Source: Pachysolen tannophilus NRRL Y-2460
Lineage: Eukaryota
NCBI GenBank assembly: GCA_001661245.1
Contig: KV454012.1
Span: 1,074,848-1,138,847 of the forward strand
Reading direction: 5' to 3'
Length of the DNA: 64,000 nt
The translations under genes were made by a program, and so were the position numbers. Shown here one piece after another: positions 1-64,000 of the stretch (within the stretch, counting starts at the first letter, position 1; each line of letters starts with the position of its first letter). The notes below the pieces were generated by a model. That model searched no databases. It saw only the letters and a list, made by a program, of their open reading frames with translations, and had not been told where the DNA came from.

Positions 1-138
1 AAGAAAGAAAGAAAGAAAGAAAGAGATACCAATAGCGCTTAATCTATTGTTAAATAGCAGAGGGAAAGTTGATGTTTTTGGGTTTTTCCTGAAAAAAAAT
101 AAAAAGAAAGAAAAGATTTATAAGAAACAGTAGCGAAT

Positions 139-2247
139 ATGGTTTTAGTTAATGGAGTCAAGTACGCATGTGAAAGATGTATTAGGGGACATAGAGTTAC
201 AACATGTACACATACAGATCAGCCGTTGATGATGATTAAGCCAAAGGGGAGACCAAGTACAACTTGTGAACATTGTAAAGCTGCAAGGAAAAATAAAAAT
301 CAACATGCAAGTTGTAACTGTGGTAAGAGGACAAATCCTTCTCAACTGGAACATGATGAAGAGTGTAATTGTAGGAAAATGGAGTTGTGTACCTGTCAAT
401 CTAAAAAGAAGAAACTGCCAACTTTGAAGAAGAAAGATCTGCTGCAACAACAGTTTCAGTTACAGCAGCAGCAACAACAACAACAACAACATCCGAATAA
501 AAACCAAGGTCAAAGTGCGGGGCAATTCAATACCTCTATTGATAACGATTTTTCTCTATTCCAAAGATCAAATCTTCATAATTTAGATAATAATGATACA
601 AATAACTCTAGTGAAAGTTTCCATATTCAACAACCTTTACCAACTTCATCATTTGATATGAGTCTTTCTGGTTCTTTATCAAGTGATATGTCAAATTTAG
701 CAACACATTCAAGTAGTGTTGCTTCAAATTTAAACAATTTGAATGATAACGCTTCTATTTATAATCAAAATATTAAACAGGTTGGTATGGAAATTTTACA
801 TAATTTTAGACCCAATACACCTCAAACTAGGGCTAGAGTTGGTGAAGTTAGTGTCCCAATAGATGAATACGTTGCTCCTTTACAACAAATGAATAATAAT
901 TTGAGTACTTTATTTGGTAATGAGCAGGATAAAAAAACTACTCATGGTACTAATAATAATAATATTAATAATATTAATAATAATAATAACAATAATAATA
1001 ACAATAGTAATAGCAACGTTGAAGAGGATTTCAGAAATGACGATATATCAAATGGTAATACTAGCAATAATGTTATTAGTGATGATATGGGAAGGGCAGA
1101 TAGTGGTATGTCTAATGGTGTATTATCAGACTTGCCAGTTCCATTCCCTGGGTCCGGGTTGTTGGATTTATTTTCTTCTGAAAATAAAAATGAATATGTT
1201 AACGGTAATAATATTAATAATAATAATAATAATAATAACATGAACATTAATTCCAGCAATTTTAACCAACAACAGCAACAAAGGCAATATACAAATCATA
1301 TGAATGCATCCAGTACAAGCATAAACACAACTGCATCTAATAGAAATTCTAACTACAATTTACAATCACCTCAACTATCAGAACTTTCCCCTTCAAACAC
1401 AGGAAATAATGATTCTCATGGTCCTGAAGGAATATTCCCATTGTTTTCATTAGTTGGACCTTCTACAAATTCACCTACTTCTGAAGCTGATTCAAGTAGA
1501 TCATCATTAACCCATAGTAGGGAATCATCCAATAGTATTATAGGCTACCATTTAAATCATCAATCTTCAAGTAATCATTTACAACATTATTACCAACAGT
1601 TACCTGCTCAACATGCACCACATAATATCAATAATAGTAATTTGAATAGCACTAACAGTATAAATAGTAGTAGTGGTTCAGGAGGACTACATCATGTTCA
1701 TGGTCATTATCAAAATCATTTTTCACCTTATCCGGCACCAAAGAGATCAGGAAGTTTCTTATCTATTGCAAGTAGTACCACTTCTACAAATGATTTATTA
1801 TCAAATTCTTCGAGACCTCCATTATACAGTGTGAATAGTACTGATTCTTTAGCAAGTTTACAACATCAACAAACTTTAACAAAGAGCAATACAAATACCA
1901 CCGCGTATAATGGGGCGATCTCAAATAATAATATGAATTCATCTGCTGCTACTAATGCTGCTGCAAATAATTTTCTTACTAACATTAGCGATAACAGCGG
2001 ACCACAACAAGAAAATCAAGAGGTATCAAATAATAGTGACCTTAACAACAACAATGTTAATAACTCATTTATTGATATCAGCAGTATTGGCAACATCCCA
2101 ATTACAAGTTCCTTATTTATGTCACCTTCAACTTCATCAATGTCCAACACCAACAACACGAACACCAACAACAACAATTCAGAAACTTTGTATGATGATT
2201 TCAATAATATCGATACATTTTTAGATAGCAATCGCAGTGATAGATGA
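139..2247 (+). CDS. HAA1: Copper-fist (Ace1/Haa1 family) transcription factor, Haa1-like
   Basis: N-terminus MVLVNGVKYACERCIRGHRVTTCTHTDQPLMMIKPKGRPSTTC is the copper-fist domain; internal RVGEVSVPIDEY motif typical of Haa1; long polyN/polyQ tracts. Confidence 0.88.
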   Translation: MVLVNGVKYACERCIRGHRVTTCTHTDQPLMMIKPKGRPSTTCEHCKAARKNKNQHASCNCGKRTNPSQLEHDEECNCRKMELCTCQSKKKKLPTLKKKDLLQQQFQLQQQQQQQQQHPNKNQGQSAGQFNTSIDNDFSLFQRSNLHNLDNNDTNNSSESFHIQQPLPTSSFDMSLSGSLSSDMSNLATHSSSVASNLNNLNDNASIYNQNIKQVGMEILHNFRPNTPQTRARVGEVSVPIDEYVAPLQQMNNNLSTLFGNEQDKKTTHGTNNNNINNINNNNNNNNNNSNSNVEEDFRNDDISNGNTSNNVISDDMGRADSGMSNGVLSDLPVPFPGSGLLDLFSSENKNEYVNGNNINNNNNNNNMNINSSNFNQQQQQRQYTNHMNASSTSINTTASNRNSNYNLQSPQLSELSPSNTGNNDSHGPEGIFPLFSLVGPSTNSPTSEADSSRSSLTHSRESSNSIIGYHLNHQSSSNHLQHYYQQLPAQHAPHNINNSNLNSTNSINSSSGSGGLHHVHGHYQNHFSPYPAPKRSGSFLSIASSTTSTNDLLSNSSRPPLYSVNSTDSLASLQHQQTLTKSNTNTTAYNGAISNNNMNSSAATNAAANNFLTNISDNSGPQQENQEVSNNSDLNNNNVNNSFIDISSIGNIPITSSLFMSPSTSSMSNTNNTNTNNNNSETLYDDFNNIDTFLDSNRSDR

Positions 2248-2889
2248 GAAAAGAAAAGGGAAAACACACTTTTTTTTAAAGAAAAGAATAAAAAAAAAAA
2301 AAAATTCAAAGATGGAAAATCTTTAATAAAAGAGAAAAAGAAAAGAAGACAGCTATTTATTCAAACTATTTGCTTTAAAAATTTTTTGCTCAATATTGAA
2401 AGTTATTTATCTACTAATTACTATTCAACTGATTAATTACTGCTTAGCTCAATAAAGAAAGAGGTGCTTTTATTAATCTCATATCCTCTTATTAATACTT
2501 TTTTTTATTATTTTTCCTTTTATTTACAAATTACTGATATGAAAAAAAGCAATACATATTCTAAGAAGGAACTCTTTAATTTATTTTACAATTAGAGATT
2601 AACTGATTTAGGACCAATATATACATACATATATATATATATATATATCTTGGATTCTTTTGTTTTTTATTTTATTTTCATACAATGTGTTATATATATT
2701 CATTTTTATATTTTTATTTCAAATTAATTATCATCATCATATAATATTCATTTAAAACGTCTTTTTAATGCACGTAAAAAAAATTTAGTATAACCCCCTT
2801 TTTACAATTACAATAATTAATTTTCTTTTGTTTTAATAATTGCTGAGAGATATCTTGATTAAACTGATTGAGTCCTGTGAAAAGATATA

Positions 2890-5247
2890 ATGAACTTCTT
2901 TAATCAGAACAATTTAGTAACTCAACAACATGGTGATGTTGGTATTGTTTGGTATGTTTTCAATTGTATTAATTATTTTTTTTTGATTTTTTATTTTGAC
3001 TATTTGTTTGTTCCCTTTGTTTAGTAAACAAATTTTAACCCGGTACAAACCTAGTATATCACATAAGAACAAAATACTAACTGACTTGTGAAAACTATAT
3101 GGGGTGAAGGTTATTGGCAACTTTGGGCTCAAAATCAGCTCATAAGAAAGTTGTGAAGAAAGATATCATGAATGTTTCAATCCCATCTACATGCAAGACT
3201 ATTTCAGATCCACCCCAGCCATTGGCTTTAAGATTGAGCTCTAATTTATTATATGGAGTCACATTGGTTTATAGACAACAGACTGAGTATTTCTATGGTA
3301 AGTATTGGTGAAAACAAAAGAATGAATGAATGAAATTTAATTGGATCTTAACTAACATGAATTTATTTTTAAGCTGATACAACTGTTGCGAGGACGAGAC
3401 TTTCTAAAGGGTTTTTATCTAAAAATATGAAGGATGTTCATTTAACAGTTCCAAATATTATTGAACTACCAGTACTTAATATTTTTGAAAATGATAATAA
3501 TAAGCAGACTATTCTGACTGAATCTAATGAACAAATTCAGATTCTGCAAATATCCAAAAATTCAATAATGACAAACAGGGTTTTCCTTAACGATGATCCA
3601 TTGTTTAATGTTGAAATTGATTTATTACCAGAATTGACATTTGATGATATTAAACAAGATTCTGATGTTGTAGAAGTCCTAAAAAGAAAAGAAAAAATTG
3701 CTGCAAATGATCTCTTGAACAAAGTTGTAGCAATCAATACGAGTAAAAGGGGGAATGATTTAGATTTTACAACTATTAACTTAGATGTTGATATCACAAA
3801 TGACAATAGTGGAAACTTGCCTCAATTATTACCAGAAAGATTAAATGATGGGAATGATTTCCTTAATGTTAATAATTTACATGATGATTTAAATTTTGCA
3901 GTTAATGACGAAGATGAATTGTTGATAAATTTAGATGGAAGTAGTCAAATTGATTTCAACGCAAGACTTTCTAGTACTAGAAATAATACAAGTAGAATTA
4001 ATTCTAGAGCACCTTCTGTTTTACCAGATGTTGGTGAAGGTGTACCATTAGAATTTGAAAACGATTTTGATTTACCTGATTTTAGAACAAGTCAAGAAGA
4101 AAATAGAGATATGAATGCCGAAATGATTGCGGCTCAAGATAGACAAGGAAATAAAGTATCTCTTGTACAGAATGAAGATCAAAGTAAACCAAAACAACAG
4201 AGGGTGAAAAGACGTAAAGGTCTTAACACAATTCAAATTGATGATTCAATTATTTTATCTACAAAAGATTTGAGAAATTCCCTGAATGAATACATTGATA
4301 TTCAAATGGATGAAATTAATAAAAAATTTATATTGAAAAATAAATCCATTAATTTTGCTTATATTGATGCAAACCAAAGGTTTGAAAAAATTGAAGAATT
4401 ATTACAAAATCAAAATGATAATGAAATAGATAAAATTGTCGATGACTATTATAATTCTCCACTTAATTGTTTTAAAAGGGTTAAAACAAATAACATGAGT
4501 GATTTACAAGAAGAACCAGAATTTGATGTAGCCAATGTTTCAATAGAAATTCTGCGCGGTCGGCAAGTATTGAGAAGAAGAAGATCTTCATCTGCTTCTA
4601 TTGAAATTGGTAGAAATAACAATCAAAGTAGATCTAGATCTAGGTCTGCTTCAGATGTTATTAATTTTGAAATGTTAAACGATTTTGCTAATGACCGCAG
4701 ACTAGGTGGGTTTTCGAACGAAAATTTTATGGAATTTGGTGATTTTGGGGAACTTGGTGATTTTGAAAGAGAAGGTAATGATTTTGGACTGGGAGATGTA
4801 ACAGGAAGCGGAAGAAGAGGAAGAAGAAATTCAGTTGGTGGATTATTTAGAGATTCTTTTAGGGGACAGCGCTCTAGGTCAGAATCTCTGGGAAGAAGAA
4901 GAAGTTCTGGATTTAGAGACTTCTCCAAGAGAAGTACAAACACAGTTGTACAAACTTTTAATGAAGAGAATAATACTGATTCTTTAAGTTCTTATCATGT
5001 TCTTTATGATTATTTACTGAATTTAAAGATAGAATTATTAGATAGTGAAAAGAACTCTTCTAATGAAGCAGTAAACAAAGGACTTGAGAACGAAGGTGTT
5101 ATTATTCACTTTGATAAAATCTTACCTCAAAATATTACCAAGAGTAATGTTGTCAAAAATTTTTATAAATTATTAGAAATTGCAACCAGAGGATTATGTG
5201 ATTTGAAAAATGATGATTTTGGGGGTGTCGAAATCTTCATTTATTAA
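2890..5247 (+). CDS. REC8: Meiotic cohesin kleisin Rec8; exons 2890-2951, 3110-3297, 3374-5247
   Basis: Splicing gives MNFFNQNNLVTQQHGDVGIVWLLATLGSKS...LALRLSSNLLYGV (Rad21/Rec8 N-terminal domain) and a C-terminal FYKLLEIATRG winged-helix motif. Intron 1 2952-3109 (GTATGT, TACTAAC 3075-3081, AAG); intron 2 3298-3373 (GTAAGT, AACTAAC, AAG); frames join correctly. Confidence 0.85.
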
Positions 5248-5720
5248 TTTTGACGGGGAAAAAACAATAAATAAAGATCGCTCTATTCATTTTTTCCTTC
5301 TTTCTTTATATTTGAAATTTGCTGGAATAATTCGGATTCATTTTTTTGCTTTAGCTTGTACTTTATTTAATAATTTTGGATAATATCATCCAATTTTATT
5401 GTTATCATGCATGAATTTAACTAGTTAAATACTGGTAGAATATTTAAATTGTATAATACATATACATATACATATACATATATATTTATACATATATATT
5501 CACTAATAATGAAAAAAAAAAAAACATAATCTCACAAAAAAACAAAATTCAAGAGAAAATACCATATTGCAATACTAGCGACAGTAAAAAGAAATAAAAA
5601 GAGAAAAAAATGTACAAAAGAGCCAAAAGAGCCAAAAAAAAAAAAAAAAAAAAAATAAAAAAGAATAGAAAACAGCCTATAAGCTAACTGAGAAATCGAG
5701 TTAGTTAATTAGTAAATTAA

Positions 5721-6671
5721 TTAAACTACAACTTGATCTGTATTTTCTGCTGGCAGATGTTCATTTGCCCATCCTTCTTCAGCAGAAGCGCCTGTTCCAT
5801 CAATGTTTTCTTCAGCGCCATGATGGTAAACATCATCAGCTGTTCTACGAATTGATAAAGCTGGTTTAACAGCGGCAGAATCCAAAGTCCAAGAGGCCAA
5901 TGCATTTTCAGCATCAATAATAATCTGCTTTGAAGTTTCATAACCATCATATGCCGGTCTTGTTTCTCCCGGAGTAACAGCGGAATCATCCAATAACAGT
6001 AAGAGCGCTTTACCATAACCTGCAATTGAAGCCAATTTTTCAGAAAGTTCAATTAAAGATTCAAATTGATAATTAAAAGCAGCTTTTAATTTTTCTCTAG
6101 TAATATTTGATAATTGAGCTTCAGCAACTAAAGATTCAGCTTCAGCTCTAACTAATTCTTGTTCTAAAACTGCCAATTTTGGAGATTGAGGATCTTTATA
6201 TTTTAAATGAGCAATTTCATCAGTAATTTTCAATTTACGATCTCTTGAAGGTTGTACTGATGCTTCAATATTTCTAATTGATTTTAAAGTAATACGATAT
6301 TGATCATATTTATCAATAAATTGATCTTCCAATTCTCCAATTTCATAAATTAAAACACCCAACTTATCAGTAACATCCGAAACATCATCATCATTTTCTT
6401 CACCCCAAAGAGATAATTGTTTAGCAACAGTTTTCCGTTCTCTAGCAACTAATTCAAATGAGCGCTCTAAATTTTTTTCTGCTTTAATTAAAGTAGCCAA
6501 TTTTCTTGATAATTCAGGACCAAAAGAACCAGCAGTAGTTCTCCTTATAGAACCAACAAGTGAACTTTTACCAAAAAGCTTACCTTTAGTGGAAGCAGGT
6601 GGTGGTGCTGGTGAACTTAATTGAGTTGCTGATGGTGCTCTGCTCGAACGTAAAGAATATGTCCTGTGCAT
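5721..6671 (-). CDS. LSP1: Eisosome BAR-domain protein Lsp1 (Pil1/Lsp1 family)
   Basis: MHRTYSLR start; SIRNIEASVQPSRDRK, ITDEIAHLKYKDPQS and NITREKLKAA resemble Lsp1 more than Pil1. Confidence 0.88.
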   Translation of the reverse strand: MHRTYSLRSSRAPSATQLSSPAPPPASTKGKLFGKSSLVGSIRRTTAGSFGPELSRKLATLIKAEKNLERSFELVARERKTVAKQLSLWGEENDDDVSDVTDKLGVLIYEIGELEDQFIDKYDQYRITLKSIRNIEASVQPSRDRKLKITDEIAHLKYKDPQSPKLAVLEQELVRAEAESLVAEAQLSNITREKLKAAFNYQFESLIELSEKLASIAGYGKALLLLLDDSAVTPGETRPAYDGYETSKQIIIDAENALASWTLDSAAVKPALSIRRTADDVYHHGAEENIDGTGASAEEGWANEHLPAENTDQVVV

Positions 6672-7239
6672 AATGGCTTAAAAAAAAAATAAAAAAATAA
6701 AAGAAAATAAACTTGAATTTTAAACTACAGTTAGTTAATAATTAAAATTATAATTATAAAAAACTTTTATAAAAGAAGATAAAAGATAAAAGATTATATA
6801 TATAAATATATATTTAATTTAATAGCAATACAAGAACTAAATTGATGGATGTATTTCACAGCAATTTATATACTTTTTTCTTTTTTGGCCCAGATTTGAA
6901 GTTTATTATGTACGATGAGCTTTCTGCAGAAAACGCAACTTTATCAGACAGGGAAAGCAGCAGCAGAAGCAGCAGCAGCAGCAAAAAACAAAAAAGAAGA
7001 GTAAAAAGAGAAAAAAGAGAAGAGAAGAGCATGCACTTGCGTGCGCATATTACAAAAAAACAAAAAAAAAAAAAAGAAACCGGGACCACACAAACCGTAT
7101 ACAAAGCGCACACACAAAGCGCACACAATAGCCATGCTCATTCAAAAGTGCGGTAGTCTAAATAGAACAAATTTAAATAAAACAAAAGACAGAAAACAAC
7201 AAAACAAAGTCGTGCGCCAATCTTTAAAATGATTTGAGA

Positions 7240-8617
7240 TTAAGATTTTGTCTTCTTAGCACTACTATTTGAAGTTTCTTGTATTGTTCTCTTTTTAGGG
7301 TTTGTAAATTGAAGTTTCTCCAAGATTCTTAAATAGTCTTCTTCAAGTCTTTCATAAGCTGTTTGTAATTTATCTAATCTTGTTGGTTTATCTAATTCTA
7401 AGAGTGCATCTTTATTTTTATATATAATCTTTTCTTTATTTGCAATCTAATTTTTTTGTTGATAATTGTAGCAGTAATGGATTTTTTGAATCAAATTTTT
7501 TCATATATAATAATGCCATTTCACAACATCTTTGAAGTTGTCTTTTATCTAGTTTTAATTGTTTTTCTTTTAAATCTAACCATTTTTTAGAAATAGGTAG
7601 ATTTAATTTGGCTACTTCTTCGAAAAACCCAATCAGGTGTAATCTTTCTAAATCACATCTATCACGAAGATCATCAAATGATTCATTTGGATCTTCTATA
7701 GCAATACTTTTGGCATGTTTATCATTCAACCAATGATCAACCATTGCATTATATAAATGTTTACCATGACCTTTTTGTTGATATGGTGGTAACACCACAA
7801 ATTGTGAAATTTTTTTATTTGAATCTAACATTGATTCTTCTGATAGATCATATTCATTAAAACCAGGATAACGGAAATAAGAATACAGAGTACAAAAACC
7901 AACAAATGATGGGCGTGAAGAGAATGATGATGATGATGATTTTTTTATAGTAGAAGTCTTATATAAAAAATAAAGTTCCCATGATAAATCAGATTTATCA
8001 ATATATGATCCCAGTTCTATGAAAAATAATACAAAAATTTGCATTCTAAGATGTAATTTTAAAGCTTCATCATCTTTAAAACATGTTTTATAAATACTAA
8101 AAATTTCACCATTTTCATCTTTATATTCTTTTATTAATTCACCAGGAATTTTAAAAAAATTCAGCTCTTGATTTTTTTTATCAACCCATTTTGATTCATC
8201 TTTTAAAATAGTAGATTCAGGTAAATATTCCATTAATTTTTTTTCTGGATCTTCAATATCAACATTTGGTAATTTTTCAGAGTATGAAACATTTAAAAAT
8301 GGTAATAAAGTAGTTGAATCAAAGGCAAGATTAATCTTAAGGTCCTGATATCCAAAGATTTGCTCTGCATCACCAAAAATAGGATAAGTAAATGCAGGAT
8401 GAAACTTGAAAGCACCTTCTTCTTCAGCTGGACAAATAAACAATTAAATGGGAACTTGTTAATAAAAAAAGCCACAGCTATAAAAAAAAAAAAACAATTC
8501 AATTCAAATTGAAAATTACATACCTAATGACAATGTTAAAGCATCATTGGAAGAAGCTGTCCAAACTTCTGGAGCAAATGAAGCAATGTCAACAGCAACC
8601 GATGACGAAGATGACAT
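7240..8617 (-). CDS. HAT1: Histone acetyltransferase type B catalytic subunit; exon 1 8617-8524, intron 8523-8428, exon 2 8427-7240 with an apparent -1 frameshift at the A7 run (7451-7457)
   Basis: Exon 1 encodes PEVWTASSNDAL; GTATGT donor, TATTAAC branch-like site, CAG acceptor; FHPAFTYPIFGD, ISQFVVLPPYQ..GHG and EDPNESFDDLRDRCD motifs; the conserved tail IRLQIKKRLYIKNKDAL..KLQTAYERLEEDY is in the -1 frame and ends at TAA 7240-7242. Confidence 0.88.
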
Positions 8618-8996
8618 GATGAAATTCCTATCTAAATCTCCTCCCTTATACTGCAAAAACAATTTTTTTGAAGCTATAAAATAATTAAATAATTATATAC
8701 GCGTATAATAACATATTTTCCTTCCACACTTTATGGAAAGTTCATATTTTTCGCTTAAATTTGACCATTAATTTTTTTTTTTTGGCCTTTTTTTTTTTTT
8801 TTTAAAGAAAAAGCTGATGTTCGTTATCAATTTTGATTAATTAATTAATTATATTATATTATATAGTAATAACAATAATAATAATAATAATAATAATAAT
8901 AATTGAATAATAATTTAAAAATCTTGTTTATTTGTTCAAGAGGTAAAAACGAAAAGAAAAAAAAAAAAAACAATCATATTTGAATTAATATAGTTG

Positions 8997-9860
8997 ATGG
9001 CTCCAGCTACAGATTTACCAGTTTCCAATACTTCATTTATTGTAGGTCTTAGGCCTTTGTTGAAAACACCTCAATTTTATTGGTTTTTAGGACATGCATC
9101 TGCTATATTCTTCACTATATTGTGTAGTTTATTTTCATTATTCAGATCACCATTAGCACCAACTCCTTTAAAATATTATAATTATTCATTAAATTGTATA
9201 ATTTTTACTTATTTGATTGTTTTAAGACAAAGTTATAAGAGTAGACCAATTTTAACATTATTAGCTCAATATCCTACATTATTAAAAGATGATAATGTTC
9301 AATATTTATCATTAGCATTATTATTTAGGTTAAGTTCAAAATTTCCAGGACCTATTCAAGGTGGTCTTTATCCTTTTGTAATTTTTGCAATTTTCCATTC
9401 AATAAATTATATTAAATCATATTTATTACCAATTTTACCATTAGATATTAATATGAAAAATTATTATTCAAATTTAATTACTACAATTATTACAAATTAT
9501 AATGAACAATCACTTTATGTTGCAGCTAATACAGAAGTTGTTTTAATTATTCAAGTAATTTTCACATTAATTAAATTATTTTTATTATTTGGTTGGTTAA
9601 GATCAAATCCAATTAAAACTTTAAAAAATTTAGCAGTATCAATTGGTATTATAATTTTTATTAAATTTCGTTATGATCAAAGTAAATTTACTAAAGCTAT
9701 AATTAATAGTTATGATTTAAAAATTAATCAAATCTTATACAGTTCTCCATATATTCCAGAAAGTTTTAGAACAATTTATCAAGTTATAAAAAAATTCATT
9801 ATAACTTATATAGGACCAATAAGAGTTCCAATTCAAAGAAATATTAGAAAAAATGATTAA
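8997..9860 (+). CDS. POM33: Pom33/Per33 (TMEM33 family) nuclear pore/ER membrane protein
   Basis: PQFYWFLGH, DDNVQYL and FAIFHS motifs, multiple hydrophobic segments; next to an SSA gene as in S. cerevisiae; first ATG 8997. Confidence 0.75.
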   Translation: MAPATDLPVSNTSFIVGLRPLLKTPQFYWFLGHASAIFFTILCSLFSLFRSPLAPTPLKYYNYSLNCIIFTYLIVLRQSYKSRPILTLLAQYPTLLKDDNVQYLSLALLFRLSSKFPGPIQGGLYPFVIFAIFHSINYIKSYLLPILPLDINMKNYYSNLITTIITNYNEQSLYVAANTEVVLIIQVIFTLIKLFLLFGWLRSNPIKTLKNLAVSIGIIIFIKFRYDQSKFTKAIINSYDLKINQILYSSPYIPESFRTIYQVIKKFIITYIGPIRVPIQRNIRKND

Positions 9861-10370
9861 TTAATAAAAATTAAATTTAAATAAAAATAATTTAATATTA
9901 AAGGAAGTGAGAAAGAAAACTTGAACTTAAAGACTTTTTGGGTATATCAAGTGTTACGGTTTTATACAATTTATATAGTTAATTAGTTAACAGTAAGTAA
10001 TACAAACGAACGAACAAAAGGTTTGTATTAATTTAGTTATTACTGAATACGGAAATCACAATTTAAAATCTGAATCTTTATGTCCATCAAGAAAGAAAAA
10101 AAAAATGGCCTTTTTAGATAGATCGATTCTATGAAGTAATTGTGACGTAAATAAATAACAAATATATAGACTTAACTTGCAACCATAACAACAAAATTTT
10201 TTATTTCTATTGTATTTATTTAATTTTAAAAAAACAAATTCAATTTATTAAACTTTTCCCTTTCTATGCGGCTCTTTTTTTTTTTTTAATTATTTTTTTT
10301 TTTCTTAATAAATACTTAGAAAAAATTTAATAAGATAAATTGTTCGGGCCAACCGCACCGGAGTTTCCAG

Positions 10371-10385
10371 TTTCGAGAATATTCG
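10371..10385. promoter_or_regulatory. Heat shock element (nTTCnnGAAnnTTCn) upstream of HSP70
   Basis: TTTCGAGAATATTCG, about 600 bp upstream of the SSA ATG. Confidence 0.7.
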
Positions 10386-10973
10386 AGATAAGACCAGACT
10401 GGAGAAGTACGGAGGCTCCCGAAAAACCAAAAAATACCAAAAAAAAAAGACGCACAAAAGCGGAAGCAGCGAAGATGGCAAAGAAAAACTCTTAGATGGA
10501 GATACAGAAGTACTAGTATTAAGTGGAAAAAGTTAGCTAACGGAAGAAAAAAAAAAAAAAAACTAGAAAGTACTAGTTCCTACTAGGAGAACTTTGGGAC
10601 CTGACGAAGATTATGGAACTTTTTTTTTTCTTTTTGTTTTTATTTTTTATTTTTCGTTTTTTTTTGTTTTATGACATGTTTTCGAACTTTATTTCCCCTT
10701 GTAGCAATTTAGTATGTCTAGTTGGGCAACAAAAGAATTTTCCATTGGCTTCCACGGTATAATGTATTGAAGGTACAAGCTGAATTGAATTGATTGTCAT
10801 AAGATGTTATATAAATGATTGTTAAATTCCTTTAATTCTTCTTGTCTTAATTTATTTTTTATTTTAATTATTAACAAGTTTGATTTTTCTTTTTTATTCT
10901 GATAGGTTTGAAAAGATTAATAGATATATATAATAAATAATAATAATAATAATAATATAAGAAGAAGAAGAAT

Positions 10974-12926
10974 ATGTCTAAAGCGATTGGTATTGATTTA
11001 GGTACAACGTACTCATGTGTTGGTCATTTTACAAATAATAGAGTTGAAATTATTGCTAATGATCAAGGTAATAGAACTACACCATCGTTTGTTGCATTCA
11101 CCGATACAGAAAGATTAATTGGTGATGCTGCAAAGAATCAAGCTGCAATGAACCCTTCTAATACTGTTTTTGATGCAAAGAGATTGATTGGTAGGAAGTT
11201 TAATGATCAAGAGGTTCAAAGTGATGCTAAGCATTTCCCATTTAAAGTCATTGATAAAGGAGGTAAACCAAATATACAAGTTGAATTTAAAGGTGAAACA
11301 AAGGTATTTACCCCAGAAGAAATTTCATCAATGGTTTTAACAAAAATGAGAGAAACTGCAGAAAATTTCTTGGGCGGTAAAGTAACAGATGCAGTTATTA
11401 CTGTTCCTGCTTATTTTAATGATTCTCAAAGACAAGCAACTAAAGATGCAGGTTTAATTGCAGGTTTGAACGTTTTAAGAATCATTAATGAACCAACAGC
11501 GGCTGCAATTGCATACGGTTTGGATAAAAAAGATTCTGGTAAAGGTGAACATAATATCTTGATTTTTGATTTAGGTGGTGGTACTTTTGATGTTTCATTA
11601 TTATCAATTGATGAAGGTATCTTCGAAGTTAAAGCCACTGCTGGTGATACCCATTTAGGAGGTGAAGATTTTGATAATAGATTGGTTAATCATTTTGTTC
11701 AAGAATTTAAACGTAAATATAAGAAAGATTTATCAAGTAATCAAAGATCATTAAGAAGATTAAGAACTGCTTGTGAACGTGCTAAGCGTACTTTATCTTC
11801 TTCAGCTCAAACTTCTGTAGAAATTGATTCCTTATATGAAGGTATTGATTTTTACACTTCAATTACAAGAGCAAGATTTGAAGAATTATGTTCAGATTTA
11901 TTTAGATCAACCTTAGATCCAGTTGAAAAAGTCTTAAAAGATGCTAAATTAGATAAATCACAAATTGAAGAAATTGTTCTTGTTGGTGGTTCTACAAGAA
12001 TTCCAAAAATTCAAAAATTAGTTTCTGATTTCTTTAATGGTAAAGAACCAAATAAGTCAATTAATCCAGATGAAGCTGTTGCTTACGGTGCTGCTGTTCA
12101 AGCTGCTATTTTGACGGGTGATACTTCTTCAAAAACTCAAGATTTGTTGTTGTTAGATGTTGCTCCATTATCCTTGGGTATTGAGACCGCGGGCGGTGTT
12201 ATGACCAAATTGATTCCAAGAAACTCTACAATTCCTGCCAAGAAATCCGAGGTCTTTTCAACATATGCTGATAATCAACCAGGTGTTTTAATTCAAGTTT
12301 TTGAAGGTGAAAGAGCAAGAACTAAGGATAACAACTTGTTGGGTAAATTTGAATTATCAGGTATTCCACCTGCTCCAAGAGGTGTTCCACAAATTGAAGT
12401 TACTTTTGATATTGATGCTAATGGTATCTTGAATGTTTCTGCTGTTGAAAAAGGTACTGGTAAGACCAACAAGATTACTATTACAAATGATAAAGGTAGA
12501 TTATCAAAGGATGAGATTGAAAGAATGGTTGCTGAAGCTGAAAAATTCAAAGATGAAGATGAAAAAGAAGCAAAGAGAATTTCAGCTAAGAATGCATTGG
12601 AATCATATTCTTATTCTTTAAAAAATACTTTATCAGAAGAAGGATTTAAAGAAAAAGTTGATGCTTCTGAAAGAGAATCATTGGAGAAATCAATCAATGA
12701 AACAATCTCATGGTTGGATGAATCTCAAGCTGCTTCCACAGAAGAATATGAGGAAAAACAAAAAGAATTGGAAGAAATCGCTAAACCAATCATGATGAAG
12801 TTCTACGGTGCAGGAGGCGCTCCAGGTGCAGGTGCAGGTGCAGCTCCAGGAGGTTTCCCAGGAGCTGGAGGTGCTCCAGGTGGTGATGCAGATGGATCAG
12901 GCCCAACTGTTGAAGAAGTTGATTAA
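10974..12926 (+). CDS. SSA: Cytosolic Hsp70, SSA subfamily
   Basis: [39 protein letters not shown] and C-terminal GPTVEEVD; paralog number not assignable. Confidence 0.97.
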
Positions 12927-13338
12927 AGCAGCTGTTGTTGATGTGTTGAAATGAGATGAGAAGAAAAAAGGATTGATTTTTGAAAAATTTATGTTTTTTT
13001 TTTTAATTTTTATTATTTTTTTTTCTTCACTTCAATTGACCCACCAACCCACCAACTAACTAACTAACGCCCTCCCCTTACGCACACTAAAATTTGTTGG
13101 AATATTTTTTTTTTTAATTTAATAATTTTTCTATTAATAATTTTTTGTAGTTAGTTATATTATTGTTTTATTTTTTATTTTTTTCTTTCTATTTTTAAAT
13201 TTAAATTTGGTTTTTAGGTATTTATTAAAAACATTATGTTAACTTTGTAGTTAATCAAATCAATTAATTGATTATTATTTATTGCTGCTATTACCATAGT
13301 AAAACTTTCTATCTCTATCTATCTCCACCAAATAGTGG

Positions 13339-13345
13339 CGGGTAA
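13339..13345. promoter_or_regulatory. Reb1-type site (CGGGTAA) upstream of YPT1
   Basis: Exact match to the TTACCCG consensus at the edge of a poly(dA:dT)-rich promoter. Confidence 0.4.
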
Positions 13346-13915
13346 AACATAAAATTTACAAAAGTCGTACACACAAAGCACAAAAAATCATTTTTTTTAA
13401 TTTTTTTTTTCTTTTTCGCCTTTTATTTCGAAGAAGAGGAACCAATTGAGATTAAAAAAGGTGAGGGCTACAAAAGTGAAATTAAAACAAAACAATATAT
13501 ATATATATTTTATTAAATACATTTTTTATTTAATTCAATTATTGGGATTGATTAAATATTAATTGAATTGAAAAAAAATTTTTTTTCTTTGTTTATTGTG
13601 GAATTTGAATTTTGTTGAAATTACTAGAACAAAATTTATTAATTAATTAATTAATTTTTTTTAAAAAGTAGTTTTTAAAAGAATTTTATTTTATATTTTT
13701 TTAATTTTTAAAAAAAATTATTATATAAAAAGCAATTTTGTATACTTGGACCAAGATATATATTATATCAATTCATATAATTTCATTTTAAATTTAGTTA
13801 TTGTCCTTCTTTCAGCGTTTAATAATCTTTTATTAAATTGATTATTTACATATTCTAATAATAAAAACTAAAACAAAACAAAAAGAAAAAAGAAAGAAAG
13901 AAAGAATAAAGAAAG

Positions 13916-14536
13916 ATGAACAGTGAATACGATTATTTGTTTAAATTATTACTTATTGGTGATTCAGGTGTTGGTAAATCATGTTTATTATTAAGATTTG
14001 CGGATGATACATATACTCCAGATTATATTTCAACTATTGGTGTTGATTTTAAAATCAGAACAATAGAGTTGGATGGTAAAACTATAAAATTACAAATTTG
14101 GGATACCGCTGGTCAAGAACGTTTTAGAACTATTACTTCATCTTATTATAGAGGAGCTCATGGTATTATTATAGTTTATGATGTTACTGAACAAGAATCT
14201 TTCAATAACGTTAAACAATGGTTACAAGAAATTGATCGTTATGCAACAGGGGGCGTTATGAAATTATTAGTTGGTAATAAATCTGATTTAACCCATAGAA
14301 AAGTTGTTGATTATGCTGTAGCTAAAGAATTTGCTGATTCATTGGATATTCCATTTTTGGAAACTTCAGCTTTAAGTTCAAATAATGTTGAACAAGCTTT
14401 TTTCACAATGGCTAGACAAATTAAAGCTCAAATGGCAAATACACAATCATCTGCTCCTAACGGCGGTAATGGTAAAGCAGGTGTTAATTTGAGGGGTCAA
14501 GCCATTTCTTCTAATCAAAATTCAAGCTGTTGTTAG
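13916..14536 (+). CDS. YPT1: Rab1-family GTPase Ypt1
   Basis: [43 protein letters not shown]-terminal CC prenylation motif. Confidence 0.97.
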
Positions 14537-15251
14537 AAAAAGATGCAAAAGAGTTTCCCAAGTTTTAGTTTTTGAATATTATTATTATTATAATTATTAA
14601 TTGTTAGTAATTTTTTTTTTTTTTAACAAAAATGTTCTGTGTTGATTTATTTTTATATAAAATACAGAATATGGTCAATGCAAATTTTCTTTTTTTTTTT
14701 TTTTCTTTTTGCCTGTTATTTCTGACCTTGAATCAATGAGTTTGCGTCTGGTATCTTCGCATCAGTGTTTTTTTTTTTTTTTTTTGACTTTTTATGACTA
14801 GTTTCATTAGTTTTCTTCTTAATTAATATTTATTAAGTGCTCGCAAACTCGTTATTTTCTTTTTCACTTTAGTTGCTTTCATGTTTATTTCAAACATATA
14901 CATATAAATAAATCCAATTGCTATATAAAATTCGAAACTCATAGGTATTAAAATTCAGAAATAATCAAAGTTCTTTTTTTTTTTTTTTGTAAAAATTGAT
15001 CATTATCATCTTCAACATCTTTTAGAGTATAGCCAAAATTCAAGATAAGAATCAATCTGTCTGTCATTACTATTAAATATTCACATACATACAAATACAA
15101 ATACTCAAGGGTTAGTCGTGTGAATAATAACCATAATAATCAATAATAGTAAAGCATTTAATTGTTTCAAGAAACCATCCATCAGTTTGAATTGAAATAA
15201 TAATTCTCTTATTTAGTTGAGAAAGAAGTTTTAAAAAAAGGCAAAGGAAAG

Positions 15252-15863
15252 ATGGCAGGATCTTCTCAGAAAAAACAGGCGGTATCGAATATTCAATCTT
15301 TAAAGGAAATTCATACATTATCATTGGTTATAAATCTTGTAACTTTAATAGTATTGTTTTCATTTAATAGACCATCATCAAAAAAAATTTTCATAATTTT
15401 CACTATACCGTTATTAATTTGTGAATATATAATAGAGAAAACAGGTAGACCTAAATATGATTCAAGTGGGAAATTGGTTTCATCAGGTGAAGATTTAAAG
15501 CAATCTGGATTAACTGAATACATGTTTGATATTATTTATTTTACCTTGATCTGTGATATCTTAATGATTGTCTTTGGGTCCAATAAAGTTTGGTACCTCT
15601 ATTTAGCTGTGAGTATAGTAAATATATATATATATATATATGAAAAAAACCAGAGAAACAGTTTATTTACTAACTTTGATTATATATAGATTCCGGGATT
15701 TGCATCGTACAAACTTTTTGGCTTGATTAAAGCAGGTCGCCTGTTGCTAGGAGGAGGTTCATCTAAAACTGAAAATTCCACTGAAGAACAGACTCCTCTG
15801 AAAAGTAAGAGACAAGCTAAATTGGAAGCAAGAGGAAATAGACAAAGAGTTCAAGCAAGGTGA
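15252..15863 (+). CDS. SND2: SRP-independent targeting protein Snd2/Env10 (TMEM208 family); exons 15252-15608 and 15690-15863
   Basis: GRPKYD..G.DLKQSGLTEYMFDIIY motif; intron 15609-15689 (GTGAGT, TACTAAC 15668-15674, TAG); exon 2 IPGFASYKL...KSKRQAKLEARG then stop. Confidence 0.88.
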
Positions 15864-16105
15864 AAAAAAAAAAAAAGTTTTTTTTTTTTTTGTGTAATTT
15901 CTCTTTTATTAATATGAAATAAAAAATTAATAATTTACCACTAATTTCCTAAACAACAGGATCAAAATTATATAAGAAAATAGATCAATTAATTGTAGTA
16001 ATTTGTTGTAATTACCAATGAGTTTATCTATCTATCTATCTCTTTCAATCTGTTATCACATAGAAAGACAGAACCAGCCACTGGAAACGGGTATTTTTCA
16101 ACGTC

Positions 16106-16112
16106 CGGGTAA
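16106..16112. promoter_or_regulatory. Reb1-type site (CGGGTAA) in the ACT1 promoter
   Basis: Exact consensus about 220 bp upstream of the actin ATG. Confidence 0.45.
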
Positions 16113-16325
16113 CTCGCATTAAATCTGAATTTCGGCTCGAAAAATTGATTTTTTTGGGGGAGGCACTAAATGGAACTTTCTTTTCTTTCAAAGTTATAAT
16201 ATTATTACCAAGTTATTATATATATTTTTTTTTATAAAAAAAAATTCCAATACAATTAATCATTGAATTAATTTGTTAGGATTATTTAGGGTATCATATA
16301 TATATATATTTAAATATTAGTCAAG

Positions 16326-18060
16326 ATGAATGGCGGTATGTATTTGATTTTTTAATGATTAATTGTGTGTTCTTTTCGTCTGGTTAAATTTTTTTTGTTT
16401 TTTTCTCTTTATAAATCAAGATTTATGAAGGCAATAACAAATAATTTGTCTTGAGTTATTAGAAAATATCCATGATTTGGATCAATCAATCTATCAATGG
16501 GTTATGATCCCAATGAATTGAATTAAAAATGTGATCTGAATTGTTGTGTTGCAAGTTCGTATGTCTTGCGTAGTCTGCGGCCACGTCAGTCTCATTTTTA
16601 CAAACAACAAAAAAAAAGAAAAGGTATCAAGAAACTAAGAAAACACACGATAAATCTAATTAAATTTTTATTTTTATTATTATTTACAATACTAACAGTT
16701 TTAATTCAATTCAATTCAATTGATTGAATTTTTTTTTTTGCCATATACAGAAGACGTTACTGCTGTATGTATTTTCTAATAATTGATTTATTTGAATCAG
16801 GTCTTAATCTTGTTTCATACACACTATTTTTCATTTATTTGCCTCTTTATAGAATAGAAAAATTGTCGTTCTATATAGGGCAAGATAAGTAGTGTACCGG
16901 ATACGGGGGAAAAAAAAAATACTAACTAAAATTTTTTAATATGAAATATTTAGGTCGTTATCGATAATGGTTCAGGTATGTGTAAAGCTGGTTTTGCCGG
17001 TGATGACGCTCCTCGTGCTGTTTTCCCATCTATTGTTGGTAGACCAAGACACCAAGGTATTATGGTTGGTATGGGTCAAAAAGATTCTTATGTTGGTGAT
17101 GAAGCTCAATCCAAGAGAGGTATTTTAAGTTTACATTATCCAATTGAACATGGTATTGTTACTAATTGGGATGATATGGAAAAAATTTGGTATCATACTT
17201 TTTATAATGAATTACGTATTGTTCAAGAAGAACTTCCTGTTTTATTGACTGAAGCTCCAAAGAATCCAAAATCTAACAGAGAAAAAATGACTCAAATTAT
17301 GTTTGAAACTTTTAATGTTCCAGCATTTTATGTTTCTATTCAAGCTGTTTTGTCCTTGTATTCTTCTGGTAGAACTACTGGTATCGTTTTAGATTCCGGT
17401 GATGGTGTTACTCACGTTGTTCCAATTTATGCTGGTTTCTCTTTACCACATGCTATTTTACGTATTGATTTAGCTGGTAGAGATTTAACCGATTATTTGA
17501 TGAAAATTTTGGCAGAACGTGGTTATCCTTTCTCAACAACTGCAGAACGTGAAATTGTTCGTGATATTAAAGAAAAATTATGTTATGTTGCTTTAGATTT
17601 TGATCAAGAATTACAAACTTCATCTCAATCTTCAGCTATTGAAAAATCATATGAATTACCAGATGGTCAAGTCATCACTATTGGTAATGAAAGATTTAGA
17701 GCTCCAGAAGCTTTATTCAACCCAGCCGCTTTAGGTTTAGAAGCTGCAGGTATTGATCAAACCACTTATAATTCTATTATGAAGTGTGATGTTGATGTCA
17801 GAAAAGAATTGTACGGTAACATTGTTATGTCAGGTGGTACTACCATGTTCCCAGGTATTGCTGAAAGAATGCAAAAGGAAATTACTGCTTTGGCTCCATC
17901 ATCCATGAAAGTTAAGATCATTGCTCCTCCAGAAAGAAAATACAGTGTCTGGATCGGTGGTTCTATCTTGGCTTCTTTATCTACTTTCCAACAAATGTGG
18001 ATCTCAAAACAAGAGTACGACGAATCTGGACCATCAATTGTTCACCACAAGTGTTTCTAA
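16326..18060 (+). CDS. ACT1: Actin; exons 16326-16335, 16751-16764 (14-nt microexon), 16954-18060
   Basis: Two GTATGT..TACTAAC..YAG introns (16336-16750, 16765-16953) give [34 protein letters not shown]...HHKCF. Confidence 0.95.
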
Positions 18061-18546
18061 GCTTTTTAAAATTTTACTTTTTATTTTTTTTTTTTTTTTT
18101 TTACCTTTTAATTTTTTATTTCCTGAAATAAAAAGAAAGCTTTCATAACTTGTTTTATTGTCAATTAGCTCTTATTCTTTAGTTGGTTTAAAAGTAGTTT
18201 AAAGTCTTTTTTTTGACCCTTTTCCTACCTATTGGTTTTGTTATTTTTTATTGAGATATATATTTTTTTTTTTTTTTTATTATTATTCAATAAGTTTTGT
18301 ATATCTTATATATATATATTCTATAAATATATATTTTAGTACTATTGGATTGTCAATAAAGACTTTCATCAGATTAAATGTAATTTTTACAAAAATCGTT
18401 GTTTTAAATTTTAAATTTGTTATTGAAAATGCAAAATTTTTTTTTTTTTTTTTTAATAAATTATAGAAATAAATAGAATGAATATAAATAATTTTTTAAA
18501 TATGATAATAATAAATAAATTTTAAATCTCAAATAATTTTTTTTTT

Positions 18547-20571
18547 TTAGATATTTAAAGTAGGTTTCTTGCCCTTAAGAACTCCAATTACACAATCTTT
18601 GGCGTATTTTGGAATAACTTTATCTTCATGCAACATTTCAAAGACTTCAGTTGCATCGGTACCAGCAACATTTATTATTGATTGTTCACCACCAGGATGA
18701 TTTGGTAAAAAATTGGTACAATTTAAAACAATATTTTTAACAATAACCCAACAATCATTTGGTTTATTATGTTTTGCAACCTCCAGAGCAGTAAATTCTT
18801 TTGAAGGAATTTTAAACTCTGAATTTTTCTTGGAAGAAGAATTATTTTTAGTTGATTTAGAAGAATTTTTAGATGAAGTTTTATTATTATTATTAGTAGT
18901 AGAAGCTTTTGATGGTTTTGATGATGCTTGTGGTTTTGTTGTTGTAGAAGCAGAAGAATTTTTCAGAGATTGGTCATTCCAATCAACAATTACTCTGCCT
19001 GGGTTACTCGGGTCCAAATGTAAACTGATTTGATTTAATCTTTCAGTTGCAGCACTCCTGTTATAGTCTAAATTTGACAATGTACTCAATAGGTAATTAG
19101 TCGCAGCATCCGCTGCAATTCTACCAAAAACAACACATCCCAATAATGATGATCCACCTAATCTGTTTTCACCATGAACACCACCTGCTAATTCACCTGA
19201 GGCATACAAACCTCTGATGACTTTATTAGAAGTATTTATAACTTGAGTCTTTTCATTTATCTTGACTCCACCCATTGTAAAATGAACAACTCTAGTAATA
19301 TAAGATACATAAAATTCTTCTTCTTTACCTGTTTTTGGGTCTTTTAAATAAAATGGACAAGCTGGGAAAAATTTCTTACCAAAAGTATCTTTTCTTTTAC
19401 CCTCAGCAGAATCATTATATTCATCAAATTGTTTTTGTAAAGACTCTTCAGAACAACCAATTTCTTTTAATAATTCATTAGCTTTTAATTGTTTCATTAA
19501 ACCTCTTTGAGTATAATGTCTTGTATGGAAATCCAATACATCACTTGCCTTTTTATTTAATATTAAGAAAATTTTTGAATTATTATTATTTTGTTTTATA
19601 GTTTCTACCATCTTACCACTAACATAATCTCTAGTGCCTAATTCATCACAAAATCTTTCACCTTTAGAATTCAACATAATACCACCTTCTCCTCTTAAAG
19701 CTTCTGCACCCAAAAAAATGAATTTATCAGTTTTTTTCAAAATTTTTTGTTTAAAAGGTATTAACCCAGTAGGATGAACTTGAATCTTATCCATATGAAC
19801 ACCTTGACCATTAACTTTTGAGATGATCAATTTTTGGCCATCACCTGTAGCATGATTAGCATTTGTACTTGGTAAGTTTAACAAATCAGGTCTATACTTT
19901 CCAATTAAAGAATCTTTTGAAGTAAAATCAGCAGCATAACCACCTGTAGACATGATTACTGGACCATACAGTTTAAATAAAGTCTTATGATCTTTTTGAT
20001 AAATAACACCAATAACTGAATCATTTTCTTTGATTAAATCAACTACTTTTGATTTTTTCAATAACTTAAACCTATTTGGATTTTTTTCAACTAATTCATC
20101 ATATTTTTCCATTAAAGCATATGTAATAGCCATTCCAGGAAATTTTTTATCATGACCTCTATGAGTTCTTGGTTGTGAATGTCCACCTAACCTACTCACC
20201 AATGAAAGATCCAATCCAAATACTTGAATCAACCATTCCACAGCATCAGCAGAATTATTAACTAATGCATCAATTAAAGCCTCATTAGCCAATTTTTTCG
20301 CAGATTTAAGCGTATCCAGTTTAAATTGTTCAACACTATCTTTAATCTTTAACCGCTGTTGTGCTCTAGTATAACTTCCATTAATACCAGAAGTGGCCTT
20401 TGTTGAATTCCCACCAATAAAGTTTTGCTTATCTAACAATATAACATTAGCGCCATTAATAATTGCCTGATGAGCCGCTGAAAGCCCACTTAAACCACCA
20501 CCAACAACAATAATTGGGTTTCTAGGTAATCCATCTTCAACCGCTACTGAATCTATATTTGAAGCCAGCAT
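18547..20571 (-). CDS. Soluble FAD-dependent fumarate reductase (Osm1/Frd1-like) with a C-terminal cytochrome b5 domain
   Basis: VVGGGLSGLSAA FAD motif, GGNSTKATSGING, QVHPTG, HFTMGG, HGENRLGGSSL; S/T/N/K-rich linker followed by a b5 domain (CWVIV, HPGG, FEMLH). Confidence 0.88.
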   Translation of the reverse strand: MLASNIDSVAVEDGLPRNPIIVVGGGLSGLSAAHQAIINGANVILLDKQNFIGGNSTKATSGINGSYTRAQQRLKIKDSVEQFKLDTLKSAKKLANEALIDALVNNSADAVEWLIQVFGLDLSLVSRLGGHSQPRTHRGHDKKFPGMAITYALMEKYDELVEKNPNRFKLLKKSKVVDLIKENDSVIGVIYQKDHKTLFKLYGPVIMSTGGYAADFTSKDSLIGKYRPDLLNLPSTNANHATGDGQKLIISKVNGQGVHMDKIQVHPTGLIPFKQKILKKTDKFIFLGAEALRGEGGIMLNSKGERFCDELGTRDYVSGKMVETIKQNNNNSKIFLILNKKASDVLDFHTRHYTQRGLMKQLKANELLKEIGCSEESLQKQFDEYNDSAEGKRKDTFGKKFFPACPFYLKDPKTGKEEEFYVSYITRVVHFTMGGVKINEKTQVINTSNKVIRGLYASGELAGGVHGENRLGGSSLLGCVVFGRIAADAATNYLLSTLSNLDYNRSAATERLNQISLHLDPSNPGRVIVDWNDQSLKNSSASTTTKPQASSKPSKASTTNNNNKTSSKNSSKSTKNNSSSKKNSEFKIPSKEFTALEVAKHNKPNDCWVIVKNIVLNCTNFLPNHPGGEQSIINVAGTDATEVFEMLHEDKVIPKYAKDCVIGVLKGKKPTLNI

Positions 20572-20861
20572 TTTAATTTTTTTGTTTTAATTTTGTTTTT
20601 TAATTTTGTCTTTCTTCAATCAATTCAATTACAATAAAAAGTAATGGATCCATATTTATATATATATATATATTCCACGAATTAGAATTTAATGATTACT
20701 ACTTTAGTTATTGATTATTCGCTTTAGCAATCAATTAATCTCTTCTTCTTCATCTTCCCGGTGATCTTCTCCAATTTTTGGCGGGGGCCCGCTCCAGGGA
20801 AGGAATTACGCGGGATGTATGACGTCGGGGTAAAGGTCAAAAGTCCAAAGACTAAACGTGG

Positions 20862-20910
20862 GACACAAGACACAAGACACAAGACACGGGACATGGGACA
20901 TGGGACAGTG
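20862..20910. repeat. Degenerate 7-bp tandem repeat (GACACAA x3, GACACGG, GACATGG x2, GACAGTG)
   Basis: Read directly; lies in the divergent promoter between the fumarate reductase gene and RAD54. Confidence 0.8.
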
Positions 20911-21236
20911 GAAGTGGGAAGCGATAAACAACGGAAAAAGGGTAGCAAAGATAAAAAAAAATTTAATATTTTTTCTTGGTTTGGGTAGTGCCTATAAGTA
21001 CTAAACATTCCCAAAATGGACAAACTTAAAAAACAAAAGTAGTGTGGGCGCGGGCCAAGGTCCCGATTAGGTAATTTATTATTTTTTTATATTTTCTTTG
21101 TTTTCTTTGTTTACCTTTTATAAGGAAGAGAATCCTGAGTATGCAAAAAAAAAATATAAAAATTAAGCGCTGAATATATTGTATACTACGCGGTTAAGAC
21201 TATAACAAAAAGAAGAAAAAAAAGAAGAAGAAGAAG

Positions 21237-23849
21237 ATGGGGTTTCACAATTCAAGAAGAAAGTTGCCAGATAGACCGGCAAATGAAGCAGGAACAGGTG
21301 CTGGGTTGCCATTGGCAAAGAGGCCAAGGGCGGTTACTGATCCTACTGCAATATTATTTCAACCTTTTAAAATACCAATTAATAAAAGATCTAGTACTCA
21401 TGTTATAGGCGCCCATGGGAAAAATGAAGATGGATTAGGTATTAGAAAAGCCCGATTGAAAGGTCCTCAGTCTTATGCCTTGATGGATGTGGATGTGGAC
21501 TTGGATAACCAAAACGCGAATGGTAGATTTTTAAAAGATGACGGAATTATTGATTCTGAAGGTAATATTATACGACATAATAAAACAAAGAGAAGTTTAT
21601 TTTCTAGAAATTATATTGAAATTGTTAATAAGGAAAATATTAAATTTAGTCAAGAATTTATTGTTCCTGTGAAAGTGAATAATGAAAATAGTTATAGCTT
21701 GAAAAATGCAAATCCTCCTCCTGTATTAGGAATGAAAAGGAAACCTATATTAATTCCTAGACCATTATATGATCCTACATCTGAATACGCAATTGTATTA
21801 TATGATCCAACAGTCGATATAATTCCTGAAGATTTACAAAGAATAAAAGAAGAAGAAGAAGAAAGGAAAAAATTTGAAGCTGAAGAAATTGAAAAACTGA
21901 AATTAAGAGAAAAAAATTCAACAATTGTAATTAATAATAGACCTGCAATTAGATGTAATACTCATAGATCTTTAAATGAAATCTTGGGTATTTCAAAAGA
22001 TGGTACTGATTTGATGGAAAAAAAATTTCCTAATGTACCTGTGGTTATTGATCCTAAATTGGCTAGAATTTTAAGACCACATCAAATTGCTGGTGTAAAA
22101 TTTTTATATAGATGTACTGCAGGTTTAGTTGATCCTAGAGCAAAAGGTTGTATTATGGCAGATGAAATGGGTTTAGGTAAAACTTTACAATGTTTAACAT
22201 TAATGTGGACTTTGTTAAGACAAGGTCCAAGAGGTAAAAAGACAATAGATAAGGCAATAGTAGTATGCCCTTCATCTTTGGTTAAAAATTGGGCAAATGA
22301 ATTTGATAAATGGTTAGGAAAAGGTGTTTTAACACCTTTAGCAATTGATGGTAAATCTGTTAAACCAGGTGAATTAACCTCAGCTTTAAAACAATGGGTT
22401 TCCGCCACAGGAAGAAATATTGTTAGACCAGTCTTGGTTATTAGTTATGAAACTTTAAGAAGAAATTCAGATATTTTGGATGGAACTGAAATTGGATTAT
22501 TATTAGCAGATGAAGGTCATAGATTGAAAAATGGAGATTCTTTAACTTTTTCTTCATTAAACAAATTGAAATGTGAAAGAAGAGTAATATTATCAGGTAC
22601 TCCAATTCAAAATGATTTAACAGAATATTTTTCATTATTAAGTTTTTCAAATCCTGGTTTACTAGGAAGTAGAGCAGAATTTCGTAAAAATTTTGAAAAT
22701 GCTATATTAAAAGGAAGAGATTTTACAGCAACTGATGAAGAACGCCAAAAAAGTGATACTAAATTACAAGAATTAACACAATTTGTTTCTAAATTTATCA
22801 TTAGAAGAACCAATGATATATTATCTAAATATTTACCAGTTAAATATGAATATGTTGTTTTCACAAAATTAAGTGATATGCAAGCTGCATTATACAGATA
22901 TTTTATTACTTCCCCAGAAATTGGTAAATTATTAAAAGGTTCAGGATCACAACCTTTAAAAGCAATCACATTATTGAAAAAACTTTGTAATCATCCAAAT
23001 TTATTGAATTTACCAGATGACATTGAAGGATGTCAGGATTTAATTCCAAATGAATATGATTATAGTTCTGGAAATTCAGGTAGAAATAGAGAGGTTCAAA
23101 CTGAATTCAGTGGTAAATTTAGAATATTAGAAAGATTCTTACATAAGATTCATAATGAAACCGATGATAAAATTGTTATTATTTCTAATTATACTCAAAC
23201 TTTGGATATTGTTGAAAAACTTTGCAGAGCAAACAAATTTGGTTCCTTTAGATTGGATGGAACTATGGCAACTAATAAAAGACAAAAATTGGTCGATAAA
23301 TTTAATGACAAAGAAGGTAGGGAGTTTGTGTTTTTATTAAGTTCAAAAGCTGGTGGATGCGGGATTAATTTAATTGGAGCTAATAGGTTAGTCTTGGTTG
23401 ATCCAGATTGGAATCCTGCATCTGACCAACAAGCATTGGCAAGAGTTTGGAGAGATGGACAAACTAAAAATTGCTTTATTTATCGTTTCATCTCTACTGG
23501 GTCTATTGAAGAGAAAATTTTTCAAAGACAAAGTGCTAAATTGCAATTAAGTTCTTGTGTTGTTGATGCCAACGAAGATGTAGAACGTCTTTTTTCAAGA
23601 GATATATTGAGACAATTGTTTCAATATCAGGAAAATACAGTTTCAGATACTCATGATACTTTCAATTGTAAAAGATGCAACAAGGAAACACAGAAGCAGG
23701 AGATAAAATCAAAGACAATGTTGTATGGTGATGCAACTACTTGGAATCATATCCATCCTGATAATTTGATTCAAAACGAAGACGTTTTGTTGAAAAATGA
23801 ATCAGGATTTGATGACATAAGTTACGTCTTCCAATACATTTCACATTAA
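21237..23849 (+). CDS. RAD54: SWI2/SNF2-family recombination ATPase Rad54
   Basis: PRPLYDPTSEYAIVLYDP, VPVVIDPKLARILRPHQ, GCIMADEMGLGKT, LADEGHRLKN, QQALARVWRDGQ, C-terminal FQYISH. Confidence 0.96.
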   Translation: MGFHNSRRKLPDRPANEAGTGAGLPLAKRPRAVTDPTAILFQPFKIPINKRSSTHVIGAHGKNEDGLGIRKARLKGPQSYALMDVDVDLDNQNANGRFLKDDGIIDSEGNIIRHNKTKRSLFSRNYIEIVNKENIKFSQEFIVPVKVNNENSYSLKNANPPPVLGMKRKPILIPRPLYDPTSEYAIVLYDPTVDIIPEDLQRIKEEEEERKKFEAEEIEKLKLREKNSTIVINNRPAIRCNTHRSLNEILGISKDGTDLMEKKFPNVPVVIDPKLARILRPHQIAGVKFLYRCTAGLVDPRAKGCIMADEMGLGKTLQCLTLMWTLLRQGPRGKKTIDKAIVVCPSSLVKNWANEFDKWLGKGVLTPLAIDGKSVKPGELTSALKQWVSATGRNIVRPVLVISYETLRRNSDILDGTEIGLLLADEGHRLKNGDSLTFSSLNKLKCERRVILSGTPIQNDLTEYFSLLSFSNPGLLGSRAEFRKNFENAILKGRDFTATDEERQKSDTKLQELTQFVSKFIIRRTNDILSKYLPVKYEYVVFTKLSDMQAALYRYFITSPEIGKLLKGSGSQPLKAITLLKKLCNHPNLLNLPDDIEGCQDLIPNEYDYSSGNSGRNREVQTEFSGKFRILERFLHKIHNETDDKIVIISNYTQTLDIVEKLCRANKFGSFRLDGTMATNKRQKLVDKFNDKEGREFVFLLSSKAGGCGINLIGANRLVLVDPDWNPASDQQALARVWRDGQTKNCFIYRFISTGSIEEKIFQRQSAKLQLSSCVVDANEDVERLFSRDILRQLFQYQENTVSDTHDTFNCKRCNKETQKQEIKSKTMLYGDATTWNHIHPDNLIQNEDVLLKNESGFDDISYVFQYISH

Positions 23850-23988
23850 ACACTGGTTTTGGGATTTACCAATTTTTTTTATTTTTTTTTTTTTTTGATT
23901 CAGAAAATTTACATTTTGAAGATTAAATAGATTTTTTATTTTTTTTATCAATATAGTTAGCATTATATAATGAAACCCCATCAAGGCA

Positions 23989-26067
23989 TTAAAATCGATT
24001 GCGGCCCCTAACTTTCTGTTTTTTCCCATCTTTATCATGATCAAATGGAGCACCACGTTTTTGAGCTACATTATTACCGCTTTCCTTTTCTTTACTTTCT
24101 TCTGTTGTTGGAAGAGGGAAATATTCAAGTTCTTGTTGTTTCTTTAATGAATTCCATTCATATTGCTTTCTCAGGTATAACTCCATAGACCAATTTTTCC
24201 AAACCAATTTACCATAAATACTATTTTTTATCTTTTCCCTATTATCGAACAATATTTTTGCAATTCTATCTTTATAATTATTCATTTTGATTGTGAAAAA
24301 CCATAATTTATCAAGAATATGAGAACCATAAGAATTACAAGCCAAGTTCACTATTATTTCATCACCACCTTTTAATAATGAATTCAAAAGTTTTCTTCTT
24401 GTAATAATATCAATTTTGACAAAATTTTCAAGGACTTGTTCAACAATATGAGAAAATATACCATGATAACACATATCTATCAAAGTTTTACTTGAACTAA
24501 AATTTAAAAAATTTTCAATGACTAATTTTAAAAAAGTATCATCATATGCCATTAATTTTTCTAAAAATAATGCTCTTCTTCTTTCTTCTGCTGTTGGCCA
24601 ATCACCTCTTGTATTTCCTAAAGTTGAAGAAGATAAATGCAAAACATTTTCAATAAAAATTGTATTTTTAGTTTCTTCATTTACTGATTTATTGAAAAAT
24701 TCTAAAAGTTTTTTAATAATTTCATCTTTGGCATAATTTTTTTTACTTATTGAAGCATCTATAAGAGCTTTAGCAATTTCTAAATTGTTTATTATTAATT
24801 CATTTAAATTTGGTACCAAATCGTCCATAACTTTAAATAAATCTTGTGACTTTAACCTCTGTAATAAGAGTTGAATAATATAAACTCCAGTTGTTTCTCT
24901 TTTTGCGATTTTTACTACTCTTTCAGACATATAGAGTCTAAATAATCTTTCAACATTTTTCAATCTTGCTTGTTTTAAAACCAGTTCAAAAAAATGAGAA
25001 CCAATTGGATCAGATAATAAATATTCCACAAATGCTTCTTCTTTTGGATCCTTTGGATCATCTTGTTTTTGGAAAACTAAATTCCAAAAAGGTCTATCTT
25101 TCAAAACTAATCCTTCTAACGATATTATTAAACTAAAAGTTGGAGAAGAGATAGGATTAATACATGCTTCTCTAACTTTAGCAGTATTAAGATCTTGATA
25201 AATTATCATCAAAATTTCTTTTAATTCTTCAAAAAAAATTGAAGGTATTTGATAAGCTCTATTTGAATCTGCATTATCCTTAATTTCAATCATCTTTCTC
25301 GCAATTTTGGATTTCTTTGATCTTAATATCGAATTGGATAAAACAGATGATGGTAATTCTCTTCCAGCTAAAATCATCAAGATTAATCTTAAAACATGAG
25401 ATGCATAAACATGTTGCATCATTGCTTTTAAATAAGATTTATATTCTCCAATCATATATAACACCATATTTTCCATTGTTACAAATGGTTCATCACCATC
25501 CAGATCATCTTGTTCCTCTTTTAAAGAATTTGGATTCAACAATTCTTTTTCAACTACTGCTGCACTTTTAACTAATAAAGTTTCAATACAATGAGAAGCA
25601 TATTTATGATGTGCCAATGCCACAAAATGACCATTAAAAGCTTTGAAAAGAGATTTCAATTGTCTATCATTAGAATTTAAAATCAATCTTTCAACCAATT
25701 TAGAACAAATCTGATTTGTAACTAATTTCATTTCTTTTCCTTTTGCTTCTTCAAAAACACTATTAATAAATATTGTTTTCTCTTCACTTGTTGCAAATGC
25801 ATTCAAATTCAAAGTCGACTCTGCTTGCTTAAAATAATCAAGCTCAGAAGAATCAACTAACCCAAAGAAAGGGGTCTTGATTTTCGGATCTACTTCATCG
25901 ATTTGTTCATCCAGTTCTACATCTAATGATTTATTATCTTCTGTAAAAACTTGTGCATCATCTAAATGATTAACTCCACCATCATCTCTCAATTTTTTTT
26001 TCTCAACAAGCTTCTGCAATCTTCTACCTCTTGTTTTTCCTTTACTTTTTCCCTCTGAAACCATCAT
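23989..26067 (-). CDS. NOP9: Nucleolar PUF-repeat protein Nop9
   Basis: FFGLVDSSELDYFKQAESTL, LVTNQICSKLVERL, HKYASHCIETL, GNTRGDWPTAEERRRALFLEKL; first ATG 26067. Confidence 0.92.
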   Translation of the reverse strand: MMVSEGKSKGKTRGRRLQKLVEKKKLRDDGGVNHLDDAQVFTEDNKSLDVELDEQIDEVDPKIKTPFFGLVDSSELDYFKQAESTLNLNAFATSEEKTIFINSVFEEAKGKEMKLVTNQICSKLVERLILNSNDRQLKSLFKAFNGHFVALAHHKYASHCIETLLVKSAAVVEKELLNPNSLKEEQDDLDGDEPFVTMENMVLYMIGEYKSYLKAMMQHVYASHVLRLILMILAGRELPSSVLSNSILRSKKSKIARKMIEIKDNADSNRAYQIPSIFFEELKEILMIIYQDLNTAKVREACINPISSPTFSLIISLEGLVLKDRPFWNLVFQKQDDPKDPKEEAFVEYLLSDPIGSHFFELVLKQARLKNVERLFRLYMSERVVKIAKRETTGVYIIQLLLQRLKSQDLFKVMDDLVPNLNELIINNLEIAKALIDASISKKNYAKDEIIKKLLEFFNKSVNEETKNTIFIENVLHLSSSTLGNTRGDWPTAEERRRALFLEKLMAYDDTFLKLVIENFLNFSSSKTLIDMCYHGIFSHIVEQVLENFVKIDIITRRKLLNSLLKGGDEIIVNLACNSYGSHILDKLWFFTIKMNNYKDRIAKILFDNREKIKNSIYGKLVWKNWSMELYLRKQYEWNSLKKQQELEYFPLPTTEESKEKESGNNVAQKRGAPFDHDKDGKKQKVRGRNRF

Positions 26068-26185
26068 TTGAACCACAAAAACTCAAAAACTCAAAAAAAA
26101 AAAAAGAAAAAACAAAAAAATAATAACTATACCCGTATCTTAAACCTTTATCTGTATAGTACCCTTATTCTTCTTCTTTTTGGCC

Positions 26186-26196
26186 TGAAAAATTTT
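26186..26196. promoter_or_regulatory. RRPE (TGAAAAATTTT) upstream of NOP9
   Basis: Exact RRPE motif about 120 bp upstream of a ribosome biogenesis gene; a second TGAAAAATTT near 26229. Confidence 0.6.
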
Positions 26197-26639
26197 TTTT
26201 TTTTTTTTTAAATTTTTTTTTTTTTTTTTGAAAAATTTACTCTGCGCATTTAAAGCTACGTGTGCGCATTGTAAAGTGCACTTTTAGATGCGCTTCTTAT
26301 TTCACAATAAGCGGACATAAATACGGCGAAGGAATTGCAATTACGACACGCATGCGGCTGTTGTTCTATTGTTTTTTTTTCTTTTTTTTTAAGTTTTGGG
26401 CGGCTCAAAGCTGGCGATAATCCCGACCTTATCGCCGCCCACCGAATACCTGCTGCAGTTGGTGGGCGATTACTGGTAGGCAGAGAGCTAAGACGACGCA
26501 ATTTGAAAAATGTGGTTTTGTTGAATTGATGGGAAAAGAGCTTAAATAGTTGAGAGTATCTGATTTGTTTTGTTTTGTTATTTACTTCAAGTTAAAAAGT
26601 GAAAAATAATAAATAAAAAAGAAAAGAGGGAAAAGCAAA

Positions 26640-29600
26640 ATGACAAATTCAAATTATCTTATCGGTATTGATGTTGGTGGGACAAATACAGATTCTGTGT
26701 TGGTGGATCCAGCTTTAATGGAAGAATCTGTTGGTAGTGGTGTTATAGCTTGGAATAAAAGTGTTACCACTGCAGATGTTTCTGATGGGATTGAAGCTGC
26801 AATTGCCAAATTATTTGAATCTGCACCACATGTTCCTAGAAAAAATGTTAGAGCAGTTACTATTGGAACTACTCATTTTATCAATGCTATCATTGAGCAA
26901 GATAGATCAAGGTTAGATAAAGTTGCTGTTCTTAGATTAGCTGGACCATATACACGCCATACTCCAGCATTTAGTGCTGATTTTCCTCCAGGATTAGTAG
27001 ATTTGATGAAAGGTTATATTGGGTATGTTGATGGTGGTCATAGAATTGATGGTAATGAAATTAGAAAATTAGATGAAGTTGCAATTAGAGATCATTGTCA
27101 AAAAATTAAAGAACTAGGAATTAGATCCGTAGCTATTATTGGAATTTTTGCAAATTTAAAACCTGAACATGAATTACGTGCTCAAAAAATTGTTTTAGAA
27201 GAATTGGGTGAAAATGTAAACGTTGTTGTATCTCATGAAATTTCTGGTATTAATTTTATTGAAAGAGAAAATGCTACAATTTTAAATGCTTCAATTATTA
27301 ATTTTGCTAAAACTATTATAAATTCTTTTTTAAATGCAGTTAGAAAACTAGGCTTTACTTGTCCACTTTTTTTAACTCAAAATAATGGTACTGTATTAAC
27401 AGTTGAAGAAGCTAGAAAATGTGCAATTAGAACTTTTTCAAGTGGTGCAACTAATTCAATGAGAGGTGCAAAATATTTATGTTCATCGATAAAAGAAATT
27501 AAGGGAAAATCAGTTATTATTGGAGATGTTGGAGGAACTACATTGGATGTAGGTTTATTATTACCAACTGGATTTCCTAGACTTTCTTCTAGTTTCTCTA
27601 CTGTTGGTGGTGTTAGAATGAATTTTTCAATGCCCTTTGTTGAAAGTGTTGGTTTAGGTGGTGGTTCAATTGTTAGAACTGATGATAAGACTGGTGAATT
27701 AAGTATTGGACCAGATTCCGTAGGTGCTGATATTGTCACTCGAAGTTTAGTCTTTGGTGGTGATGTCGTAACAACTACAGATGTAACAGTTTCCGTATCA
27801 GAGGAAGAATTATCAATTGGTAATTCTCAATTAGTTTCTCAAAAATTCAGTAACGAATTTGTGGAAAAATTTAACAAAGTCTTAGTTCATAAACTAGAAG
27901 CCGTTGTTGATAAGCTTAGAACTTCTCCAGATCCTTTACCACTTATCTTAGTTGGTGGTGGTTCTTTTATTATACCTCACGACAAAGTTAAAGTAGAAGG
28001 TGTTTCTTTAATATTAAGACCACAATTTTATCAAGTTGCAAACGCTATTGGTGCAGCAATGGGTAAATTGTCATCCGATATTCATCATGTACAAGTTGTT
28101 GACAATGCTTCTACAGCAGAACGTGAAAAGATTGTTTCTGAATTAGTTGAAAAATGTACCGATCAAATTGTAAAGAAAGGTGCTGTCAGAAAATCTGTTG
28201 AAGTAGTTGACATTTCTGTTGAACCAGTTCCTTATGTAGACAAAACTTTTAGTTTTAAGATTCAAGTCGTTGGTGATGTTGATTATGAAAGATTAATTGA
28301 TGCTTTTGATAAAGAGGCGACTGAAGAATCAAATTTATCTTTAGAGAAAGAGAAACATAAAATTTATAAAGATTCTGCTTTCAGTCATAACTCTAAAACA
28401 TTGGATAAACAACGGTCAGAAGAGAAGGAAGAAATTGATTACCTGACTTATAGGCCAACTATCAATAAAGATAGAGAATGGATCATTTCTAAAACCGATT
28501 TGGATTTCCTTAAAGTTGGAACTTACATTTTAGGTTGTGGTGGTGGTGGTAATCCATATCCTCATTATATTGATGTCTTAACCAGGATGAATGCAGACTC
28601 TACTGATGTTGTTAAAGTTGTTGATTATAAAGACGCTTTAAAATATGCAACTGATGGAATTGGTGGAGTGGTCACAGTTGGAAGTGCGGGTTCTCCAACA
28701 GTTGGTTGTGAACAATTAAAAGGTGATGAATTTAATCAATCCTTTAACCTTTTAGCTGATTATGTTGGGAAAAAACCTGATGCAGTAATGAACTTAGAAA
28801 TAGGTGGTGGAAACGGGTTTGCAAGTTTATGGTGTGGGTTGAAATCTAACTTTGATATTCCAGTTATTGATTGTGATTTGATGGGTAGAGCATATCCAAC
28901 ATTATGGCAAACTTTACCGCTTACTTTACAAGAATATGAAGATGGATCTTATTTCACACCATCTGCCTTCTCTGATGGAAACATGAATAAAATGGTGATC
29001 CAAGAAGCTCAAAATGATGTTATTATGGAAAATATCATAAGAGCTTCATTATCAGAAATTGGAGGTGCTGTTGCAGTGGTAACAAAACCTGCACCAATGG
29101 TTGATTTGAAAACTAGATCGGTTCACAACAGTTTGTCTTTGGCTTGGAGAATTGGTAAAGCTGTGTTACTTGCAAGGTCGCATTCTGAAATTGAAAATTT
29201 ACCATCAAAGATTTTGGATTCAATTGGTGGTAATGGAATTGTAGGAAAGTTATTGTTTAGAGGTAAAATAATTGGCGTCGACAGAAAATTGTTTAAAGGT
29301 CATATTTACGGAGAGGTTATAATTGAAAATGAATCTTTAGATAAATTAAGAATTCCATTTAAAAACGAAAATATATCTGCTGACTTGCTTCCATATGATT
29401 CCAAAAATGCTTCATCAAAGGATTCTTGGGAAACAATTTGTTCAGTTCCAGATTTGATCACTGTTTGTGATGCAAATACCGGTGATGCTGTGGGTACTCA
29501 GGATTATAGATATGGATTACAGGTCTTTGTGTTAGGAATTGCTCCAAGTAATCTTTGGACTGATACTGAAAAAGCTATTGAAATTGGAGGTCCTAAGTCA

Positions 29601-29687
29601 TTTGGTCCAATGTTCCAAAGTATGGTTTACAAGCCAATAGGAAAATACATTAAACCAGTTAGTGTTATCGACGAATATGCTAGCTAA
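26640..29687 (+). CDS. Hydantoinase/oxoprolinase A-family protein fused to a C-terminal DUF917-type domain
   Basis: IGIDVGGTNTD, IGTTHFINA, ERENATILNA, DVGGTT and ANAIGAA (hydantoinase A); ILGCGGGGNPY, EIGGGNG, DLMGRAYP, FKNEN and VPDLI (DUF917). Confidence 0.85.
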   Translation: MTNSNYLIGIDVGGTNTDSVLVDPALMEESVGSGVIAWNKSVTTADVSDGIEAAIAKLFESAPHVPRKNVRAVTIGTTHFINAIIEQDRSRLDKVAVLRLAGPYTRHTPAFSADFPPGLVDLMKGYIGYVDGGHRIDGNEIRKLDEVAIRDHCQKIKELGIRSVAIIGIFANLKPEHELRAQKIVLEELGENVNVVVSHEISGINFIERENATILNASIINFAKTIINSFLNAVRKLGFTCPLFLTQNNGTVLTVEEARKCAIRTFSSGATNSMRGAKYLCSSIKEIKGKSVIIGDVGGTTLDVGLLLPTGFPRLSSSFSTVGGVRMNFSMPFVESVGLGGGSIVRTDDKTGELSIGPDSVGADIVTRSLVFGGDVVTTTDVTVSVSEEELSIGNSQLVSQKFSNEFVEKFNKVLVHKLEAVVDKLRTSPDPLPLILVGGGSFIIPHDKVKVEGVSLILRPQFYQVANAIGAAMGKLSSDIHHVQVVDNASTAEREKIVSELVEKCTDQIVKKGAVRKSVEVVDISVEPVPYVDKTFSFKIQVVGDVDYERLIDAFDKEATEESNLSLEKEKHKIYKDSAFSHNSKTLDKQRSEEKEEIDYLTYRPTINKDREWIISKTDLDFLKVGTYILGCGGGGNPYPHYIDVLTRMNADSTDVVKVVDYKDALKYATDGIGGVVTVGSAGSPTVGCEQLKGDEFNQSFNLLADYVGKKPDAVMNLEIGGGNGFASLWCGLKSNFDIPVIDCDLMGRAYPTLWQTLPLTLQEYEDGSYFTPSAFSDGNMNKMVIQEAQNDVIMENIIRASLSEIGGAVAVVTKPAPMVDLKTRSVHNSLSLAWRIGKAVLLARSHSEIENLPSKILDSIGGNGIVGKLLFRGKIIGVDRKLFKGHIYGEVIIENESLDKLRIPFKNENISADLLPYDSKNASSKDSWETICSVPDLITVCDANTGDAVGTQDYRYGLQVFVLGIAPSNLWTDTEKAIEIGGPKSFGPMFQSMVYKPIGKYIKPVSVIDEYAS

Positions 29688-29776
29688 ATTAAAATCATTA
29701 AATATAATTTAATAACTACATAGAACAATACATTATACAAATATACATATTAGCAATTAATTAAAACAAAAATTTA

Positions 29777-30541
29777 TCATTTTCCATGAATCCAAGAAGG
29801 TTCCCAGTATAAAATTTCTCCATCTTCACCTTGCTCATCAATCCATAATAACCCATTACTAACCATATCATCTAATATCGACTTACATCTTATATATTCC
29901 CACTGGAAATTATCTCTCAATAAAGCCACTGAAACATAACCTCCTATAAAATTGCAAGTCTCCAATATTAAGTTTTCATCCTTATTTAAGGCTTGAGGTA
30001 TTACTTTAATATAATTTTTAGAACCAATCTGAATTATTTTCAATTCATCGCCCAAAGTTTTCAAACAACCTATTGATTTTATTATATCACTTTCACTTAT
30101 TTTAAAATTAAGTGGCATTAAAGAGTTCATATTATAACTCAAATTTAACAATTTTTTCAATTCTTTCATTTTAATTATACCTCCATTAATGTTTTTGGTC
30201 TCATTACAAGTCTCAATTATCTTAATAGCTAATTCAAAATAAAATTCATCATTTTTAACAACAATATTACTTAATTCTTCATTATTACTACTGTTCCCTA
30301 CTAATGGATTGACTCCAAAGCTTGAACATATTTTACTAAACTCTGATCTAAATTTTGGATTTTCTACTATTTCCTTATGATGTTCTTTTGAATAATTTAT
30401 TAATGCATTTTGGAAAACTTGCAATTGAGTTGCCAATTCCGTTGATTGTTTCTCCAATAATGAGTTCCCCAAATTTTGAAATTGTTTCTCAATATCTGAA
30501 TAATTTTCAAAAGCAGAAAGTCCCAATTTCTTGTTATTCAT
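29777..30541 (-). CDS. SNF8: ESCRT-II subunit Snf8/Vps22
   Basis: GLSAFE, QLQVFQ..L, NPKFRSEFSKICSSFGVNPL, FYFELAIKIIE.C, NGG, GLLWIDEQ, YWEPSW. Confidence 0.93.
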   Translation of the reverse strand: MNNKKLGLSAFENYSDIEKQFQNLGNSLLEKQSTELATQLQVFQNALINYSKEHHKEIVENPKFRSEFSKICSSFGVNPLVGNSSNNEELSNIVVKNDEFYFELAIKIIETCNETKNINGGIIKMKELKKLLNLSYNMNSLMPLNFKISESDIIKSIGCLKTLGDELKIIQIGSKNYIKVIPQALNKDENLILETCNFIGGYVSVALLRDNFQWEYIRCKSILDDMVSNGLLWIDEQGEDGEILYWEPSWIHGK

Positions 30542-30899
30542 TATTAGATCATTACATTGAATGAATTAGATATATATATACTTTTAGAGAAGAAGATAAG
30601 AATAATACTTGAATTTAAACGGTTTTTAAAGTGTCTTCTCTACAATTAGTATACTACAATCAAGTCATGTGACACGACTTTTTGTCATTTCAACATATTA
30701 ACGACAACAACAACGACGATGAATACCACGACGTCGAGTACTACGACAACGAAAAAAATCCTACAAGGTCTAGGTTAGTTCCTATAATGATCATAAATTG
30801 ATCACTTTAAAAAAAAAAAGAATAAATAGAATTAAGTTTTCATGTTATTATTTTATTTTATTTTGTTTTATATTTTAATTTATTTCTAAACATTTTCCT

Positions 30900-32477
30900 T
30901 TAAATGAAGTCGAAATCACTACCATCCTGTAAGTAATTCAACAAATCTTGTTCTCTTTCCTTTGACTCCAAATCATTTTTCAAGTTTATTCTATTGTTAT
31001 TCATTGGATAACGCATAGCTTTGACACTATCATTGTGTAAGGACATGCAAAACTTGATACGCAGGTCATATATTTCTTGAGGTTCTTTTGTTGAATAAAC
31101 ATCGAGTAATTCTTTACTTTGCATAAAACCTTCCTCATGGTTTATTTCTGCATCTAATACACCATCTCTTATTGCTTTGGCGACAATATATTCTGCACTT
31201 AATTCACTATCCAAGTGTAATTTTATGCAAATATCTCTCAATGAAATTTTTGAATAAGATAACGATAAGATTCTAATACCTGTTTTAATGACATTTTGAC
31301 GTAATCTTAAAACCAAATTATAATTATCATCTTTTTTCAAAGTTGCAGAATATTTATCTAAAGTACTACTAAACAAATTTAAATCTCCTAATCTAACTGC
31401 TTTAGTTACCGCCAAATAAGGAACTAATGATTGTTCCAATAATGGGTCTCTAAAAGTTGATAATTCTGGAATATCACCCATCAATAATTCCACAACAATA
31501 TTTAATTTAGTAGCACTCTGTAAAAATCCTGTTGAAAATTTTGATTGAGGAGATTTTCTAATAGCGGAAATAGCAAATTCATGAGCATCTGAATAATTTA
31601 ATTGAATAGCAGTAATTCTTGCCAAATAATAATAATAACGAGCAACTAATGAATTTGAAACAGTAGTTGGAAATTCAGTTTTTTCCACCAAGTTTGAAGC
31701 CTGACTTATATCATTAGTCAACAAATAATTTCTTAAAAGTAAAGTTATTGTTGAAGCTCTTGTTTCATTATCATGACGTAAAGTTGCAGTACGTAATGCC
31801 AATAATAATTCCGATCTAATTGGAACCAATTTATTTAACAATTCATTTGTTCTCAGAATATAAAACCAAACTTTTGATGCAATAAAATCTAAAGTTCTTC
31901 TATTGTAACTTTTCAAGGCAATTACAACTTTTTTATTTAATTGATTTAATTTTTTTAAATCATTTTGATCATGAAGATAAATTTGTACTAATAAATGAGT
32001 AAAAATATCCAATTCAGGTAAAATTTCTTGGTCTCCTTGCATCTCCACATCATTATCTTTATCTCTATCTCCTTCATCAATTTCCATAGATCCATTTTCA
32101 TATCTTACATTATCCAATAAATATGCCTTATTTGGATGATCATTAGGATATTTTGCATCAATGGCCTTATACAAAGCTTCACTTGTCAATTTACGTCTCA
32201 AAGGACCCAATTCACGGAAAACTCTTAAAATATAACGTGGATCAAAATTCGTTGCCGATTTCTCAATTAAATTAAAATCATTATTAATTTCTACTCAAAA
32301 GAAAAAAAAAAAAAAATAAATTAGTTAGTTAGTAACAAAGAACTCAAAACAAATTAAAATTTAATTTTTTTNTTTTTTTTTTAAAATAAAATATCATTTT
32401 CAATCCCACTTACCTTCAATTAACAACGGCTCTAAATCAACATTATTCAACTCTGGCTTCGAAATTACTTCAGACAT
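30900..32477 (-). CDS. RPN3: 26S proteasome lid subunit Rpn3; exons 32477-32414 and 32290-30900
   Basis: Intron 32413-32291 (GTAAGT, TACTAAC, TAG); FDPRYILRVFR, YNRRTLD, LLLRNYL, ARYYYY, ELLMGDIPE, RLRQNVIKTGIR, KAIRDGV. Confidence 0.94.
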
Positions 32478-32578
32478 GATCGATGGATTTTTCACTCAAG
32501 AATTGAATAGGTAAAATCCAACTATTCAAAGATCATAAATATATAAATATATAATAAATATATTCTACTTTTCTATCT

Positions 32579-32586
32579 GGTGGCAA
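32579..32586. promoter_or_regulatory. PACE (Rpn4 site) core GGTGGCAA upstream of RPN3
   Basis: About 100 bp upstream of a proteasome subunit ATG. Confidence 0.7.
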
Positions 32587-32678
32587 CATTGATTTTTTTC
32601 GGTTTGATGAAAAGCAAAACCTTTTTTGTGTTAAAATGCACTACTATACAAGAAAGGGGTAAAACCCCACTGTAATAA

Positions 32679-35069
32679 CTAGAGAGAAAAGGGGGTACCG
32701 AACGATGATGAAGAGGTAGAAGTGGTGGTGGAGGAAGAGGAGCTGTTGATTTCGATGATGATGTTGATGAGAGTTCCAAAACACCAGAAACCAACCATCA
32801 TAAAACCAATTGCTCGATCAAACTTCCAATTGTTGAAAAAAGGTATATAAATAATTAAAAAAATTAAGTTGAGTAATAAACATGTGCTAGAAACGATCAA
32901 TGAAGGGTCGATTTCGAAATCAAAATAGCTTGTATTGTTTTGCTCTATTACCACCAAGCCATTCATTCCAATTCCCAATAAGATGTTGAGCAAAGGTCCA
33001 CCAAAACATGCAGCTAAGGACATGAGTGGGAATCCCATTTTGGCTATTGTGAAATTTGAAATTAGATCACCAATTGAATTACCAATGGCAAAAATTGTAA
33101 GCCCTAATATGGCTTCGGATAAATCTAAATAGATTGAAAAAAATTTCAAAATATTGATGAGTTCCTTGGCAAAAATGGATATCCAAGCTATTGAAGTCAT
33201 AAATCCAATAAATGCTAATAATATTTGAATGAAATTTTTAAAATTATGATATTTTGTTGTATCTTTTAATATTGAAAAAATAATAACAGAAAAGATTGTT
33301 GAAAAAATTAATGATATTAGAATAGTTATTAATTTTGGTTCAAATATTGTCAAGGAAAGCATAATAGTTGATAATGCAGTTTGAATTATTATCAATAATA
33401 ATTCATTATTTAATTTGGATCCAGAAACTGTTCTATTGGTAATATCTGCATCAATATTTTCATGAAATGATGAAAATTCGGGATTTTCAAAATTAAAATC
33501 ATCATTTCTATTCATAATTAAATCACTATTATTTCTAACTGGAATGGTTAATCTTAATAGTAATAAAACTGGAATGCAAAATAAATTAAACAATTTACTA
33601 ATAAAATTTAAGCGACTAATTTTTTTCAAATTTGGTAATAATACAAGGAGAAAATTATCATTTGAAAAAAGTTCCCCATTATTGTTGAATTTCATCTTTG
33701 TGAAATAAAGCTTTATATTATCTATTATATTTTCTTGTGAAAATTTTGGTTGATTCTGCTCTTGTGTACTTTCTTCTATTTCTTCTTCTTCTTGATCTGT
33801 ACCATCATTTCTTGGTACATCATTGATCCTTGATTCGTAATCCAATACAGAGTCATCTGGATTATCTCTATACAGCCTAATATTAGCAGGGGAAGTAAAA
33901 GGTGCAGGAGCATAGTCTGTATAAGGATTATACGGTAAAGGCTCAGTTTTCGGTCTTTTATTATTCATTAAACTTTGTTTAATTAGTTTTGCTTGTTGTT
34001 CATCGGAAACTACTGAAATTGGTTTATTAGTTGTTGATAAATCTTTTAAATGAATATTACCTGTATTTTGCAAAGTTCTTTGTTTTGATAAATCAGCCAA
34101 CACTGTACTAAATTCTAAAGCATCTAATAATGAAGGTCTTAATATTGCATTATAAGATGATGATAAATTATGATTTGGTGTTGTAAGAGGCGATAATGTA
34201 TCTGGATAAAAAATTTCACGAGCATTATTCGAATTATTTGAATTATTATTATTATTTTGTTCGAGTTCATCATCTATTTCTTCCAAATCTTCAATAACTA
34301 TATCATTTTGGTTATAATTATAGACATTTCTAACTTTTCTATCTAATTCCATCTGTTCATTATTCATTTTCAAGATCCAACTCCAGCTAATAATAATCAA
34401 CACATAGATAATGTATAATAAAACCATAGTCAAACATTCAATAAAATTTAATTTTGAATCAGATAAAAATACAATAACCAAAATTATAGATATAATGAAA
34501 AAAATCAAATCTCTTATATAAACAAGTTTATCTTGACCTTGATTTGTTTCATTATTACAAATTTCAAAAGGAGAAACAATTGCCATAGTACCAATAACAA
34601 TAGAAGTTATTAAAAAAGCAGAACCAACTAATTCACCAATTGCTAATGAGCCATTATCTGAAGCAAAAGAATTATACGTTGCTAATATATCTGGGGAGCC
34701 ATTCCCAAACGCCAATAAGGTCAATCCAGAAAGGTTATCAGGAATATTAAAATAATATGAAATTGTTGATAAATTGGGACATAAAAATTCTGAAGAAGTT
34801 AACCCTAAAGATATGAAAATATATAACAACAAGAATCCCATCCCACAAAGAATTAATATATGAATGAAAATTGAATCTGTAGAACAATAATACAATTTAA
34901 AATAATCAATATATCCAATTTGAAATTCTTTACAATAATTTTTAACAAACAAACACTTGTCTTCTGACACCGATAATTCTTTTACTTCATAACATGTTTT
35001 ATTCTCATCTCCAAAGCACAACGGTATCACCAGAATCAAACAGAGAATCAACAACCAGTTTCTCCTCAT
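32679..35069 (-). CDS. Cation/Ca2+ exchanger (CCX, Ecm27/Ycx1-like)
   Basis: Alpha repeats GLTLLAFGNGSPD and GLTIFAIGNSIGD, ACFGGPLLNIL, N-terminal signal-like segment; first ATG 35069. Confidence 0.85.
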   Translation of the reverse strand: MRRNWLLILCLILVIPLCFGDENKTCYEVKELSVSEDKCLFVKNYCKEFQIGYIDYFKLYYCSTDSIFIHILILCGMGFLLLYIFISLGLTSSEFLCPNLSTISYYFNIPDNLSGLTLLAFGNGSPDILATYNSFASDNGSLAIGELVGSAFLITSIVIGTMAIVSPFEICNNETNQGQDKLVYIRDLIFFIISIILVIVFLSDSKLNFIECLTMVLLYIIYVLIIISWSWILKMNNEQMELDRKVRNVYNYNQNDIVIEDLEEIDDELEQNNNNNSNNSNNAREIFYPDTLSPLTTPNHNLSSSYNAILRPSLLDALEFSTVLADLSKQRTLQNTGNIHLKDLSTTNKPISVVSDEQQAKLIKQSLMNNKRPKTEPLPYNPYTDYAPAPFTSPANIRLYRDNPDDSVLDYESRINDVPRNDGTDQEEEEIEESTQEQNQPKFSQENIIDNIKLYFTKMKFNNNGELFSNDNFLLVLLPNLKKISRLNFISKLFNLFCIPVLLLLRLTIPVRNNSDLIMNRNDDFNFENPEFSSFHENIDADITNRTVSGSKLNNELLLIIIQTALSTIMLSLTIFEPKLITILISLIFSTIFSVIIFSILKDTTKYHNFKNFIQILLAFIGFMTSIAWISIFAKELINILKFFSIYLDLSEAILGLTIFAIGNSIGDLISNFTIAKMGFPLMSLAACFGGPLLNILLGIGMNGLVVIEQNNTSYFDFEIDPSLIVSSTCLLLNLIFLIIYIPFFNNWKFDRAIGFMMVGFWCFGTLINIIIEINSSSSSTTTSTSSSSFGTPFSL

Positions 35070-35254
35070 TATCCCACTCCACAATCATTATTTATAAAAG
35101 ATAAAAATTTAAATAAAGAAGAAAGAAAAAAAAAAGAGAACTTTTTAATATAAAATATAACTAAAAAAAAAAAGGAAAAATAAAAAAGAAAATTCCCCTT
35201 TATTTTATATATTTTATATATTACTTATTGATAGTTGAGATCTTTAATGATTCG

Positions 35255-36145
35255 ATGCAAGTATTTGAGTATTTATTCAAGCCAAAGAAGTATGGAGATA
35301 AGTTAGCATTATTGGGACAAGGTGTTAGTGGTAAAGTTGAACTTTATCAATCTGGAGATAAGAAGTATGCTATTAAAACTTATCATGAAAAGGAAAAATT
35401 TGAAACTAAAGATGAATACAAACAAAGAGTATTAAAAGAATATAATAGTTTACAAAAATTACATCATATTAATATTGTTCAAGTCTTTACAATTGAAATT
35501 TCTTCTAATGGATTACAAATCCAACAAGTAATGGAATATTTTCCTTTTAAATTAAAACAATTTATAAAATTGAATAATAATCTTACAGAATTATATTGTT
35601 TTTTCAAACAACTTTGTAATGGTATTAAATATTTACATGAACAAGAAATTAGTCATAGAGATTTAAAATTAGATAATTTAATGGTAAATAATAAAGGTAT
35701 TTTGAAAATAATTGATTTTGATGCCATGACTCAAAATAATTTCCAAAGTTTTGGTATAGTTGGTAGTAAAAAATATTTAGCACCAGAAGTTTATTCAAAA
35801 TTAAGTTATAATCCAATAAAAATTGATATTTGGTCAATAGGTATAATCTTATATTATATGATAAATAGAAAATATCCTTGGGATATAGCAAATTTAAATG
35901 ATCAAAATTATAACAATTTTTATAACAAGTTAATAACAATTTATGAATTCCAAAATACAAATAATGAAAAAATGACAAAAGATTTAATTAAATTTATTTC
36001 TAAATTATTAGATGTTGACCCTGAAACAAGAATATCAATTAAAGAATTTCCCAATTTCAACTGGTTCAAAAAAATCAAAGATTGTAATCATACCCATCAC
36101 TTGGATAGCTTAAACACTCTTCTCTCACATCAACCTTCCTCATAA
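35255..36145 (+). CDS. Compact Ser/Thr protein kinase, Npr/Hal-like
   Basis: LGQGVSGKV, YAIK, KEY, HRDLKLDN, DFD in place of DFG, GSKKYLAPE, DIWSIG; first ATG 35255. Confidence 0.8.
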   Translation: MQVFEYLFKPKKYGDKLALLGQGVSGKVELYQSGDKKYAIKTYHEKEKFETKDEYKQRVLKEYNSLQKLHHINIVQVFTIEISSNGLQIQQVMEYFPFKLKQFIKLNNNLTELYCFFKQLCNGIKYLHEQEISHRDLKLDNLMVNNKGILKIIDFDAMTQNNFQSFGIVGSKKYLAPEVYSKLSYNPIKIDIWSIGIILYYMINRKYPWDIANLNDQNYNNFYNKLITIYEFQNTNNEKMTKDLIKFISKLLDVDPETRISIKEFPNFNWFKKIKDCNHTHHLDSLNTLLSHQPSS

Positions 36146-36586
36146 ATATATTTATATAGTAATTATTTTAACTTGAATGATATTTGAATCAATTAATCAA
36201 TTAATCAATTAATCCCCCTTTTTGTGAATTCCACGAAAAAACGTATATAAAAAAGAAAAAAATAAAACTTCAACAACTAGTAACTAGTAACGTAATCATA
36301 TTTATATATTTATTTATTTATTTATATAATTACATATAATTATATATATTATATATATATATATATATAACTAGAGACGGAATCATTTTGAAAGTTTTTG
36401 GATCTTTTAAACAATTTGTACCATTATAATATTGGAGTTTGTGGGTTTTCTTTTTTTTTTTTTTTCTAATTTTTAATATTTAATATTTAATTTTTAATTT
36501 TGTGTTTAGTTTTGTTAAAAAATTTTAGTGACTATAATCTTGTGAAAAAGAGAAAGTAAAAAGGAGAAGAAGAAATTATATGGAAG

Positions 36587-38908
36587 ATGGATTCGAATTC
36601 TGCAAATTCTTCATCGATTGATTCGTCAAATGAGAAGAATGATACAAGTTCAATAGAGATTGATAGTAATATTATTAGTGGTAGTAATTACAACAGTAGT
36701 AGTACTAATAATAATAATAATAATAGTAATAGTAATAATAGTAATAGTAATGGGAACGCTAATAGTAATATTACACAGGCAACAAGTACGGCGAATACCA
36801 ATCCGAATACAAATACAAGCTCGAGTTTGAGTGCTCAACAGCAGCAGCAACAACAACAGCAACAACAACAGCTTGCTATATCGTCATCACAACATTTGTT
36901 GGAAGATCCAAAGTTTTTACTGGTTTTGAATTCGGATGAAAGTTTAGATGCTTTGTTAGGAAGGCTTAAAAAAAGTATTCTTTCATGTGATGAATTTGCT
37001 AAATTTATTAGGAAAAAAGCTTTATTAGAAGAAGAACATTATAATCAAATGAGAAAGATTGCTAGAAATACAAGAGAAATTTTGAAAAATAATTCACAAA
37101 ATTTAAAACAAGATTCTTTTATAAAAAGTTTAGATGAAATTATTGGATTTGATGAAAAATTATTTAATGTTGGTAATTCATATGTTAAAGCTTTAACTTT
37201 AATGCATGAACAATTAAGTGCTTTAAGTGCAACAATTTCAAAATCTAGAAAATCAATTAAAGAAGAAGGTAAAAGAAAAGAAAAAGAATGTATTGATGCT
37301 ATTAATTCTGCTGAAAAACTGAAAAATAAATATAATAATCATTGTTCAGAATTGGAAAAAATAAGAACTACAGATCCAACAAAGAAAACTTTTACATTAA
37401 AAGGATCCAAGACAGGTTCACAACAAGAAGAAGAATTAAGTAGAAAAGTTCAAATTGCTGATAGTGATTTTAAAGCAAAAGTTCATCAATGTAAAAAATT
37501 AAAAGATGAATTATTACAATTCCATAGACCATCAAATGCTAAAGCTTTAAAAAATTTGATTTTAGAAATTGATATTGCATTATCAGCACAATTACAAAAA
37601 TATTCAACTTGGAATGAAACTTTAGTTATGAATTCAGGTGTATTAATAAGTCCATTAGGACGGGATCCAAAGAGACCTTCAATGAGAAGTATTGCTTCTT
37701 CAATCAATAATGAAAAAGATTTATTTGATTATGTGGTGAAGTTTCATGCAAAACCTTCAAATAAACTGTTGATTCCTGTTGAATATAATGTTCATCCATC
37801 ATTAGGAGGTGTCACATTTAATCCAATAAGTAATGCAGCTACGAGTTCAACAATTACAAATAACATTAATAGTAATAGCAGCAATAACAACAATGTTAGC
37901 AACAACAACATATCAAAACCAAGTGGAGTAGTTAAAAATGGGAATACTAATAATACATCAACTCCATATAAAAATTCGACTGCTGGTAATAAAAATGTAT
38001 CAGGTTCAGCATTGTCTACTCCAACTGTTACACATGAAAACAATTTTAATTCTAATTCAACTTTATCTGCTCTGATATCATCAACACCAAAGAGTAGTGG
38101 TATTATTTCATTATCAACTTCAGCAATGGCAATAGGAACTTTAGATCCTGCAGCTAATAATCATAATAATGGGAATGGTCAACAACTGAAACAAAGAGGA
38201 ATGACTGGACCAAGACCTTTATCAATGATGAGTGATTCAGTACTGTCATCTGTATTACCACCTGGAACAACAAGAAATCAACCAACTTTTGGTGTACCTA
38301 TTGAAAATTTAGTTAATACTGATAATGAATTAGTTCCTTCAATTGTTAGACAATGTATTTATGTTATTGAAACTTATGGATTAGAATTGGAAGGTATTTA
38401 TAGAACAAGTGCCAATGTGACAAAAGTTAAAGAATTAAGAGAATTAATAGATTTAGATCCAGCCAATATACGTTTGATTGGTCCTCAAATAATTAATAAT
38501 GAAGCTATAAATCCTGAAGCAGTTGTAGATGGAGATATTTATTGTGTTGCATCATTATTAAAATTATTTTTTGCTTCATTACCAGAACCATTACTTTCAA
38601 GAGATTTATACAAGAGATTTTTAGATGCTGTTAAAATTCAAGATTCTGATTTAAGAGGTAAAAAATTACATCAAATTGTTTATGAATTACCTGATGGACC
38701 TTATTGGACTTTGAGATCATTAATTTTCCATTTAAATAAAGTTGCTGCAAAGCAAGATGTTAATAGAATGAGTGAAAGAAATTTAGGTATAGTATGGGGT
38801 CCAACATTATTATTCAGTGATCATACAAATGCAGAAGATATGAGTTATCAAGGTAAAGTTGTTGAAGAATTAATGTATATTGCTACCCAAATTTTTGAAG
38901 AAGAATAA
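36587..38908 (+). CDS. RGD1: F-BAR plus RhoGAP protein Rgd1
   Basis: LLGRLKKSILSCDEFAKFIRKK F-BAR start; TFGVP, VRQCIYVIETYGLELEGIYRTS, LLKLFFASLPEPLL, NRM..NLGIVWGPTL. Confidence 0.9.
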   Translation: MDSNSANSSSIDSSNEKNDTSSIEIDSNIISGSNYNSSSTNNNNNNSNSNNSNSNGNANSNITQATSTANTNPNTNTSSSLSAQQQQQQQQQQQQLAISSSQHLLEDPKFLLVLNSDESLDALLGRLKKSILSCDEFAKFIRKKALLEEEHYNQMRKIARNTREILKNNSQNLKQDSFIKSLDEIIGFDEKLFNVGNSYVKALTLMHEQLSALSATISKSRKSIKEEGKRKEKECIDAINSAEKLKNKYNNHCSELEKIRTTDPTKKTFTLKGSKTGSQQEEELSRKVQIADSDFKAKVHQCKKLKDELLQFHRPSNAKALKNLILEIDIALSAQLQKYSTWNETLVMNSGVLISPLGRDPKRPSMRSIASSINNEKDLFDYVVKFHAKPSNKLLIPVEYNVHPSLGGVTFNPISNAATSSTITNNINSNSSNNNNVSNNNISKPSGVVKNGNTNNTSTPYKNSTAGNKNVSGSALSTPTVTHENNFNSNSTLSALISSTPKSSGIISLSTSAMAIGTLDPAANNHNNGNGQQLKQRGMTGPRPLSMMSDSVLSSVLPPGTTRNQPTFGVPIENLVNTDNELVPSIVRQCIYVIETYGLELEGIYRTSANVTKVKELRELIDLDPANIRLIGPQIINNEAINPEAVVDGDIYCVASLLKLFFASLPEPLLSRDLYKRFLDAVKIQDSDLRGKKLHQIVYELPDGPYWTLRSLIFHLNKVAAKQDVNRMSERNLGIVWGPTLLFSDHTNAEDMSYQGKVVEELMYIATQIFEEE

Positions 38909-39790
38909 ATATTTTTTTAAGTGATAAAAGCAGCTATAATTATACTATATTTTTTTTTTTTTTTTTTTTTGTATTTTTTATATTTCCCCTTTATTTGTTT
39001 ATCGATATGAGTAATAATTGTTTTGTAATTATAATGTTTGAATAATATGATTAATCCAAGAGTGAACAACTATTACAACTATTACAACTACAACTATTAA
39101 AACTATGAAAAATTACGTCATTTTAGTTTTTTTTTTCGGTTTGTATGCACAACACACCAAATTGTAGTAAAAGATGATATAATTAATAAAATAATTTAAT
39201 ATAAATATGAAAATGTAGCGTGTAGAAATTTTTAACAATATTTCTAATTGATCTAGAACAAACTAAATATAAAATATATATAAAATATATATTTTTATAT
39301 ATTTTTATATATTTCAAACAATTGATTCAACAATCAATGTAGAAGTTGTCAAATTTTATCTCATATTAGATAGATAAGAAAGAAAAAAAGAATAAGAATA
39401 AGAATAAGAATAAGAATAATTGATTCTTTTAAAGGTTGATTATAAGTTTGTTTCTTTGTTTCTTTGTTTCTTTTCTTTTGTTTTTTTTTTTGTTTTTTTT
39501 TGGTATTTTTTTTTTATTTTTTTATTTTTTTATTTTTTTTGTAATTTTTTGGTTTTTTTATGCTTCTTTTTTTGTTAGTAATTAATAATTAAACGGATTG
39601 AACAACAACAAAAATAATAATAATAATAACAAGTATAAAAAGTATATAAATTAAGGATTTTTAATTGGCAAAAAAAAAAGTAGAAGGATTCATTACTTCA
39701 TTACTTGTTTCAAGAGAAATTTTTTCATAATAGGTAGATAATTTCTACTAATATAGTAATTAGGCGGATTTTACAAGTTTAATAGAGTAA

Positions 39791-40234
39791 ATGACACCAA
39801 ACCTTGAAGAATCAGACCTAATTGATTGGTCGATTTTTTCGGAATTATTAATAATGGATGAAGATGAAGAAGGGTTTAGTAAAGGATTGATTACTACGTT
39901 TGTGGAACAAGCAATGAATATTTTTAATCAAATTGAATCATTATTAGCTGATAAAGAAGATGAAAATAAATTAACAAAATTATCTTCATTAGGTCATTAT
40001 TTAAAAGGAAGTGCTGCTGCATTAGGTTTAAAAAAAATTCAATATCAATGTGAAAGAATACAAAATTATGGGAATAAAATTGCATTTGATGAATTTGGTA
40101 AAAAAGAAACGAAAAAAGATGATGATGATGATGAAACTTGGTTATCTTGTATTCAAGATGCATTAAAAATTGCAAAATTAGAATTTGTGAAAACTAGGAA
40201 CTTGTTTAGTGAATATTTTGGAGAGACTTTATGA
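39791..40234 (+). CDS. YPD1: Histidine phosphotransfer protein Ypd1
   Basis: IDWSIFSELLIMDEDEEGFS and SLGHYLKGSAAALGL..IQYQCERIQNYG HPt motif. Confidence 0.93.
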   Translation: MTPNLEESDLIDWSIFSELLIMDEDEEGFSKGLITTFVEQAMNIFNQIESLLADKEDENKLTKLSSLGHYLKGSAAALGLKKIQYQCERIQNYGNKIAFDEFGKKETKKDDDDDETWLSCIQDALKIAKLEFVKTRNLFSEYFGETL

Positions 40235-40594
40235 AAAAAATAAAAAGAAAAAGAAAAGAAAAGAAAACATTTTTAGGAAAGTAATGATAATATAAAAGAA
40301 TAACATAAAAGAGAAATTGAATAAACTATCTTTTTTTTTTTTTTTTTTTTTTTTTATTCTTATTTTTTTGATTAGAAAGATGTTATGAAATTTTACGTTG
40401 TTGATGGTTTTGGTTTTGAATTTTTTTATTTTATTTTTTTTTCTTTTTATTTTATTATTTATAAATACATCATCTTTCAAGGACTTCAGAATTATAACTC
40501 AGCTGCGCTACGATGAAATTGTTTAACATAATGTTGAAACTAACAACAAGAAACAAGAAAGAAAATATGAACATATATAATAGACTAACCCCCC

Positions 40595-40642
<48 letters not shown>

Positions 40643-41022
40643 NNNNNNNNNNNNNNNNNNNNNNNNNNNNNNNNNNNNNNNNNNNNNNNNNNNNNNNNNN
40701 NNNNNNNNNNNNNNNNNNNNNNNNNNNNNNNNNNNNNNNNNNNNNNNNNNNNNNNNNNNNNNNNNNNNNNNNNNNNNNNNNNNNNNNNNNNNNNNNNNNN
40801 NNNNNNNNNNNNNNNNNNNNNNNNNNNNNNNNNNNNNNNNNNNNNNNNNNNNNNNNNNNNNNNNNNNNNNNNNNNNNNNNNNNNNNNNNNNNNNNNNNNN
40901 NNNNNNNNNNNNNNNNNNNNNNNNNNNNNNNNNNNNNNNNNNNNNNNNNNNNNNNNNNNNNNNNNNNNNNNNNNNNNNNNNNNNNNNNNNNNNNNNNNNN
41001 NNNNNNNNNNNNNNNNNNNNNN
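40643..41022. other. Assembly gap
   Basis: N run flanked by poly(A). Confidence 0.99.
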
Positions 41023-41783
41023 AAAAAAAAAAAATAAAATAAAACATACCCCAAAGAAATGGTGTGAGATTTTTTTTTTTATTTTTTTCTTTCTTTAATT
41101 TTAATCTTAATTTTATTTACTTTAATTTTTTTTTTTTTTATTTTTTGGTCTTTGACTTTGACTTTGACTTTGATAATTGTTAATTGTCTCTTTTTTTTGT
41201 TGTTGTTGTTGTAATTTGTATTTGCTGTTGTATTTGCTTTTTTGTTTTACATATATTGCTTCGTTCTTAAAGGATTTATGAATTAAGATTAATTCATTTT
41301 TTTTAATTGGCATATTGTAGAAAAATTAAAAATGGAAAATTTTCATAATTTTCATAATATTTATTCTTTTTATGATTAAGTTGAGGTTTTAATGACTAAA
41401 TTGAACTTATTCTTGCCTTTGTAGATGATATAATGACTTTAAGCGGTAAAGGAAAAATACAGGGCAGAGCAGGTGAGGTCTCGGTGCGCCTTGCCGCATC
41501 GCACCGCACAATTTCAGAGATTAAGCGATTCAGCGATTTTGGTAATTTTTTTTGGCGATTTTATTGATTTCAGTACGGTCATAACCGATATACAAAATTA
41601 AAACAAAAATTCGAATTTTTAATTTAACTGCCTCGATTGACCTCGATTGACTCTAAATTAACTCAAAAGCTAAAAAGCCCAATTATTATTTTTCTCGATT
41701 TTAGTCTATGCCTTTCCCGTTTCAAATATTGTATCTTTCTCTAAAGTTGATGTAGCTTAAAAAAATAAAAACTATATATATAC

Positions 41784-42686
41784 TTAAGCCTCATTCAAAA
41801 ATTCATATATATCTCCTAGTTTATCAGCATAATATAATGGTTGTTTATCCTTTTCTTGTTTAAAGACATTTTCTTCTGATTCAATACCAGTTAATACTAA
41901 TAACGTTCCTAACCCACCATCTAATCCAAAAATCATATCTGTATTTAATCTATCACCAACCATACAAGTTCTTTCTCTGTTAATACCATGCAGAGCAACT
42001 ATAACATCTAACATATTTTGATTTGGTTTACCACAAGCAATTGGTGTTCTATGTGAACAAGTAGCTACAGATTGAATTATTGATCCAGCACCTGGTAAAA
42101 TCATACCATTACTTGGATATGTAGAATCAATATTGGTCAGAATAAATGGAATTTCCAAATTTAACAAATATTGTAAAGTAGCAGCCATTTTTAAATAATT
42201 GATATGTGTTGTTAATCCAACAATAACTGCACCAACAGTTGGATCTGGTTTTAAAAAATGATTATCATTTGAAAATTCAACATTTAATGCAGGATCAGTA
42301 CCTCCAATTGATTCAATACCAATTTCTTTTAACTCTTGTTCAATACCAGATTCACCAAATACCCAAACTTTCTTACTCTTGTCAAAATTTAAAAATTTTT
42401 CAAGATAAATACATGAAGCATAAGATGAACCAAAAATTTCTTCTTTATTAACATTTAAACCAAATTTTTTAAATTTTTCAACATACTGTACTCTTGATTT
42501 TGTAGAATTATTAGTAACAAAAATTAATTTTTTACCTTGAGATCTAAGAAAATTTAAAGTCTCAATCACTTTTGGTAATAATTGATCACCTAACCAAAGT
42601 ACACCATCACAATCAAACAAAAAACAATCATATTTATTTAAAAAATTTAAAACACCTTCCTTCGCACTCAACTTAACCGGTGACAT
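41784..42686 (-). CDS. PHO13: HAD-IIA p-nitrophenyl/metabolite-repair phosphatase Pho13
   Basis: FLFDCDGVLW, FVTNNSTKSR, CGKPNQNM, MVGDRLNTD, LLVLTG. Confidence 0.93.
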   Translation of the reverse strand: MSPVKLSAKEGVLNFLNKYDCFLFDCDGVLWLGDQLLPKVIETLNFLRSQGKKLIFVTNNSTKSRVQYVEKFKKFGLNVNKEEIFGSSYASCIYLEKFLNFDKSKKVWVFGESGIEQELKEIGIESIGGTDPALNVEFSNDNHFLKPDPTVGAVIVGLTTHINYLKMAATLQYLLNLEIPFILTNIDSTYPSNGMILPGAGSIIQSVATCSHRTPIACGKPNQNMLDVIVALHGINRERTCMVGDRLNTDMIFGLDGGLGTLLVLTGIESEENVFKQEKDKQPLYYADKLGDIYEFLNEA

Positions 42687-43368
42687 TCTTTTTATTTTTT
42701 ACTCTCTTTTCTACTCTTTTTTTTTTTTTGGCTTTTGCCTTTTGATTTTCTTTATAAAGAAGATTTAAACTAGAAAAACTTAGTAACTATAATTAATTTT
42801 ATAAACTACAACAAAAAAATCTGTTCCATCTATCTATCCCATCACCATCAGCTGTTGTTGTTGAAATTTTAATTAACAACCTACTACCAGCCACACTGAT
42901 TACCATTTATAGCAAAACAAACGCGCCACGCAAAGCAAAAATATATACATTTACAGACAAATTTACTACAACAAGCAATAAGTGGCTAGTATGTTACTAT
43001 AATTTATTTTAAGATCAATAATTTGAATTAAAATCACCAATTTTAACAATTAAATCCCAATAACAAGCTCAATTACAAATGAATACAGTGGATGATTTTT
43101 AATCTCCAATAATATGAATCAATTTAAACATAAACATATTTTCCAAATGACTGAATCCCCAGTCCAGTGTTCCATGGGTAAAAAAGTGGAAATTTTTTGT
43201 TACGCGCGTGCGCGACCGAGGTTTGAGAGGGAAAAAAACGACAAACCCCAAGCAAACTGGGCTGGCTATCTAGCTAATTTAACTAACTATCTTGTTAACC
43301 AGATGATTATTATTATTATTTTGAATTATCAGTTTATTGAATTATCAATCCATCAAAAGTAATTGATA

Positions 43369-43794
43369 ATGGGTCAAGATTTGCCTCCAGTTGGAGGTTA
43401 TGAGCCTATACAGTGGAAACGTAATTTACCTTCAAGAGGTTTTAGACCTGTAGTTTGGTTTTTAGGTTTATGTACCATGACTGGTTATGGATTTTATAAA
43501 ATTATTTTGAATAATAGAGAGAATTATGAATTGAAAAGAGAAAAATTATGGTCAAGAATATATCTTTTACCGTTGCTACAACTGGAACAAGATAGAAATG
43601 TTGTCAGAAGAACATTTGCTTATTATAAGAAAGAAGGTGAGATTATGAAGAATGTTCCATGGTGGGAAGTCAAATCTACTTATAACAGTAAAGACGTTTT
43701 CCATCCTCCACAAACTGCATTAATTGGTAAGCAATTGGATGAAGATGGGTTTTTTACTCATGCTAATTCTAAAAACAGATTCTCTGATGATTAA
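43369..43794 (+). CDS. Complex I accessory subunit NDUFA13/GRIM-19 (NB6M)
   Basis: QDLPPVGGYEPIQWKRNLPSRGFRP, REKLWSRIYLLPLLQ(CTG)EQDR; ATG 43369. Confidence 0.92.
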   Translation: MGQDLPPVGGYEPIQWKRNLPSRGFRPVVWFLGLCTMTGYGFYKIILNNRENYELKREKLWSRIYLLPLLQLEQDRNVVRRTFAYYKKEGEIMKNVPWWEVKSTYNSKDVFHPPQTALIGKQLDEDGFFTHANSKNRFSDD

Positions 43795-44142
43795 TCGGCA
43801 AGGTTTCCTTAATTTCTTTATTTATTTATTTATTCCTACTTGAGACTTCTATCAACCATTATTTATTTATTTATTTATTTATTTATTAATCTATTTATCT
43901 TGAATTACAATCATATCATTTTATTGAATTGAATTTGTAGAAGTAAATTGCATAAAGAAGAGTTGAAATTAAAATTAAAATAAAAAAAAAAATTTTAATA
44001 AAAAGAAAAAAAGAAAGGTAGGAGGAGGTTCAAAATGATCTATATTCTTTTTTATCATTTAGTCTATGTTTAATATATATAAATATTCTTTTTAATTCCA
44101 ATAATTTTCCATTTTAAACTGAGCGATATTTTTGCTTTGATT

Positions 44143-45882
44143 ATGGATTGGAATAGAAATCTTTTAATACTATTGTTAATTGCAGTTAGGGTTTATTGTG
44201 TATTTAATGGTATAATATCAGATTGTGATGAAGTATTTAATTATTGGGAGCCATTAAATTTAATTTTACGAAATTTTGGTAAACAAACTTGGGAGTATTC
44301 ACCTATTTATTCAATTAGATCATGGGCATATTTAATTCCTTATTCAACATTATCATATCCTTTTATTCATATTTTTAACAATGTTAACTTGTTTTATTTC
44401 GTAAGATTCTTATTATGTGGTTTTACAACTATTGCAGAATTGAAATTATTTAATACCATATACTACAAGATTAATAAGAAATTAGGATATTGGTTTTTAC
44501 TATTACAAGCCATTAACCCTGGTATGTCACATGCTTCAATTGCATTATTACCATCTAGTCTTGCAATGAATTCCGAATTTTTCACATTAAGCTATTTAAT
44601 AGATTATTTGCTTAATGATGAAGATAATAATGGGTTTAAAATTATATTTTGGTATTCAATAGGTGGATTACTTGGTTGGCCATTTTATCTTGTTATGACA
44701 CTCGTTTTTGTTGCTTATTATACTCTGGTAAATCTTATTGAAAGAAAGTTTCTAAAAATTTTAAAATTTGGAATTTTTGCAATTTTCATCTCTTCATCAA
44801 TATTATCTTTAATTGTTTTCATTGATTCATCATTATACCAAAAATTTGTTATTGTTCCTCTTAATATCGTTCTTTATAATGTTGTAAATGCAAGTGAAAA
44901 AAGTGGACCAGCAATATTTGGAGTTGAACCTGTTAGTTATTACATTTTGAATTTATTACTAAATTTTAATATTAGTGGTATATTGGGTTATTTAGGTATA
45001 ATAATATCACCATTATTAAATATTTTCCAAAAATCAGATAATAATTTAAAAATATTTAACGAAAATGCTAGATTGTTGACAATATTATTACAGTTGATTT
45101 TATGGTCACTGATTTTCTTTTCACAACCTCATAAAGAAGAAAGATTTTTATATCCAATTTATCCATTAATTAATTTAAGTTCTTCAATCTTAATCTTCAA
45201 AATTTTTCAAATTTTTGACCTTGTGTTAGCTATTGTTATAAAGGCCAGAATTATTAGAAGAATTATTAAAAAATTATCGTTATTTGTTAGTGTATTGATA
45301 ATATCAACTATATCACTATTAAGAATCATATCGTTAATTGAAAACTATTCAGCTCCATTGAAAGTTTACTCACATCTCCCACAGAATATAACAGATGTAA
45401 AGGAAAATGTCAATGTTTGCGTTGGTAGAGAATGGTATCATTTTCCATCATCATTTTTCTTACCAACACATTCAAGATTGAAATTTATAAAATCATCATT
45501 TAACGGATTATTACCTGGTGATTTTCTTGAAAGCTTTTCTTTAAAAGAAACAATATCTACTATACCCCCAAATATGAATAACGAAAATATTTTCGAAGAA
45601 GATAAGGTATTAACAAATATGGAAAGCTGTCAATTCTTCATTGATATTGATCAGGAAGTTGACTTTGAAAATGGCGAGCTGCCAATTATTCAAAAATCCA
45701 ATACTGGAGAACTTCTTATAGATAAGAACTGGGAAAAGAAATATTGCGGAAAATTAATTAATGCTGATGAAAGTTATGGAATTGGTAGATTGATATATAT
45801 TCCAGAAAGATTCCATGAGATTTTTAAAACTAAAGTTTCATACTTTAATTACTGTTTAGTGGAAAGAAAAGAAATTAAGTAA
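44143..45882 (+). CDS. ALG9: Alpha-1,2-mannosyltransferase Alg9
   Basis: [61 protein letters not shown] 44143. Confidence 0.95.
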
Positions 45883-45933
45883 TGACAAGATTTAACCTAA
45901 TGTATAGAAAATTTCTAGATATATTTATATATA

Positions 45934-46966
45934 AAGCAAAAGGTTTAAAATGTCGTGATAGATTATTCTTATCATCTAGAGCTCATTTAGTTTTTGATTT
46001 TCATCAAAGAACTGATAAATTAAAAGAACTGGAATTGAGTGAAAATCAAAAAGCAATAGGTACTACTGGTAAAGGTATTGGTCCAGCTTATTCTACAAAA
46101 GTTTCAAGATCAGGTATTAGAGTTCATCATTTAGTTAGTGATGAACCTGATTCTTGGAAAGAATTTGAAATTAGATTAAAAAGATTAATCGATACTAGAA
46201 AAAAAGATATGGTGAATTTGATTGTGATTTACAAACTGAATTACTGGAATATAAAATATTACGTGAAAAGATTAAACCATTCGTTGTTGATTCTGTTGAT
46301 TTTATTCATTCTGCTTTACAACAGAAAAAGAAAATCTTAATTGAAGGTGCTAATGCATTGATGTTGGATATCGATTTTGGTACTTATCCTTACGTTACAT
46401 CTTCAAACACCGGTATAGGTGGTGTTCTTACAGGGTTAGGTATTCCACCACAAGCTATAAGAAACATTTATGGTGTTGTTAAGGCTTATACTACAAGAGT
46501 CGGTGAAGGTCCATTTGCAACTGAACAATTGAATGAAGTTGGTGAAAAATTACAAGACCTTGGTGCTGAGTTTGGTGTCACCACTGGTAGAAAGAGAAGA
46601 TGTGGATGGTTAGATTTGGTTGTCTTGAAATATTCAACTTTTATTAACGGATATACTTCTTTAAACATCACCAAATTAGATGTATTGGATACTTTTAAAG
46701 AAATTAAAGTTGCTATCTCATACAGTTATAAAGGTGAAAAATTATCTAGTTTCCCTGAAGATTTACATAAATTGAGTAAAGTTGATGTGGAATATGTAAC
46801 ATTACCTGGTTGGAATGAGGATATTACCAAAATTAGAAATTATGAAGATTTACCAGAAAATGCAAAGAAGTATTTGAAATTTATTGAAGACTATCTTAAT
46901 GTTCCTATCCAATGGGTCGGTACTGGTCCAGGAAGAGAAAGCATGTTGGAAAAATCAATCAACTGA
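45934..46966 (+). pseudogene. ADE12: 3' part (residue 86 to the end) of adenylosuccinate synthetase, on the opposite strand to its 5' part, with a -1 frameshift at the A7 run 46199-46205
   Basis: [39 protein letters not shown]; then in the shifted frame [70 protein letters not shown]. Confidence 0.9.
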
Positions 46967-47112
46967 AATAGTTTAAGAGTTATTTGATTTCTTATGAATT
47001 TCTGTCGGTTTCTGTTGTTTTCTTTTTTTCTTATCTTTTTTATTTTTATTTTTATTTTTTTGTAGTTTTTGATTCTTGTCTTTGTCTCTTAAGTTTTCTT
47101 ATATTTTAAATC

Positions 47113-47368
47113 CTAAATTTTCCAATTCAGAGAAAAAAGAAGGTAAATTAACAACAACACCTGAACCAACTAAATTAAGACAATTTGGATTAACTAAACC
47201 AGAAGGAAGCATATGAAAATCATATTTAACATCACCAACAACAATAGTATGTCCAGCATTATTACCACCCTGACATCTTGCACAAACATCAATGTCATCA
47301 CATAAAATATCAACCAACTTTCCCTTACCTTCGTCCCCCCATTGAGCTCCTAATACAACATCAGCCAT
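47113..47368 (-). pseudogene. ADE12: 5' part (85 codons) of adenylosuccinate synthetase; runs into a premature stop (GFKI*, 47099) after the breakpoint
   Basis: [20 protein letters not shown] (P-loop), [15 protein letters not shown], ending [10 protein letters not shown]. Confidence 0.92.
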
Positions 47369-47571
47369 ATTCAAAAGTATCCTAATATCTATTTAAAAAT
47401 TAAAATACTTTTTTTTGTTTCTTCTTCTTCTACTATCTTTTAATTTGAACGCAATGTTAACAAAACGTTACCAACCAAAACCGAAAAAAAAAAAAAAATT
47501 TTTTTTGTTAAAAGATTCAATACTAATCTTTAAATATATAATTAAGCAAACAAACAAACAAACGAACAACC

Positions 47572-47711
47572 TGACTCACAACAAAATTTACTAACTACCT
47601 TATACCTAGGCCTACCTTAACCTTTCTTTTCTTTGACCTATAAGAATCCAATCACTCACACATACAAATTGTAATTTTAGACGCACATGAAAATTTTTAA
47701 AAAATTGACTC
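47572..47711. promoter_or_regulatory. TGACTC(A) sites (Gcn4/Bas1 type) in the ADE12 promoter
   Basis: TGACTCA at 47572-47578 and TGACTC at 47706-47711, 200-340 bp upstream of the ATG, typical of purine genes. Confidence 0.55.
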
Positions 47712-48160
47712 TGACTTCCCATTTTGTGCTTTTGAACACGACTTCTGATTTTTCTTCACCTTCTCCACGGTTCGGTAGGTGAAACCAAGAGAGACCGAGC
47801 TGCAGCAACAGCAGCATCAAGTCCTGCTGATGCTGCTGCTGATATTGTTGTAGCTAATGCATAGGAAATTAAATATATAAGCATATAGTATATAGATAGG
47901 TATTTATTTATAAAAGTTATAAAAGAAAACAGTATATACGAATAAAAAATAGGGTATCGATATATATATATATTTAATTCATATATATATGATTCTAAAC
48001 GAAATAAAAAGGATTATAGAAAAGTTAAACCAAAAACCACCATGTAGTTCAAAAGAATCTCAAAAGTTAAAATAAAAAAAATAATATATAGACAGAAGAA
48101 AGCTTTCTGTCCGTTTATCCAAAAAACTTTTTTTTTTTTTTTTTTTTTTTTTTCTTTCTT

Positions 48161-48456
48161 NNNNNNNNNNNNNNNNNNNNNNNNNNNNNNNNNNNNNNNN
48201 NNNNNNNNNNNNNNNNNNNNNNNNNNNNNNNNNNNNNNNNNNNNNNNNNNNNNNNNNNNNNNNNNNNNNNNNNNNNNNNNNNNNNNNNNNNNNNNNNNNN
48301 NNNNNNNNNNNNNNNNNNNNNNNNNNNNNNNNNNNNNNNNNNNNNNNNNNNNNNNNNNNNNNNNNNNNNNNNNNNNNNNNNNNNNNNNNNNNNNNNNNNN
48401 NNNNNNNNNNNNNNNNNNNNNNNNNNNNNNNNNNNNNNNNNNNNNNNNNNNNNNNN
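48161..48456. other. Assembly gap
   Basis: N run flanked by poly(T). Confidence 0.99.
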
Positions 48457-48474
48457 TTTTTTCCTTTTTTCCAA

Positions 48475-48505
<31 letters not shown>

Positions 48506-48540
48506 CTTCTTTCGTTTTTTTTTTTTGCTAATAATTTTTT

Positions 48541-48586
48541 CACCACTCACCACTCACCACTCACCATTTACCATTCACCATTCACC
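48541..48586. repeat. 7-bp tandem repeat (CACCACT/CACCATT) just downstream of the SUN gene
   Basis: caccact caccact caccact caccatt taccatt caccatt cacc. Confidence 0.75.
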
Positions 48587-48622
48587 AGTGCCAGTACTGG
48601 GTACCAAGTTTTCTAGTTGAAA

Positions 48623-49795
48623 TTAGTAAAAGACAAATTTTGCAGTTGATCCAGAAGGAACAGAAGCTGTACAACCATCAGTTGAATCACCAGAGAAAGA
48701 ACCATCAACATAAGAACAAGCACCACTAATTGTACCTGTAGCTGAAGTAATCTTAACACTGTAATTTGGAGCATCAGAATTGTTTGGATTTGGAATCAAA
48801 GATAAATAAGTGATACCATCAATGTATCCAGCACCCAAGACAACTGGAGCCCAATTACCAACACCAGAACCAGAAGTTCCCCAAATACAACCATCTTCAA
48901 CAGAAACACCTGCATTGTTAACATAATATTGAGCAGAAGTTTCTTTACCTTCCCATTGATAATAAGTACTTTCATTGACAACACTAATTGGTTTTGATCC
49001 ACCAGCAGATAATAAAGTTGGAACAACCATACTTTCAGAACCTGGATAATCAGTTCTACAAAGAGCAACATCATCAGTAAGTTGAGAAACAGCCTTGGCA
49101 GTATCAGCACCCCATTCACATAAATAATTTGAATCAGAATTTGATTTATACAAGTAACCATCTTTACAATACAAACCACCAACTGAAATACCACTTGAAG
49201 GTTGAGAAGAAGGCCATTGAGTCTTTGACATACCAGCTTGACAAGCATAAGAACAATAATAACCATCTTCACAAGAAGTTGCAGTGTTACCACTTTCATC
49301 CATGATTGAAGCCCAGCCATTATAATCTAACCAATCTAAAGCAATGACACCTTGACCTGATGGGAAATCAGAACAACTAACAGTACCATCTTCAAATTCT
49401 TCAGTTGGATTTTCAAAATCACTTAAATCACCTGAAATATCCGAAGTATCAGATGATGATGATGATGATGATGATGAAGAGGAAGTTGATGATGAAGTAG
49501 AACTTTCTGTAGAAGTAGCACTAGAAGAAGAGGAAGAAGCCTCTGAACTTGAAGTTGAAGTGGCTTCAGAGAAACTTGAAGTAGAAGATTCTTTTTCTGG
49601 AGCAGATGTGGATGTAGCATCACCAACACTAATACTGGTTGAAACACCACCTTGTGCACCTGCAGTGACAATAACAGTTTCAGTAACGTATTCGTAAACT
49701 GGTGCTCTCTTGTGCATGTTGTGGTGGTGTTGCAATGGGACCGAGGCAACAACTGAGGCCAAGGCCAAAACTGATAAAACTGAAGTAGATTTCAT
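48623..49795 (-). CDS. SUN-family secreted cell-wall beta-glucanase-like protein (Uth1/Sim1/Sun4/Nca3)
   Basis: Signal peptide, HHHNMHKR Kex2 site, Ser/Thr linker; [57 protein letters not shown]. Confidence 0.93.
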
Positions 49796-51388
49796 TTTTC
49801 AAAAAAATAAAAATGTAATATTAGCTAAAAAAAAACTTTTTTTTCAATAATAACAATAATAAATTGATATAAAAAAATGAACAAGCAATTAAAAGAATGT
49901 GGTATCGAAACTTGGAGTTTTCAAATCAAATTCAAAAAACGAATGAGTGACTTTTGTCTTTTTATCTTTCTTTTCAAAAAAATAAAAAATTAAAAAAAAA
50001 TTAAAAATGAATAAACAATTAAAATATATATGGCAATTAACAAAAGGAAAGACTGAAAGTTGGATAGCTCTGTATATATCTAATTAATTATTAAAAGAAT
50101 GTGGATAATTTTTTTTTTTTTTTACTCTAAAGAAGAAGAAAAAAATAAAAAAGAATTATAATCAGTTCTAAGTTTCAATTAGTTTTTAATTAAATAAATA
50201 ATTAAAAAAGAGAAAAAAAAAAGAATATTAAAATACCTTTTGTTAGTAAAAAATAAGGGGGATCTCAATTTGTTTATATATTCTTGAGTAATTCGCCGTA
50301 GTTTTTTATTTTTTTTAAAAAAATTAAAGAATTTTAAAGAAAATTTAAGTTCCTATATTATTACGCTCTTTTCTTTTTTTAAGACCTTCAAAAAGAAATG
50401 ATTTGAACTTCAACAAGGTGAGATCTGACCGAACCTACGTAAACACAATTTTTTTAAATTTTAAATTGTCTACATATTATGCATATTTCTGCATTTGGGT
50501 GCATATTGGTACGTGCCGGTACTTATAGGTATGTATGAGTGCATATCTAAACATGCGCGCTCTGCCTGAGCATCGAGTCTAGATTTCTTGTCCCTGATTT
50601 TTTCTTTTCGCTCTAAAGAAAAGAATTTGATGAATAGTTTTTTTTAAGGTAGTGATAAAAGAATGAGAGTAGCCATTGGAAAGTCTAGCTTGAACTTGGA
50701 CTAGTCTATTGCTAGTAAGCTGAAGATCTAAGTTACAGATAAAGCTACTTTTTTTTGTGTTTTTTTTCTTCTGGATTTTGGCTTTTGGCTTAGTTAGTTT
50801 GTTTATTTTTTTTATTTGGCTGATGGTTTGAAACTGGGCTTATAATAATAGCTTGAGAAACACGTCATGGGTTTTTTTTTTATAAAATTTACTTTTTGGG
50901 TTTGGTCGTGTACAAATTATTTATGCATGAAGGACTGTTTTAATTTTTTTTTTATTGTTATTTATTTTACTCATGTATCTATGGCAATTTTTTTTTTTCT
51001 ATATAAAAATTTTTTTTATATAGGAAAAAGCCCGTGAAAATATCTTTTAGAGTTTATATAAAGTTTATAGGCTTAGCCGAAGGGTAAATATCAAAGCTTT
51101 AAAATTTTTAAGAGTTTGTCCCTGCCTGCCCTTAATGGGTAAAAGACAAATATACAAAATTCAAAAGATCAGCAATATTTAAGAATTGTAGCAAACAAAT
51201 ACATGTAAACAGTCAATAAACAAAGCAAAAACAATTGTATGTATATATCATATATATATATATATATTTATATATTTATACAATTGAAAGATAATAAGAT
51301 TAATTCGATTGGCGGTGGAAATTGTTGGCTTTTCGTTTTCCGCTTTTCTCTGTTTTTTTTTTTCTTGTTCTTTTTTTTTTTTTNTTTT

Positions 51389-52126
51389 NNNNNNNNNNNN
51401 NNNNNNNNNNNNNNNNNNNNNNNNNNNNNNNNNNNNNNNNNNNNNNNNNNNNNNNNNNNNNNNNNNNNNNNNNNNNNNNNNNNNNNNNNNNNNNNNNNNN
51501 NNNNNNNNNNNNNNNNNNNNNNNNNNNNNNNNNNNNNNNNNNNNNNNNNNNNNNNNNNNNNNNNNNNNNNNNNNNNNNNNNNNNNNNNNNNNNNNNNNNN
51601 NNNNNNNNNNNNNNNNNNNNNNNNNNNNNNNNNNNNNNNNNNNNNNNNNNNNNNNNNNNNNNNNNNNNNNNNNNNNNNNNNNNNNNNNNNNNNNNNNNNN
51701 NNNNNNNNNNNNNNNNNNNNNNNNNNNNNNNNNNNNNNNNNNNNNNNNNNNNNNNNNNNNNNNNNNNNNNNNNNNNNNNNNNNNNNNNNNNNNNNNNNNN
51801 NNNNNNNNNNNNNNNNNNNNNNNNNNNNNNNNNNNNNNNNNNNNNNNNNNNNNNNNNNNNNNNNNNNNNNNNNNNNNNNNNNNNNNNNNNNNNNNNNNNN
51901 NNNNNNNNNNNNNNNNNNNNNNNNNNNNNNNNNNNNNNNNNNNNNNNNNNNNNNNNNNNNNNNNNNNNNNNNNNNNNNNNNNNNNNNNNNNNNNNNNNNN
52001 NNNNNNNNNNNNNNNNNNNNNNNNNNNNNNNNNNNNNNNNNNNNNNNNNNNNNNNNNNNNNNNNNNNNNNNNNNNNNNNNNNNNNNNNNNNNNNNNNNNN
52101 NNNNNNNNNNNNNNNNNNNNNNNNNN
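51389..52126. other. Assembly gap
   Basis: N run in the long SUN upstream region. Confidence 0.99.
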
Positions 52127-52661
52127 GATTTCTTCATCTTTGTTGCTTGTATCTTTCTTTTTTTTTTTTTTTTTTTGCCTTGTGGACATATCCGAGCATA
52201 TGGAATCCGTTTTTCTCGAGATTCTTCTGCCTTGATTTATTTTTTAATTTTTTAATTTTTCTATTTTGGATTGAGACATAACTTCGAGGCAAAGTGAAAA
52301 TAAAAGAGTAACCCATATATATATCTACAAGCGATGAGTTTACCTTTGTATATTATACAAAGTATTAAATTTTCTTTGTTCTTTTTTCTTTTGTTTTGTT
52401 TTTTTTAATGTAAGTTAAATGAAAATTTTTTCCTAATATGGGTAAGTAATTAAGCTTATATGCAATGCGGTGCAATAAAAAGTACGCCTTCCCCAATTAC
52501 CGTTTAGTTTAGAACAACCAACCAACAAGCGATTTCTCTTTTACTTAACTATTTTAAAAATTACGAAATCATCTTTTTGAGGTTCTAGAAGTCCCAGATC
52601 TTGTTCTCATGTAATATGAATGATGGATTAGCTTACTTTACTTTGGTAAAAAGCCAAGAAG

Positions 52662-52708
<47 letters not shown>

Positions 52709-53211
52709 AGTATATGATCCTAATGGTCCTCTTAGTAATTGTTTAATACTCCAACTTGTTTTAAAAATGTATTAAACCAAATAACTCTTATGCTACTATT
52801 TTGCTGGAAATTTTTTTTGTAAATCAAAGGATCTTGTATTTAATCAAAGTTCAAAACAATTTTTAATTTTCTTCTTAAAAGCTAAACTAATAAAGAATTA
52901 GACCTTATATAGAAAGAGTTAACTAGAAACTTAAAATGAATTTATTATAAAATACTTTCCAGAGTTTCTAGATTTCAATGCAATAAAAAAAATTTTTTTT
53001 TCATTTATCTCTTTTCATTAACTAGTAGTACGAACATACAAGAATTATTTGGCTGCTAGTATTAATGGGCTAAATTTCCATCCTGTATAGTGTTAAGTAG
53101 GCTTCTTTCATATTCAAGGATAATCTAATCTTCCAACAACGATTTAACTTGAGAAAATAGTACACTACACTAAAAAAGTTTTTTAAACTGAAAAAAAAAA
53201 AAAAAATAGGA

Positions 53212-53315
53212 CTCCTCATCAGGGGCTCGAACCCTGGACATTTCGGTCGACTTCTTTGTCTCGAAATGAAACAATCCTTAAAAGCCGAACGCTCTACCAA
53301 CTGAGCTAATAAGGA
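53212..53315 (-). tRNA. tRNA-Lys(UUU) with a 31-nt intron (53278-53248)
   Basis: TCCTTATTAGCTCAGTTGGTAGAGCGTTCGGCTTTTA-intron-ACCGAAATGTCCAGGGTTCGAGCCCCTGATGAGGAG; A and B boxes, anticodon TTT at 53282-53280, followed by an oligo-T Pol III terminator. Confidence 0.96.
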
Positions 53316-53479
53316 TAGTCCGTTGCTGCAATGAAAATAGAATTAAAGTATACCAGATTGTTTGCAGGATATACTACCACCACTAAAAAAAAACATCTCA
53401 ATCATGGTAATCATCATCGTTACTACTATTTACTACTACTACTACTACTATAATAACATATTTGACTAATAATTATACT

Positions 53480-56044
53480 TTATTTTTGTTTTCTAAAATC
53501 TTCAGTTTTATCGTCTATAATTAAAAATGAATTATCAATTTTCCACACGTCATTGAACCTGGCAACCATTTCATCTAGATTTAAAGTATTCTTGGCTCTA
53601 ATCAATTCCCATTGTTCATTTAAATTACTGTTATCTATGATATATAATTTTTTGAAACATAATTTTAATTCTTTTTTCAATTTTGACTCATTTATGTAAA
53701 TATTATACTTATCTGATAATTCCAATAAATATCTTAAATACTCATAAGGCTCGTAAGATTTCTCTCTCAAATTTAAAAATCCATTTTTAATAATCTCTGA
53801 TATTACTTTATCAGAAAATAAAATTCTTAAAGGATGATTAATATTGAAATGATTTAATTTGTATTTTAAATTTTTCTCATCTTTTAAAATTAATTGAACT
53901 AAATAATTAGAAAAAGTTTCAATTTCTTGTAATGAATTAACATTCAACGACGCAATTAATAATTTTCTCCAAGTATTTATACTAACGGAATCCTTATCCA
54001 ATTGGTAACATTTGATCAATTGTTTTAAAGAATTATAGATGAAATTCTTATTAGAATTGGAAACTTGATTCATATTTACAAATTCATCTTCAAATTCAAG
54101 AAGTTCCAAATTATTATTATTTTTAAAAATTCTACCAGTTACCGTCTCGACAAGTGCGTGTGAAACTTTTTCATTGATTTTTAATTTATAACTAGAATTT
54201 CCATTATTAAAAGTTTCAATATTTTTAATAAGATTGTCAAATTTCAAAAAACATTGTTCTACTTGATCCATCTTTAATTTGAAAAGTATAATTGCACTTT
54301 CTAATTCAACAATCTTTTGTTTGTCATAAAAATCTAACTCAATTTTTTTACTTATCCTTTTATCTTCATCATAATTGTTATGTAAAATATCATTAATATA
54401 ATAATCTAGTTCATAACAATAATTCAATTTATCATATTTACTCAATATTGTTGATTTAACGTTTAATAATCCTTTTAAAAATCCTTTCAGTAATTCAACA
54501 TTTGTCTTGATGAAAAAATTATTATTATTTGAAATGCTGGTAACTTTACTCATCTGAGAAAATTGTTTTAATACTTTGAACGATTCATTAATTCTTGAAT
54601 GAATGTTATTCATATCATTTGGAAAACTATGACTAATCAAAATTTTAATGAATACTCCTAAAACTTTTGCTGGTATATTGAGAACAATTTTTTTTTCTTT
54701 ATAAATCGCTTCCTTGTAGTTAATTAAAGAATCAAAATTTTTCATAAAAATATTATGATCATGACTTGATTTCAAACATCTTATCGAATATATATCTAAA
54801 GTCTCTTTGATATTGTACAGTTTCATTAAATCATTGATATACCTAATGTCTATACATTCAGAGGTTTCATTTAACTCAGTTAATTCTTTAAAATGAATTT
54901 TTTCAATGACATTGAACCAAAACTCCTCATCATAAATAAAGGGATGTTTACTGAATGTCAACAATAAAAAATCTAAATATTCAGTTTGATTCTTGATTTC
55001 TTGAAAATTGAAAGCGTTTATAAATATGTTGATAAACTTTTTAGATGCCCATCGCTTATGATTGACTTTTAAATTGTTTTTTTTATCATTAAGAGAATTC
55101 AAAACATGTAGAATTGATTTATGAAACTTGAAATTCAACAGCATTTGCATAAGCAGAAATAAATAATCTTCTGAATCCTCGGGTAAATCACCCAACCTTA
55201 TCAACATATTGTTCCATGAAATCAAATAGTTAAAGTCATCATAATTGTGGAATAAAAATGGAATTATATGTCCATAAAATCCATCTCTTGTTAAATCCAA
55301 AGTTTTATGAATCTTCAATAAAAATTTCAAACATGAGATGGAATCATCATGTAACATACAAGTTTGGATAATAGGAAGCCAATTAATAGTAATATTTCCA
55401 GAAGTAATCAAAGAATATAATTTTTGATGAGTCAATGCTGCTAAATCATACCTAGTTGATTCCAAAGATGATATTAACATCAATTCATAAAATTTGGATA
55501 AGCTGAAAACAGATTTATAATTATTCAAAGATTTAACAGTATTAACTATTAAGGGCAAGATCACTCTTTCATATAAATTATCATCCATTAGGGATAATTG
55601 AACTGTCAACCTCCAAAATATAAAACTATTAAAATTTTCATCACCGTTGTTCTTTAACGTTTTTAAATACTCAGAAAACAATCGGACATTATTATCAGAT
55701 GAGTATTGAAGCCATTTATACTTCACCGTATTAAAATTAGATTGATCTGTTTGATAAACTGGTAACTCTAATAAATCCCTGGATGAATTGAACGGCAATT
55801 TTTTATTTTTGTGCAATTTCAGCTTCAAAGTAACATTCTCCTTTAACTTGGGAAAATATTGTGAAGCAGAAGAAATGCTGAACTTATCGTTGTTTAAAAT
55901 ACTTGAATCAATATTCTTCAAATCCAGTATCAAGTTTTCACTATCGGTAAAAGACGATGTACTATAGTATTGATAATTGTGCCGTCCCACCTTGAAATTT
56001 ATAGCTGGACATATCATCCTATTCTTGAATATTATGCGCCTCAT
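53480..56044 (-). CDS. Uncharacterised protein, probably mitochondrial (possibly PPR/helical-repeat)
   Basis: 854-codon ORF; Arg-rich, acid-free N-terminus resembling a presequence; no motif recognised with confidence. Confidence 0.55.
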   Translation of the reverse strand: MRRIIFKNRMICPAINFKVGRHNYQYYSTSSFTDSENLILDLKNIDSSILNNDKFSISSASQYFPKLKENVTLKLKLHKNKKLPFNSSRDLLELPVYQTDQSNFNTVKYKWLQYSSDNNVRLFSEYLKTLKNNGDENFNSFIFWRLTVQLSLMDDNLYERVILPLIVNTVKSLNNYKSVFSLSKFYELMLISSLESTRYDLAALTHQKLYSLITSGNITINWLPIIQTCMLHDDSISCLKFLLKIHKTLDLTRDGFYGHIIPFLFHNYDDFNYLISWNNMLIRLGDLPEDSEDYLFLLMQMLLNFKFHKSILHVLNSLNDKKNNLKVNHKRWASKKFINIFINAFNFQEIKNQTEYLDFLLLTFSKHPFIYDEEFWFNVIEKIHFKELTELNETSECIDIRYINDLMKLYNIKETLDIYSIRCLKSSHDHNIFMKNFDSLINYKEAIYKEKKIVLNIPAKVLGVFIKILISHSFPNDMNNIHSRINESFKVLKQFSQMSKVTSISNNNNFFIKTNVELLKGFLKGLLNVKSTILSKYDKLNYCYELDYYINDILHNNYDEDKRISKKIELDFYDKQKIVELESAIILFKLKMDQVEQCFLKFDNLIKNIETFNNGNSSYKLKINEKVSHALVETVTGRIFKNNNNLELLEFEDEFVNMNQVSNSNKNFIYNSLKQLIKCYQLDKDSVSINTWRKLLIASLNVNSLQEIETFSNYLVQLILKDEKNLKYKLNHFNINHPLRILFSDKVISEIIKNGFLNLREKSYEPYEYLRYLLELSDKYNIYINESKLKKELKLCFKKLYIIDNSNLNEQWELIRAKNTLNLDEMVARFNDVWKIDNSFLIIDDKTEDFRKQK

Positions 56045-56251
56045 ATGTGCTTTCTATCGGTCCATTCATATCTATCTATCCATCTAACTATCTATTGTTT
56101 TTGTATAACATACGTTTAAAGCGGTTGATAATAAAATTAATTGATAATTGAATTAAATTGCCTAAAATGAAAACATTAAAAAAAATGAAGTATTTTATTT
56201 TTAAAATTTATTAAATAAATCAGTTAAATTGCCGTAATAAGAGAAGACGAT

Positions 56252-58615
56252 ATGTCTCAACCTATTGGTCATGAAGTGGATGTGCCTATAACTAATTTGG
56301 ATGAAGAGGATGATGATATAGTGGTTTCCGGTGGTGATAATAATTCTGTCAGTGTAGCGAGTGATTTATTTAGAATGGAGGATTATGAAAATGATAACGA
56401 TTCTTTAAATTTAGATAATGACGAAACAGAGGCCAGCTTAACAAATAAGATTAAGTATCAGTTCAATAGGATTTTTGGAAATTCAAATCAGAACCAATAT
56501 ATTAAGTTTAAAGCTCATCGTGATAACGATATAGAGTTGGAAGATAGAAATTCAAATTTTACTAATTTTAGTACGGAAGGTGATGGTGAATCTATTTTAA
56601 ATTTTGAAGATTTTACTGATTTGGGATTGAATAGAAGAAGAAAGCAGTCAAAGACTATAACTTTAAACAAATATCAGTTTTATTTTTTAATAATAGGTTT
56701 TTTAACGTTTTTAATTGGGTTTTCTGTTGTTATAAGTAAAAACAAAAAACAGAATAACAATAAAAATACAACTATTACCAACGGCGGATTACAGAAAACC
56801 ACTAAAGAAGCTTTAACAAATGGAACTCATGATTTTTACCCAACAACGATATTGATATCTTTAGATGGGTTTCACCCCCATTATATTTCAAAAGATTTAA
56901 CACCGTTTATGCATAATTTAATGATAGATGGCTATGGTGCACCTTTCATGATTCCCTCGTTTCCTTCATCTACGTTTCCAAATCACTGGACATTAGCTAC
57001 AGGACTTTACCCATCAGATCATGGAATTGTCGGAAACACTTTTTATGATCCTGTTTCTAAAAGACAATTCATAAATACAAATCCAAAGTTAAGTTTAATA
57101 GAAGATTGGTGGGGTGGTGAGTCGATTTGGCATACCGCAAATTTACAAGGCGTTTCCACTGCTGTACATATGTGGCCAGGAAGTGAAGTTCCATTCACTA
57201 GTAAAGGTGGTGTTCCAATGGAGTTTGATAGATTCAATGGCAGTGAAGTTTTGTCTAAGAAAATTGACAGAGTCTTAGGGTGGTTGGATAGGAATATTTC
57301 TTCTAGACCTGAATTGATTTTATCATATGTTCCAACTATTGATTCTTTAGGTCATAAGTTTGGAATTTCTGGCGAAAAATTAGATGAGGGACTCGGATAT
57401 GTTGATAATTTTTTGGAAACTTTATATATTGGTTTAAAAAACAGAAACTTAACCGATGTTGTCAACGTGGTTATTGTTTCTGATCATGGAATGGCACCAA
57501 CATCAAATAATAGAATCATATTTTTAGATGATATGGTCAATCTTTCTGAAATTGAACATATTGATGGCTGGCCATTATTTGGTTTGAGGCCATTCTCAGA
57601 ATATTCTATTCAAGATATTTATAAAGAAATAATGGATAATCGTAATAAAGATCTTAAAAATGGGAATAAATACGATGTTTATTTAAAGCAGGATTTACCA
57701 AAAGAATGGACATTTGCTGGTAATATTAAAAATCAATATTCAGATAGGATTGCTCCTTTATGGATTGTACCTAAAGTTGGTTATTCAATAATCACACATG
57801 AGGAATACAAAAACAAGAATTATGACTACACTCCAAAAGGTGTTCATGGTTACAATAACACAGAAGTTTTAATGAGAGCTCTATTTTTGGGAACAGGTCC
57901 TTTTTTTAAAGATAGATTAGGCGAAGATTTAAATTCTTTAAAAATAAGGCCTTTTGAGAATATCGAAGTGTACAATATAATTTGTGATTCATTGAATCTC
58001 AAGCCAGCGCCAAATAATGGAACAATCACAGGAGGTACTTCGATTGTAAACTCTAAATATTTATTACCACAAAATTTTGAAGACTTATACGATTACCCTA
58101 ATGTTTCGTTCGTTCATGATGTAAACATAATGAGAGAAAATGCAACTTACGATACACTATGGAGAAATAAAACTAAGAATAATCATCAAGATGAAATGTT
58201 ACCAACAGATAAAGGCCTGTTCCATTCTACTGGAATAGAAGCTTTTAGTTCTATTATTCCCCCACAATCGGTTCCTGATCCTACTTATTACTCAAGTATG
58301 ACAGACAAGAGTCATTTGGGTGAGCTGACTATGGTAGAGACGTCAAAGACAGACACCAGAACTACAGTATCTACGAAAACCACAACTACATCTAAATCTA
58401 AGCCATCAAAAGAAGGAGGTAAAAATCATCACAACGATGATCATGAAGATGATGACGATAAAGATAATCATCATAAGGGAGGTTTCTTTGATGCGATAGC
58501 CGATATATTTGATGATGTTGGTGATGTGGTCGATGATGTTGTAGATGCAGTTGAAAATACATTTGACAACATAGTAGGACATGATAAACCTAATAGTGGT
58601 AAGGATGAAGATTAA
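56252..58615 (+). CDS. NPP1: Type II membrane nucleotide pyrophosphatase/phosphodiesterase
   Basis: Single TM segment; ILISLDGFHP, PSFPSSTFPNHWTLATG, DSLGHKFG, VSDHGM, GVHGYNN. Confidence 0.9.
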   Translation: MSQPIGHEVDVPITNLDEEDDDIVVSGGDNNSVSVASDLFRMEDYENDNDSLNLDNDETEASLTNKIKYQFNRIFGNSNQNQYIKFKAHRDNDIELEDRNSNFTNFSTEGDGESILNFEDFTDLGLNRRRKQSKTITLNKYQFYFLIIGFLTFLIGFSVVISKNKKQNNNKNTTITNGGLQKTTKEALTNGTHDFYPTTILISLDGFHPHYISKDLTPFMHNLMIDGYGAPFMIPSFPSSTFPNHWTLATGLYPSDHGIVGNTFYDPVSKRQFINTNPKLSLIEDWWGGESIWHTANLQGVSTAVHMWPGSEVPFTSKGGVPMEFDRFNGSEVLSKKIDRVLGWLDRNISSRPELILSYVPTIDSLGHKFGISGEKLDEGLGYVDNFLETLYIGLKNRNLTDVVNVVIVSDHGMAPTSNNRIIFLDDMVNLSEIEHIDGWPLFGLRPFSEYSIQDIYKEIMDNRNKDLKNGNKYDVYLKQDLPKEWTFAGNIKNQYSDRIAPLWIVPKVGYSIITHEEYKNKNYDYTPKGVHGYNNTEVLMRALFLGTGPFFKDRLGEDLNSLKIRPFENIEVYNIICDSLNLKPAPNNGTITGGTSIVNSKYLLPQNFEDLYDYPNVSFVHDVNIMRENATYDTLWRNKTKNNHQDEMLPTDKGLFHSTGIEAFSSIIPPQSVPDPTYYSSMTDKSHLGELTMVETSKTDTRTTVSTKTTTTSKSKPSKEGGKNHHNDDHEDDDDKDNHHKGGFFDAIADIFDDVGDVVDDVVDAVENTFDNIVGHDKPNSGKDED

Positions 58616-58745
58616 TTCAAATCAAGTTTAACTTCATAACAATAGGCCATATTCTGTTTCTTCAATCTCTTAAAAGTCTTGTAAATTAAATTTAAAGTCA
58701 TTTATTGCTGTAAGTTAGATATATATTTATTTATTTATACTTTTA

Positions 58746-59771
58746 TTATATTTTCCCAATTAACAGTTCTAAAGCAAGAGGTAAAGTAATTGCAGCATCA
58801 CCTTTGAATGCCCATCCCTGATACTCTCCCTTTGCATTTTTATTCTCTACCGTTTCCATATCCGGAATTTCAGTATTGAAAACAGCAACTTTCCCACCTT
58901 GTTGTTTGACTCTATCTATATAAGCAGCTGCAGGCCAAACACTTTGACTTGTACCTATAACGAGAATCAAATTAATTGGATCATTTTTTACTAGAAATTC
59001 ATCAACTTTATCGATAACTTTTAAAGGAAGCGGTTCACCAAACCATACTACACCTGGTCTCAATAGTCCCGTATTGCATCTAGGACAATGAGGTAGCTCT
59101 GATTCCGGAATTTCTTTCACAGGTTGAAATGAACCTTCAGAAAATTCATCCTCACAATCAGCTAATGCAGGCGTTAACGGGTGATTGTAATTTTGTTCTT
59201 CTTTAAAAGTGCACATGAAGTTAGTACAAGACAATGTAAATAAATTACCATGCAATTCCAATAATTTCTTAGGATTATGTTTAGCAATACGACTCAGGTT
59301 ATCAACATTTTGTGTAAGTGTCAAGTAATTTATATTTTCAAGATAAGATAACTTCGATAAAGCTTTATGTCCATTATTTGGCTTTGCTTTCAAAGCAGCA
59401 TGCCTTCTAAAAGTATAAAATTGCCATACTAAACCAGCATCTGTATGGAAAGCATCAGGTGTGGCCAAATCTATTGATGAATAATTCTTCCATAATCCAC
59501 CAGAACCTCTAAATGTTGGTAACCCTGATGAAGCTGAGAGACCGGCTCCACACAATGAAATGATTGATTTGCAATTCTTCAAATAATTACGAAATGATTC
59601 TAATTTATCCATAGGTATTATTGTACTATCGTCTGTTGCTGCCGATATTTTTATCGTTTGATTAATAGTATTCTTTTCCTTCCATTCTTTAGTAGTCTCT
59701 TTCACATTTTTATTTGATTCTACTATATCCACTTTTCTTCTTTTCTTAGCCTGCCCCTCATCGCTGGACAT
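58746..59771 (-). CDS. NAD-dependent sirtuin deacylase, class III (SIRT5/CobB-like)
   Basis: GAGLSASSGLPTFRG, WQFYTFRR, TQNVD, ELHG, CxxxxC and CxxC zinc sites, LRPGVVWFGE, GTS. Confidence 0.9.
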   Translation of the reverse strand: MSSDEGQAKKRRKVDIVESNKNVKETTKEWKEKNTINQTIKISAATDDSTIIPMDKLESFRNYLKNCKSIISLCGAGLSASSGLPTFRGSGGLWKNYSSIDLATPDAFHTDAGLVWQFYTFRRHAALKAKPNNGHKALSKLSYLENINYLTLTQNVDNLSRIAKHNPKKLLELHGNLFTLSCTNFMCTFKEEQNYNHPLTPALADCEDEFSEGSFQPVKEIPESELPHCPRCNTGLLRPGVVWFGEPLPLKVIDKVDEFLVKNDPINLILVIGTSQSVWPAAAYIDRVKQQGGKVAVFNTEIPDMETVENKNAKGEYQGWAFKGDAAITLPLALELLIGKI

Positions 59772-59969
59772 TCTATCTTCACAACTCTTGTATCAAACGA
59801 TATACTTCTTTCCCTGTATTAATTATGTGCTTCACTTGGACTTTGCAGCATGAATAGTAAAGAAAAATGAAAAAAAGTGAAAAAAAAAATTTCACTAGAT
59901 TAACACCATAAATTATATATTTAATACCATTTTTCCAACCAAGGTCTTGATAGTGTTCCAATAGCGATA

Positions 59970-60315
59970 ATGGGGTTAAAGCGTCATCAGATATTAACTC
60001 TTGGATTTGTAACCTGTCTTGGAATATACACAGGTGTTAAGTTCTTTGAACCAATAGTCATGTAAGTAAGAAATTTCAAGGTATTAATTATTTTAATGTC
60101 CGTGATTCAGATTAACTAACAGTTAAATTTTTCATAGTGAGCAATTGAGAAAAGATGGGAATTTGAGAAGTGATATACCGATTCCTAATTATGATGCTGA
60201 TGGGAATTTAATTATTCCTAAGGAAATAGGGGATAATCTTGGAGAAGGTTCAAAATGGGATCAGGTAAGGAAACAAAATGAACAAGATAACTCTGACGGA
60301 CGTAATGAAAGTTGA
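59970..60315 (+). CDS. ECM19: Small membrane protein Ecm19-like, 89 aa; exons 59970-60061 and 60138-60315 (absent from the ORF track)
   Basis: Intron 60062-60137 (GTAAGT, AACTAAC, TAG); spliced product ..LGIYTGVKFFEPIVIEQLRKDGNLRSDIPIPNYDADGN.. matches my recollection of Ecm19. Confidence 0.82.
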
Positions 60316-60458
60316 TTAAAAAAAAAAAAAAAAAAAAAGAAAAAAGAAAAAAAAACATTGATGGTTCACGTTTCTATGTATATATATATGAAAATATCAA
60401 TTCTGATGGGTTATTTGCATTTCTTTTTCGAAAGTCTACATAAACATAAATGAAAAAT

Positions 60459-61589
60459 TCAAACTTTACTTTGGTTTGCAAATTCTTCGTAATAATCCAA
60501 CATTTCCCTCGTTATAGTTCTACTCAAGTTTTGTAAAGCAATGTCAAAATGTCTTTTTTGAACTTTATCGGTATTATTATCTTCCATAATAGCAGCTAGT
60601 CCGGCTTCTTGGACTAATAATGCAACTTCAGCACCAGAACAACCTTCTGTTAATTCTGCTATTTCATCTAAATTTATCTGATCATCTGTTTCAATATGGA
60701 AATTCTTTGTCAATTTCGTTAAAATTTGTAGTCTAGCAGATTTATTCGGTGGGGCAACATAGATATGTCTATCCAATCTACCTGGTCTTAATAATGCTGG
60801 ATCTATAGAGTCAGGTCTATTGGTAGCACCTACAATCACGACTCCATTTAGTTCCTCAACACCGTCTATCTCGTTTAACAACGTAGTTAAGACGTGTAAA
60901 GCAGATGACGAGGATCCGCCATCACCATCAGATCTATCAGGCGATAAGGCATCTATCTCATCAAAGAATATTATTGAAGGAGATGCAGCTCTTGCCTTTC
61001 TGAAAATTTCTCTGATAGCCTTTTCTGATTCACCAACAAACTTGTTAAAAATTTCGGGACCTTTAACGGCTAGAAAATTAAGACCAGATTCAGTTGCAAG
61101 AGCTTTTGCAGTTAAAGTCTTGGAACAACCTGGTGGACCATACAAAAGTAAACCTTTTGGAGATTTGATTCCGAGTTTTTTAAAAGCATCAGCTGCTTGT
61201 AATGGCAATTCAACCATTTCTTTTAATTTTTCTTTTACAATTTCTTGACCTCCAATATCATCCCAATACACTTTTGGCATTTCTAAGAAAATTTCTCTCA
61301 TTGCTGAAGGTGTAATTTCTACTAGTGCTGATTCAACATCAGTAATGGAAACTTGTAAAGAATCATCGTAATCATCAGATACTTTACCATCGATCATTCC
61401 ACGCTTGATTGTCTTCATAACAGATTCTCTACATAATGCAGTTAAGTCAGCACCAACATAACCATGTGTCTTTGAAGCAATGTTCTTGATATCTTCCTGT
61501 GATAGACTATGTTTTTTCATTTTGGCAAATTGAATTTTTAAAATTTCAAATCTTGAATCAACATCAGGTATTCCAACTTCAATCTCTTG

Positions 61590-61622
<33 letters not shown>

Positions 61623-62870
61623 GATATTATTTGGCCTATTTGTTGCTGCGACTACAACTAGTCTTCCAGAATCACCCATTCCATCCATAAGGGTCAATAA
61701 AGTCGCCACCACCCGACTTTCAACCTCTCCAGAATCATCACTGCTCCTACTTGGAGCCAAAGAATCAATTTCATCTATAAATATTATAGAAGGTTGAAAT
61801 TTTCTTGCTTCTGAAAAAATTTCTCTTACAGCCTTTTCAGTTTGTCCTAGATATTGTGATACTATTGAAGGACCATTTATCGTTAATATGTGTGCCTCAG
61901 TTTCATTAGCAACAGCTTTCAAAAGCATAGTTTTCCCAGTACCTGGTGGTCCATATAAGAGAATACCTCTTGGTGGAGTTATTCCAAATTGTGAAAATAA
62001 TGTTGGTTTATGAAGAGGTAATTCTATAGTTGTTTTCAAGATTTCAATCTCTTTTTTCAATCCACCCATAGACAGGTATGTGATTGGGTATGGTATATTA
62101 GGATATTTGGTTCTAGAAATAGAACTTGAATTGTCTAAAAATACCTTTGTTGAGTTTTTTCTGAAAATAAAAAATGGTGATATTAATGGTAAATTTATAT
62201 CTTCGTTAGCTTGAGCTTCATCAATGTTTAACCTTGATAGCCCATTATTGATAGAATCCATGGTAGGGTCCAAATTCACATCTATTATGGAAATATAAAT
62301 TTTTTGATGATTATCAGAATTATTTTTGGTAAAAATCATTCCAGGCAGTATAATCCCAACATCATTTAAAATTGTTTCTAAAACTTCAACCGATAATGAC
62401 TCGTCAGAAACTGAAACCAAAACTGATGCTGCATATTCTATTCTTCTATTACAAGCAAAAATATTAACCTTATGACCTAATAATAGTCCCGAATAGTTTC
62501 TCAAACTCGATGAAAGTTGTATTATATTATCACCACCACCATTTGCAAAAAGTTTAACTTGCGCTATGATTGAAAATGAAGAATCCTCTTTCCGAATATG
62601 TACCAATTCATCATTCTTAAACTCATTACTGGAATTATAGATATACGCTTTCGCAAACGTAGAGTATTTACTCGATACCAATGGTCTAACAATAAAACTT
62701 TTCATCTGTACCCCATTCTCATCTCTAGTTAAACCCGACGAGAACGAAGAAGATGACGACGACGGCAGTTTCCCACTCTTTGACACCCCATTGTTTGTAC
62801 CCGCAGAAGACAGTACAGCCAGCGACGACAGCAGCTTTGTTGGTTTATTATTCAAGTTTAGCTTAGCCAT
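60459..62870 (-). CDS. AFG2: Double AAA-ATPase Afg2/Drg1 (60S biogenesis)
   Basis: Two AAA domains (GPPGTGKT; GPPGCSKTLTAKALATESG), SGEVESRVVATLLTLMDG, PSAMREIFLEMPKVYW. Confidence 0.94.
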
Positions 62871-62967
62871 TATTCCATCTGATTAAAAAGCAAAAAACCA
62901 ATAACCAATATTATCTACAACATATACTATTAAAAATACCTTAATAAAAAATTTTTTTTTTTTTTAG

Positions 62968-62978
62968 TGAAAAATTTT
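62968..62978. promoter_or_regulatory. RRPE (TGAAAAATTTT) upstream of AFG2
   Basis: Exact motif about 100 bp upstream of a ribosome biogenesis gene. Confidence 0.6.
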
Positions 62979-63346
62979 GTTTACCAAGAGATAACAGATT
63001 AAGAAACAAAATCAATTAAAACAGTTGATATTTATTGACGAGGAAGGTCTTTAATAGATCAAGATATTGTTGGAGCTTTGCCGTTTTCAAGATTTCAAGG
63101 AAGAGTAAATTTCCAATACTTTTACTAATTTTGGTTGGGGTTCTTTTAATTATTATTAGGCAAATAATAATCTGTTTTTAGTAGGTATACATATTCGTTT
63201 ACTATTGAATAATCAACAAATGAGTCAAAGTGGATAGTGATTGATTAAATATTGATACATATACATATATTTATAAGAGTTCAGGGCCAATTTTATTTAT
63301 TTATTAATTTATTTATTTAAAATAAGATAGTTTTTGTTTATTAGTT

Positions 63347-64000
63347 ATGGTTGATTTACGTGAAGTTTCGACAAAAGTATTATCTATTCAGTCACATACT
63401 GTTCATGGATATGTTGGTAATAGAGCAGTGACTTTCCCATTACAATATTTGAATTGGGATGTTGATGTCTTGAACACTGTGAATTTTTCTAATCATACAG
63501 GGTATGGACAAGTTTTTGGGACTGAAACCAGTGCCGAGCAATTATTGGAAATTTATAAAGGTTTATCAGTTATTGGTGTTGAATATGATGCTGTAATGTC
63601 TGGTTACACTCCTAATAAGGAATCTCTAAAAGCTGTTGGAGAGATTTGTAGTGATATCAAGCGGAAATATTCTAATGCTATATGGTTATTGGATCCGGTG
63701 ATGGGTGATGAAGGACAGTTATACGTGGATGAATCAGTTGTTCCTGTATATAAAGAAATTTTACAATCTGGAAAAATCGACATCATAACTCCAAACCAAT
63801 TTGAAGCAGAATTAATAGTTGGTTATGAAATTGTTGATAAATCCACTTTAAGAAAAGCACTTGATGATTTACATGATAAATTTAATATTGATCATGTTGT
63901 CATATCTTCTTTTTCTAGTGAGTTATCATCAAAGTTAAAATTAAGAGAAGATGATGAACCTTCGAAAAATGTCATTTATACTATAGTATCATCAAAGTCA
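63347..64000 (+). CDS. BUD16: Pyridoxal kinase, truncated by the window end
   Basis: KVLSIQSHTVHGYVGNRAVTFPLQ, NFSNHTGYG, WLLDPVMGDEGQLYV, ITPNQFEAE. Confidence 0.85.
   Translation, partial: MVDLREVSTKVLSIQSHTVHGYVGNRAVTFPLQYLNWDVDVLNTVNFSNHTGYGQVFGTETSAEQLLEIYKGLSVIGVEYDAVMSGYTPNKESLKAVGEICSDIKRKYSNAIWLLDPVMGDEGQLYVDESVVPVYKEILQSGKIDIITPNQFEAELIVGYEIVDKSTLRKALDDLHDKFNIDHVVISSFSSELSSKLKLREDDEPSKNVIYTIVSSKS

Follow-up and report, generated by a model that had tools for sequence, protein, structure and literature searches.

Adenylosuccinate synthetase, Ade12 in yeast and PurA in E. coli, is an enzyme whose solved relatives include 5i33, 2v40, 1iwe and 1ade. We take the GDEGKGK P-loop, GGNNAGHT and (N/T)KxD to be its GTP-binding and IMP-site motifs. 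For a gene that is found in two opposite orientations, two known situations serve as comparison. Small pieces are often misoriented in scaffolds. In the yeast Ogataea polymorpha, mating-type switching is described in PMC5701183 as a flip-flop inversion that uses long flanking inverted repeats.

In the window, that is, the whole stretch of 64,000 nucleotides that was analysed, ADE12 is present as two pieces that lie on opposite strands and point towards each other. The features of the locus are as follows.

44143–45882, plus strand: gene for an Alg9-like mannosyltransferase (GT22), the left neighbour (PF03901, E 2e-84)
45934–47112: inverted segment of 1,179 nt, flipped with respect to both the gene and the public contigs
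45934–46966, plus strand: remaining piece of ADE12, which begins with the second base of codon 86 and includes the stop, its frame broken by the loss of 1 nt in an A run
46199–46205, plus strand: A7 run that shifts the frame, with one A more in the contigs of the public runs X3 and X5
46967–47112, plus strand: T-rich 3' flank of ADE12, which travels within the inverted segment
47113–47368, minus strand: N-terminal piece of ADE12, codons 1–85 and the first base of codon 86 (PF00709 profile positions 1–82, E 1.6e-38)
47369–47760, minus strand: upstream region of ADE12 with two TGACTC words
48161–48456: run of 296 N, 1 kb to the right of the right junction, with long T runs on both sides
48623–49795, minus strand: SUN-family gene, a neighbour

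The minus-strand piece, read from 47368 to 47113, gives 256 nt by reverse complement, made up of codons 1–85 and one G, and ends in the residues SELENL. On the plus strand, the letters from 45934, AA GCA AAA GGT, read (E)AKG, and the remainder of ADE12 follows up to the stop at 46964–46966. Residue 86 is the codon cut by the junction, its first base lying in the minus-strand piece and its last two in the plus-strand piece. When the 1-nt frame shift at the A7 run is corrected, 256 + 1033 + 1 nt make 430 codons including the stop, and the joined protein has 429 amino acids. The earlier note had described this anatomy from the letters, namely the 85 codons and a G on one strand, the rest on the other, the A7 shift and the length of 429 residues, and its description is exact, the reading frames, PF00709 and BLASTP all agreeing with it. 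A side product of the inversion is a false ORF of 152 amino acids at 45882–46340 on the plus strand. It starts at an ATG overlapping the stop codon of the Alg9-like gene and reads on, in frame, through ADE12 residues 87–175.

Three pieces match the PF00709 profile (adenylosuccinate synthetase, 416 positions) at 1–82, 85–162 and 174–415; their scores of 133, 75 and 355 bits exceed the curated cut-off of 27, and the family is matched over the whole profile. In BLASTP against six full-length yeast Ade12 proteins, the pieces were placed at residues 1–85, 87/88–175 and 175/176–428; the alignments were free of gaps for five of the six proteins, and the sixth had a gap of 4 residues in the middle piece. 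Identity of the pieces to Ade12 from Komagataella, Ogataea and Candida boidinii is 83–91%. For the C-terminal piece, the best relatives among the candidates scored, which did not include the protein of the species itself, are 83–84% identical. GDEGKGK and GGNNAGHT are found in the minus-strand piece, GIGPAY in the middle piece and TKLD in the C-terminal ORF. Upstream of the gene, the earlier note had pointed to TGACTC promoter sites, a word that is the core Gcn4/Bas1 site of yeast ADE promoters. Two copies are indeed there (47572–47577 and 47706–47711), but the word is not enriched across the window, with 18 occurrences versus 16.8 expected.

One conceivable reading has both halves produced from the convergent genes and combining into a working adenylosuccinate synthetase. 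The in-frame ATG at 45882 does open an ORF into the plus-strand piece, but the frameshift stops this ORF at 46340, and residues 176–428 are not made from it. Moreover, the plus-strand piece starts 51 nt behind the stop of its neighbour and lacks its own promoter region, a codon is split by the cut, and the 120 listed relatives are all single proteins, mostly of 423–445 amino acids. A functional split enzyme, which had been among the proposals of the earlier note, is therefore ruled out in the window by the frameshift of the plus-strand piece, and we regard it as the least credible explanation of the locus.

Five public sequencing runs bear on the arrangement itself. Four are from a sample of 2010–2011 (S1) and one is from a sample of another study (S2, 2023). 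Contigs of four of these runs (X1, X2, X3 and X5, where X3 belongs to sample S1 and X5 to sample S2) were compared with positions 44000–49000 of the window. X3 and X5 each yielded one contig that joins 45934 to 47113 on opposite strands; the X3 contig is 2,172 nt long with a depth of 67, the X5 contig 1,529 nt with a depth of 121. Contig letters 57–1133 match the minus strand of the window from 47009 to 45934, and the letters from 1134 on match its plus strand at 47113–47470; positions 47010–47071 were skipped as a repeat in this comparison, and the public contigs begin about 56 nt beyond 47009. The joint has zero intervening letters, its shorter side is 255 letters long, and it is exactly the junction that restores ADE12. 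The sole gap between these contigs and the window is an A added behind 46198, by which A7 becomes A8 and the frameshift is removed. A single uninterrupted ADE12 frame, which the inversion and the frameshift break in the window, is thus present in the contigs of X3 and X5 at both the junction and the A run. Since there are 0 other differing letters over 1,076 + 358 nt (1,434 nt), the samples come from the same strain as the window or nearly so. The depths of 67 and 121 resemble those of adjacent contigs (58–81 and 89–130, respectively).

Read-derived sequence therefore contradicts the assembled junction in two of the four runs, representing two samples and two studies, and the organism as sampled in these studies has an intact ADE12 junction and the A8 run at full depth. 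The view that the event is recent or reversible, which the earlier note had taken, is contradicted by this full-depth intact form in two samples. The same note had stated that support for the intact orientation only would indicate an assembly artefact, and this is what was found in X3 and X5 as far as contigs can show, since contigs drop rare variants and a minor inverted form could be missed. The two other runs, X1 and X2, gave only chance pieces of 18–28 nt on 44000–47470 and no ADE12 contig. The junctions in the window form (45933/45934 and 47112/47113) are crossed by no contig of the four runs; 45217–45933 is without any contig, and such holes prove nothing. The second junction of the intact form (45933 beside the complement of 47112) lies outside the coverage of the contigs of all four runs.

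Other differences between the window and the contigs are small. From 47471 to 47576, across an A15T8 tract, the X3 contig has 108 letters versus 106 in the window. At 48082–48083, beside an A run, the window has TA and the contigs of X1, X3 and X5 have AT. All differences are of the type of assembly or consensus errors, plus this one swap of two adjacent letters. The five runs contain 0.93 of the sampled words of 45400–47900 (248 sampled words), and this share is equal in all of them, including those of S1, which is the likely, not the established, source sample of the assembly. The window's words are thus as well represented in the independent sample as in the likely source sample. Roughly estimated, about 5% of the words would be lost at the two junctions together with the A run and the A15T8 tract, a loss that would be compatible with a share of 0.93 at 248 words.

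The junctions were also inspected for traces of recombination. None of the 25 listed of 582 inverted pairs is an inverted repeat with an arm at each junction. Inverted local alignment of 120 nt around each junction gave a score of 14; shuffled sequences scored 14.8 on average, and 14 was reached in 325 of 500 shuffles. No direct or inverted repeat linking the two junctions was found. The breakpoints cannot be shifted by even one base in either direction, so microhomology is absent, and both joins are seamless, in unique sequence and free of N. The earlier note had drawn attention to copies of GAAAATTT at 45907–45914 (plus strand) and 47115–47122 (minus strand). These copies exist, but they form an inverted and not a direct pair, and with 27 matches in the window against 27.75 expected the word occurs at chance frequency and therefore carries no weight.

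These results bear on the idea of an intragenic invertible switch, in which 45934–47112 would flip and turn AMP synthesis off and on, and on its variant, in which one allele of a diploid would be inverted. Two orientations are indeed seen across data sets, the one in the window and the other in the contigs of X3 and X5. However, the borders lack inverted repeats, as the shuffles show, and the 44 ORFs of the window include no recombinase, integrase or transposase family at a Pfam E-value of at most 1e-5. The copy in the window is frameshifted, so that flipping it back would not restore the enzyme. In addition, the contigs of X3 and X5 run unbroken through the junction, and this speaks against another form at high abundance, for example a heterozygous allele or a mixed culture. 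The switch that the earlier note had envisaged thus finds neither border repeats nor a recombinase among the 44 ORFs, and we consider it very improbable.

Since intact contigs were obtained from two samples, the split most likely reflects a faulty record rather than biology. We estimate a probability of about 0.85 that the split ADE12 is an artefact of the assembled record, through misassembly or later rearrangement. Misassembly or artificial rearrangement had been the last alternative of the earlier note, and the intact junction with A8 in X3 and X5 favours it. According to this explanation, the minus strand of the organism's DNA would carry an ordinary intact ADE12 of 429 codons, and this gene would be convergent (tail to tail) with the Alg9-like gene. 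The record would hold 45934–47112 the wrong way round and one A too few in the A8 run. The cause may be that a gapped draft was misassembled and also received a consensus error, or that the sequence was rearranged at some point after assembly. We infer from the contigs that the window form is absent from the cells.

Several features of the window are in line with an artefact. The joined ADE12 is colinear with its relatives, no residue being gained or lost. The junctions have no repeat or microhomology that cellular recombination would use. The window, which is AT-rich with a G+C content of 28.7%, is part of a draft scaffold with five N runs (32372, 40643–41022, 48161–48456, 51384 and 51389–52126). 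On the other hand, the cut at codon 85/86 is placed in unique sequence without N, and it is not obvious why an assembler would break or flip a piece there. Open frames with full-length Pfam matches are seen for about 27 genes of the window. All of the 37 A/T runs of at least 7 that lie in other open coding DNA (41.9 kb) are in phase and the sole ADE12 run is broken, although this count is somewhat circular because the frames were picked for being open. In a record that is accurate elsewhere, the occurrence of two defects in the same gene suggests a shared local cause. It is possible that a 1.18-kb piece came from poor data and was put in reverse, that the sequence was altered after assembly, or that the assembled culture had a real dead gene.

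The last of these possibilities can be put as follows. A clean end-joining inversion of 1,179 bp inside codon 86, with a later slip in a homopolymer, would have made the assembled culture a spontaneous adenine auxotroph, the gene staying intact in other cultures of the strain. Breakpoints free of repeats in unique sequence fit breakage and end joining and do not fit an assembler, and the sole broken homopolymer of the 38 examined sits inside the inverted gene, as in a dead gene that gains a second lesion. However, two samples of two studies show the intact gene with A8, which is otherwise identical over the 1,434 nt, and one of them dates from 2010–2011 and may be the source. No run is richer in the window's words than the others, and differences of the homopolymer type also occur outside ADE12. 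A real lesion is therefore unlikely, and we retain the error of the record as the preferred explanation.

The rest of the window was examined as well. At the N run of 48161–48456, the sequence ends alike on both sides, with CCAAAAAA, about 27 T and CTT (window 48100–48520); two contig ends probably overlap there in one long T run which the assembler could not cross. Single N letters stand at 32372 and 51384, one of them about 80 nt upstream of an RPN3-like gene (30903–32294, minus strand), and they are either one-letter gaps or uncalled bases. Further genes that were suspected of being split proved not to be: no family was matched by the small ORFs beside HAT1, the SIR2-like gene, the Na/Ca exchanger, GRIM-19 and RAD54. 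The HAT1 homologue (7439–8443, minus strand) lacks the first 24 profile positions, and upstream of it the letters GTATGT, TTATTAAC and AG follow in this order. Judging from these splice-like letters, the gap is probably an intron of about 96 nt at 8428–8523 (minus strand) and not a frameshift. The frame of the actin gene (16954–18057, plus strand) starts at profile position 7 of 410, as expected with a short first exon upstream of an intron. Two open frames of 624 and 857 amino acids, at 3373–5244 (plus strand) and 53483–56053 (minus strand), have no Pfam family at an E-value of at most 1e-5.

The arrangement in the record has practical consequences. Gene callers working on it would report ADE12 as missing or fragmented and could add the false chimeric protein of 152 amino acids. 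A wrong inference of adenine auxotrophy for this yeast could follow. If the inversion were real, it would be a rare clean intragenic knockout of a core purine gene or a new type of metabolic switch. In the matched texts of the literature pairing ADE12 with inversion, no inversion within ADE12 was found among the matches listed.

In conclusion, the locus can be placed beside three known systems. As in the adenylosuccinate synthetases Ade12 of yeast and PurA of E. coli, the ordered pieces of the window span the whole PF00709 profile; unlike the known enzymes, the gene in the window consists of two opposed pieces with a frameshift, a difference that disappears in the contigs of X3 and X5. With the flip-flop switches of yeasts such as Ogataea polymorpha it shares a segment that is seen in two orientations, but the ADE12 segment has no flanking repeats and interrupts a housekeeping gene within a codon. 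Local inversion errors in draft scaffolds are usually bounded by gaps or repeats, whereas the ADE12 joins are seamless in unique sequence. The likeness to such errors lies in a flip of about 1.2 kb in a gapped draft, accompanied by an error in homopolymer length and contradicted by contigs built from reads.
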